Below, one piece after another: positions 1-64,000 of a stretch of DNA of 64,000 bases (its first letter is position 1; each line of letters begins with the position of its first letter). Position numbers and translations under genes: made by a program. The notes under the pieces are model-generated. The model was given only the letters and a program-made list of their open reading frames with translations, searched no databases and was not told where the DNA came from. Source of the DNA: Eledone cirrhosa (Eukaryota); assembly GCA_964016885.1 (NCBI GenBank), contig CAXHJY010000157.1:62001-126000 (forward strand), in the 5' to 3' direction.

Positions 1-2316
1 AAACATTTTGAAAACCTAATCGCTATAGAATAGAATACGTCACGTATTACAATTAGATTCTCGATAAAAGCAAGGGAAGTAATCTACGCGTTTCATTCTT
101 GTTAGAAATCATCAGGACTACATATCCAGTGCTTTTATCGAGAATGACACAGCTAGAGACTTATAGAATACTTAGCTGTGTACAGGAACTGGTTTGAAAG
201 AGCGGTTGCCGGTCCGGCAGAAATTAGAAATTGGAATAAATGCTCTGAAATAGCGATATATATGTGAATATAGACATAGAATATTCGAAAATATTCTGTA
301 TGTTTATAATAAACATTTTGAAGACCTAATCGCTATAGAATAGAATACGTCACGTATTACAATTAGATTCTCGATAAAAGCAAGGGAAGTAATCTACGCG
401 TTTCATTCTTGTTAGAAATCATCAGGACTACATATCCAGTGCTTTTATCGAGAATGACACAGCTAGAGACTTATAGAATACTTAGCTGTGTACAGGAACT
501 GGTTTGAAAGAGCGGTTGCCGGTCCGGCAGAAATTAGAAATTGGAATAAATGCTCTGAAATAGCGATATATATGTGAATATAGACATAGAATATTCGAAA
601 ATATTCTGTATGTTTATAATAAACATTTTGAAGACCTAATCGCTATAGAATAGAATACGTCACGTATTACAATTAGATTCTCGATAAAAGCAAGGGAAGT
701 AATCTACGCGTTTCATTCTTGTTAGAAATCATCAGGACTACATATCCAGTGCTTTTATCGAGAATGACACAGCTAGAGACTTATAGAATACTTAGCTGTG
801 TACAGGAACTGGTTTGAAAGAGCGGTTGCCGGTCCGGCAGAAATTAGAAATTGGAATAAATGCTCTGAAATAGCGATATATATGTGAATATAGACATAGA
901 ATATTCGAAAATATTCTGTATGTTTATAATAAACATTTTGAAGACCTAATCGCTATAGAATAGAATACGTCACGTATTACAATTAGATTCTCGATAAAAG
1001 CAAGGGAAGTAATCTACGCGTTTCATTCTTGTTAGAAATCATCAGGACTACATATCCAGTGCTTTTATCGAGAATGACACAGCTAGAGACTTATAGAATA
1101 CTTAGCTGTGTACAGGAACTGGTTTGAAAGAGCGGTTGCCGGTCCGGCAGAAATTAGAAATTGGAATAAATGCTCTGAAATAGCGATATATATGTGAATA
1201 TAGACATAGAATATTCGAAAATATTCTGTATGTTTATAATAAACATTTTGAAGACCTAATCGCTATAGAATAGAATACGTCACGTATTACAATTAGATTC
1301 TCGATAAAAGCAAGGGAAGTAATCTACGCGTTTCATTCTTGTTAGAAATCATCAGGACTACATATCCAGTGCTTTTATCGAGAATGACACAGCTAGAGAC
1401 TTATAGAATACTTAGCTGTGTACAGGAACTGGTTTGAAAGAGCGGTTGCCGGTCCGGCAGAAATTAGAAATTGGAATAAATGCTCTGAAATAGCGATATA
1501 TATGTGAATATAGACATAGAATATTCGAAAATATTCTGTATGTTTATAATAAACATTTTGAAGACCTAATCGCTATAGAATAGAATACGTCACGTATTAC
1601 AATTAGATTCTCGATAAAAGCAAGGGAAGTAATCTACGCGTTTCATTCTTGTTAGAAATCATCAGGACTACATATCCAGTGCTTTTATCGAGAATGACAC
1701 AGCTAGAGACTTATAGAATACTTAGCTGTGTACAGGAACTGGTTTGAAAGAGCGGTTGCCGGTCCGGCAGAAATTAGAAATTGGAATAAATGCTCTGAAA
1801 TAGCGATATATATGTGAATATAGACATAGAATATTCGAAAATATTCTGTATGTTTATAATAAACATTTTGAAGACCTAATCGCTATAGAATAGAATACGT
1901 CACGTATTACAATTAGATTCTCGATAAAAGCAAGGGAAGTAATCTACGCGTTTCATTCTTGTTAGAAATCATCAGGACTACATATCCAGTGCTTTTATCT
2001 AGAATGACACAGCTAGAGACTTATAGAATACTTAGCTGTGTACAGGAACTGGTTTGAAAGAGCGGTTGCCGGTCCGGCAGAAATTAGAAATTGGAATAAA
2101 TGCTCTGAAATAGCGATATATATGTGAATATAGACATAGAATATTCGAAAATATTCTGTATGTTTATAATAAACATTTTGAAGACCTAATCGCTATAGAA
2201 TAGAATACGTCACGTATTACAATTAGATTCTCGATAAAAGCAAGGGAAGTAATCTACGCGTTTCATTCTTGTTAGAAATCATCAGGACTACATATCCAGT
2301 GCTTTTATCGAGAATG
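1..2316 (-). repeat. 310-bp tandem array (about 7.5 units, open at window start), one hammerhead per unit; retrozyme-like
   Basis: Units start at 1, 311, 621, 931, 1241, 1551, 1861, 2171; only single-base differences seen (e.g. pos 13, pos 2000); no ORF; HHR on minus strand at 79-121 +310n. Confidence 0.95.
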
Positions 2317-2607
2317 CAACCGCTCTTTCAAACCTGTTCCTGTACACAGCTAAGTATTCTATAAGTCTCTAGCTGTGTCATTCTCGATAAAAGCACTGGA
2401 TATGTAGTCCTGATGATTTCTAACAAGAATGAAACGCGTAGATTACTTCCCTTGCTTTTATCGAGAATCTAATTGTAATACGTGACGTATTCTATTCTAT
2501 AGCGATTAGGTCTTCAAAATGTTTATTATAAACATACAGAATATTTTCGAATATTCTATGTCTATATTCACATATATATCGCTATTTCAGAGCATTTATT
2601 CCAATTT
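2317..2607 (+). repeat. Inverted partial copy of the 310-bp unit, ending in a (TA)n tract
   Basis: Reverse complement of most of one unit; abuts the last forward unit at 2316 and (TA)n at 2608. Confidence 0.95.
2404..2446 (+). ncRNA. Type-I hammerhead ribozyme (same motif on minus strand at 79-121, 389-431, 699-741, 1009-1051, 1319-1361, 1629-1671, 1939-1981, 2249-2291)
   Basis: GTAGTC-CTGATGA-TTTCT AACA AGAAT-GAAA-CGCG-TA/GATTAC; stem I 6 bp plus 15-bp extension (2381-2395 with 2453-2467); palindromic stem III ACGCGT; GUA cut after 2440. Confidence 0.9.
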
Positions 2608-2608
2608 A

Positions 2609-2643
<35 letters not shown>

Positions 2644-2718
2644 GAAAAGAGTCAGGACCGCGACGGCTGAGCTCCGGCCGTTTCGTCAGCCAGATCCGAT
2701 ACATATATATATATACAG

Positions 2719-2781
<63 letters not shown>

Positions 2782-2789
2782 CATGAGGC

Positions 2790-3330
2790 TAAATACGATT
2801 CCCATCTAGCTAGTTATGCAAGTATAAGGTACAGTATCTCACATATTTAATGGTACCTCGCGGCCCCGAAGGTAGGAATAAGGTCACCCACTTCATGTAT
2901 AATTGAAATCAACAAGGATAAATGCAGTTTAAATTTGGACACTAAATAAACTACAACATTCAATTTGTTGAAACAGATGAACTGAGCCTCCTCATTATAC
3001 TTACCTGTGACATATTACCTTGACAAACACAACCTATGCTGTTTCTGCCCCAGTATACCAATAAGAGTTATGACCCATTACCATCATTTCTATGCCCAAC
3101 GGAAAGATGAATCGGTTGGACCAGAGCCACCCAGCCCACCCGAAATCCATGATCAGGTAAGAGAAATGATCGCAAATGCCTTAGGGCCAGTACTAAAAAT
3201 ATTCTAACGGGCCACATGTTTAAATTCAATAACAAAACACACCCATGATGAGGGGGAAGCATGGGTGTCCTTATCGCTTATATCGTGGTCAACCTGTTTA
3301 TGGTAAGTTGAGACTAGAGACTCAAGGAAA
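2790..3330 (+). pseudogene. Highly degenerate reverse-transcriptase fragment, possibly PLE-like
   Basis: Across frameshifts reads ..GHMFKFNNKT..G.SMG....VNLFM, resembling the RT GxxMG..ANLFM region. Confidence 0.35.
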
Positions 3331-3554
3331 GCTGAGTAGAGATATCTATACCCCTAACCATGAAGTCTTGTATTGCTGATAATATGAATATAGTAGTAAA
3401 GCTCCCCCCTTAGAAGAGAGTACCAATGAATCTGAAATAAAAGCTAGCACCATGGAGAGCATCCAGCAAATAGATCCATCTACCAGAGTATTGAGTTAAA
3501 GATACACTACCCTAACAAGCACCCCGACCCCAGAAATGGCTGAAACTGATAATG

Positions 3555-3607
<53 letters not shown>

Positions 3608-3730
3608 TATGTATGTAAATATATACATTCATATATATATATATATATATATAACGCAGGAAATGTGGTAAGGAACCAGGTGGACCATAACGCACCAAAG
3701 TACTCAATACTTAGGGTAGTAGAGTGGGTA

Positions 3731-3838
3731 ATAGGAACAAGTAAGACCCTGACGGCTGAGCTCAAGCCGTTTCGACGGCTAATTCTGAGAATTAGCCGTC
3801 GAAACGGCTTGAGCTCAGCCGTCGGGGTCTTACTTGAT

Positions 3839-3843
<5 letters not shown>
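3731..3843. repeat. Fold-back hairpin (56-bp arms, 1-nt loop) containing the 3' half of a hammerhead
   Basis: Arms 3731-3786 and 3788-3843; GAAA-CGGCT-tgagctc-AGCCG-TC gives stem III plus GUC triplet; related fragment at 2650-2700 (minus). Confidence 0.85.
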
Positions 3844-3902
<59 letters not shown>

Positions 3903-4264
3903 ATTAAACCACATCTACACCCTCACTTCTGTTTCATTGTTTCATTATTTCACTCCCACTAAGTGATTGAGATGAGATGGATGATAGAGAGAGAATATTC
4001 TGATAGATCGAAGTTTCCCCCAGTAAAGATAACTAAATATCCGATATATATATCTATAATATTATGGCATCGAGTGAAAGACAAGTCGTCAAGGATATTT
4101 GGAAGCCATTAGTCACTAAACTAATTAGGGTGGTGTGAAATTTGTAAATGAGATAGAATTTCAGGCTGAAGCATACTGTTTTCAGGAGCTTTCATTAGTT
4201 CTGCTTAATGTGCTTTCTACACACGTCATTTAACTTGTTCCAAACATAGACATTGTATTCGGAG

Positions 4265-4355
<91 letters not shown>

Positions 4356-4471
4356 TGTTTGCGCGCGCGCGCATGTATGTGTGTGTGTGTGTATACATAT
4401 ATATATATATATATATGCATATATATATATAAATATATATACATATAAACATGCATATATATATATACACA

Positions 4472-4515
<44 letters not shown>

Positions 4516-4524
4516 TATATATAT

Positions 4525-4604
<80 letters not shown>

Positions 4605-4844
4605 TTACACATATACCTACACATACGTATACGTATGTACATACATGTGCTATACGGTTTTTCCTAATTGGTAGCTGTGGCTGTGATTGTGTCGCTCTAA
4701 TCAGCAAAGTCCGTTGTGAGAGACGAAGAAAGCACTCGACGTTATTTGTTTGCTACCAAAGTTGATTTGGCATCGCATGTGCTGTGTATGGACTGATTTA
4801 AATATATTATGGATACAGTACGGGGGTTAGATGTCATAGCTTCA

Positions 4845-5062
4845 GGTGGATTGGCAATATGGGCAGAGGATCGGGTTTCATCCTTTGAAGCATAGAGTTA
4901 CGGCCCTTTATGATCTGAATTCAAATCCCGTCGAGGTTAACTTTGCCTTTCATCCTTACGGGGTCGATAAAATAAAGTACCAGTCACGTACTGGGGTCGA
5001 TTTTAACGACTTTCCCCTCCTCAAAAATTGCTGGCCTTGGGCCTATATAAGAAACCATTAAT
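4845..5062 (+). mobile_element. tRNA-derived SINE, family 1
   Basis: A-box-like head, B-box-like TTCAAATCC, core TTTGCCTTTCATCCTTACGGGGTCGATAAAATAAAGTACCAG shared with many copies in the window. Confidence 0.85.
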
Positions 5063-5464
5063 TACGCAATGGCCATAATACGTATTTCTGTGCTGATACT
5101 GTTCCGTTATGTTACTATGACGCAACCCATGACACACCGAGTGTGAGATATTATTGGGAAGGCAAATGTTCTGTATTCAGCCAATATGTGCCGTGCATGA
5201 AATCATTAAGTAAATAGAAATCAGTCATAAACATCAATCTCTGCTGAAATTAGTAGTCATAGAAAGCTGACAAAATAAAATAGTTGGTAGTGTGATAGCT
5301 AAATAATTGGCGTTTGGTCAATCACTGGTCAGTCTGAGACATTAGACCAGTGAGGGGGGATTCTAAAAAATGGAGATACTAGATACAAAGGGAGATACTA
5401 GAAATAAGAGAGGGGTACACATACACACACACACACATATATATATATTATATATATATATACA

Positions 5465-5527
<63 letters not shown>

Positions 5528-5628
5528 AGGGAGTGTAACGCGGAGTTACTGTAGGTTCACCCGGGTGAGCACTCGATGTTTAGGGTCACATCAGTAGATG
5601 TGTAGAGTTAGACAGAGTATAATATAAT

Positions 5629-5800
5629 ATAATTGTTTCTACTTTTGGCACAAGGCCAGCAATTTACCAGTGCATTACTGGTACTTTATTTTATCGACCC
5701 CATAAGGATGAAAGTCAAAGATAAACTCGGTGGGATTTGAACTCAGATCATAAAGAGCCGTAACTATGCTGCAAGCATGGTGTCCGACTCTCTACCGATA
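5629..5800 (-). mobile_element. tRNA-derived SINE, family 1
   Basis: Reverse complement of the copies at 7858 and 14903. Confidence 0.85.
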
Positions 5801-5926
5801 ATACAAGGACGTTTATTAGTTGGTGATGCGTGTTTCGTTACTGATCAGATCAGGGTTCGATCTGTATCGATCTGGCCCGATTTTGGAATCAAAGGCTCGT
5901 CGGACCTCTGTAGTTGGAATGACAGA

Positions 5927-6000
<74 letters not shown>

Positions 6001-6049
6001 ATGTATATGTGTATATATATGTGTATGTGTGTGTGTGTGTGTATGTATA

Positions 6050-6938
6050 TCTATATATATAAAACTGAGGTTGTCTGTCTGTCTACTAAAACGGTCGGCA
6101 CACGTCTCCTCCTAAACCGTACGTTCAAATTTCGTTGAAATTGCTACACTTATAGATGAAGGTCCGGCGGAGACACGGTCAAAAAAATGTTCAAATCGAC
6201 CCACGCCTAGTGCAAAAATCGAATTTGTAATGCATTGATTTTTCAGTTCAAATGTATAAGTAGAGATGAGAAACGAGTTATTTCCCTTTTATGGCGTCAT
6301 TCTTCTTATCTATTTATGTTACGAATAAACGACGCTTGGAAAGGTACAAAAATACACGAACAACTTTCAGGCCAGCAAAATTTTAACCTGCAAAATTCAT
6401 GAGTTCGAAATTTCAACATGAAGCTTCCATTTTGCTTCATTTCCATTAAAAAGTCTTTTAAAACAATATTTTTACTTGAAAAACAAGCCTATTTGAATAC
6501 ACAGTAAAACAAGCAAATATTTTGTATAAAAAGCATTGACCTCGAATAAAACCAAATGAGATTTTCATTTAGAAGCAATGATTTTAAGCGACAGACAGAT
6601 AACGCATTTTTTTTTTTTTTTTTTTCATGTCCATCCAATTTCTTTGTTTCAAAATAACTGATAGTTTGATTACGCTGATGTTTTTCTCTGAGACAAGTGT
6701 TGCAGTGTTTATATTTTTTATTTTTGTTAATAGATTACCAGTGCAGTTTTATCCCCAGCATCCTCTTTTCTTTTAACATTCGGGTTATGGTTATGTTTTC
6801 TTAACTTCATACTGTTGGTTGAGGGAATATTAATCAAAAGTACCACATGTACAGTTTTTAAGCCAAGAAAGGAACTTAACATTGTAACTTTAACACAGCT
6901 AGTGAGCAGCCCCGAGCAACGCCGGGCTTTACTGCTAG
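6050..6938 (+). mobile_element. Non-autonomous Helitron-like element
   Basis: 5' TC-TATATATATAAAA.., GTCT microsatellite near 5' end, 3' hairpin CCCGAGCAACGCCGGG then CTAG, inserted between A and T. Confidence 0.75.
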
Positions 6939-7374
6939 TATATATATATTTGTGTATATATATTTTCTGTTGTGGGAACATCCGCAGCCTTTAATATTCA
7001 CATACAGTTAGAAAATATATATTTTTATAAAATATATTATAATTTTGTATTTATATCTAAACATAACAGTCAGGTATACGTATCTTTGCTATATTACAGT
7101 ACATCGTTGTCTGTTATAAAGCTATCTCATATTTTAGAATGGGGGTGTATTAATGTGTGTATGTGTATGTGTGTGTGTGGGCACATGTCTGCTTCTGCTC
7201 GTATGTGGGAATCTGTGTACATACAAGTGGAGATTCGAAGTGTAAATGATAGCAGAAGAAATGTCTAAATATCAAATCACCTTTGACTTACGTCAAGAAA
7301 GTTCTCTTGTATGTCCTTCACATACACACCTTTACTAACCCGCATATGTATATATATATATCATACATATATAT

Positions 7375-7417
<43 letters not shown>

Positions 7418-7489
7418 TTAAGTGTATGTATATGCATGTATACATACATACACCCACCCACACACACATACACATATAGATACATACAC

Positions 7490-7598
7490 ACACACACATA
7501 CACACATACATACATACATACATACATACATACATACATACATACATACATACATACATACATACATACATACATACATACATACATACATACATACA
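7490..7598. repeat. (CATA)n microsatellite
   Basis: Direct reading. Confidence 0.95.
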
Positions 7599-7857
7599 AA
7601 CAAACAAAGTGTTAAATGAATAAATTACTTAGTACGAAAGATGGTGTCAGCTGCTATATATATTTGTCAAAATGCCACAACACAATTTTTTCAATCGGCA
7701 ACTTTGATTTTTTGGAGAACTTTGATTGCTTCTAGTTTCTTTCTGTTCTGTATATATTTTGATAATATAAGCTTTCAAATATGACACCTAGTTTGCTATC
7801 GAGATATTTACGTTAACATGCGGTTCGTGAATATTGAATTACATTATATGTTTTAAT

Positions 7858-8166
7858 AGGGCGGTGAATTGGCAGTATCGGTAGAGGGTCGGACGCCTTG
7901 CTTTGACGCATAGAGTTACGGCCCTTGCCATTCTGAGTTCAAATCCCGCCGAGGTTAACTTTGCCTTTCATCCTTACGGGGTCGATAAAATAAGGTACCA
8001 GTAATGTACTGTGTAATTGCTGGCCTTGTGCCAATAGTAGAAACAATTATATGTTTTAATTCCGCTTAAGTTAACTTTACCTTTCACCTTTACGGGGTCG
8101 ATAAAATAAAGTACCAGTAATGCATTGGGGTAATTGTGGCCTTGTGCCAAAAGTAGAAACAATTAT
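7858..8166 (+). mobile_element. tRNA-derived SINE family 1, full copy plus tandem 3' half
   Basis: GGGCGGTGAATTGGCAGTATCGGTAGAGGGTCGGAC head, GAGTTCAAATCC B box; 3' half repeated about 8062-8166. Confidence 0.85.
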
Positions 8167-8566
8167 GTTTCATAAGCTATATAAAAAAAAAGAAAAGGCG
8201 TTTAGTGTAGAAGATAGGTGTTTGGCTCATGTTTTAAATTTTGTTAATGCTTTTATCTGCTCCTAATTTTATTTATTGCATTTATACGCTCATATTTCCA
8301 TATGATTCTTTTGCCTTTGCTATCTTTTCTTATATAAATGTCGATACTTATGCTTACTTCCCATATTATGTATCCTCTTAATGTTCTTGTGACAAACGTC
8401 TGATATTATATTTGTGTTTCAACCTTCATTATATACTCCGATGATGTCGGCCTTGTGCTAGGATGAAACGATCGCAAGTGATTAAATGTTCTAAACACAC
8501 TTTCAGTGTTGTTTATGAAGTATATATATGTGTGTATTTAAGTGTATATAAGTAATTATGTATCTC

Positions 8567-8675
<109 letters not shown>

Positions 8676-9227
8676 TTATACTTAAATACACATATATATA
8701 TACTATTTATTTATATATATATATGTGTGTGTGTGCATGCGTATGTGTGTACATGTATGTGTGTGTTTAGGTATATATGCATAATTCCTATATATATATT
8801 TTATAGAGATGAACTGTATTCCAAATTAAATATAAAGATGAGTACTCCTGCGTGACGTCTTGCGTTTATTGTTGAATAAATCATACATTAGCAACCGGAA
8901 ACTACAGCAAGATCTTATTGCAAAACGCAGGTGTTTTAATTTATAAAACAGCCATATCGTCGCTTTTATCATCAATTATAATACTAAAAGAATCAGAAGT
9001 CGTTTTAGCGTAAAGAAGCCAAAGTTAAGCAGACCAATCGCCCGCCAGACAGATTTTGTAATATTATTAATAGTATTATCACGTTTTATTGTTTGTTTGT
9101 TTTTCGTTTCCTTCAGTTTTGATTATATTTCTTGCCAAGTGTCTTCCCGACATCTAGGGCGGAGAAATTATTTTAACTTTGCCTTTCATCCTTACGGGGT
9201 TCTGAGCATTGGCTCCTTACTAGTCTA

Positions 9228-9490
9228 TCCATCCCATGACAAGACCAGTGTGTCTCCTCTTGCAATTCCTCATTACCATCTTATCAATAAGTAACTGGAC
9301 CTTTGTACCACGGGACTTCTTTCGGCATCCTTTCTGTTCGTCCGGTAACAAGTTGTTTGTGTGGAGGTGATGGTAAATTTCCTCAGACATAATACTTGTC
9401 AACAGTTTCCACATTACGGACAGACATGTGATAGGTCTATAGTTGGTAACATCATTACCCTTGATTCGGTCTTTCATTACCAGAACTGTG

Positions 9491-9492
<2 letters not shown>
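9228..9492 (-). pseudogene. Second RT fragment of the adjacent RLE LINE
   Basis: [40 protein letters not shown]; near-identical to 11160-11385; abuts (AAT)n tract 9492-9575. Confidence 0.85.
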
Positions 9493-9564
<72 letters not shown>

Positions 9565-9689
9565 GTTGTTGTTGTTATTCTTTGAGTCTCAGTCATTGAT
9601 GTTATTTAACTGGAAAGTTTGTTGAAATGAATGGTATGATTTAATAGGGCGGTGAATTGGCAGTATCGGCACCTGCAGCCTCAGATATT

Positions 9690-12170
9690 CAGGACGTATC
9701 GGAGGGTTATTGCTGTTCCCAGCAAGCATGCCTTTTGAATTGTTCCAAAAGCGGGGCTGGACTAATTTTCTTTAACCATCCTTGGAAACTCTTTGAGATA
9801 GTACCTAGTGTGCCTATGACAATCGGGACGACCTTCATTTCATGGCAGTTCCAAATCCTTTTTACCTCCCACTTTAAGTCCTGGTAATTGGTTAATTTTC
9901 TCCCTCTCCTTTTCTTGCACTCTCGTGTCAAATGGGCGGCTACATCTACAATCAGGCACGATGTATTTTCCTTGTCCAAAACCACCAGGTCAGACCTATT
10001 GTGTTCTAATTTCTTGTCCGTCTGTATCCTAAAATCCCATAGCACCTTCACCTGATCGCAGCTATTAGCATTCCTTCTGTAGCCTGTTTAAGGTCTCCTC
10101 TTTTTAACCAGTTCCATGTATGTGGATCTCTAAATTCAGTTTTCTTAAAGAGGATACTAAGAAGGTATTTTTCATGAAGGTTGCTCTTTCTCCTTGTTGT
10201 TATTTCCTCCTTGGACATCCCCTGGTCTATTGTCCTCTCCTTCAGTACTACTTTGAGCATTGGCTCCCTAATGTCAGCTACGTATTTGTGCAGGTTGTTT
10301 TTCTCCATCTGAACACAGTCCTCTATGCTGATAAGACCTCGTCTACCTTCAGATATCTTTAAGTAGAGTCTATCAACATCATTCCTCTTGTGGAATATGT
10401 TGTAGATAGTCAATAGCTTCCTAGTTTTCCTATCCATTTCTTTTTGTTCAGGAACATTCCATTTCAGAATTCCCGCACTGTACCTAATAATAGACACCGC
10501 TCGGGGATTCACTACACTTATGACATTCCTACTATTTAGCTGTGATTTTAATACGCTCCTTACTCTCCTAATGTACTCAGATCTTATCAATTCCTTCATT
10601 TTCTTTTGTTCTTGATGTCATCTGCTTCCAGAACACCTAAATATGTGTATCCTTCTTCAGTGTCAATTTCCTTTATCATTTCACCTGTTGGTACCTGGAT
10701 TCCGAGGCTTCTGCTCAATTTACCCCTCTTCATCACTAGGACTCCACACTTATTAATACCAAATTCCATAAATATATCATTGCTGAAAATACGGACAGTG
10801 TCAACAAGTACATCAAACTCCTTCTCACTCTTCCCAAAGAGTTTAAGATCGTCCATGAAGAGGAGGTGGTTAATGGTAAGCTCTCCTTTTCCCAACTTGT
10901 ATCCTGCTCTCACTTTTCGCAATATAATGGTCAAGTGTATCAGGGCAAGGACAAAGAGCAGAAGGGACAAACTATCTCCCTGGAAGATGCCTCTCTTGAT
11001 CTTCACGCCTCCCAAGGATTCTCCACCCGATGTTAACTCTGTTTCCCAGGACCTCATACTTTTGCTCAACAACTGTCTGATGTTATCTGCCACCTTGAAG
11101 ATCTCTAGACTTTTGGTTATCCAAGAATTAGATACCATGTCGAATACCTTTTTGTAATCTATCCATCCCATGGCAAGACCAGTGTGTCACCTCTCGCAAT
11201 TCCTCATTACCATCTTATCAATAAGTAACTGGTCTTTTTGTACCACGGGACTTCTTTCGGCATCCTTTCTGTTCGTCCCGTACCAAGTTGTTTATGTGGA
11301 GGTGATGGTAGATTTCCTCAGACACAAAGCTTGTTAACAGTTTCCACATTGCGGCCAGACATGTGATAGGTCTATAGTTGGTAACTATGTCAAACAAGCG
11401 GTTCTGTCTATACTGACTGACTCTGCTCCCATACCGCCTAATCTTTGCATTTTTTGCTACACTGCGTTGCTTCAGTTCCTCTATGATAATATTTAGCTTT
11501 TCCCCCTACTTTTGTACTTTATTTCCAATCTATTTTTAGTGCCTATGTTTTGTAATGTCCCATTCAGTAGGGACTAAAGCTTTCTCATTTCCTTGATTTG
11601 ATCATTCAGTCGTTTGTTGTTTCCTCTCGTTTTTATGCCAAGTAATTTCCTCATCGCATTTGCTATTGCTTTGAGGATATTGTTGCATTGGTGGAGGTTC
11701 CTCGGCTCAAGGTATGGGATGACTTTGTTTACCTTAGCTGTTGTTTCTTTTAACTTTTTCCTGTCTACAAATCTTAGGTTCATTTCATATACCACTAAGT
11801 TCAGGATATCAACTAAATCTTGTCCTAACCCGTCAGCATTCATTTCCTCAATGGCCGTATCTTTGTTCCAGATGTTATTTATTTCAGCATTCAGATCATT
11901 ATCTGCTTCGGATGCTTCCTCAGGGCTCTCAACTTCTTCACCTTCATTTCCCACTGGCTCGTTTGCCTCATATACTCCGCTCTCCATTTCCAACTTAATC
12001 TCTCGGCCCAGATTCTCCAGTTCCAACTCGCTTATCCATCCATTAGTTCTTATTACCCGAGCCTGTCCGGCCAATGTTTGTTCATCTAATTTAAATAGAC
12101 CAATCTCGTTCCAGACGTTATGCATCCGTTTCCTATAGCCTTCACCACCACTACCGTTTCCTATATCCAT
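9690..12170 (-). mobile_element. Degenerate R4/Dong-like non-LTR retrotransposon (RT + restriction-like endonuclease)
   Basis: ORF pieces: WIDYKKVFDMV, IKRGIFQGDSLS, HLLFMDDLKLF (RT); VLWDFRIQTDKKLEHNRSDLVVLDK..VDVA (RLE); frameshifts and deletions, CCHC region missing near 10050. Confidence 0.9.
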
Positions 12171-12599
12171 CCTTTCTGAAACAGTACAGAGAAGTACGGA
12201 ATATCTCGGCCTTGGAATGGTGTCTACAATTTGTGCTTATAAAAGAAATTTCTCGTAGATTACCAGGGGGTTTAACTTAATTGGGTGCCTGAGAGTAAAA
12301 TGTTCAACCCACGAAAGCCGAGACGATAGGGTTAAGTAAAAAGGCATTCGACAAACCGAACATGTATGTGTTATGCTTAGGTACAATGAAAGCAATAGTT
12401 ACAGAGCAGTAAGTATGTGGGACTGCAGTGGTGGAGAGTATGAAGGAATTTAGTTGGATACTTTTAAGGTTACAAAAATCTACCCACTCTGATATAGACC
12501 GAACTGTTATATCGGATGCCGAACACTCGGATTTACTATTGGGGTCACCATCAACAATTTCAAGGGATGTACGTTTAAGTAGAGATATAGTCTATAAAG

Positions 12600-12880
12600 A
12601 GAGGTAACTGTTTCAAAATACTAAAGAGTTGTCTCTATTGAAGAATGTAGACAAAATTGCCGAACTGACAAAAGGGGCTTAAAGTTTGAGTGAAAAAAAA
12701 ACACCTTTAACAACAGAAATTTGAAACATAAAAGCTGCAGTTAATATCTTTAGACCGCAAGGAATATATAAATGCAAGTTTGAAGTCAATCGGAGTAGAA
12801 ATATGGAATTGTATAGACTTTTCAAAATTAGGACACACACACACATACACACACAGACAACTTCAGTTTTATATATATAT
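12600..12880 (-). mobile_element. 5' fragment of a Helitron-like element related to 6050-6938
   Basis: Minus strand begins TATATATAAAACTGAAGTTGTCTGT, matching the 6050 terminus; left boundary uncertain. Confidence 0.5.
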
Positions 12881-12897
12881 GTATATATATATATGTA

Positions 12898-12951
<54 letters not shown>

Positions 12952-13322
12952 AGGTTTCTTGGTGAGGAGGGTGATTTGGGACGTCCTGCAGGACTAAAAA
13001 CAAAACCTGTCAAAGGGGAAAGGAGCTCTTAAGAGTCAATGGCCATCCAAAATCACCAGGAGAGATGACCCCTTAGCCTTTGTCAAGGCAGAATTCTAGG
13101 AGAAGGAAAACTCTGATAACACCTGCAACCCTGATGGTATCCAATGATGTTGACTTGTTCTTCTTTTTGGTAAATATCCTCTTGGTTAAGAGAGTGGGAC
13201 TGGCTTTGTGCCTTTGCTCACTATAAAAGCTTCACGGCACAGGCATTGCTTTATATCTGGAGATCTCTCTGCACTTGTCGTCACATGGTACCATGAGCCC
13301 AGCACTATGTGTCAATAATTGT

Positions 13323-13460
13323 CACAAGTGTAGTGTTTGTACCAGAGTTTTCAAGTCGCTTGCTGGACTAAAAAGTCACACTCGTTCAGAGCATCGGTAG
13401 GGGTTCTCCTACATGGATATAAATAGTGGCCGTACACGAAAACGAGTTGGCAGCCACCAT
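13323..13460 (+). mobile_element. RTE-like LINE/SINE 3' end with C2H2 zinc finger remnant
   Basis: 13323-13400 reads HKCSVCTRVFKSLAGLKSHTRSEHR*, followed by a short 3' UTR and (TA)n. Confidence 0.55.
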
Positions 13461-13501
13461 ATATATATATATATGTATATATAAATATGTGTGTGTGTAT
13501 A

Positions 13502-13679
13502 GAGAAATTCTAACCTCAGATGTGACATCGCCACTCATCTCTCCATCTCCCTTAACATTTGAGTATCATGAAACTTGTGAAACCGGTGTAATTATAAGTT
13601 TTTTTTATATAAACCTAATTACAGACGCCAATTGCGTTTTCAACTTCGTTTCCTTATATAAAAAAAAATTAACTTTCCA

Positions 13680-13742
<63 letters not shown>

Positions 13743-13922
13743 GTCGAAAGTTAATTTTTTTTTATATAAGGAAACGAAGTTGAAAACGCAATTGGCGTCT
13801 GTAATTAGGTTTATATAAAAAAAACTTATAATTACACCGGTTTCACAAGTTTCATGATACTCAAATGTTAAGGGAGATGGAGAGATGAGTGGCTATGTCA
13901 CATCTGAGGTTAGAATTTCTCT
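13502..13922. repeat. Inverted repeat, about 175-bp arms around a (TA)n spacer
   Basis: 13502-13677 is the near-perfect reverse complement of 13746-13922. Confidence 0.9.
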
Positions 13923-14434
13923 TAGGGAATTTCTTTCAGTTTTATGCAAAAAGGTTGCTCAAATTTATCTGTTTAAAGTATAATTTAGGATGATCGCGTG
14001 ATTAAGCACCGAATTTCGTGGTACTTTCACGCATAAAACGTAGTGCGATGGTTTAGTGAATATGAACAAGGAAAATTCATGTCTGTTATTTGTGTGTTCA
14101 ATAGTCAATGGAATTTGATATTGTCTTTGTGACAATCCCCCAAATCTATAAGTACAGGAATTTTTTTAATGTATGTGTGTGTGTGTGTGTGCGTGTGTGT
14201 GTGTGTCTGTTTGTCTGTGCGTGTGTGTGTGCCCCAGCATAGCCTCAGCCGGATGGCTAGAGCAGGTAAAGGAGTAAAAGAGTATATATACATATATATA
14301 TATATATGCACACACACGTGCGCGCGCACACACACACACACACACACACATAAAATAGTGTTGAAAATTGGTGAACAAATGCCATGAGTGAGATGACAGT
14401 GAATAATAAGGTAAAGGACCAGTGCAGACACGTA

Positions 14435-14645
14435 GTATAGAAATGGCTTTTACAGTGCTAGAACTGTTTTATTCGAAGTAAATCATCTACTATGTATTGA
14501 GTACCTTGCTTGCTGAGGTCACACACGATTGAACCTGGGATACATGTGAACACATACCTGAGGAGCTTCCGATTCCAGAGTCAGGATCGATCACTAATCG
14601 ATCGTTCCTCGAGCTGACCGACAGTGAAACATATGTAATATGTAA
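14435..14645 (+). mobile_element. Small HHR element: degenerate inverted HHR, GTATTGAGTACC module, then HHR with long stem II (14552-14643)
   Basis: ACATAC-CTGAGGA..GAAA-CATATG-TA/ATATGT; module shared with 50466, 50628, 62490. Confidence 0.55.
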
Positions 14646-14738
14646 TTATATATGTTTGATACAACACTGTTTTTTTGTTCCCATATATATTATTAGTATT
14701 TTATATCTATATATAGAAAGAGAGAGAGAGAAAGCGAG

Positions 14739-14771
<33 letters not shown>

Positions 14772-14902
14772 GATGTATATATATATGGACAACTCTTTAC
14801 TTAACACAGAAGTATGCATTATAAATTCCAGCAAATCATATTAGTAAAAGAAACTATTCTTCACATATGATTTGTTTCACATATATTATATGTTTCCACA
14901 TA

Positions 14903-15094
14903 GGGGCGGTGGATTGGCAGTATCGGTAGAGGGTCGGACGCCATGCTTTCCAGCATAGTTACGTCCCTTTACGATCTGAGTTCAAATCCCGCCGAGGTTG
15001 ACTTTGCCTTTCATCCTTACGAGGTTGATAAAATAAAGTACCAGTAATGCACTGGGTAATTGCTGGCCTTGTGCCTATAGTAGAAACAATTATT
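14903..15094 (+). mobile_element. tRNA-derived SINE, family 1
   Basis: Same head, B box, core and tail as other copies. Confidence 0.85.
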
Positions 15095-15620
15095 TGTTTC
15101 ACATATTTGATATTGTAATACATAATTCAATACGTTTCTCCTCAGCGTGTAGATAAATGTGGAAGATTTATAAAAGGATTGCTGATTAGATTCAGTGCAG
15201 GCGATTAATTAAATCATATACAATAGCTTACATTAATATAAAATAGTAATTTCCTTTACCAAATACAAAACGACTGCAGACACGTCACCACAGCGGGGTA
15301 TCTAACTGAATGACGTGTGTCGACAGAACTAAGTAGTAATGTAAAATATATTTGTCTGGTATTATCCATATACCACTTCATCTAAACAAACGGCAATGTA
15401 TATGTACATTATTAAATTACACCACATTTTCTTCGGTTACTTGTGCACATGATGCCGTTCATATTTTATACTGGATGTAGATAATATTTGATATTACATA
15501 TCGATATTATAAGTACTAGAAGACAGAGGCACTTTATTTTCTTTCTAAAGTAATACGACTGTTACATATGCTTAATATCATATAAGCGTGCGTGTGTGTG
15601 TATATATAACATCACATATG

Positions 15621-15690
<70 letters not shown>

Positions 15691-16365
15691 TATATATATA
15701 TATATATATAATGAGAATGAACGAAGATGAAATCCACTTCATGTGCATCTGTTATTTAGGCATTATTTTCTTTTTAATCTCCACGTTATTGTCATTATCG
15801 TTATTATTATTATTATTATCATCATCATCATCATTATTATTACTAATGTTGTTGTTATCATTTATCTATTTCCCTTCTGTTCATGGGCATTATGGTAGAT
15901 TTTCTGCCTACGTATCTTTTCAGATACATTAACCAATTTAAGATGTCTAAGAACTATTCAATTTTAGTATTCACTTGGAAAATCAATATTTCAAATCTGA
16001 AAACGCTTGAACCAATCTGTCGCTTTTCTTTTCTTTTTTAGTATTAATATATTCTCCACTATATATTTTTATATGGGAGTAAAACATAGATTCCAAATGC
16101 GTCGTCCCGGTTTCATTTAATTAGCTTTACATTCGGCCGTAAACGTCACTGAGTTAAGGGGTAAACTAATAAAATCTAATGCAAAGAGTGTAAAGTTTGG
16201 TTATTTTCCGTTATGTATCAGCGAGTTTGTCTTAGTTAGAATATCCTACTGCTACTTGTCATGCACCAAACTGAGTCCCCTTGGTTTCCAAATAACTTTG
16301 GTATTTTCATGAAATCGAAAAGTGAATAAAACACACACAGACACAGATATTTATACAGATAAGTG

Positions 16366-17065
<700 letters not shown>

Positions 17066-17384
17066 TATAACTGCTCTGTAGAACAAATGATGTTATTACA
17101 TTGAGCTATTTATCTTACTGGTAATAAGGTAATAATAAATTACTGTCTTTCACTGTTTAGAGTTTAAAATATATATAAAATATATATAACTATAAAAAGG
17201 TTTTATTATATACATAACCATAAATAGTATCGTTAATACTATATATATATATATATATATACGGGATAACAAGTTATCGTTTTAGGTAATCCAGTTAGAG
17301 GTTGTGAGTACTCTGCACTATGGATAGTTTTTGTACAGCCAACCATGTTATTCTTCACTCTTTCACTACTATATATATATATAT

Positions 17385-17525
17385 AGTGGTAGAACACTGG
17401 AAGGTAATATCCGTAGTGGTAGAGTACTCAGTGCATGGGACGAATTAGGTAGAAGTGGTTACACAACAGTTAGTTCATCATACCGAGAACAATTGTTTCA
17501 CCTTAGCGGATCCTCAGCTGAGGAT
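17385..17525 (-). mobile_element. Small HHR element (HHR 17483-17519), same family as 62125-62277
   Basis: CTGAGGA-TCC GCTAA GGT-GAAA-CAATTG-TT/CTCGG; ends in 16-bp palindrome ATCCTCAGCTGAGGAT. Confidence 0.7.
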
Positions 17526-17559
17526 AAGTATATTTCATTTTAATCAAAGAGTTCCTCTC

Positions 17560-18052
17560 AGGCCGAAATCCCCGCTTGCTCCGGCTGAAAAATTTTTCCT
17601 TTCGATTTATATGAAATTTAAACCATAGGTAAATGACAAGATATGATGCCTATTCACAAAATTTCAGCAAATAATATTCACAAAATTTCAGCAAAGAATA
17701 TGAAGACGCCCTAATGGGAGTTAAACTCCCTACAGTGAACATTCTGGAAGCCCATAACTAAGTATTGGAACCTCTATTATCATGGGGTTTTTCTATTAAT
17801 TAAACGTAAATCAACAAAAAAAAAGCACCTCTCTTTTATAGTAAAATTTGCGTAATTTAGACATTTTATCTATGGAAAACATCTCTAGAATTATGACAAC
17901 AAAAATTATTAGTTAATGCCTCCACCTTTTTAACATTTTCCATTTTCCCCTTATTTTTTCTCAATAAATTATATCACCGATTTAAAATCAATCATCATTT
18001 TCTTAGGAAAACAATGTGTGAAACGCAGCAAGGCGCGAGTAATTAGGCTAGT
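17560..18052 (+). mobile_element. Helitron-like 3' fragment
   Basis: Terminal CGCAGCAAGGCGCG hairpin followed by CTAG-T, as at 6911-6939. Confidence 0.45.
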
Positions 18053-18053
18053 G

Positions 18054-18085
<32 letters not shown>

Positions 18086-18438
18086 CAAAATTTAGTACAG
18101 TATCAACGAAGCCATGGTTGCAGCCAAGCTAACGAATGCAGTTTCGGTGTGCAGCAAAACACTCGGATAGGGTATATAACCCTAGAGTCATAACATTACG
18201 TTTAGACAGCTTTGCAAAATGAATACAGCGACCGATAGAAGGGCCACAGTGACCATAGCCACGAAAAAGACTGAACTCAGGAAAAATTTGACTAACCTGG
18301 ACCGTTTATATATATATATATTTATTAAAATAACATATTAAAGTTTAATAAATATTTGCTCTACGGTTCTTATATATTTGATATATATTTATCCTTATCG
18401 AGCCCTCTATGGATTTTAGTCTTCAAATTTATTATTAT

Positions 18439-18511
<73 letters not shown>

Positions 18512-19784
18512 GTTCACATCCGTCGATCTTTTACTACATAACCACACACACACACACACATATATATATACACATACACATACATACATATATATATATG
18601 TGTGTGTCTGTGTGTATCTGTCTGCCTGTGTGTGTGTGTGCGTGTAATATTATGTGTGTATTGTGAACACAGAGATAAATTTCATGAATTTCCTTACAAT
18701 TATATTTCTATTACATTTGCTATACACGTGATAATCCAACTTTATTTTCAGAACTTAAAGATATCACATTTAGTGCTATTACTTTCAAGTTACCATTTCC
18801 CATTCTCTGCTATGTTCTTTAATATCCTTCGGGATAAATTATTAATTTATAACGTCAATGAACCTATTAGTATTTAATGGGACTGATAATCTTTTATCAC
18901 ATATTATCAGCATCTCAGTACCAATATAGATCTAACTTTGAACTAGGTGTATGTGAATAAAAGGCGCCTGTGTCTAGGTAATTGAGTATACCGCAACATC
19001 TTTAGTTTACGCGGACAAATAGGTGAAGCAGCTCTTCTCATCACAACAGCTTGTCCTTAATATGTACACTGTTATGCCTCTGGAGATAATTTGTGCATCT
19101 AATATTTATCATGCTAATATCCAGGACTTACTTATAACTAATGCAAAATAAGTAGTGCCTGAGGAAACTAGTAACATTGTGCAGTTATTGATGAATAAAT
19201 CATATTTTAACAAAGGGAAACTACTGAAAGATTATCGTGAAAATGCAGAGTTGTTATAATTGCTTAATCAGCCATATTGTCGCATTTATTGTCCATTGTA
19301 TGCTATAATGCAAACGATTGAAAGATTTTTCCGGATATTGAGAAGCATTTAAGTAGTTTAATTTTATAAATAGTCAGTTCTATTATTATTCACTGACGTA
19401 AAAAAGACTCGGTTTCTGCGGGAGAGAGTATTATGGACATAATTACTGCACTACTGTGCAGTACATGCATATAACGAATGCCATGTAATGTCCGTGAAAA
19501 CTAGTGATAGTGTGTGCCGACAGGAAATTATTGATGATATTTAAACACTAATAATATGTCCCTCTGTTCGTTAAAAGTTACCTGATATCTTAACATTAAC
19601 ATATGGAATTATCTTATTTTATTATGGCAGAATCAGTTGAGGGTCGGACAAATTATTTTATGGCATTTAAAACATTTCTTTACGTTCGAATCGTTGAGCA
19701 TTGGATAGAACGCTCTTTAATATTCGTTTTGTTTCTTTGCAGTCTAGGTTAACTTTGCCATATTTCTTTTTCATACACACACAC

Positions 19785-19875
<91 letters not shown>

Positions 19876-20591
19876 TCTGGGTGAATTCAGTTGTGTTCAA
19901 GCCTGGAGAGGAATGTACTCCGCCAGACTTTAAAAGCCCCATTATACATTGAACGTTCCGATAGCAACAGTAAGGATTCCATCAAAATTTTAAGATCCAA
20001 GAAAAAAGACTTGGAGATGGAAGTATCTTGATCCAGCTATTAATACTAAACAACTTTAGCCCCTAAAAAGCTCTAAGTTATGTATTATTTTACATACCTT
20101 TGATACATACCTACCTATACATTATGCTGGCTAATTTATATAAGATTAATAAATTATGCATTTTGTCTACACGACTTAGAGCTATTTACCAAATTATTTT
20201 CTAAATGATCATTTTTTCTAATTTCATAATTATTGTTTATTTCTTATGTGTATTAGAATCTTTATATACTTTTCATGCTGGTAATTACACATATTTCAAA
20301 GAAACTAAATGTTATTTGAGCCTCAAGGACCTTTTAAAAATATTTACTATTTGTAAAAATAATTTTAGTTTCTTTCTGATTAAATTTTGGAGACTGGTGT
20401 ATTTTAATTTGTCTTCAATTAATATACATTAATTGTAAACATGTTTAAGGATTATTATTCTTTGTACAGACGTGAATCACATGAATAATTTTCCCTCTTT
20501 TTTTTTTAAATAAATGACTAATCCTGTAAATACCATTAGTAGTGATTTCTCATTATCATCAAAATTGTTTCTACTTTTTGGCACAATTTTA

Positions 20592-21656
20592 TAAGTAGAC
20601 TAAAATCCAAAGAGGGCTCGATAAGGATAAATATAAATCAAATATAAAAGAACCATAGAGAAAATATTTATTAAAATACCAGATTAAAGTTTAAACAAAT
20701 AATCGCTGCTTTCATCCTTAACGGGATCTTCTGAAACTAAAAAAATCAATCTGTGAATGCAGAAGTAAATATTTCGTAGGAACACGTGCAACCCTGTAAC
20801 TAGTACTAACTGTAATTGTAGGAATCGGGTTCACTGCCCCCAATCCGGGAAATGCCTCTCTAGTAACATTGTCTACAAATGTAAGGTTGAAACACCCACG
20901 TCCCGTAGGGCCTACATAGGGTTAACCGCCAATAGATTCAAGCAGCGTCTTTACATGCATACCCATTCTTTTCTTAACCCTTTAAGAAGGAATATGTCGT
21001 CACTTTCAGCTTATATCTGGAGTCTAAAAGACAACCACACACAATATAAGTTACACTGGGAGATCCTAGCTAGGGCTAGATCGTATAACGTAAATAAAAG
21101 ACCACGTGACCTCTGCGCCGCTGATCCCTGGAAATACTCTACGCCAAAGACCACATCTTAAACAAAAATCTGAGGCAATTGCGGCTTGTAAACATAGATT
21201 GCACAAAACTTTCCTGTATTACAACCCCACATTATACCCTAACGGATAGTACGATCTATACGCGGATATTTTACGTCTCGATGCGGTAGCTAAGTATATG
21301 TTATGTTTATACCATTACTTATTTGTATAGGTAAATATATATTACCTGTATGTTTTGTGAAGGTACGTATACTTTCTCGTACCTATATTTGCTTGTATAT
21401 GTTATAGGCGTATATATTATATTATATTATATATACCGGTACATGTGCATATGGTTGTGTGTATACTTGAGTTTGCGTCTGTGTGAGTATGCGGTTTCGT
21501 ACGTATGTAGGGTGTATGTATATGTGTACTTTGTGTTTTGGTTGACGTACGTCTGCGAACATATGTGTATTTACATGTAGGTATGTGTGTGCGCACGTTA
21601 TATACGTATTTATGTGTGTATATTTATATATGTTTATATAATTATATGTATACACG

Positions 21657-21687
<31 letters not shown>

Positions 21688-22218
21688 TTTTAGATATATA
21701 TTTATGTGTATTTGGTGTATACGTTCGTATGTGTGCGGGTACGGGCGTTGCGTGGGTTCTTTATGTGCGTGCGTGTTTTTTTGTGTACGTGCTTGTATTT
21801 GCATACTCAATGCGGGTGTTTTCGCGTATGCATGTGTATGTACGTATATGGATGCGTGCATGTATATATTTAATTTCAATTACCTCTGTAGTTTATTTAC
21901 ATTATTCTTAACTCTGAAGCCGAGAAGCATTAGGTTTCCTAAATAGAATTTTAGTCTACGACTTCAGTTATACAATAAACGTCGTTTTGTTTTCGCGTGT
22001 AATTGTTCTCACATCCACATAATGACGTATTATCTTCGTTTTTTTCCGTTCATTGCCAGGGAACGTCTCCACAAACCAAAGTATCGTCTTCCTGTCTTCC
22101 TTCGGTTGCAACGTTTTTCGAAATATTTACTTCTGCGTTCAGAGATTGATTTTTTTAGTTTCAGAAGATCCCGTTGAGGGTGAAAGCAACGATTCTTTGC
22201 TTAAATTTTAATCTGTTA

Positions 22219-22225
<7 letters not shown>
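20592..22225 (+). mobile_element. 5'-truncated PLE: inverted pLTR piece, GIY-YIG C-terminus, 3' UTR, pLTR with HHR
   Basis: About 20780-21240 reads CNCRNRVHCPNPGKCLSSNIVYKC..AYIGLTANRFKQRLYMHTHSF..LSAYIWSLK..WEIL; 20665-20776 inverts 22120-22225; HHR-like motifs at 20688-20738 (-) and 22157-22207 (+). Confidence 0.85.
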
Positions 22226-22305
<80 letters not shown>

Positions 22306-22734
22306 GGTATGCTTTTGCTCTGAAAAATATATTTTACTTTTTGGTAGGAATCACTTAAACTGATTTCACATGGGAGTAAAATATGATATAAGAACTCTGC
22401 TATCAAGATAAGTGTGAACATTTAGAGAAGGTTACTCAAGTCTCATGCAATTTTAAATGTTCCAAGCCTTTATATATAATTGATCATTCTTCGACACTTC
22501 TAGTTCATGACATTTATAATCAACATTAGCTTTAAAACAATATAATTCATTTTTCCATTTGAGTTATACCTGAAGGGCTTCTACAACATCAATGACAAAG
22601 TCTTTGATCTGTCGTATTCTATCCACTCAATAATGATGCCATATAAAATTACTAAAACACTACAAGACATCGTGTTAAGATGAAACATCTTACGCAACCG
22701 TGTCTAAATTTGTTATCATCTTTGCACAAATGCA

Positions 22735-22960
22735 TCTTTGATCAAGGTGCAAGACGTTGATTTTACTCCTTGAGAGGTCACCTCATAAGCACAAGGCCTT
22801 CAGTTTCCCATGCATACCAGTCCCCCTCTCCATACCACCGATTTTGTTGTAACTCATTTCCGCAGCTGCATGACTGGCAACGTGAAATGAAGTCTCTTGC
22901 TGAAGAACACATGACATCATAAACGTGAATGCAATACTCTAACCACTACCTATACGCCTT
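22735..22960 (-). mobile_element. Degenerate tRNA-derived SINE, another family
   Basis: Minus strand begins AGGCGTATAGGTAGTGGTTAGAG (A box) and contains GTGTTCTTCAGCAAGAGACTTCATTTCAC. Confidence 0.5.
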
Positions 22961-24599
22961 TACATTACATCATTAGTAGGATTGATTGATTTTTCCATAA
23001 TTCGCTTTCTTTAATGTTTCTACATATGCTGACCAAATATTATCGAATCAGTAGATGAATTACAACGTCAAACATTATTTTATCAAAAATTAATCAGATG
23101 CCAGGAGAGTAGACCTCTTGTCTATCGAAGGTAAATTTACCAGCTAATATTCTGTATCTTCTCAGATATACAGTGTGTCTGGGGAATTAGGTAAAACCTG
23201 GGGAACTCCATTCCCTCTAGAGGGCCTGATATAGGGCTGGACACAAATAATTCCATCCAGAGAAAAGAGAGAGTGAGAGAGAGAGATAGGAATAAAGTGG
23301 ATGTAAGAAGGAGATATAGAGGAAGAATTGACCACAGGGTTGGACTTGTACTTTTTCATAGACTTCTAAAAGATGAAAGTCAAAATGATGTCAGTGGGAT
23401 TTGAAATGAAAGCGCGGAAAGCCGGAACAAATATCGAGTTCATATACTAAATTATCTCATTCATATACTAAATTGCTGCTTAAAAGATATTATCATATTC
23501 TAAGTAGATTTCAATAGGCGAGTTTGGTTTTATTCATCGTGAAGTGTGGAAAATCTAAACACTTCGTCTCAAGATATGCAACTAATTACAGCTTCTAAAC
23601 CATGCAATTAACAATCACCAAAATGATATTCAAAGCACGTTCAACAATTCAGCAAGCATTTACATGAGATATTAAGGGTCTCCAACCCAAGAAGCTCAGT
23701 AGAACGACTTTAGCTGATACAAAATCAATGTTGATCTGCTAGACAAATAACCGCATCCATTTTGGTCAGTGATTTCGCCTCTACCATTTCAATGTTCAGA
23801 GATTTGTAATAAATTTTCGATATTGATTCGTATCTGTTTGCTTTAGGTTTGAAAAGCAATTATACTTTATATATCGTAGAAGCCAAGAAGATAAAAATTA
23901 ACAATGAGAGATAAAATGATAAAATTGAAGAAATATATATACACACGTGTGAGTATGTATGTATGTATTATGTATGTATGTATGTATGTATGTATGTATA
24001 TATATATGTATGTATTTAAGTATGTATGTATGTATGTATGTATGTATGTATGTATGTATGTATGTATGTATGTATGTATGTACGTATGTATGCGTGTATG
24101 TGAAAGATGTCTGAAGCTTGGTAATTTATCAAAAGTAGTTTTTATATATACATAATATAAGAGGACATTATATAGTTATCTAAAACATCTATAAAATGTA
24201 TAAACATTTCGTAAATATTTAGCTTTTGATAATCTCTCACAAGCCATTCTAATTACGAGTTGTATAGCAAGTGGCAAAAAAAGAACATTCTATGAAGGAA
24301 GAAAACAAAATATTGGATGTAGCATTATTAGCAAAATTTAAAAGGTACTAAAAAATAGTTTCTATTTAGTATATAGTTGTATTAGATTACGCAAATATAT
24401 TAATAAGAAAATATAAAAGAATAAATGTTTGCATATATGTTTTTGAAACCATACGTATGTTTATGCATGCGTGTTTATGTTTAAATATGATTATGTATAT
24501 TTATATATATATATATATGTGTGTGTGAGTGTGTGTGTGTGGTTTATATATATGTATGTACGTATATGTATGTGTGTATGTATTATGTATCTACGTATG

Positions 24600-24656
<57 letters not shown>

Positions 24657-25469
24657 TTATTTATATATATATATATATGTGTGTGTGTGTATGTACGTAT
24701 GTATGCATGTATGTATGTTATACACACATGTATATGTGTGTGTGTGTGTAGACAGTGAAAGAGAGAGAGAGAGAGAGAAATAATTAGCACTTTTGAAAAC
24801 AGCCTGCAGAGGAACAAATGGGTGTATACATAGAATTATTCTCGGAATTATTGCTAATGAAGACGTAATTACAAATAGACAAACACACACGTTGATTGTT
24901 CCTTCGCCCGTTTATACACACACATATGTGTGTGTGTGTGTTTATACGTATGTATATATAGGTATGTATATGCGTATATATATAAATATATATATACATA
25001 CGTGTTTGTGTGTGTGTTTGTATACACGTTCGTATTTGTGTGTGTATGTGCGTGAACACCTATATGTGTTTGTGTGTGTGTGTGTGTGGAAGAGAGACGG
25101 GAATGATACAATAATGGATGCGCACTAATTTGAGAACAAAATAGAAGGCAACAACCCAGTAAGTGGGATTTGGTCAACGTCTGTCACTCTCTGGCTCTTA
25201 AATGTTCCAAGTCTGAATATGACAGTCTGAAGAACTTGTAAGATAGAGTGAAAATCCAAATGCAAAAAGAAACCACCACGTTTGTTACACAGACAGGGCA
25301 CATTCAGCAAGGGAGTGGGTTGTGAAGCTACCTGGTCTTTCAAAAATATTTATAAAGATATGAACCTCAGATTACATCGGGATAACACTATATTTAATGC
25401 AGAATGGTGGGGATTTACGTCATCCATAAATTCAGCTAAGGAATTGCCCTGGAAAAATGGTTATCTATT

Positions 25470-25655
25470 TATAATTGTTTCTACTATTGACACAAGTCCA
25501 GCAATTATCGCAGTGCATTACTGGTACTTTATTTTATCGACCTCCTAAGGATGAAAGGCAAAGTTAACCACGGCGTGATTTGAACTCAGACCATAAAGGG
25601 GCGTAACTCGATGCTGGAAAGCATGGCGTCCGACCCTCTACCAATACTGCCAATC
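25470..25655 (-). mobile_element. tRNA-derived SINE, family 1
   Basis: Reverse complement of the family pattern. Confidence 0.85.
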
Positions 25656-25664
25656 GATCGGAAA

Positions 25665-26200
25665 ATAATAACTGATTTGGATACCGGACCACACAGATAT
25701 TAGAGGAAATAGGAAAGCAGACGAATTAACAAAAGAGGGAGCACAAAGGGAAATAATAGATATAGACTACATCCCAAATCTTCCGCAGGTAAAATCATTT
25801 AGCAAACAAATAATTAAGCAAATGAGGGAAACCTTTTAGGAACAATCCAGAGATAAGTTCACAAATTATAATCCCCCACTTTCTCAACCAGATTTGATAA
25901 CATTCAAAACTTATCTACCATTGAATAATGCAAATAAAAAGACTATGCTGGCTTCGAACTGGACCTTTGAAGTACATTCTATCAAGAACACGTCGTAGAG
26001 ATCCACCTCTATGTCCTTGGTGTGACTCTCGAGAAACTATTTGGCACCATTTGTTCCAATGAAGAAACTATCAGTCTGAGAGAGAGGCCATGCTGAAACC
26101 AATTTTTAAAAAACTACCAAGATTGGAAGTTCAATATAAGATTACAGGTCTACCAAATATAAACAGAATCTTTCAATACATGGAAGCTACGAAAAGATTT
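25665..26200 (+). pseudogene. 3' end of an RNase H-containing LINE (I-group-like)
   Basis: IWIPDHTDIRGNRKADELTKEGA (RNase H C-terminal motif) and PLCPWCDSRETIWHHLFQ* (CCHC knuckle). Confidence 0.7.
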
Positions 26201-26278
26201 AACAGAGAAATGTCTAGCAGTTTTACAGCTTCCCTTGTTTCCTTTTCTTTTCTTTTTCATAATCTGCCTCTCATTCGT

Positions 26279-26326
<48 letters not shown>

Positions 26327-26409
26327 GGAGGTGAGTTTTATTGTAGCACAATAAAGCAATGGAAATATCGGATAAGTAGCACTCTACAGTTTGTAGGACT
26401 GGAGTATAA

Positions 26410-26655
26410 ATAATATAAGATCGAAAGATGGTTAAAAGAGTTCCAAGTATTTTATTATACGCATTTCAAAAACAAATATCATCATGGGATGTTGATTTAA
26501 AACTTCACTGCTCACAAGTGTTTTTTAAGCTTCATATCATGTCTCCCTATTTTATCTGATGAGAAAGCAGATATCATCCCATGGTGATATTTGTTTTTGA
26601 AATGCGCATAATAAAATACTTGGAACTCTTTTAACCCTCTTTTGCTCTTATATTA
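26410..26655 (+). mobile_element. Fold-back mini-element with canonical HHR (26548-26618)
   Basis: TATTTTAT-CTGATGA-(about 16-bp stem II)-GAAA-TGCGCA-TA/ATAAAATA; 26410-26491 inverts 26575-26655; followed by (TA)n. Confidence 0.85.
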
Positions 26656-26700
26656 TATATATATTAAATATATATATATATAAAATATATATATATATAT

Positions 26701-26739
<39 letters not shown>

Positions 26740-26781
26740 TATATATATATATATTATATATATATTATATATATATATAAT

Positions 26782-26915
<134 letters not shown>

Positions 26916-26984
26916 AAAAAGAGATGAAATCGAAAATGCAACTGAAGTCTTATTTTCTTTTTAAATATATATATTTATTTGGTT

Positions 26985-27022
26985 CCTTTACCGGTTTCGC
27001 AGTTCTTCTGCTTTTCAAAAGG
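26985..27022 (-). ncRNA. HHR with compensatory U3-A8 core (second copy 30598-30634)
   Basis: CCTT-TTGAAAA-GCAG AAGAA CTGC-GAAA-CCGG-TA/AAGG. Confidence 0.8.
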
Positions 27023-27517
27023 TGAGTTGAGATGGAGGGTCTGTGGTTTTTCTCACATCTGGTTGGTCTCTAAATGTTACTTGTTTTATATGGAAAAAGT
27101 GGCTCGAAAGCCAGGTTTTTCGAGAAGTAATTTGATTGGTTTGTCAATAATTATAATAAATTTCGCGCCAGTTTAATAGTTCTTCAAATAAGAGGGGGGG
27201 GTTGTCACAGGTTGTTTTTTCATATATGAGTGTTTGAATTTCTTTTTACTTGAAACAAGGAGGCTCACGAAGGCTTTTTTTTGGTTGGTTATAAATGAAA
27301 TTTGGCTGTCACGTGAACAAGTTTTCATTACATTTTTGCGCCCTTATTTGGAAAACTATTCTGTAGTCTTTATAGTGAATGTTATGACAATAGAGAGATA
27401 GTGGTCAAGGGATTGGGAGAAATGTTCTGGTTCAGTGAATATGGCCAGCTGTCAGAGTTCAGGTGTCAGAGTTCAGATTTTCTATTGAGACTGAAGATAT
27501 GTGTTTATTTGTGTGCT

Positions 27518-27548
<31 letters not shown>

Positions 27549-27805
27549 ATGTGTGTATTGGAAGATGATTCTATTAGTAGAAATGGGGGAGGGAGTTGTG
27601 TGTGTGTGTATATGGGTGTTATGTGTGTGTGTGCGAGTATGTTAAGATGGAGAGAATATATATTTTGTGTGTGTGTATATATATATGTGTGTAGGAAAGT
27701 GGTTCTATTAGTAGAAATGGGGAGGGAGTTGTAGGTGTGGGGGTTGTTATGTGTGTGTATGGGTGTTATGTGTGTGGGAGTATGGTTAGCATGTTAAGAT
27801 GAAGA

Positions 27806-27844
<39 letters not shown>

Positions 27845-28052
27845 GTGTGTGTATGTGTGTGTGTAGGAAAGTGATTCCTTTAGTAGGAATATTTTTGAAT
27901 GAACATATTTTCCTGACTTTTTCGTGTTTGCTGTTGTATTGCCAGTGCAAACGTATGTTAAGGTTTATTTAGTTCGGGTTTTTATTTTCTAAAGTAGAAG
28001 GTGTTATGTGTGTGTGTGTGTATGTGATATTGTGGTGTTGACATAATGTATA

Positions 28053-29633
28053 TTAAACCTTATTTAATGTTGGTCTATATTTTTGAATAAACATATGTTC
28101 CTTATGTATTCGCATTTGTTCTGTTGTATTGTTAGCGCAAAGGTAAAATGGGAAGACTTGGAATTTGGGTGTCTTATTACTTGCACAAATGTCTAGATAT
28201 GCACTTAGTGGTATCTGTCTCGTGGTTGGATCTCGTAATTGTTGGCGATGAACTGTCATTCTGTTTCTGAGTGTGAGTTTAGTTTGTCCTATATAATCTT
28301 CATTGCATCCTTTACATTTAATGGCATAAATTAGATTTTTTGATGAGCAAGTGAAGTGATTTTTTACAGTAAAATTTTGTCCTGATTTAAATGTATACGT
28401 GTTGCCTTCAATGAGGTGAGTGCAGGTTCCACAATTAGAGCGACCACATTTTTTGATACTTGGTTGTGGGTTTGTGGTAGGTAATTTGGCATTGGTGAGT
28501 AATGTTTTCAGTGATTTTGGTTGTCTTTTGCTTTTGATTATTTTGTGTGTTTCAAGGGCTTTTTTCATTCTTGGGTTTTGTTTTAGTAGTGGGATGTTAT
28601 TGTGAATAGTGTTGTAAGCTTCCGCATTTCTTGGGTTGTGTGTTGAGATATATGATAGAATATTGGACGTACCTTGAATTTGTTTCTGTTTCCGTAATTC
28701 ATCAATGCCTATTGCTTTAGCCCTTTCTATTCCATTATTTATTAGTAATAGTGGGTACTCTCTCTCAAGTAGAATTTCCTTTAATTCTTGAAGTCTTTTA
28801 TTTCGCGTTTCATAATTGGAGACAATTGTGCAAATTCTTCTTGCTAGGTTAAAAGGAATGTTCGTCTTCGTGTGCTTTGGATGGTTGGAGGTGAATATCA
28901 GGTATTGTTTGGAATCTGTTGGTTTGTAGTGTATGTCAGTTTCGATATTTGTGTCTTTTTTTGTGATTAAGATGTCCAGAAATTGGAGTTGATCTTGGCT
29001 GTATTCCATTGTGAATTGGATGTGGTTATTGATGCCGTTTATTAAGTTTTTGAAATCCTTCAGTTGGTCGAGTGTGTGGGACCAAAGAATGAGGCAATCA
29101 TCCAAGTAGCGTTTCCAATTCTCTGATAAATATTTGTGGAAGTTCAATCCGTATTTTGATTTGGACTGTTCATATATCTGGACTTCTAAGTATGCCATGA
29201 CTAAGTTGGCATAAGTTGGAGCGGCTTTTGTGCCCATCGGAGTCCCCGATATTTGCTTGTAAGTACTGCCATCGAAATCAAAAAAGTTGTTCTGTAGGAT
29301 GAATTTTAATCCCTCGGTGATGAAGCTTTTTTCTATTCTGTCAGGTATCTCATTGGGATATTTCTCTAGCCAGAATCCTATTGCTTCTAGTCCGTATTGG
29401 TGTGGGATCGTTGTGTAGAGATTCACTACATCGAAAGACACAATAATAGTGTCGTTGTTGACATGTTTGGGAAGGTGGTTTAAGAGGTCCAGATCGTCTG
29501 TTACAAGGCTTGGTATGTGTTTCAGTATTGGTTTCAGTAGTATGTCTATAAAGTTGCTCAATCTGTGTGTTTCACATTGTGGGCCCGCTACAATTGGTCT
29601 TAATTTAAGGTCTGTGGGGTATTGTGTGTTCAC
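28053..29633 (-). CDS. PLE reverse transcriptase + GIY-YIG endonuclease (N-terminally truncated; frame continues to about 29690)
   Basis: LRPIVAGP, SFDVVNLYTTIP, QISGTPMGTKAAPTYANLVM, RYLDD, FLDI, YKPTD, CGRSNCGTC, LIYAIKCKGCNEDYIGQT; no stop in 526 aa. Confidence 0.93.
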   Translation of the reverse strand: MNTQYPTDLKLRPIVAGPQCETHRLSNFIDILLKPILKHIPSLVTDDLDLLNHLPKHVNNDTIIVSFDVVNLYTTIPHQYGLEAIGFWLEKYPNEIPDRIEKSFITEGLKFILQNNFFDFDGSTYKQISGTPMGTKAAPTYANLVMAYLEVQIYEQSKSKYGLNFHKYLSENWKRYLDDCLILWSHTLDQLKDFKNLINGINNHIQFTMEYSQDQLQFLDILITKKDTNIETDIHYKPTDSKQYLIFTSNHPKHTKTNIPFNLARRICTIVSNYETRNKRLQELKEILLEREYPLLLINNGIERAKAIGIDELRKQKQIQGTSNILSYISTHNPRNAEAYNTIHNNIPLLKQNPRMKKALETHKIIKSKRQPKSLKTLLTNAKLPTTNPQPSIKKCGRSNCGTCTHLIEGNTYTFKSGQNFTVKNHFTCSSKNLIYAIKCKGCNEDYIGQTKLTLRNRMTVHRQQLRDPTTRQIPLSAYLDICASNKTPKFQVFPFYLCANNTTEQMRIHKEHMFIQKYRPTLNKV

Positions 29634-29692
29634 GCAGGCTGAGGTGGATTGTTTACAGGCATCGTTGATTATTTTACATTTGTGGATCTCAC

Positions 29693-29736
<44 letters not shown>

Positions 29737-29797
29737 CTAAAACGATGCTACACAAGTTTGAATGGCATCGAAACAGGAAGCATTAATCAGGAAGACT

Positions 29798-29976
29798 AAT
29801 AATTGTTTCTACTTTAGGCACAAGGCCAGTAATTATCTCAGTGCATTACTGGTACTTTATTTTATCGAACCCGTAAGAATGAAAGGCAAATTTAATCTCG
29901 GCGGATTTGAACTCAAAACATAAAGGGACGTAACTATGCTGGAAACCATGGCGTCCGACCCTCTACCGATATTGCC
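29798..29976 (-). mobile_element. tRNA-derived SINE, family 1
   Basis: Reverse complement of the family pattern. Confidence 0.85.
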
Positions 29977-30429
29977 TAAAGAATAATAATGGTTTCTAAA
30001 CCAGACACATGGACAGCCATTTGGAGAAAGGAAACGTCGATGAAATCGAACTCAGTATTTGATGGGTACTTTAATTTATCTGCCATGCAAGGAAAAGAGA
30101 TATATTCGGTTAACGAGTTTTAAACCCAAAACTATAAACAAAGCAAGTTAATAAAACGAAAGTGGGAAAATAATTTTTTAAAAGTTGAAATCAGTTAGAG
30201 AGGAGAAAAATTTAGTAAAGTGAATTCTTATCTCAAGAAATTATATAATAATGACAATAAATTAATTTACAATTATAAAGAAAGTAGAAGAATCTACGTA
30301 AAATAGTTTTCTGACGTTATGGAATGCACTAGATTGCTACTCAATTACTGTATTGGGGAAAAATTTAGAGAAACAAATTTTGTTGCAACATTTTAGGCGG
30401 AGACTATGACAGACAAATGACTTGCATGC

Positions 30430-31425
<996 letters not shown>

Positions 31426-31789
31426 GTGATAAAATATATACATGTGTGTGTGCGGCACGCGTGTGTGTATCTGTGTGCGCGTGTATATGTGCATGTATGC
31501 ATGCAAAGTCCCATAACTCCTGAGGGAGTCGTAGGGGAGCCGTACTGACATACCTGTTTCTAAAGCACTTTTAAACCTGGCGGAGCCCAATCCTCTGTAT
31601 GTCCGAATCTATATATAAATTGCGAGCGATTTCCGTGAGTCACACAATGTGTGTATGTGTGTATCTGTGTGTGTGTGTGTGCGTGTATGTGTGTGTGTGT
31701 GTAAATGTAATGTGTGTGGGGGGGGGTGTAAATGTAATGTGTCTGTGTAAATGTAAATCTTGTTTGCAATTATGCAAACAGCCTCTTAA

Positions 31790-32075
31790 ACTATGTGAGT
31801 AGAACAATATCAGAACATCGTCATTCTTGCTCTTGTGTTGGCATTTATGCAGAACGACAGACACAAATATTTCTGGGTCATTACCCATCATCAATACCAT
31901 ATACTGTTTACGTGCCAACTGTCAGAACTAGAGAAAATATATGATATTTTCTGGAATATACACTGACTGATCGGCCTGATTTGCATATTAGCAAACTGCC
32001 TGATCAGTCAGATCTGCATATTAGCAGACCCACTGATCAACAAGATTTGAATATCAGCAGGTAGGCCAGTATAGT
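31790..32075 (-). mobile_element. pLTR-like fragment with HHR (31854-31900, core TTGATGA), same family as 43647-44320
   Basis: Stem II GGG/CCC, GUC triplet; about 30-bp CTGATCAG..TGCATATTAGCAG subrepeats shared with 43965-44075. Confidence 0.65.
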
Positions 32076-32147
32076 TTTGTGTATGAATTGGGGCCCAGAA
32101 CCCAAAGAAAGAAACTTGAGTACCTGTTTATGACACTGTTGTAATTA

Positions 32148-32183
<36 letters not shown>

Positions 32184-32186
<3 letters not shown>

Positions 32187-32262
32187 CAGAGTATAACAGT
32201 TTTAATATAGATGAGATTCTACAGGACTAGAACTGTTTCATTCATTAGAAATCATCAGGAAT
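32184..32262 (-). ncRNA. About 80-bp insert consisting of an HHR and its 3' tail between (TA)n tracts
   Basis: ATTC-CTGATGA-TTTC TAAT GAAT-GAAA-CAG ttctagtc CTG-TA/GAAT; family also at 43501-43560 and 50547-50625. Confidence 0.8.
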
Positions 32263-32266
32263 ATAC

Positions 32267-32389
<123 letters not shown>

Positions 32390-32754
32390 TATGAGAAAGA
32401 GAGAGAAAGAAATAGATACATAACAATTTTCTATGGGGTATATAATCTACCCTTATATCTATGGTGCTGATGCATTTTAAAAATATAGGCCATTTAAAAA
32501 TACACTCACGCACACACACGCATATGTATATATATATATACATATATATATATGTGTGTATGTGTGTGTGTGTGCCTCTGTTTGTATTTGTGTATTTTTA
32601 AATTGCTTATATTTAAAAATGCATCAACGCAGTGGGTTACATACCCCATGGAATAGGTAACAGAAGTTACGTAGTTATGTATATATGTACCGTATATATA
32701 TACACACACACATATATATACATACACACACACACACACATATATATATGTATA

Positions 32755-32874
<120 letters not shown>

Positions 32875-32982
32875 CATCTATATACATATATATATACATA
32901 TATATATATATTTATATATATAAGTATATATAATATATAGGTATATTTAAATACATATACCTATATATATATAAATACACGG

Positions 32983-33023
<41 letters not shown>

Positions 33024-33024
33024 C

Positions 33025-33067
<43 letters not shown>

Positions 33068-33110
33068 GACGAAACATAAGTCAATTGCATGAACTCATAA
33101 TCCTTTATTT

Positions 33111-33166
33111 ACTGCTATATATATTTCGATGATAGCCATTGAATGGCTATGACCTCATCAGGCAGT
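33111..33166 (-). ncRNA. Type-I HHR in a short insert (33066-33230) between (TA)n tracts
   Basis: ACTGC-CTGATGA-GGTC ATAGCCA ttcaa TGGCTAT CATC-GAAA-TATATA-TA/GCAGT. Confidence 0.8.
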
Positions 33167-33230
33167 TAGTCAGATCTTAGATATGCCAGCTCTGTGTGTA
33201 TAGTGTTGATGGTATCAGAGCCTTGGGACA

Positions 33231-33330
<100 letters not shown>

Positions 33331-33382
33331 TATATATATATACATGTATATATATGTATATATATATATATATACGTATATT

Positions 33383-33476
<94 letters not shown>

Positions 33477-33775
33477 TGATTCTTAATGCGATTTAATACC
33501 AATGATGGATGGAAAATCACTGACGAAGGACTATTTTTATCATATGTAACCCATGTGCAAACCACGCAGTATCCTTCTTTCTTCTCATGTTTTATATATA
33601 TATATGTATATATATATATATACATATTTTGACTGCTGTTTCGTCTCATTCTGACGTCACCAGCCATGTTCTCCATGTGTATTTATTTTCATAATTCCGC
33701 ACGAGGTGAACTAGCCTGCTTTTAAATTCCCTTTCTGGCATATTTTAGCAGTAGGTTTTGCTTATCGTGTTTTGA

Positions 33776-33855
33776 GCTCTACTGATGAAGACTCCAACCT
33801 TGACTAATTCCTCTGAAAAGTTTCGTGAAATAGTCTTTTTAAGACTATATAGAGC
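33776..33855 (+). ncRNA. Type-I HHR with a true 8-bp stem III; stem II poorly paired
   Basis: GCTCTA-CTGATGA..GAAA-TAGTCTT ttt AAGACTA-TA/TAGAGC. Confidence 0.6.
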
Positions 33856-34087
33856 ATTTGTAGTTTTTCCAAATTGAAGGATGAGTATTTAAACTTTATT
33901 TTTTCCCTCGATTTCACAAAATCTGTGGATAAAATTTCTCTCTTGATTATTTTTTTGATTGAGTTGGAATTATTTTCTCATATCTTACGTTAAATATTTT
34001 CCATTTTGACGTTATAGTCACCTATATATTATAAAATATATTATGAAATACTGTTGGCTTCTTGCTCACATTAATTTCTCTATTTTC

Positions 34088-34136
<49 letters not shown>

Positions 34137-34155
<19 letters not shown>

Positions 34156-34318
34156 TCTATGTGTGTAAACATACGTACATGTAGTTATACATACATATAT
34201 ACTTATGTATGTATGTAATATATATGTTCACGAAAACTAATGCTTATTCTACAGCAGTCCATCATTTTCTTTATTAACACATTGTATTAGCGCATTTCAA
34301 TTCTCTTAAATACACACA

Positions 34319-34376
<58 letters not shown>

Positions 34377-34382
34377 GAGAGA

Positions 34383-34478
<96 letters not shown>

Positions 34479-34648
34479 TGTGTATTTAAGAGAATTGAAA
34501 TGCGCTAATAAAACGTGTTAACAAAGAAAATGATGGACTGCTGTAGAATAAGCATTAGTTTTCGTGAACATATATATTACTTACATACATAAATATATAT
34601 GTATGTATAACTACATGTACGTATGTTTACACACATAGCTCTATTTTA

Positions 34649-34653
<5 letters not shown>
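34137..34653. repeat. Inverted repeat, about 190-bp arms around a (CT)n(TA)n(GA)n spacer
   Basis: 34137-34340 is the reverse complement of about 34455-34653 with a few mismatches. Confidence 0.9.
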
Positions 34654-34737
<84 letters not shown>

Positions 34738-34740
<3 letters not shown>

Positions 34741-34990
34741 CATAAAACATGTCTATAGAATCGCCAGCTAAAATATATACCGTTTCCTCTCCCAATTAGT
34801 ATAATTAACCATATAAAAATCAATTAGACCAAGCTATAAGAATAAAGGCTCCTATGAAGAAATCTCCGACAAGTAACCGAAAGTATATATTTTATCTGGC
34901 GATTCTATAGACATGTTTTATGATATATATCTCTGATTATTTAATTTATTAATTCTTCATTGACCTACAAAGTGACCCGTTGCAAAACAC
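34738..34990. mobile_element. Short fold-back element related to the 48713-49301 palindrome
   Basis: CATAAAACATGTCTATAGAATCGCCAG inverted at about 34896-34922; downstream TTCTTCATTGA..AAGTGA..GTTGCA shared with 49340-49375. Confidence 0.65.
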
Positions 34991-35037
34991 ATATATATTT
35001 ATGACTTCATATATATATATATATATATGTAAACCTC

Positions 35038-35074
<37 letters not shown>

Positions 35075-35134
35075 ATATATATATATATATGTGTGTGTGA
35101 TTGTGTGTGTGTGGGGGGGGGGATGTTTGTGTGA

Positions 35135-35178
<44 letters not shown>

Positions 35179-35266
35179 GCAAAAGTTCTATTTAAATTGT
35201 TGGGATACAACAAGCAAATATTTTTATAACTGATATAAACCACTCAACAAGTATTTGGAGTAAACA

Positions 35267-35350
35267 TACGATATTAACAAATGGAAACTATATTTATAAA
35301 ACCATAAAATAAATATGGTTTTATAAATATAGTTTCCATTTGTTAATATC

Positions 35351-35352
<2 letters not shown>
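35267..35352. repeat. Perfect hairpin (about 39-bp arms, 7-nt loop) next to (TA)n
   Basis: ACGATATTAAC..AAACCATA aaataaa TATGGTTT..GTTAATATCGT. Confidence 0.9.
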
Positions 35353-35385
<33 letters not shown>

Positions 35386-35889
35386 CTTAATTCAAAATAT
35401 TAACAAATATAGACATTCGTGTCATCAAGTGTATTTTATTATACATATTTCAAAGGTACTGAGCTGTCTTCAACAGTATGTCCTCATCAGATAAAATAAG
35501 ATGATGCATGACATACCCTGACTAAATAGATGGTTAAAATTCAGTCATGGCAGTGAATAAGATATGACAAAACTCAATATTTATATACCTTAAGATTGAG
35601 ACATGAGAAAATTACATATACTACAGAGGGTGCGTGTGAGAAAGCTTATAAAGATACATAATAATAAACAACTACTAATATAATATAAACCTACATAACT
35701 GTTAGAGATTCAAATAATTTAAATTATTGAAGAAAGAAGAAGTGAAGACAGAGAGAAAAACAGAAGAGGAAAAAAGAGAATGACTAGAAGTATAGAATTA
35801 TCTTATGCACGAAAGCAAAAGAAAATTGATTAAGGATAGAGAAAGGAGGAACAAATAAATGTTTATAGTATAAGTATAGGGTTAGGGTT

Positions 35890-37445
35890 TGATTGCTACA
35901 GATGCTGGAGGAGCAAACCATATAACTGATTTAGTTCTATTTTTCCCCGATTTATTCACGGTATTGGTATTTATATTTATATTTAAATAATTTTTAAAAT
36001 CTAGTTTATTTGTGTTAGTCTTATTTTATCTGGATTATAATTTAAATTAGTATTATCTATATATTCAATATTATTTTTATAACCTGCCTTATGTAGCGCG
36101 TCATTATAGTATCCTGCTTTTTCCTCAAATATGGAATTGTTAGCGGATATTCTAGTTATGCGTTTCTGTACACTATGGACTATTGCATTTTTCACGGATT
36201 TAGGGTGATTAGAGTAATAGCTAACGTAATTTAAGTTTTCATTGGACTTATGGAAAAGGTAATAAACTATTTTTGTACTACTTTCAACTTCTAATTTAAG
36301 GTCGTAAATTTTAAAGAATTCAATTATAGTTTTCTTAACCCTATTTAGTTCTGTATTGCTATGCTTGACAAATCTAAATAAAATATCGTCCCTATAAAAA
36401 ACTACCGGTAATCTCCGGCAGTTTTCTATTTACCATATTTAGGATAAAAATACAAAGAAGATCGGTAACCTGCACAGAGTCCGATGATCCCATGGTAATG
36501 TCAAAGTTTCTATTCCGATCTGAACGGGTCCAATACTCATTGTTAAAATTAATTAGAGTTCTTCTAGCAGTTAATATGATATTGATTTCATCTGCATTTA
36601 GATCTGTATGTTTGTAAGCATAAGACAAAGCCTTATTTAATAGGTTAGGTGTAATACAAGAATAATAACTTGCTATGTCCATTTGAATGAATTTGTGATT
36701 TTTCTTATATTCTATATTTTTAAACCAGTCAATTACTTCATTAGTGTCCTTCCATAAGCTCAATTTTGACTTCAATTTCAGAGTTAGTAAAATTCTGTCA
36801 ATAATATTCTTACTGATTACTCCAATATCCCATTTAGATGGAGCTATTAGTCTAACGGGCAGGTCTTACTCAAAGTTTCTCTTGTGATCCTTAAAATTTA
36901 TCCTCGGCTGTCTAGGTATAAAAGGCTCTGTTCTTCCTTCAATTCCAAGTTTGGCTATTAATTTAAACGCGTCATTATTGATGTCTATAAGATCTTCGGC
37001 CGGGGCTTTTCTGTAATTTTTTCGCAGTTCTTTTAAAATTAAATCATTATATTCAGTTTTATCCATCCCATATAAGGTGTTGGTTTTGTCTGACTTAACC
37101 AATATTTTATTAACTTTTTTAAAATCCAAGATTTGTTCCTTCAGAGTTCTAAGGTATGGTGACCTTTCGATGGGGTTTTCTTGAATTTAATCTTCTTTAG
37201 TATATTAAGCATTTCGGTTTCAAAATCCTCCAGGAGTGTGTTGTATGGAGGATTTTTTCTAGATTTAAAGATGGTTTCGAAATAATTGTTGTTGCTTTTC
37301 CTTTTTGCTTCTTTGTTTTCGAAATGAAATGCACGCCATCTCACTCTTCTTATAAAATATTTGTGTTGCTCAATGAGCTTCCTCGTGTATTCCTCATTCG
37401 ATGGTATAGGTACATCCTTGAGAGATGTTGGGAACGTGAAGAATT
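35890..37445 (-). pseudogene. Degenerate PLE ORF (N-terminus and RT; GIY-YIG deleted)
   Basis: SLKDVPIPS..RVRWRAFHF, KSDKT, FKDHK, WKDTNEVIDWF, FIQMDIASYY, FDITMGSSDS, VIWFAPP; stops and deletions. Confidence 0.85.
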
Positions 37446-37488
37446 CAATTAATTATTAAATTTGTAATCTATTGTAGAGAAAGCGCTC

Positions 37489-39423
37489 AACCTGCTGGGA
37501 GCTAGGTATGTTTAAAGGTTAAACAAGGTTCAATGAATAAATCAATGAATAAAGTTTTACAATAGATTAGAAGCAATCCACAGAAATGGTTTTCCGGAGT
37601 TATTAATATTAGTTCAAAATATTAAGAAATATAGACATTCGTGTGATCAAGTATATTTTATTGTATAACCCTAACGATAACTCTAACCCTAACACTAACA
37701 CTAACCCTAAACTGCTGAGAGCTAGATATATTTAAAGGTTAAACAAAGTTCAATGAATAAATCAATGAATAAAGTTTTACAATAGATTAGAAGCAATCCA
37801 CAGTTATGGTTTTCCGGAGTTATAAATATTAGTTCAAAATATTAACAAATATAGACATTCGTGTGATCAAGTATATTTTATTATATAACACTAACACCAA
37901 CACTAACCCTAACCCTAAGCCTAACCCTAACCCTACACTAACCCTAACCCTAACCCTAATCCTAACCCGAAACCTAAAACCAACCCTAGCCCTAACTCTA
38001 ACCCTAACCCTAACCCTAACCCTAATCCTAACCTGCTAGGAGCTAGATATATTTAAAGGTTATACAAGGTTCAATGAATAAATCAATGAATAAAGTTTTA
38101 CAATAGATTAGAAGCAATCCACAGATATGGTTTTGCGGAGTTATTAATATTAGTTCAAAATATTAACAAATATAGACATTCGTGTGATCAAGTATATTTT
38201 ATTATATAAAACTAACACAAACCCTAACCCGAACCCTAACACTAACACCAACACTAACCCTAACCCTAACCCTAAACCTAACCCTAACCATAAACCTAAC
38301 CCTAACCCTAACCCTAACCCTATCCCTAACCCTAACTCTAAGCCTAAGCCTAAACCTAACCATAACCATAACCATAACCCTAACCCTAACCCAAACCCTA
38401 ACCTGCTGGAAGCTAGATATATTTAAAGGTTAAACAAGGTTCAATGAATAAATCAATGAATACAGTTTTACGATAGATTAGAAGCAATCCACAGATATGG
38501 TTTTCAGGAGTTATTAATATTAGTTCCAAATATTAACAAATATAGACATTCGTGTGATCAATTATATTTTATTATATAACCCTAACCCTAACCCTGACCC
38601 TAACCCTAACCCTAACTCTAACCCTAAACCTAACCCTAACCTAACCTAACCCGCTGGGCGCTAGATATATTTAAAGGTTATACAAGGTTCAATGAATAAA
38701 TCAATGAATAAAGTTTTACAATAGATTAGAAGCAATCCACAGTTATGGTTTTCCGGTGTTATTAATATTAGTTCCAAATATTAACAAATATAGACATTCG
38801 TGTTATCAAGTATATTTTATTATATAACCCTAACCCTAACCCTAACCCTATCCCTAACCCTAACCTGCTGGGAGCTAGATATATTTAAAGGTTAAACAAG
38901 GTTCAATGAATAAATCAATGAATAAAGTTTTACAATAGATTAGAAGCAATCCACGGTGAATGGTTTTCCTGAGTTATTAATATTAGTTCAAAATATTAAC
39001 AAATATAGACATTCGTGTTATCAAGTATATTTTATTATATAACCCTAACCCTAAACCTAACCATAACCATAACCCTAACCCTAACCCTAACCCTAACCTG
39101 CTGGGAGCTAGATATATTTAAAGTTTATACAAGGTTCAATGAATAAATCAATGAATAAAGTTTTACAATAGATTAGAAGCAATCCACAGTAAATGGTTTC
39201 CGGAGTTATTAATATTAGTTCAAAATATTAATAAATATAGACATTCGTGTTATCAAGTATATTTTATTATATAACCCTAACCCTAACCCAACCCAACCGC
39301 AAACCTAACCCTAACCCCAAACCTAACCCTAAACTTAACCCAAACCCTAAACCCTAACCCTAAACCTTAACCCCAACCCAACCCTAACCCTAACCCTAAC
39401 CTTAACGCTAACCCTAACCCTAA
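37489..39423 (-). repeat. Array of seven about 176-bp PLE 5'-leader units, each followed (on +) by a variable (CCCTAA)n telomeric-type tract
   Basis: Units start about 37491, 37711, 38032, 38402, 38651, 38864, 39097; tracts about 45, 146, 195, 75, 39, 56, 150 bp. Confidence 0.95.
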
Positions 39424-39554
39424 TAATCTGTATTTATTTAAGATATGATTAATGTTGGATTAAGGGTTCTACATAAACATATAAACTGTTAACATGATCT
39501 TTTGATGATTATGTATATCATTTGATTGTTTAAATACATTTAATTTTTCGGGGT

Positions 39555-40585
39555 TTATTGTATTTTTAAATTATATAGCTTATATGTTTGACTATTATAT
39601 GGAATCGTAAACCATTCATTTATTTATTTTGAATATGTTGTTTTAAGATTCAAGATGTTTGATTTATATATTTATGGTATATGTGTCGTACACGATCCTA
39701 GTCGACTAATTTTTCCACTTAACTTGATGTAAAACTTTATTTATAACACTATTAACAGTAATTGTATTTATTATATGTATATAATTGACTAATATCGTCT
39801 TAAACTTTAAACAGTATACTCTGTATGTATTTAGACAAATGTGTATATCTAGTTTAATAATATCCGTTTTAAGTACATTTATATGGCCTTTGGATACTTA
39901 GGGCATTCTAGTTTTATAATTGTTAATTATTTTCTAAATTATATAATGATTATTTTTTAATAATCTTTTTATATAATTAAATTTGGATTACCTTTGGGTT
40001 GATGAAAATCTTAAGTCTTTTCTTTTTCATGTTTGCAAACACATTAGATATGATATTATACTATAATAGAAATCCTTTAAAATTGTCTTGTATTTTTTTA
40101 ATTATATAGCTTATATATTTGACACGTATAGGATCGCAAACCATTCATTTATTTATTTTGAATCTGTGTTTTATGATTCATGAAGTTTGATTTGTATATT
40201 TATAGTATATATGTATTACATGATCCTAGTTGAATAATTTTTTTTTAATATAATACTTGACGTAAAACTTTATTTTTAACACTATTAACAGTAATTATAT
40301 ATATTATATATAACTGACTAATATCGTCTTAAACTTTAAACAATGTACTCTTTGTATAAACTTAGACAAATGAGTATATCTAGTTTAATAATATCCTTTT
40401 TAAGTACACTTATATGGCCTTTGGATACTTAAGGGCATTCTAATTTTAATTTTAAATTTATAATTGTAATTATTTTCTAAATTATATAATGATTATTTTT
40501 TAATATAAAACTTCTTTAATATAAAAAAATGTTTTTGTTATAATTTAATTTGGATTACCTTCGGGATGAAGAAAATCTTAAGTAT
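39555..40585. repeat. Diverged tandem duplication (about 520-bp period) of AT-rich sequence inside the PLE
   Basis: 39560-40015 resembles 40090-40585 (AAACCATTCATTTATTTATTTTGAAT, TATGGCCTTTGGATACTTA, TTTGGATTACCTT). Confidence 0.85.
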
Positions 40586-41584
40586 ACTATAATATAAATA
40601 CTTATACATTTTATAGTCAGAAATCTTATGTCTTTAGATTAATTCACTATTTCTAACTAACATAAAGATTCGAAATTTAACGGTCATCCGGATGCGCTGG
40701 GATATATATATAATTGATTAATTGGCTATTTCTTATTAACTTAAGGATTCGAAAATAAACCGTCATATAACTACACCCAGATATATATTTGATATTTGAT
40801 TAATTGATTATTTCTAGATAATTTAACGATTCGAAATTAATCATTCACAAAGCTATGCCCGAATATATATTTATATATATATATATTTGCATCATCTAAT
40901 TATGCACTATTTATGAACGACAATACAAATCTCCCTCCCTATGTGTTATACTATAAAAATTTATTTTTTCCTCCTTTCTCTATCCTTAATCAATTTTCTT
41001 TTGCTTTCGTGCATAAGCTAATTCTATACTTCTAGTCATTCTCTTTTTTCCTCTTCTGTTTCTCTCTCTGTCTTTCACTTCTTCTGTCTTCAATAATTTA
41101 AATTATTTAAATCTCTAACAGTTATGTAGGTTTACATTATATTAGTAGTTGTTTATTATTATGTATCTTTATAAGCTTTCTCACACGCACCCTCTGTATT
41201 ATATGTAATTTTCTCATGTCTCAAACTTAAGGTACATAAATATTGAGTGTTGTCCTATCTTATTCACTGCCATGACTTAATGTTAACCATCTACTTAGTC
41301 AAGGTATGTCATGCATCATCTTTTTTATCTGATGAAGACGTACTGTTGAAGATAGCTCTGAAATATGTATAATAAAATATACTTGATCACACGAATGTCT
41401 ATATTTGTTAATATTTTGAATTAATATTAATAACTCCGGAAAACCATAACTTTGGAGTGCTTCTAATCTCTTGTAAAACTTTATTCATTGATTTATTCAT
41501 TGAACCTTGTTTAACCTTTAAATATATATATATATATTTATCTAAATAAAGGATTATGAGTTCATGCAATTGACTTATGTTTCG

Positions 41585-41625
<41 letters not shown>

Positions 41626-41938
41626 AATGTAAGCTATCGCCGTATTTTGACTAAAGAAATTATTTAGCCTGATAGTGGGGTTAAGAACCCTCGTAGAAAT
41701 GGAAAAAGATGAGTATTGACGTACAAGGGAGTCGACCCCACATCTTTGGTTATCCGGACCACTGTGCTACCATTTACACCAACACATCACCTGTCTTTTT
41801 CCATTCCTAAATAATTTCTTTAATTTCTTTAGTCAAAATACGGCGAAAGCTTACATTTCTAATAATTTCAAACCCACTCGCTGTTTCGAAAATATTCTTA
41901 CTTGATATATATATATGTATATATAAAAGAGCGAGAGA

Positions 41939-42012
<74 letters not shown>

Positions 42013-43427
42013 TACCTCTATACATACATACTCAGGTATGTATATGGAATACATGGGCCCACATATATGGACACCATAATAGATGAGTGTAACCACATAC
42101 ATATTTCTATTTATTCAACACTCAACTATATATATGACGTCTTACTTTTATGTTTTCTCTCAATGGAAATTCGCCATTCAACTCTGTATATACGGCGTCA
42201 AAGAAATCGTAATAATTTCTGTAGCCAATATTTCCACTCCAATTGATTATCTAGAATTATATAATTGAAAAGTTGGCACCTTGTTTTTACTATGTTGTTA
42301 TTTCTTAAACATTGCAATTTTCGACTCCTCCAAAATGTGTTCTCTTTCTTTTAATGTCTGTCTCTTTATTTTCTCCCTCTTCTTATTTCCCATTTGCTGA
42401 AACCTTAATAAATATGAATTCCAATGGTTTCTCAGAGACATTCCGTAATGTTATAATTATATAATTGAGTAATTGACTGTGGCATCACATCTGTAAATTT
42501 TCTCGTCAATGTATGCTGAGTATATTTTGTTAGTTAAACTATCACTCATTCAGGTTTGATAGAGCAATTCTCTCTGTATATATACATATACATATATATA
42601 TATATATATATATTCATATATATATATATATATTCATATATATATATATATATTATATATATACATATATATAGATATATTCATATATATATATTCATAT
42701 ATATATATATTCACTCACTCGTCTCTCTCTCTCTCTCTCCCTCTCTTTCCCTCTCTCTCTCTCTCTCTCTCTCTCTATTTATGATGATCTACTCAAATAA
42801 TATATATACAGAAAGAGAGAGAGAGGGCGCGAGAGAGAGAGAGGGAGAGAGATCCACTGTAAATTATTCTTAGTCCAATATCAAACGGGTGACAAGATAA
42901 AAGCCAAATCAGACGATAGTTTCGACAATCAAAAAATTAATGAAGTTTGACAACTTGTTCTGATTAATATCTGAAAAGATCTCAACCAAAATACATAATT
43001 ACCCCTCATATGAAGATGATGCTAGATTCTCTCAATGTTATTCGTTTTTGCATTGAAAAAGATTAGAATTTACTTCAATTGAAACTTTCTTTTATTGTAC
43101 AAACGAAGAATGTTGACAGAAAAATTGGTTTATAATTCGTCTGTAATGATTTGATAGCAAATATAAAGTGTTTTATTTCGTAAACTTTACTTCAGAGAAT
43201 TTTTAGGCCAATGTTTAAACATAAGCCTTCTCTCTTAGTTAAATATGAACGTAATTATGCAAAAAAAAATAACATATTCAAAAATATTAGAAGCGAATGT
43301 AAATCAATTAACACAGAGCTTCCGTCGTTAAGAAATATTTTGTAGTCATATTTCCTAAAATGAAGGAAAACACATCAAACCCATAAACCGGTCCTCAGTT
43401 TAAAGAAGCCAGAAAAGAAATCTGTAA

Positions 43428-43469
<42 letters not shown>

Positions 43470-43575
43470 ATATATATATATATGTATACATATATATTTA
43501 ATATAGAAATGGTCTACGGGACTAGAACTGTTTCATTCGGGAGAAATCATCAGGGCTTGCTGATATATATATATA

Positions 43576-43641
<66 letters not shown>

Positions 43642-43646
43642 CATAT

Positions 43647-44315
43647 AAAAAATAAAAAAGGAAATTTCGCTCTACATGGCTGAATACAATAAATGCAATC
43701 TGAGTTTTTCGAATATTAATAATAACATTCGATTCAGTACAGCTCACTGTTCACCTGCCAAACTGTCAGGGCTATAAAATTGACATACTACTGACATGGC
43801 TATAAAATTGAGGCTTGTTTGCATAATTGCAAACGAATCGAATGTTATTATTAATGTTCGAACATCTCAGATTACATTTATTGTATTCAGCCATGTACAG
43901 CGAAATTTTCTTTTTTATTAGAATTTGGCAAAGCCGCCCATTTATCGCTTGTATACAAGAAACTGACTGGCCAGTCTGCTGATATGCAAATCTGGCTGAT
44001 CAGTCGATCTGCTAATATACAAATCTAACTGATCAGCGAGTCTGCTAATATGCAAATCAGGCCGATCAGTCACTGTGTATTTTTGAAAATAGCATATATT
44101 TTCACTAGCTCTGGCAGTTTGACAGGTGAACAGTGAGATGAGCTATACTGATGAAGGGTGATACCCAGAAACATTGGTGTCTGCAGTTCTTTTCGAATGC
44201 CAACATAAGACCAAGAATGAAGTGTTCATTCTACTGACATGGCTATAAAATTGAGGTTTGTTTGCATAATTGCAAACGAATCGAATGTTATTATTAATGT
44301 TCGAAAAACTCAGAT

Positions 44316-44320
<5 letters not shown>
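43647..44320 (+). mobile_element. Rearranged pLTR-like element with direct and inverted segments and HHR at 44140-44189
   Basis: GAGCTATA-CTGATGA-AGGGT GAT ACCCA-GAAA-CA ttgg TG-TC/TGCAGTTC; 43788-43876 repeated at 44231-44319; 43647-43735 inverts 43835-43918. Confidence 0.75.
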
Positions 44321-44382
<62 letters not shown>

Positions 44383-44383
<1 letters not shown>

Positions 44384-44830
44384 CCCCCGCAACCTCCGCG
44401 ACCTCCTGGTTCGCAGGTCCTTCTCGCCCTCTCCCACGACTCCACCCGGCTCTCATCCTTGTTCCCGTTCCCGCTGCAACACTTGTCCCATCATTTCCAC
44501 CCTCACCACTATTACAGACCCTAACGGGTCTTTCCGTATCCGCCACCCTTTCACCTGCACATCCACCCAAGTTGTCTATGCCCTCCGGTGTTTCCTTTGC
44601 GGGTCTTTATACATCGGGAAAATGGGACGCCGTATGGCGGGCCGTTTTCCTGAGCATTTGAGGGACATACGACTCGGTTTGGATACTCCTGTCACCCGTC
44701 ATTTCTGTTCTCCTGGTCATTCTTCCTTACATGTTTCAGTCCTGGGTGTCCTTTTACATCATGGATCACAGGCTTCGCGCACCAGGACTGAACAATGTCT
44801 GATTCACCGCCTTGGGTCATACGCTTGGAC
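44383..44830 (+). pseudogene. PLE GIY-YIG endonuclease C-terminal fragment
   Basis: PGSHPCSRSRCNTC..FTCTSTQVVYALRCFLCGSLYIGKMGRRMAGRFPEH..PVTRHF; 5' end abuts (TA)n. Confidence 0.85.
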
Positions 44831-45140
44831 TCAACTCGCCTCCCCAATTTCTCTAATACCCCGTCCATTATCATATGCGCTTGTACATTCACCCCTAGAT
44901 TCCTATCGCTCTCTCTCTTGATCATTAACATCTTCTCTTACAACTAATACACACCAACTATATATGTTCACTCCACTTTTCCCTTCACTGCTCTGTATAC
45001 ACACATACACACCCTAATATTAAGATACTTTTGCTCATAGCTTCGTACATACATGCACACACACACACTATTTTACTCACATATACACAAACATTTCTTC
45101 TTAGCCCTTGTACGGACGTATAATAACACACACACACACT

Positions 45141-45197
<57 letters not shown>

Positions 45198-45354
45198 TTA
45201 CGCTCGTGCACAAGTATAGCTCTTTTTACAAAACAGTTTTTTTTTCCATTTCAGGTAGACGCGCTTCATCATCCACCTTTCTAAAACATAAATCATACAC
45301 AAAACGCCAGTACCAACAGTTTTGCAAGAGATGAATGGACCTCTCATTCTATTC

Positions 45355-45538
45355 TAAAGACATTTTTTTCAATTCCAACCCACCTGTCCCCTCAATCTAT
45401 CTTGTTTCTCATTCTTTCTTCTGATACAGGACTAGCGTCCGAAACGTTAAGACCCTGTTCCTGCTATATCAAGCGTTAACCTAATATATCCCTTCCATAT
45501 ATTGTACTGAGATTGTGTTGTCATTTCTGTTTACCTTT

Positions 45539-45545
<7 letters not shown>
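45355..45545 (+). mobile_element. pLTR-like segment with degenerate HHR (45417-45452); related copy at 63337-63530
   Basis: TCTT-CTGATAC-AGGAC TAGC GTCC-GAAACGTT/AAGA; the 63337 copy retains CTGATGAAGGACTA. Confidence 0.6.
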
Positions 45546-45615
<70 letters not shown>

Positions 45616-45676
45616 ATATATATGTATGTATATATATATGTATGTATATATATATGTATGTATATATATATGTATG

Positions 45677-45865
<189 letters not shown>

Positions 45866-45872
45866 ATATATA

Positions 45873-45974
<102 letters not shown>

Positions 45975-46241
45975 CATATATACTATGGAAAACGAAGAAT
46001 CAGTGATGCATCGGAACACAATTTATTACGTATTACAATTGTTTCTCTGGCGAACAGCTCGAGGTGCGATCTGTTTGTGAATCGAACCTGACTCTGGATT
46101 CGCAAGTTCCTCAGATACGTCTGGTGATTTCGAAGCATAATTCTCTTTCTAGAGTGATCAACTGGCATACCGCCTATGGACGCATCCTAGCAACCATACT
46201 GCATTGTCCCACCCTTGCAAGCAGGGTAAAGCGGACGCAAA

Positions 46242-46276
<35 letters not shown>

Positions 46277-46507
46277 ATATAAACAAATAAATACGTCACC
46301 AAGTTCAACACTTAATACATTATTTATTTCATCTATACGTGTTTCATTCCTTTTGGATATTATTTACAATATCCTTATAAAGAAATCGTCAGTATCCCAA
46401 CCGGATTTACCTCTGAAATATTTCTCGTTATTCAGGATATAATATAAACTATATTCGAGCTATAAATAAATATCTGAACACTTTACTGTTGTTTTATCAA
46501 CTTATAA

Positions 46508-46555
<48 letters not shown>

Positions 46556-46637
46556 CTCGCTCTCGCTCTCTCTCTCTCTCTTTCTCTTTCTCTTTCTCTC
46601 TCTCTCCTTCTATCTATCTATCTCTTTCCTTATATAT

Positions 46638-46669
<32 letters not shown>

Positions 46670-47139
46670 ATATGTAGAAATAAACACAGTAAATTGTGTG
46701 TCTAAAATTACGAGGGTAGAAATACCACATTGGTTTGAAAGATTTAACCTGAAGCATACGTAAGATGTATAATAAATATATACAGACCGTATCAATAACT
46801 ATTTCATCTCCCGGACTGATTAGAGATTTAATCTGATTCGCCCTGAAAATTGTGTTTGTAACAGATAACCCGTAGGCTTTCCTCGGCGAGAGATAAGATC
46901 AAATGGAACAAACACATGTAACTACAATCCACACGAATGAATATTTCATCTCGTGCGTTGGACGTTAGAAGTGGTATGAGTGGATATGCTAGAAATTATA
47001 GCCTTTGTACACCCAACTTATAAGCTAAGCTAGTTAGGGCGCCAAAATTTACTGTGTTTATTTCTACATATATTATTATATAATGCTCAGTATTTATACT
47101 TTGAGCTTGTTAATTGCAGGGTATCTATATATATATATA

Positions 47140-48705
47140 TAGTAATAAATTTGAAGACTAAAATCCAAAGAGGGCTCGATAAGAATAAATATATATCAAA
47201 TATATAAGAACCGTAGAGCAAATATTTATTAAAATAACAGATTAAAGTTTAAGCAAAGAATCACTGCTTTCACCCTTAACGGGATCTTCTGAAACTAACA
47301 AAGTCAATCTGTAAACGCAGAAGTGGATATTTCAAAAAACGTTGCAACCGGAGGAAGACAGGAACACGATACTTTGGTTCGTGGAAACGTTCCCTGGCAA
47401 AGAACGGGGAAAAACGAATATAATACGTCATTAATAGGAGCTGTGAAAAACAATTTCGCGCAAAGACAGAACCACGTTTATGGTATAAAAGAGGTCGTAG
47501 ACTAATGTTCTCTTAGGTGGTTCATAGAGACGTTCTCTGGTAATGAACGAAAAAAACGAAGATAATACGTCATATGTAGAGCGTGGGGAACAATTGCACG
47601 CAAAGACAAAACCACGTAAATGGTATAGCAGAAGTCGTAGACTAAAATTCTAACTAGGAGACCGAATGAATCTCCGCTTCAGAGTTAAGAATAAAGTAAA
47701 TAAATACAATACAGAGGTGATAGAAATTAAATAAATACATACACGCATACAAATACGTACATACACAAGCATACGCGAAAACACTTACCATAGGTATACA
47801 AAACCACGCACATATAAATATGTGTGTGTGTGTGCGTGTATACAAATAAATAAATAATTAAATAAACGTATATAAATAAATAAATACTTATATAACAAGC
47901 GCACACACACACCTACATGTAAATACACAAATGTTCGGAGACGAAAGTCAACCAAAACATGAAGTACACATATACACACACCCTACATACGTACGAACCT
48001 GGATACTCACACAGACGCAAAACTTCCGTATACACATAACCAAACCATATGTACCAGAATATATAAAATTATACGCCATAACATATACAATCAAATATAC
48101 GTACGAGAAGGTATACGTACCTTCACAAAACATACAGGTAATATATATTTACCTATGCAAATAAGTAAAGGTATAAACAAAACATATACTTAGCTACCAC
48201 ATCAAGACGTAAAATATCCACGTATAGATTGTACTATCCGTTATGGTATAACGTGGGGCTGTAATACAGGAAAGTTTTGTGCAATTTATGTTTACAAGCC
48301 GAAATTGCCTCAGATTTTTTGTTTAAGATGTAGTCTGTGGCGTAGAGTATTTCCAGGGCTTCAGCGGCGCAGAGGTCACTTTTCGTTCATTGCCAGAGAA
48401 CGTCTCTATGAACCACCTAAGAGAACATTAGTCTACGACCTCTTTTATACCATAAACGTGGTTCTGTCTTTGCGCGAAATTGTTTTTCACATTTCACCGC
48501 TCCTATTAATGACGTATTATATTCGTTTTTTCCCGTTCTTTGCCAGGGAACGTTTCCACGAACCAAAGTATCGTCTTCCTGTCTTCCTCCGGTTGCAACG
48601 TTTTTTGAAATATCCACTTCTGCGTTTACAGATTGACTTTGTTAGTTTCAGAAGGGTGAAATCAGCGATTCTTTGCTTAAACTTTAATCTGTTATTTTAA
48701 TAAAT
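47140..48705 (-). mobile_element. PLE 3' end (family of 20592-22225) with inverted pLTR copy at 48380-48705
   Basis: 47600-48380 is the reverse complement of about 21110-22010; HHR-like motif at 47246-47296; the inverted copy lacks stem II. Confidence 0.85.
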
Positions 48706-48712
48706 ATATATA

Positions 48713-49301
48713 TATATCATAAATCATGTCTATAGAATCAATCAGATATTAAAATATATACTATTTCTTCTTCCAATCAGCATAATTAACCATATACAAA
48801 ATCAAATCTAGCAAGCTTTAAGAATAAATTTTCTTACGGGGAAATCTCTGACAAACAATTGATCGCAGCCTCTTCGCGGCAGCCCCGTTCCATTATTTAT
48901 CAAACATTTCGGCAGCATGCAGAATCCGATCAAATATACTATCAATCACACATAATTATTAGTAAAATTAACCTTAGAAGAAATGCGCACATACCGTAAT
49001 TAATTGAGATATAATTACGGTAGGTGCGCATTTCTTCTAAGGTTAATTTTACTACTAATTATGTGTGATTGATAGTATATTTGATCGGATTCTGCATGCT
49101 GCCGAAATGTTTGATAAATAATGGAACGGGGCTGCCGCGAAGAGGCTGCGATCAATTGTTTGTCAGAGATTTCCCCGTAAGAAAATTTATTCTTAAAGCT
49201 TGCTAGATTTGATTTTGTATATGGTTAATTATGCTGATTGGAAGAAGAAATAGTATATATTTTAATATCTGATTGATTCTATAGACATGATTTATGATAT
49301 A
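48713..49301. repeat. Long near-perfect palindrome (about 290-bp arms, 9-nt loop)
   Basis: 48713-49002 is the reverse complement of 49012-49301; two mismatches noticed; GTTGCAACA x4 follows at about 49368-49403. Confidence 0.95.
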
Positions 49302-49524
49302 ATGCTCTGATTTTTTTATTTTTTTTTATTTTAATTTATTAATTCTTCATTGAGCTTAAAAGTGAACAGTTGCAACAGTTGCAACAGTTGCAACAGTTGC
49401 AACATATTAAATCTTTAATTTAATTCTATGTATATGATAACCTCTATATATATATATATATTATAATAATAATAATAATAAAATGTGGAGTGGAGGCACA
49501 CGAGTTAGGATATATATATATATA

Positions 49525-50112
49525 TATGAAAACAGGGAGAAATAGACGATTATGAGGAAGAAAAATTTTTTTCTTCCTTTTTTTTTGTCCCCTCTCTCTC
49601 TTTTTTCTGGGTTAGAAAATGATTAAAACGAAATGTTTTACTTTGTGTGAAGTGTTAAGGTATTAGTTGATTTATTTATTATTTAACAATGGCATTTATT
49701 TATCTATTTATATATTTAATTATTGTCTATTACCGGTTTCAGCATTTATATGCATTATCAAATGATAGTGAAATGTATTAGTGTGGTGTCGCACATGTTA
49801 AACAGAAGGTGCAGAAAGAATAATGTTATATACAAACAAGGTTTAAGAAGTGAAAAGAAAAAAGAAAAAGGAAAAAAAAACGTGCATAATATGGAACGTA
49901 AAAAGTCAATGTGGGAGAAAAGTTAATGTTATTTACAAGCACAGTCATTGAAGTTAAGCAGTTCAAAATGTGTTAATATCGCAAGAGTGCTTAGTTCACA
50001 CAAAGTAAAACATTTCGTTTTAATCATTTTCTAACCCAGAAAAAAGAGAAAGAGGGACAAAAAAAGGAAAAAAATATTTTGTTCTTCCTCATAATCGTCT
50101 ATTTCTCCCTGT

Positions 50113-50120
<8 letters not shown>
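49525..50120. mobile_element. Inverted-repeat element between (TA)n tracts with a U3-A8 HHR-like motif at 49722-49770 (-)
   Basis: Arms 49525-49651 and 49995-50120; TTGATAA-T GCAT ATAA ATGC T-GAAA-CCGG-TA; stem I weak. Confidence 0.65.
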
Positions 50121-50203
<83 letters not shown>

Positions 50204-50465
50204 AATAAAAATAAGTTTGAAATACAGTTGAGAAAACGTTTATGGAAGATTAATCCTGGTTATTTTTATTCATTTTATATATGCTCTGTGATATTGTAAA
50301 ACTAATGTGCTTGGGAATTTACGGATTGGATTAACCTGTGAACTGTCTTTTACGTATCTTGCTGTGGACTATAAAATTACATTTGAGCTTTGTACTAATC
50401 TTTGCCTTATATAATTGTGTTATCAACTCGCCTAAACTATTATATATACACAAATATATGCTTTC

Positions 50466-50680
50466 TATTGAGTACCTTACTTACTGTGGTTACCCCCGAT
50501 TTAACCCGGGATAAACTTATGTTTCATTCTTTAGAAATCATCAGGAATCCCTGATGATTTCTAAAGAATGAAACAGTTCTAGTCCTGTAGAATCTCATCT
50601 ATATTAAAACTGTTATACTCTGCTATGTATTGAGTACCTTACTTACTGTGGTTACCTCCGATTCAACCCGGAATAACTTA
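50466..50680 (+). mobile_element. Mini-retrozyme-like element: 50-bp direct repeats flanking a head-to-head HHR fold-back and an HHR
   Basis: TATTGAGTACC..AACCCGG at 50466 and 50628; palindrome 50520-50575; HHR 50547-50594. Confidence 0.8.
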
Positions 50681-50744
<64 letters not shown>

Positions 50745-51990
50745 TATATAAATGTGCATGTGTCTGTATGTGGTGTATGTATCATACATATAACTTATTA
50801 TATTGGGGTATAATTACATATGTATGTGTTTGTATGTGTGTGTGGTTGGTTGATTCGTTTAAAATTAGGCTTCTTGAATCACGTGAATGATTTGCTTGCG
50901 AGGTCAGATATCAGGAAACCATGTTACAATAATAAACTTTCGGTGAGATTAATGTATTTAATTTGGGAAACGATTCTGCCCAAGGAGTACACCAACACTG
51001 AATTCTTTACGAGAAATAGCAGTCAAGTCTATCTTCATTTTGTGACAATACGAGGGTCGACTGAAAAGTTCATAGGCTCAATATGGAGGAGTGAAGCTAG
51101 AGTTGTGAAATCTTGCATGCATTAATTTCAATTCGTTTTATTAATAACTGCATTGTTTCTTTCCAGGGACTATGTTGAAAAATAAATCATCTATGGTCAT
51201 TCCATGAGAGTATCTTGGTCAGCCTACGACCCTTTCAACCAGTTCGCGAACTATATTTAAATGACCTACACCATGAATAACATAGTCCATTATAAACTAT
51301 GTCTGAAAAAACAAACATGGTTTTTGTGTTTGGTATGGACTTGCTCGTTTTGATTGATGAGTGCTGAGCTGGGACTAAATAGCAACACCAACACCAACAC
51401 CAAATCCAATAAGTACACAGAACAGCTTTAATGAAATTTCTTTCTTTCTTTTTTTTCATGTATTGAAATGTCACCTTTCTAAGGTCCGCCAACTTTAGTA
51501 CAGCAGGCGTATAGCAAGATATAAAACGTTAAAAAAGCTCTCTTTAAAAACACTTTCTAACTATAAAGAATCCATGCCATTTCTAGTAGTGAACTGAGAT
51601 TTTATATTTTATTACCCACTAATCACAGAACTAAGGGAAGCCATTTTTCTGATATGCGAGCGTTTTAGCTAATTACAAAGGTGGCGTTAAAGTAAAGAAA
51701 TAAATAAGCAAAATGGATGAAAAATTATTGAACTAAAAAAAAAATTGAATTAAATAAACAATCTGACGAACACCTATGTATAATAAGGCGAAGGAATGTA
51801 AAATGTAATTTAACAAATTGAAACTTTAATTAAATTAAGATAAAATAAAAATAAAATATTTGTAAGAGAAAAATATCTTAGTGAAATCCTGCAGTGAAAT
51901 TCCTTCAACGAGGGAAAATAAAATATTGTTTCATGATAAGAGGAAATCACTTTTCATTGTTCAATTATAAGTGTTGTGTGGATTAGGAAA

Positions 51991-52041
<51 letters not shown>

Positions 52042-52045
52042 TGTG

Positions 52046-52120
<75 letters not shown>

Positions 52121-52239
52121 TTGTCCCCCTTGCTTCTGCTGGACAACACCAGAGGGCGTTAGCCCCCCGGTGTTCTCATAGCTACGGCTTCCTAAAATCG
52201 TATTTCTTTCGAAATACGAAATTTCTATACATATTGTAT

Positions 52240-52271
52240 AAAGCTATATATACATATATATATATATTATA

Positions 52272-52349
<78 letters not shown>

Positions 52350-52429
52350 ATAATATATATTATATATATATATAATATATATTATATATATATATAAAAT
52401 ATATATTATATACATATATATATATAATA

Positions 52430-52494
<65 letters not shown>

Positions 52495-52559
52495 ATAATA
52501 TATATTATATATATATATAAAATATATATTATATACATATATATATATAATATATATTT

Positions 52560-52591
<32 letters not shown>

Positions 52592-52619
52592 ATATAATAT
52601 ATATTATATATATATATAA

Positions 52620-52671
<52 letters not shown>

Positions 52672-52721
52672 TTATATATATATATATATATAATATATAT
52701 TTTATATATATATATATATAT

Positions 52722-52755
<34 letters not shown>

Positions 52756-52803
52756 ATAATATATATTATATATATATATAATATATATTATATATATATA
52801 TAA

Positions 52804-52850
<47 letters not shown>

Positions 52851-52867
52851 TATATATATATATATAA

Positions 52868-52952
<85 letters not shown>
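52240..52952. repeat. About 700-bp compound (TA)n/TAA tract
   Basis: Direct reading; other long TA tracts at 26650-26912, 32270-33065, 45540-45980. Confidence 0.95.
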
Positions 52953-52955
<3 letters not shown>

Positions 52956-52999
52956 GTAACAATATTAATAAATGGCAAATATCTTTATAATACCATATT

Positions 53000-53059
53000 T
53001 ATTTCATTATACGTATTTCAAGGATACTAAATTTTAGTATGCTTTCATCAGGTAAAATA
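53000..53059 (-). ncRNA. Type-I HHR in a short insert after the TA tract
   Basis: TATTTTAC-CTGATGA-AAG c ATACTAA aat TTAGTAT c CTT-GAAA-TACGTA-TA/ATGAAATA. Confidence 0.8.
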
Positions 53060-53128
53060 TACTATTTGGTGTTAAGATATTGACATACCTTAGCGTAAAC
53101 TTAATAGTATAAGCCTGCTACCGGCATA

Positions 53129-53217
<89 letters not shown>

Positions 53218-53479
53218 CATACAAATATAAGCAATTTAACCTAATAACAGATGTTTTGATAATCCAATGTTTAGCAAGCTTTCCTAAACATCAACTTTTG
53301 TACGTTATAAAGATTATTTACATATATACCTCATGCGCTTTCCAAACCCTGTGTTTTTCCATCATTTCCCTTATATATTTATATATATCACTGGAATTAT
53401 TGATATTAAAACCCGAAAAGTGCTAACCAGCATCGGAAATTTTCACATGTCTCTACTTAAAACATTAATTGGGAGGGAG

Positions 53480-54350
53480 AATCTCATCATCGACCCAAAC
53501 AACTTTTGAAAGTCACATATACCCATTTGACGACATCTACAAGCCATACATAGGATAGCCACCCATAGAATAGGTCTTTCTAAATGAGGGAGATATCATC
53601 ATAAGAGTTGCGAAGGGGCTTCTCAAGCAATACTCCCTCAATGATGACTATAAACTCACACCCAAAGAAATTTTACAGCAATACCAAAACAAGTCAGTAG
53701 ATGAAATGTATGCTTAGCAAAAGGTTATGCGCGCTATGTTGTCAGAAATCTTCAAAGTGAGAGTAATATAGATAAAGCAAAGTAGCCTTTCTTGGACCAA
53801 CAACCAGTATATTAGATCTCATTTTGAAGGATATATTTTTGCGATCCAGGAAATAACGAAATATCTGATACACAAACAATGTAGACTCTGCAGAATAAAC
53901 ATTGAGGTTGTCACTCACATGATAAGCAACAGCTCAGAAATATCCTCACACCACTATCTACTTATGAGATTGTAGAAAGGATAGCTCTGGCAATGAAAAT
54001 ATAAAAAGTTACAGCAATGTGAAGGGCATATGCATACATAATATGAAATATTACTGGTGGAATGTTTCAGTCAAAGCCCCATTAAAATGTGAACATAACA
54101 GATCAGGCAAACTGAAAAGAATGCATGCCCAGCAGTGGAATTCAGCTGCCCAGCAGATGTTAACATAGTGTTAAAAATTGGCTAAAAGGAGAATATTGAT
54201 ACCGAACTAATGAGGAACCTGCTGATGCACCACCTTTACTATACCTTTAGATTTGTACCTGTAATGAATTGGGCACACTGATCAACAATAATCACAGCTA
54301 ATTAGGAAGATGCAAGTACAGTCTATCAATGGACTGTAACATTAAGTAAA
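53480..54350 (+). pseudogene. Degenerate 3' part of an RLE-type non-LTR retrotransposon
   Basis: SHFEGYIFAIQE, CRLCRINIEVVTHMIS (knuckle), YWWNVSVK..CEHNRS, VEFSCPADVN. Confidence 0.65.
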
Positions 54351-54379
54351 ACATTTAATCAATGTACCAATCTATCTAT

Positions 54380-54680
54380 CTAGGGCGGGTAAAATTCCCG
54401 AGATCCATGGACGAGTTCTCTCCAGCGGTCTCTGTCCCTCATCATCGCTGCCATGTCCTGCGTCTCCAAGAGACCTGTATCTGTCCGTGGGGCATCAACA
54501 TATGTCAACCTCGGTCTCCCTCTTCTAATGTCTCCGTGCATGGGCTCCCACGGGCGCACTGAGTGCAGTGTCAACTCTGAATGTCGGTAAGCATGTCCGG
54601 CTAACCTCAGTCTCCTCTGTGTTACTTTTGAGCTGAATTTTGGGAGGCTCCCGTACAGCTCTACACTATAATGTAATATC
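54380..54680 (-). pseudogene. RTE-clade LINE C-terminal fragment
   Basis: LYGSLPK..RRLRLAGHAYRH..WEP.HG..RRGRPRLTYVD..M.DRDRWR. Confidence 0.8.
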
Positions 54681-55676
54681 TGCATATATATACACGTATA
54701 GGTGCATATATACCTCAAACCCTACAGACCTACGTATGCAATAACATCATTACTGGCACACTCACACAAATACATACCCACCTACATACATATTTATCTA
54801 GTTGATATTGTCTAAATTCCAATGAAAGAGACTGGTTTCTGAGTTAGATAACTGTTCTCTCTCCTTCTAATGGCAACATTTTATCACAAGATTTTGTGAA
54901 TTGTTAATATTTCATTATTTAATTAATCGTTTTAATTTCTCTCAATTACGTTTAAAATCAATAACGAATGATTAATGACTATGAACAGAAACAATTTAAA
55001 CAGTTTGATTAATTACCTAAATAAGTTATAACTAACAAATATAAGTTATAAAATGACTTTCATAAATGTCAGTTCTATTACGCTGACACTGAAGCAAGTT
55101 ACTTGCTGGTTCACCCCGATAGAAACTCGAAGCAAAATACGTAAAGAGAGAGGAGTAGTTTGACTACCTCATACTGCTCCTCTCTCTTTACGTCTGCTGC
55201 CTGTGTGAATGTATGTGTGTGTGTAAAGGGAATGAAGGAGATGTTGAAAAAACTACGCTGTGTGTGAGTGTATGTGTATGTGTGTGAGTGTAAATGTATG
55301 TGTGAGTGTAAATATATGTGTGTTTGTGTAAATGTATGTGTGTGTTTGTGTGAATGTGTACGTGTGAGTGTGTATTTGTGTGTGTCTGTGTTTGGGCGTT
55401 TATACTTATATGTATACACACACACAAAGGCGCGCGCGTATGGAGAAACATTCTAGTATACGAAAATTACACCCTTGTGCAAAAAGTAGAAACAATTATT
55501 ATATCAACCCTGGGACTATGTGAAGCAAATTTGAATGTCTTTGCTCTGGGGTTAGTTTCAATTATGTTTTCCACCTCCATTAATTTGGAATTCATTTTAA
55601 GCGATTTCGTGTGAACTTAACTGTGACGTTTAAGGCAGGACATTCCTCAATTAAATATTGCTCGTTCAATACAAAT

Positions 55677-56025
55677 GGAAGCGCATGGCTTAGTGGTTAG
55701 AAGGTTGGGCTTACAATTCTGAGGTTGTGAGTTCGATTCTCGTACCGGGCTTTGCGTTGTGCTTTTGAGCAAGACACTTTATTTCAAGTTGCTCCAGTTC
55801 GTTCAGCAGTAGAAATGGGTTGCGACTTCACTGGTGCCTGGATGTATTGGCCATTGCCTTTCCCTTGGAAACATTGATGACATGGAGACGGGAGACTGGT
55901 ATGAATGAGAGACTGCTGGTCTTCCACAAACAAAGTTGCCCGGAATTGCACCACGAAGGGGAACATTCTAGGTGCAAATCCCAATGTCATTCGTGATCGA
56001 ATGATGTCTTTACTCTTTACCCTTA
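55677..56025 (+). mobile_element. tRNA-derived SINE with CORE-like segment, family 2
   Basis: GCATGGCTTAGTGGTTAG (A box), GAGTTCGATTC (B box), TTGAGCAAGACACTT, tail CTTTACTCTTTACC. Confidence 0.75.
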
Positions 56026-58457
56026 CCATACAAATATATGTATTCTAACTACCAACGATACATAAAAAATAGACACATTTCAAGACTTCGATGTGATATC
56101 AATAATGTCTTAAATTTCCAGAATATCAAAATTTGTATGAGTTTCTCTATAATTTCCAATCTACAACAGACTAAGCTGCTATCTCTATGTAAACATATAT
56201 CTATCTCCCATTTAATGCCATGTTAAACTAGAGAATGGTACTGAAGCTGTACTTTATAAGATATCGATTTTGTAGCAGCAATAGTTTATGATATAAGATT
56301 TAGACTTTTGTTCTTTTTTTTCAGAATTATCTTGTAGACGTCCTTTTAGTAATTCAGCTGATACGACTGAGAGCAATAGAAGTTGAAACACACTATAAAG
56401 GAGTTGACAGAGAGCCACTTTAAAAATATACTTTCCTTTTCTAATTTGTATTGTTTATATTGTTATCCTTTTTGTCTTTATTTTTATTTCTAATTTTTTT
56501 TTTCTTTTTGTATCCTACGTTTAACAGTTTACCTATAACACGATACACGTAATGTAGATTTTTTTTTTTTTTTGTCATGTTGTTAATGTTTACAGTGATG
56601 AAATGTCTTTCCGAACTTCATGATCTGTTGTTAGTGTTTCCCGTGTTTTGAAACTAAAATTAATGTTTTTGTTTATACAATCGTGGTATCCATTGATGCT
56701 ACTGGTATGATCTTTGTTTTGACTTTTTGTGGGGTTGCTGTATTTGAATGTTAAAGTTGTTTTTACAAACGACAAAGTAGCTACGTTTCTTGCTACATTT
56801 CTCACTGCTCTTGCAGCCATTAGCAATATTGTGCTTTCTTCAAATTATTTCTTTAGTTAGTAATATATTTCTAATATATTCTTGTCATTTTTCTGTCGGT
56901 TGTGGTTGATGGTAGATCTTTTATTGTCTTACCATACTTTTTCTTGTCTCTGATTTCGTTATTTACAATTAGATTTTTTTCCTCCATTTGTATTCCAGCC
57001 TTCAAACATTTCACATTAATCTTATCTCTTCTTTAGGCAGAATAAAAAGAATTAAAACAATACTCCTCAGTGAAATACATTTGTATCTGATGGATCTGGC
57101 TTCTATTTCCTTCCTGAAAACTTTCTTTAGTCTGACTCCGATGTATTTGATCTTTATTTTATTTTGGTTTTAGTTTTGGTGAAGAAAACATTGTTTCAAA
57201 AATAATTGTATTTTCCTACTGTATCTACAGCAGGTTTCAGTTTACATAATGATTTCTGGGGTGTTTAGTTTTCAGAATTTTTGTAATGATAGTAGCTTTA
57301 AAATGTTCAAACACAGTTAAAAACATACATTAACTGGTTTTAGATTGTTTTTTTGTTTCTAATACTAAAGATTTCAATTCAGAATGTTAAGAAGAATGTA
57401 GATATGCTATGGTATTTAATATAGCTATAGCTGTCTTTTTACATTATAAGATGGATATATTTCAGAGTTTATTATCCATATAGATGTCTTGATTTCATAT
57501 GAATGTATAAAACCTATCATATTCTATAATACTTTGTCTATAATCTGGTGACTGTTTTCCAGATTATTTAGTTTACACTATGTCGTTCAAACTGAAACAC
57601 TACTAATATCATCATACAGTCTATTCTCTCAACATAAGACTAGACACTGGACACTGAACACTAGAGACTAAAGTTTAGATATTAAACATTAGATAGTCAA
57701 ACAGTAACATTGTAGTCCTACAAACAATACTATCAATACCATGTTAGACATATTCCAGCTGGTCGATCATTGGAAAAAGCCTTCTCATCAAATTAGCATG
57801 TAAGTGGGTGAAATTTTCGTAGACACGTATCCTCTTAACGTAAGTGTCATGTAGATTCGGTGTGACACAGTACAGCATGTGGCAGGGTTGGCCCTTTGAA
57901 TTTCAGATTCCAAACAGTTTCCGTCTACCCAACTTCATTCAAACCGAGGCTATGTAATTGTGTGGCACTGAACCAGGGACCTAAGGATTGAGAACCTCTT
58001 AAACATTCGGCCATGCTGCTTCGACGCTAGACATTAGACGATGAACAAAATTCCGTGATTTATGGCTACTTGTTATTGTTATCTGTTTGGATATCTTCCA
58101 AACTGAACTGACCATTAGATGTTTACGTTACGGTGCAATGTTATCAACTTATTTGAACTCTACCAGAAGAAATATTATGCTCTAAGGAAACTTATGAAAA
58201 CATATCATAATAATAGAAATGAGATGATGTACTTCTAGTAGTTACAAACCGTTTGAACAGACAGTTCTTAAGAATGATATCACAGTGTTAAGGAAATCAG
58301 AAGGTATTAGGTGAAATAGATATTGTTATCATGGATTGAAACCAATGAAGAAAGTGGATTGATCAATGAGTGCTGAATACCTATTACGTTGGGGACTACT
58401 CCCTATAGCATATATATATATTACGTATATATATATATATTATATATATATATATAA

Positions 58458-58549
<92 letters not shown>

Positions 58550-58555
58550 ACACAA

Positions 58556-58593
<38 letters not shown>

Positions 58594-59238
58594 GGATTCA
58601 TTCCTTTATCTCAAATTAGAATTCACCACCTAAGCGGGGGTTACCTCCCTTGGAGTAAACCACGTGTCTGTGGCGACATTTATAGCTACAACATACCCGC
58701 TCAGGCTAAGAACGAAAGACTTGCTGAAGAAGTAAATCCTATGTTCTGTCGTCAAAAAACATTATATTGCAGACTCCTGCAATAGGAATTTGTCGATCTT
58801 GTATTTGCAGGAACTTAACGCTGATGTTGGATGCTGTATGTGATGTATATTGTTGATATACGATGTAAGTTATATATTTTACACTCAGCCTCACCGCTAT
58901 GTCCGGGTCAGTATAACATCTTTTCCTGGGTCCTGTATTTTCGTTGCTCTAGTGATGCGGCTGGACTGCCGACCGCTATATCTGATTTGCTAAGCTGTCT
59001 GAACGTATTGTTATTACTCTGGGGGTCTTTCCTCATCTGAGTGCTCAAGCTACAGACCGATTATGCATATACGCTAGCTTGGCCGTATTCTAAAGCTTCG
59101 TCAATGCTGAACTAATATATATATATATATATATATATATACATTATATACGTAATATATGTATAGTGTATAGATATACATATACGTAATGTATGTATAA
59201 TTTATATATATATACATATCTACATATACGTAATGTAT

Positions 59239-59301
<63 letters not shown>

Positions 59302-59457
59302 TATATACACATATATATTTATATATATATATATACAGTATATACACATATATATTTATGAACAAATATGGCAATGCCTATATCAATATATCAATTATAG
59401 ATTATGATCACATGGTACAAGTTTACTCAACAGTAGGCATTCAAATATTAACAACTC

Positions 59458-59524
<67 letters not shown>

Positions 59525-59621
59525 GGTGGTGGTGGTGGTGGTGGTGGTGGTGGTGGTGGTGGTGGTGGTGGTGGTGGTGGTGGTAGTAGTGGTGGTGGTC
59601 GTGGTGGTGGTGGTGGTGGTG

Positions 59622-59674
<53 letters not shown>

Positions 59675-59722
59675 GGTGGTGGTGGTGGTGGTGGTGGTGG
59701 TGGTGGTGGTGGTGGTAGTAGT
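59458..59722. repeat. Compound (CAG)n(TAG)n(TGG)n trinucleotide tract
   Basis: Direct reading. Confidence 0.95.
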
Positions 59723-61018
59723 ATATTCTTATTTTGAAAGATTATATCGCTGCACTATCTTAGTTACGCGAACATCTCAGATATTAGGTTAGGTAGTCAC
59801 GTGATGTAACTCCAAGCAAGAAGAACAGATGTTTTACTTAGGATTTGCTGAATACTGCCAATAACCAGATGTTGTCATTGTTGATGTTTAACCTCGTGTC
59901 AGCCTTGATAGGACCTATATATGATCAATGGCTCCAACGCCATAACACGTCCATCTTGTTTTCGGCAACACCAATATTACGTCATCCAACGTATTATGTT
60001 TGAAAATGGGGGGGATTTTACAAGGATCTCTAGCATTTAACCAAGTCCACTATTTTGCAAGTATTCGGATTAGGTCTCCGGTTTCAGGAGAACTTCTATC
60101 CTTCAGGTATTCTCAGAGGCACTGAAAAGCGTCATAGGCATAACACGTCACTACATGGCAGTAAAACAAAACGTTCACTATTGTTATATTCATCTTTATT
60201 ATTCTGTCAAAGTTTTTCGTCACACCAATCTGTGACCTCATTAATGACTATCGATTTTTTTGTGTGCCTCTTCAGGTCACAGATTGATGTGACGAAAGGG
60301 CTTTGACAGAAGAATAAAGATAAAGGGAAAATTATATGGTGCGTGTGTTCAATTGGTAACATGACATTATCCCCAAATATAACAATAATGTTTTCAACAC
60401 ACGATTGCAAATCAAAATTCTTGCTGAACAAATACATAAACGTAAAACGTACAGTATTATATATTTTCCCTTTTAAAAATAACAGAGAGTAATTGAGGAC
60501 ACTTGGGTTGCTATTTCTAGCATACTGAGCGTGAATGCAAGGGTTTCCATCAATATTTCGAGGATTTTGAGAAATTAATAATTCATGTATCTTCCTATAT
60601 CTTATCTGTGTATTGAAGTGAAGTGAAGTGAAATTAACGTTTCCAATCTCCAAGCAAATCTGTAAGGATGTGTCAATTTACAAGAGCTTGTCTTATTTTA
60701 ATACAATGTTAACACATTTATTTATGAGCCTATTAAATCGGCAGATATGGCTGGGACAATGGCAGATTGAACTGAATAACTCACTATTTCTATATGAATA
60801 GTGTATTATACTGAGTTTGAAATTCCCCCGAGTTTCGTTTCGTTCTTCTGCAAATTCTCAGTTATGCCCTTATGCCGTCCAGGTATGATCAACGAGGTAT
60901 AAAGAATTTATATATATATTTCAAAGCTTATATATTCCTCTCGATCGACAATCTACAAAGCACAATAGGAAATGGCTGCGTGGATATAGAATATACAACT
61001 ATGGATGGGTAGGTACAC

Positions 61019-61160
<142 letters not shown>

Positions 61161-61701
61161 TATATTTCAGAAATAACATCTACCTAACCTTATATAATGT
61201 ATGGCTTCGGTCCTACTCCATTGAAATAAAGTTGAAAATGTTAGAAAGCTTCAATAATTTAGTCTCATTCACTGACATCAAAAGTAACATTGAATCAGGT
61301 TTATTTCATGGAAGATACAATAGTCAAGCTATATCAATTGGTTAAAAAAAGAAGGTTTGAATAATATGGAAGACAGAAATAACTGGGCTCACAAATATAT
61401 TTCAAACAGTCTATCTTGGAAATATAGCTTGATTGCATTTATAGATAAGATATCGGATGTTATATCGTAATAGCGTACTAAAAATCTATAGTTTTTATAC
61501 AATGGAAGAAGAGAGTTTTTTTTTTCTTTTGAGGGGTAAGAATGATGACCTCTGAAAAGTGATGAGTTCAACCATAAAATTGTAACCACGATAAACATAG
61601 TCATTCTCTCTCACTAGTTCTCCACCACTACCATGTTCACAATCTCTCTCTCCCTCTCTTCACTCCACTGCAATAAATACGTAACTCGCGTACACAGATA
61701 T

Positions 61702-61778
<77 letters not shown>

Positions 61779-61821
61779 CATACATTCATATATCTATATA
61801 TATATATATATACATATACAC

Positions 61822-61866
<45 letters not shown>

Positions 61867-61947
61867 CATACAATCATTCATATACATATATATATATATA
61901 CATATACACATATATATACACATACATACTTACATACATTCATATTC

Positions 61948-62071
<124 letters not shown>

Positions 62072-62124
62072 GCATATATACATACACACATACATATACA
62101 TACATACATATATACATATATATG

Positions 62125-62277
62125 TATCGGTTTAAATTTGAGCTGATGATCCGTCTAAGGTGAAACAAATTGTTCTCGGAAATGGTGAATTAACTGTTGT
62201 GGAACTACTTCTACTTAACTCGTCCCATGGACTGAGTGCTCTACTACTATAGATATAACCCTCCAGTGTTCTACTAT
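62125..62277 (+). mobile_element. Small HHR element (HHR 62137-62180)
   Basis: TTTGAG-CTGATGA-TCC GTCTAA GGT-GAAA-CAAATTG-TT/CTCGGA; homologous to 17385-17519. Confidence 0.75.
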
Positions 62278-62280
62278 ATA

Positions 62281-62390
62281 TAATTATTTCTACTTTAGGC
62301 ACAAGGCCAGCAATTACCAGTGCATTACTGGTACTTTATTTTATCGACCTCGTAAGGATGAAAGGCAAAGTCAACCTCGGCGGGATTTTA
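62281..62390 (-). mobile_element. 3' half of tRNA-derived SINE family 1
   Basis: Reverse complement of the core and tail. Confidence 0.8.
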
Positions 62391-62451
62391 TATATATAAT
62401 AAGAGGTTAACGGGACTAGCATAATGTTTCCCTGCTATACATACATATATT

Positions 62452-62488
<37 letters not shown>

Positions 62489-62545
62489 GTTTATCCCGGA
62501 TTCAATCGGGGGTAACCACAGTAAGTAAGGTACTCAATACAGAGC

Positions 62546-62910
62546 TTCCGTAGTGGAGATTTAATCCCAATATTTCGGACTCACGCCCATCAACGGGGGA
62601 AAGTTCCAAAAGGGGGGGGGGGGGGGAACAGGCTAAGCCGGAGAAAGTTGTATTGTCATTAAAACATAGGAATGCCGTTATGGGGAAAATTCAAACGAGA
62701 GAAAGAATGCGCGTGCGCGTGATAGGCTGTGGCAAAAGCTACTGACCAATTGGGTTAAATCAATAGGGTGCGCTAGCGTGTGAAAGCCGTAAAATATGTG
62801 TGTGTAAATATATATGTGTGTGTAACTGTGTGTGTATATGTGTATGTGTGTATGTATGTGAGTTGATGGGCGTGAGCCCGAAATATTGGGATTAAATCTC
62901 CACTACGGTA
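62546..62910. mobile_element. Element with about 48-bp inverted arms
   Basis: CCGTAGTGGAGATTTAATCCCAATATTTCGG..CCCATCAAC inverted at 62862-62908. Confidence 0.7.
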
Positions 62911-63074
62911 ACCCTTCTACCTTTGTTTTGTTTTCCTTTTTCGTTTCTCTCAATTTTCACTTTTCTCCTATTTCTCACTCACTTCCTACCTCGAGATTTC
63001 CCCTCTGCATTGTTGTGGCTTTCTAAACTACATATTTTACATATTTCACAATGCTTCAAGCAAACTTTAACACC

Positions 63075-63122
<48 letters not shown>

Positions 63123-63546
63123 AGTGGAAGGTTAGTAAAATCGACGTTATGGCAGTCGGCCAATATCCGGTTTTGCATGAAGCACTCAATAAGAATGTAT
63201 CGATAAATCGATAGGTTACACCTTAGAGTAAGAAATATACGTTAAAAAACATGACAAATTGAAAACTGTGGTTAGGGGACATAGCCACAGAAGGCACCAC
63301 AACAACGAAAATACAATTAAGTTAAATATATATATAAAGACATTTTTTCCAATTGCAACCTGCCCGTCCCCTCAATCTATCTTATTTCTCATCCTTTCTT
63401 CTGATGAAGGACTATTTCTGATGAAGGACTATTTCTGATGAAGGACTATTTCTCATTCTATCTTCTGATTAAGCGTTAACCTAATATATTCCTTCCGATT
63501 GTGTTGTTATTTCTGTTTACCCTTTACACACACACACACACGCACG

Positions 63547-63637
<91 letters not shown>

Positions 63638-63747
63638 ATATGTGGCTTGCGGACGATGGAAAAGAGTAGTACCCAATGCCGAATATCCAAATGATCCTGT
63701 GAGTGTGTAGATGAAACTCCAAAGTAACAAGTCCCACGACTTAGCCA

Positions 63748-63793
<46 letters not shown>

Positions 63794-63798
63794 CTATA

Positions 63799-63867
<69 letters not shown>

Positions 63868-64000
63868 GAGTGTGTGTGGGTGGTTGGGTGTGTATATGTG
63901 TGTCTGTATTAATAAACGAAGAAGGGATCTGCGTAGTCACTTATCATGCTAGACAAAGCAAGGAAAGGTCGCTTAAGTCACTTTTTAACATTTTACAAAG

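What the first reader, a model, noticed from the sequence alone, without database searches (positions are those of the whole stretch)
37489..39423. PLE leader/telomere-repeat array whose junction sits at the ribozyme cut site
Seen: seven about 176-bp copies of the PLE 5' leader alternate with degenerate (TTAGGG)n tracts of 39-195 bp, a constant-repeat/variable-spacer layout directly upstream of the RT ORF. The element's own HHR reads GAAATATGTATA/ATAAAATATACTTGATCAC (cut after 41371). Most units start GGGTTA-TATA-ATAAAATATACTTGAT on the minus strand, so telomeric sequence replaces the ribozyme within 4 nt of the cut. At the other end the native CAGCAGGTTGAG becomes CAGCAGGTTAGGG (GGTT microhomology to the telomere repeat). 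Established: PLE RTs are the closest relatives of telomerase, and endonuclease-less PLEs (Athena, Coprina) attach to telomeres. Inference: iterative template jumping between HHR-cleaved RNA and telomeric templates, telomerase-like addition at GGTT, or one such junction amplified later.
Basis: partly seen in the sequence, partly recalled or inferred. Interest (0 to 1): 0.9.

Follow-up and report, generated by a model that had tools for sequence, protein, structure and literature searches.

The report
Telomere patch in Penelope insertion, amplified
A run of telomere repeats sits at the joint where two back-to-back copies of a Penelope-type jumping gene meet, likely added by telomerase to a loose DNA end and then likely copied locally together with 177 bases of the gene's leader into seven units, and the same kind of telomere patch occurs at such joints in other Penelope families of this genome.

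Summary
The array is real: seven 177-178-nt leader copies (94% alike) alternate with TTAGGG tracts of 39-195 nt. It fills the joint of one head-to-head, (TA)n-anchored insertion of an endonuclease-coding, Hydra-type Penelope-like element, not an Athena/Coprina telomeric one. Iterative RNA-template jumping is unlikely. Both array junctions are unique in the 3.0-Gb assembly. The units form one clade, share two near-private variants and show signs of DNA exchange, and similar spacer/TTAGGG arrays exist with non-PLE spacers. The predicted ribozyme cut is well placed (stem I 8/8; family breakpoints about 3-4-fold enriched there, small numbers); the tract joins 4 nt from it. The more interesting result is that 3-4 of 58 independent short TTAGGG tracts sampled elsewhere also sit at inversion joints of other PLE-type families (control 6 of 700 points), two starting from 6-7-nt in-register seeds. 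A further single repeat lies at this insertion's internal deletion. Best reading: telomerase patches free cDNA or break ends in PLE joints, and this one was then amplified. Nine literature searches found no report of this for EN+ PLEs. An earlier scan note (e1-9597562, unchecked) describes a tract in front of a retrotransposon elsewhere in this genome.

The parts
37489..39423 (-). Array of 7 x (TTAGGG tract + PLE leader) filling the head-to-head joint
39272..39423 (-). Tract 1 (152 nt); its G-rich strand continues the cDNA strand of the right-hand copy from a 3-4-nt in-register seed (TTA, or TTAG by the closest relative L017)
39095..39271 (-). Leader unit 1
39040..39096 (-). Tract 2 (57 nt); shares a 23-nt variant motif with tract 5
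38862..39039 (-). Leader unit 2
38825..38863 (-). Tract 3 (39 nt)
38648..38824 (-). Leader unit 3
38577..38649 (-). Tract 4 (73 nt)
38400..38576 (-). Leader unit 4
38207..38401 (-). Tract 5 (195 nt); shares motifs with tracts 2 and 6
38030..38206 (-). Leader unit 5
37886..38031 (-). Tract 6 (146 nt)
37709..37885 (-). Leader unit 6
37666..37710 (-). Tract 7 (45 nt)
37489..37665 (-). Leader unit 7, continuous with the element; starts 4 nt before the position equivalent to the predicted HHR cut (37662/37661)
35888..37452 (-). Broken RT ORF of the left-hand copy (frameshifts and stops), Hydra-type motifs in intact relatives
35876..35892 (-). Internal deletion joint (about 2.4 kb lost, including the endonuclease); reads CCCTAACCCTA, i.e. 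one extra TTAGGG on the cDNA strand between a native TAGGG seed and a TT/AA overlap; not native in relatives
35432..35498 (-). Hammerhead motif of the left-hand copy's 3' pLTR, predicted cut after 35440
35352..35439 (-). Short (about 55-60 nt) 3' tail of the left-hand copy ending in (TA)n
39424..41527 (+). Right-hand copy: 5'-truncated, non-coding 3' UTR + pLTR, inverted relative to the left copy, 159-nt tail ending in (TA)n
41321..41379 (+). Hammerhead motif of the right-hand copy (shortened stem II), predicted cut after 41371

Best explanation
This is one head-to-head insertion of an endonuclease-coding Penelope-like element whose central joint holds telomere repeats, likely added by host telomerase to a free 3' end, and whose tract-plus-leader segment was then likely multiplied to seven by DNA-level slippage and unequal exchange. 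Inferred steps: (1) two cDNAs were primed on opposite strands of a (TA)n target. (2) The right-hand cDNA stopped at ...ATTAG (39424) and was extended with TTAGGG repeats. (3) The left-hand cDNA ran to about the 5' end of HHR-cut RNA (or 4 nt beyond on uncut RNA) and was joined to the tract. (4) One GGTT-guided duplication made the leader-to-tract joint, and out-of-register exchange in the tracts produced the array and the variable tract lengths, at about the time of insertion. Shown: the anatomy, the uniqueness of both joints, and the common ancestry of the units. Not shown: which enzyme made the repeats, and whether during integration or in later repair of a break at the joint.
For: Anatomy: left copy (-) and right copy (+) end outward in (TA)n with about 60-nt and 159-nt tails, the usual pairing in other loci of the family. 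Single origin: exact 5' joint 3 of 3 genome matches in the array, loose 5' joint 5 of 5, 3' joint 6 of 6. Units are monophyletic among 57 other leaders (FastTree support 0.946). All 7 carry C at 37612 (5 of 161 other leader pieces) and T at 37576 (1 of 91); the right arm's leader copy has neither, and the left arm's tail lacks the first (it does not reach the second). Subset-shared variants u1/2/3, u1/3/5 and u3/4 are mutually incompatible, so DNA exchange occurred. Variant motifs shared by tracts 2/5 and 5/6 occur 0 times in 48,331 bases of other TTAGGG arrays. All six internal joints use the same GGTT although the left copy has 8 GGTT sites. Constant-spacer/variable-TTAGGG arrays with non-PLE spacers exist: 2043-bp spacers 99% alike (L190), 115-bp (L185), L203. 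Telomerase signature: in-register seeds of 3-4 nt here, 5 nt at the 35885 deletion, 6 nt at L097, 7 nt at L246; PMC2246262 (passages) gives chance of 4 or more in register as at most 0.39% and reads such seeds as telomerase action. Recurrence: tracts at inversion joints of other PLE-type families in 3 of 58 independent short tracts by a fixed rule (L067, L097, L246), 4 with L278 found by flank comparison, versus 6 of 700 random points (Fisher p 0.026 and 0.005). A near-pure terminal CCCTAA array on C7 (99.8%) fits TTAGGG as the telomere repeat.
Against: Microhomology at the tract start is also expected from end joining or template switching, so seeds do not prove telomerase; L278 has only a 1-nt seed. 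The TERT search found nothing and its control rang nowhere, so telomerase was not shown. Patches are rare in this family: 0 of 131 5' ends in 67 loci carry a telomere hexamer and 0 matches were found for a G-rich tract within 30 nt of the cut-site hot spot. Units are as diverged (4.6% outside one hypervariable patch) as the two arms (22 of 471, 4.7%), and mostly star-like, so amplification during integration is not excluded. The overall tract-sharing statistic was not significant (p 0.57 pooled, 0.059 within; only the longest shared run was, p 0.013-0.018). The 35885 hexamer could be a 6-nt local duplication. L246 and L278 came from patterns that require a tract ending in TTA, so that phase is ascertained. 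No independent reads span any joint.
Confidence: 0.55

Rival explanations
1. The tract was captured, not synthesised by telomerase: the PLE RT switched once from the 5' end of HHR-cut RNA onto a G-rich telomeric template (TERRA or an overhang), or repair copied one of the many interstitial tracts; then the same DNA-level amplification followed.
For: The joint lies 4 nt from the predicted cut, which is a modest breakpoint hot spot. Interstitial TTAGGG is abundant (76,191 matches to five repeats) and carries the same variant types. Seeds also fit end joining.
Against: The short patches at L246 (9 added nt after a native GTTAGGG) and at 35885 (one repeat after TAGGG) look like end extension, and in L097, L246 and L278 neither arm starts at the HHR cut by eye.
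Confidence: 0.25
2. One reading: the PLE RT built the array by jumping repeatedly between cut leader RNA and telomeric templates, or by cycles of telomerase extension and re-annealing during integration, each tract being a separate event.
For: Tract lengths vary 39-195 nt; the unit tree is mostly star-like and as old as the insertion; tract 1 has its own variant types.
Against: Identical register at all 7 and all 6 joints, same TATA filler, one of 8 GGTT sites used six times, shared tract motifs, uniqueness in the genome, same layout with non-PLE spacers.
Confidence: 0.1
3. An ordinary interstitial telomeric insertion at a later double-strand break that fell on the joint because inverted-repeat centres are fragile, with no link to retrotransposition.
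For: 54 of 58 independent short tracts are not at PLE-type inversion joints; L067 is a symmetric hairpin.
Against: Asymmetric joints (L097 173-nt, L246 301-nt, this locus about 1.9-kb spacer) are not hairpin tips, yet the tract is at the strand switch; amplification age equals insertion age.
Confidence: 0.1

Closest known systems
Hydra-clade EN+ Penelope-like elements (Craig et al. 2021, PMC8557442; passages and section 11 read)
   Same: DKT, CxCX5C linker, no CCHH, C-terminal GIY-YIG, HHR in pLTR, (TA)n targets, inverted 5'-truncated copy beside the main copy
   Different: RWR instead of RWK; longer (about 4.5 kb) than the usual under 3 kb; telomere repeats at the joint are not mentioned in the passages read
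Athena/Coprina/Terminon EN- PLEs (PMC3846280 and PMC6431247, passages; the 2007 primary paper was not held)
   Same: Telomeric repeats added to a truncated 5' end, i.e. on the cDNA strand; HHR near telomeric repeats; element pieces alternating with short tracts
   Different: Those lack EN, sit at chromosome ends and carry reverse-complement repeats next to the 3' HHR. Here the family is EN+, interstitial, has no native tandem CCCTAA, and the leader units carry the G-rich strand in sense
Short interstitial telomeric sequences inserted by telomerase at breaks (PMC2246262, passages) and their amplification by unequal exchange or slippage (PMC6410037, passages)
   Same: In-register seeds at the G-strand start; length variation and amplification
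   Different: The break here is the strand-switch joint of a retroelement insertion, and a piece of the element was amplified with the tract
Poseidon PLE in vitro (Frangieh et al. 2024, PMC11167929; parts 1-2 of 4 read)
   Same: Both target strands are cut and extended; two RT start sites explain short and long tails
   Different: HHR cleavage was dispensable in vitro and no RNA reads ended at the cut; here genomic breakpoints are modestly enriched at the predicted cut

Membership tests
Hydra-clade EN+ PLE | C-terminal GIY-YIG without CCHH | tested here: met
   LVYKCTVKANxITYNYIG in L036 and L038 ORFs, one Cys only; Pfam gave no hit; deleted in the window copy
Hydra-clade EN+ PLE | CxCX5C linker | tested here: met
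   CNCRNRPDC in L038; L036 has a substitution there
Hydra-clade EN+ PLE | DKT in place of DKG | tested here: met
   L036, L040
Hydra-clade EN+ PLE | RWK motif | tested here: inconclusive
   RWR at that place in L040
Hydra-clade EN+ PLE | HHR in pLTR and (TA)n insertion | tested here: met
Hydra-clade EN+ PLE | Placement in the Hydra clade of an RT tree | not tested
   no reference set was fetched
Athena/Coprina telomeric EN- PLE | No endonuclease domain | tested here: not met
   family ORFs carry GIY-YIG
Athena/Coprina telomeric EN- PLE | Reverse-complement telomeric repeats beside the 3' HHR | tested here: not met
   no tandem CCCTAA in 6 of 6 long copies, single hexamers only; 0 in 345 kb of 67 family loci
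Athena/Coprina telomeric EN- PLE | Location at chromosome ends | tested here: not met
   copies are spread through chromosomes; the array is at least 49 kb from both ends of a 150,628-bp scaffold whose end 10 kb hold no telomeric array; the scaffold's chromosomal place is unknown
Telomerase-inserted short ITS | In-register seed at the G-strand start | tested here: met
   3-4 nt at 39424
Telomerase-inserted short ITS | Empty orthologous site | not testable with these tools
   no related genome held; reads uninformative
Telomerase-inserted short ITS | Host telomerase present | tested here: inconclusive
   no PF12009 match, control silent; near-pure terminal array on C7
Minimal PLE hammerhead (PMC4209133, passages) | CUGANGA/GAAA core, stems I-II, palindromic stem III | tested here: met
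   stem I 7-8/8, stem II 8-9/10 (6/10 in the 41329 copy), stem III palindrome 8/8 in 10 copies
Minimal PLE hammerhead (PMC4209133, passages) | Self-cleavage | not testable with these tools
   only indirect breakpoint excess

The most novel reading that the evidence does not exclude
Host telomerase caps paused cDNA ends of endonuclease-coding Penelope elements during integration, across several families, so the telomere-capping step known from telomeric Athena/Coprina elements also acts at internal sites and is a steady source of interstitial telomeric repeats; and hammerhead-cut RNA is a real in-vivo template, leaving a breakpoint hot spot at the cut.
Probability: 0.4. Interest if true: 0.7.

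Novelty: new variant of a known kind. Interest (0 to 1): 0.48.

Why it matters
If telomerase patches PLE joints, it links two sister reverse transcriptases at the same DNA end outside telomeres and names a source for some interstitial telomeric repeats. The breakpoint excess at the predicted hammerhead cut bears on an open point: PMC11167929 found cleavage dispensable in vitro and saw no reads ending at the cut. Both can be tested by a genome-wide count in this assembly. The seven-unit array itself is a one-off local amplification and matters little.

Tried and rejected
CRISPR-like or programmed array: rejected; the layout recurs with unrelated spacers and no acquisition order is seen. Native CCCTAA in the 3' UTR: not found. 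Rfam: no HHR at gathering score. Pfam: no hits for this family's ORFs. First cut-site control used an anchor present in only 1 of 37 sampled copies and gave 12 rows; replaced. My first reading (23 of 75 rows depart at the cut) overstated the hot spot: fetching all 22 loci showed 10 substitutions, 5 small indels, 2 tandem duplications, 1 deletion and 5 true breaks. A loose inverted-repeat rule (4 of 73 tracts, control 15 of 400) showed no enrichment and was replaced by a rule that asks for an arm boundary at the joint. Sequencing runs: best holder had 0.22 of the words; contigs and RAD reads were too short or absent to bridge the 35885 joint or the tract: no verdict. TERT search: no verdict. 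Flanks of four large internal or terminal arrays showed no adjacent PLE joint; one Hydra-type ORF lay about 7.8 kb from an array, taken as chance. Sequence look-up in earlier findings: nothing. No supplements were read; those of PMC8557442 (Hydra alignments, HHR list) could bear on family membership.

Full report
Observation. The minus strand of 37489-39423 holds seven leader units (177-178 nt, mean identity 94.4%) alternating with degenerate TTAGGG tracts of 152, 57, 39, 73, 195, 146 and 45 nt. The window lies on a 150,628-bp unplaced scaffold of a 3.0-Gb animal assembly; an earlier scan note calls the genome octopus-type, which I did not check. A 310-bp array in the same window is 99% uniform, which argues against read error as the source of the variants, but no independent reads span the joints.

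The element. The leader belongs to an abundant family (2,150 and 3,625 first-look candidates; 2,473 exact matches to a 35-mer across the cut). Long copies encode RT plus a C-terminal GIY-YIG with DKT, CxCX5C and no CCHH and end in (TA)n. This fits the Hydra clade of PMC8557442 at motif level; no tree against references was made. It is therefore not an Athena/Coprina element, and 6 of 6 long copies lack tandem CCCTAA.

Anatomy. The 2.1 kb beyond the array (39424-41527, +) is a 5'-truncated, non-coding copy of the same element, inverted to the copy that runs from unit 7 through a broken RT ORF to 35385. The two ends carry tails of about 60 and 159 nt into (TA)n, the pairing seen at many other loci of the family, so this is most likely one insertion. 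The array fills the joint where the strands switch. Tract 1 continues the right copy's cDNA strand from a 3-4-nt in-register seed. The left copy has lost about 2.4 kb, and that deletion joint reads CCCTAACCCTA where relatives do not: one extra repeat on the cDNA strand after a native TAGGG; the 11-mer occurs 0 times in 345 kb of 67 other family loci.

The cut site. Stem I pairs 8/8 with the cut after GUAUA and 4/8 with a cut 2 nt earlier. In one search (all 75 rows) 23 depart at the cut; fetching them showed 5 true breaks, 2 duplications, 1 deletion, 5 small indels and 10 substitutions, against about 25 breaks over the 16 positions inside the leader (hand tally; Poisson p 0.02). In one search (first 100 of 284 rows) 6 true breaks fall at the cut against about 16 over the next 12 positions (hand tally; p 0.003); three events are shared between the two sets. 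So the cut is a modest hot spot. The array joint keeps TATA beyond it, which is either native or (TA) filler as in L167 and L168.

One joint, amplified. Genome-wide patterns for the 5' joint (3 of 3 and 5 of 5 matches) and the 3' joint (6 of 6) hit only this array. The units form one clade among 57 other leaders (support 0.946) and share two variants that are rare elsewhere (5 of 161 and 1 of 91); the right arm's leader copy has neither, and the left arm's tail lacks the one it reaches. Three variants shared by subsets are incompatible with one tree, and two multi-variant motifs are shared between tracts but absent from 48 kb of other arrays (the overall sharing statistic was not significant). 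The same layout exists with spacers that match neither this family nor my PLE protein queries (L190, L185, L203). Units differ by 4.6% and the two arms by 4.7%, so amplification was about as old as the insertion.

Recurrence of the patch. I gave 126 tract loci to a fixed test and kept 62 isolated short tracts (dropped: long arrays, duplicates, edge cases; 25 loci of one 25-bp tandem array were not given). Five lie at an inversion point against 6 of 700 random points. Two of the five belong to one dispersed palindromic family with five members in the set, leaving 58 independent tracts. L097 is a (TA)n-bounded head-to-head insertion of another Hydra-type family (RT ORF in L213) with five repeats at the joint, a native 6-nt seed and a TTA overlap; its joint is unique against 40 native matches. 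L246 is an HHR-bearing family whose native GTTAGGG is extended by 9 nt. L067's arms belong to a family lying beside ORFs like the window's other PLE in 3 of 11 loci. L278, missed by the rule but seen by flank comparison, has HHR-bearing arms, a 1-nt seed and no ORF in 8 family loci. Fisher p is 0.026 for 3 of 58 and 0.005 for 4 of 58. Against this: 0 of 131 5' ends of the window's family carry a telomere hexamer, one search found none at the cut, and a looser test showed no enrichment.

Mechanism. I commit to telomerase extension of a free 3' end in the joint followed by DNA-level amplification (0.55). The amplification step alone I put at about 0.85. Capture from TERRA, an overhang or another tract (0.25), iterative building (0.10) and unrelated later repair (0.10) remain. 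Telomerase itself was not found (no verdict).

Known and new. Repeat addition to truncated 5' ends is described for EN- PLEs at chromosome ends (PMC3846280, PMC6431247; passages), and telomerase-made interstitial tracts with in-register seeds for mammals (PMC2246262; passages). Nine searches gave no paper on telomeric tracts at inversion joints of EN+ PLEs; the library lacks most subscription papers and the 2007 primary paper. The names TERRA-jumping and unequal exchange are used as general knowledge, the latter also in PMC6410037 (passages). Verdict: real, a new variant of known processes; the array is a local by-product, the recurring patch is the lead. Interest 0.48.

Noticed in passing
L097 (G000:C1:315283537-315283880), L246 (C1:62877433), L278 (C1:255119556), L067 (C1:75544473): Short TTAGGG tracts at the strand-switch joint of head-to-head insertions of four other PLE-type families.
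   Followed up: yes
window 1-2316 and inverted arm to about 2600; also L097 1-905: 310-bp tandem array, 99% uniform, with a hammerhead-like CTGATGA...GAAA motif in each unit, two-armed and ending in (TA)n; an earlier scan note treats this family as a retrozyme-like element.
   Followed up: partly
L276, L281, L283, L284, L285, L286, L289 (e.g. C1:113490968): Dispersed palindromic repeat family with TTAGGG and CCCTAA tracts facing each other at its centre; no PLE protein match in L276.
   Followed up: partly
L190 (C4:297.78-297.81 Mb), L185 (C1392), L203 (C28:119.57 Mb), L187/L192 (C9): Arrays of constant non-PLE spacers alternating with variable TTAGGG tracts.
   Followed up: partly
L099-L101, L205-L208 (C2:241.91-241.95 Mb): Internal array over 40 kb with CCCTAA then TTAGGG halves meeting at about 241,926,190.
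   Followed up: partly
L193/L211 (C7:8000-13570): Near-pure CCCTAA array close to the contig start, likely a true telomere.
   Followed up: partly
window 28053-29690 (-): Open 545-aa RT plus GIY-YIG ORF of a different PLE family (Pfam RVT_1 and GIY-YIG).
   Followed up: partly
window 20769-21161 (+), 44298-44921 (+), 33161, 53051, 26556 and others: Further PLE endonuclease fragments and hammerhead-like motifs of other families.
   Followed up: no
window 41717-41788 (-): tRNA-like Rfam match (33.3 bits), possibly a SINE head; not checked.
   Followed up: no
window 39558-39962 and 40088-40505: About 420-nt direct duplication (85%) in the element's 3' UTR, also seen in other copies.
   Followed up: partly
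L060 (C1:3225951): TTAGGG run expanded inside a common dispersed repeat, apparently at a GGTT-like seed.
   Followed up: no
window 9220-12236 (-): Fragments of a non-LTR retrotransposon RT.
   Followed up: no
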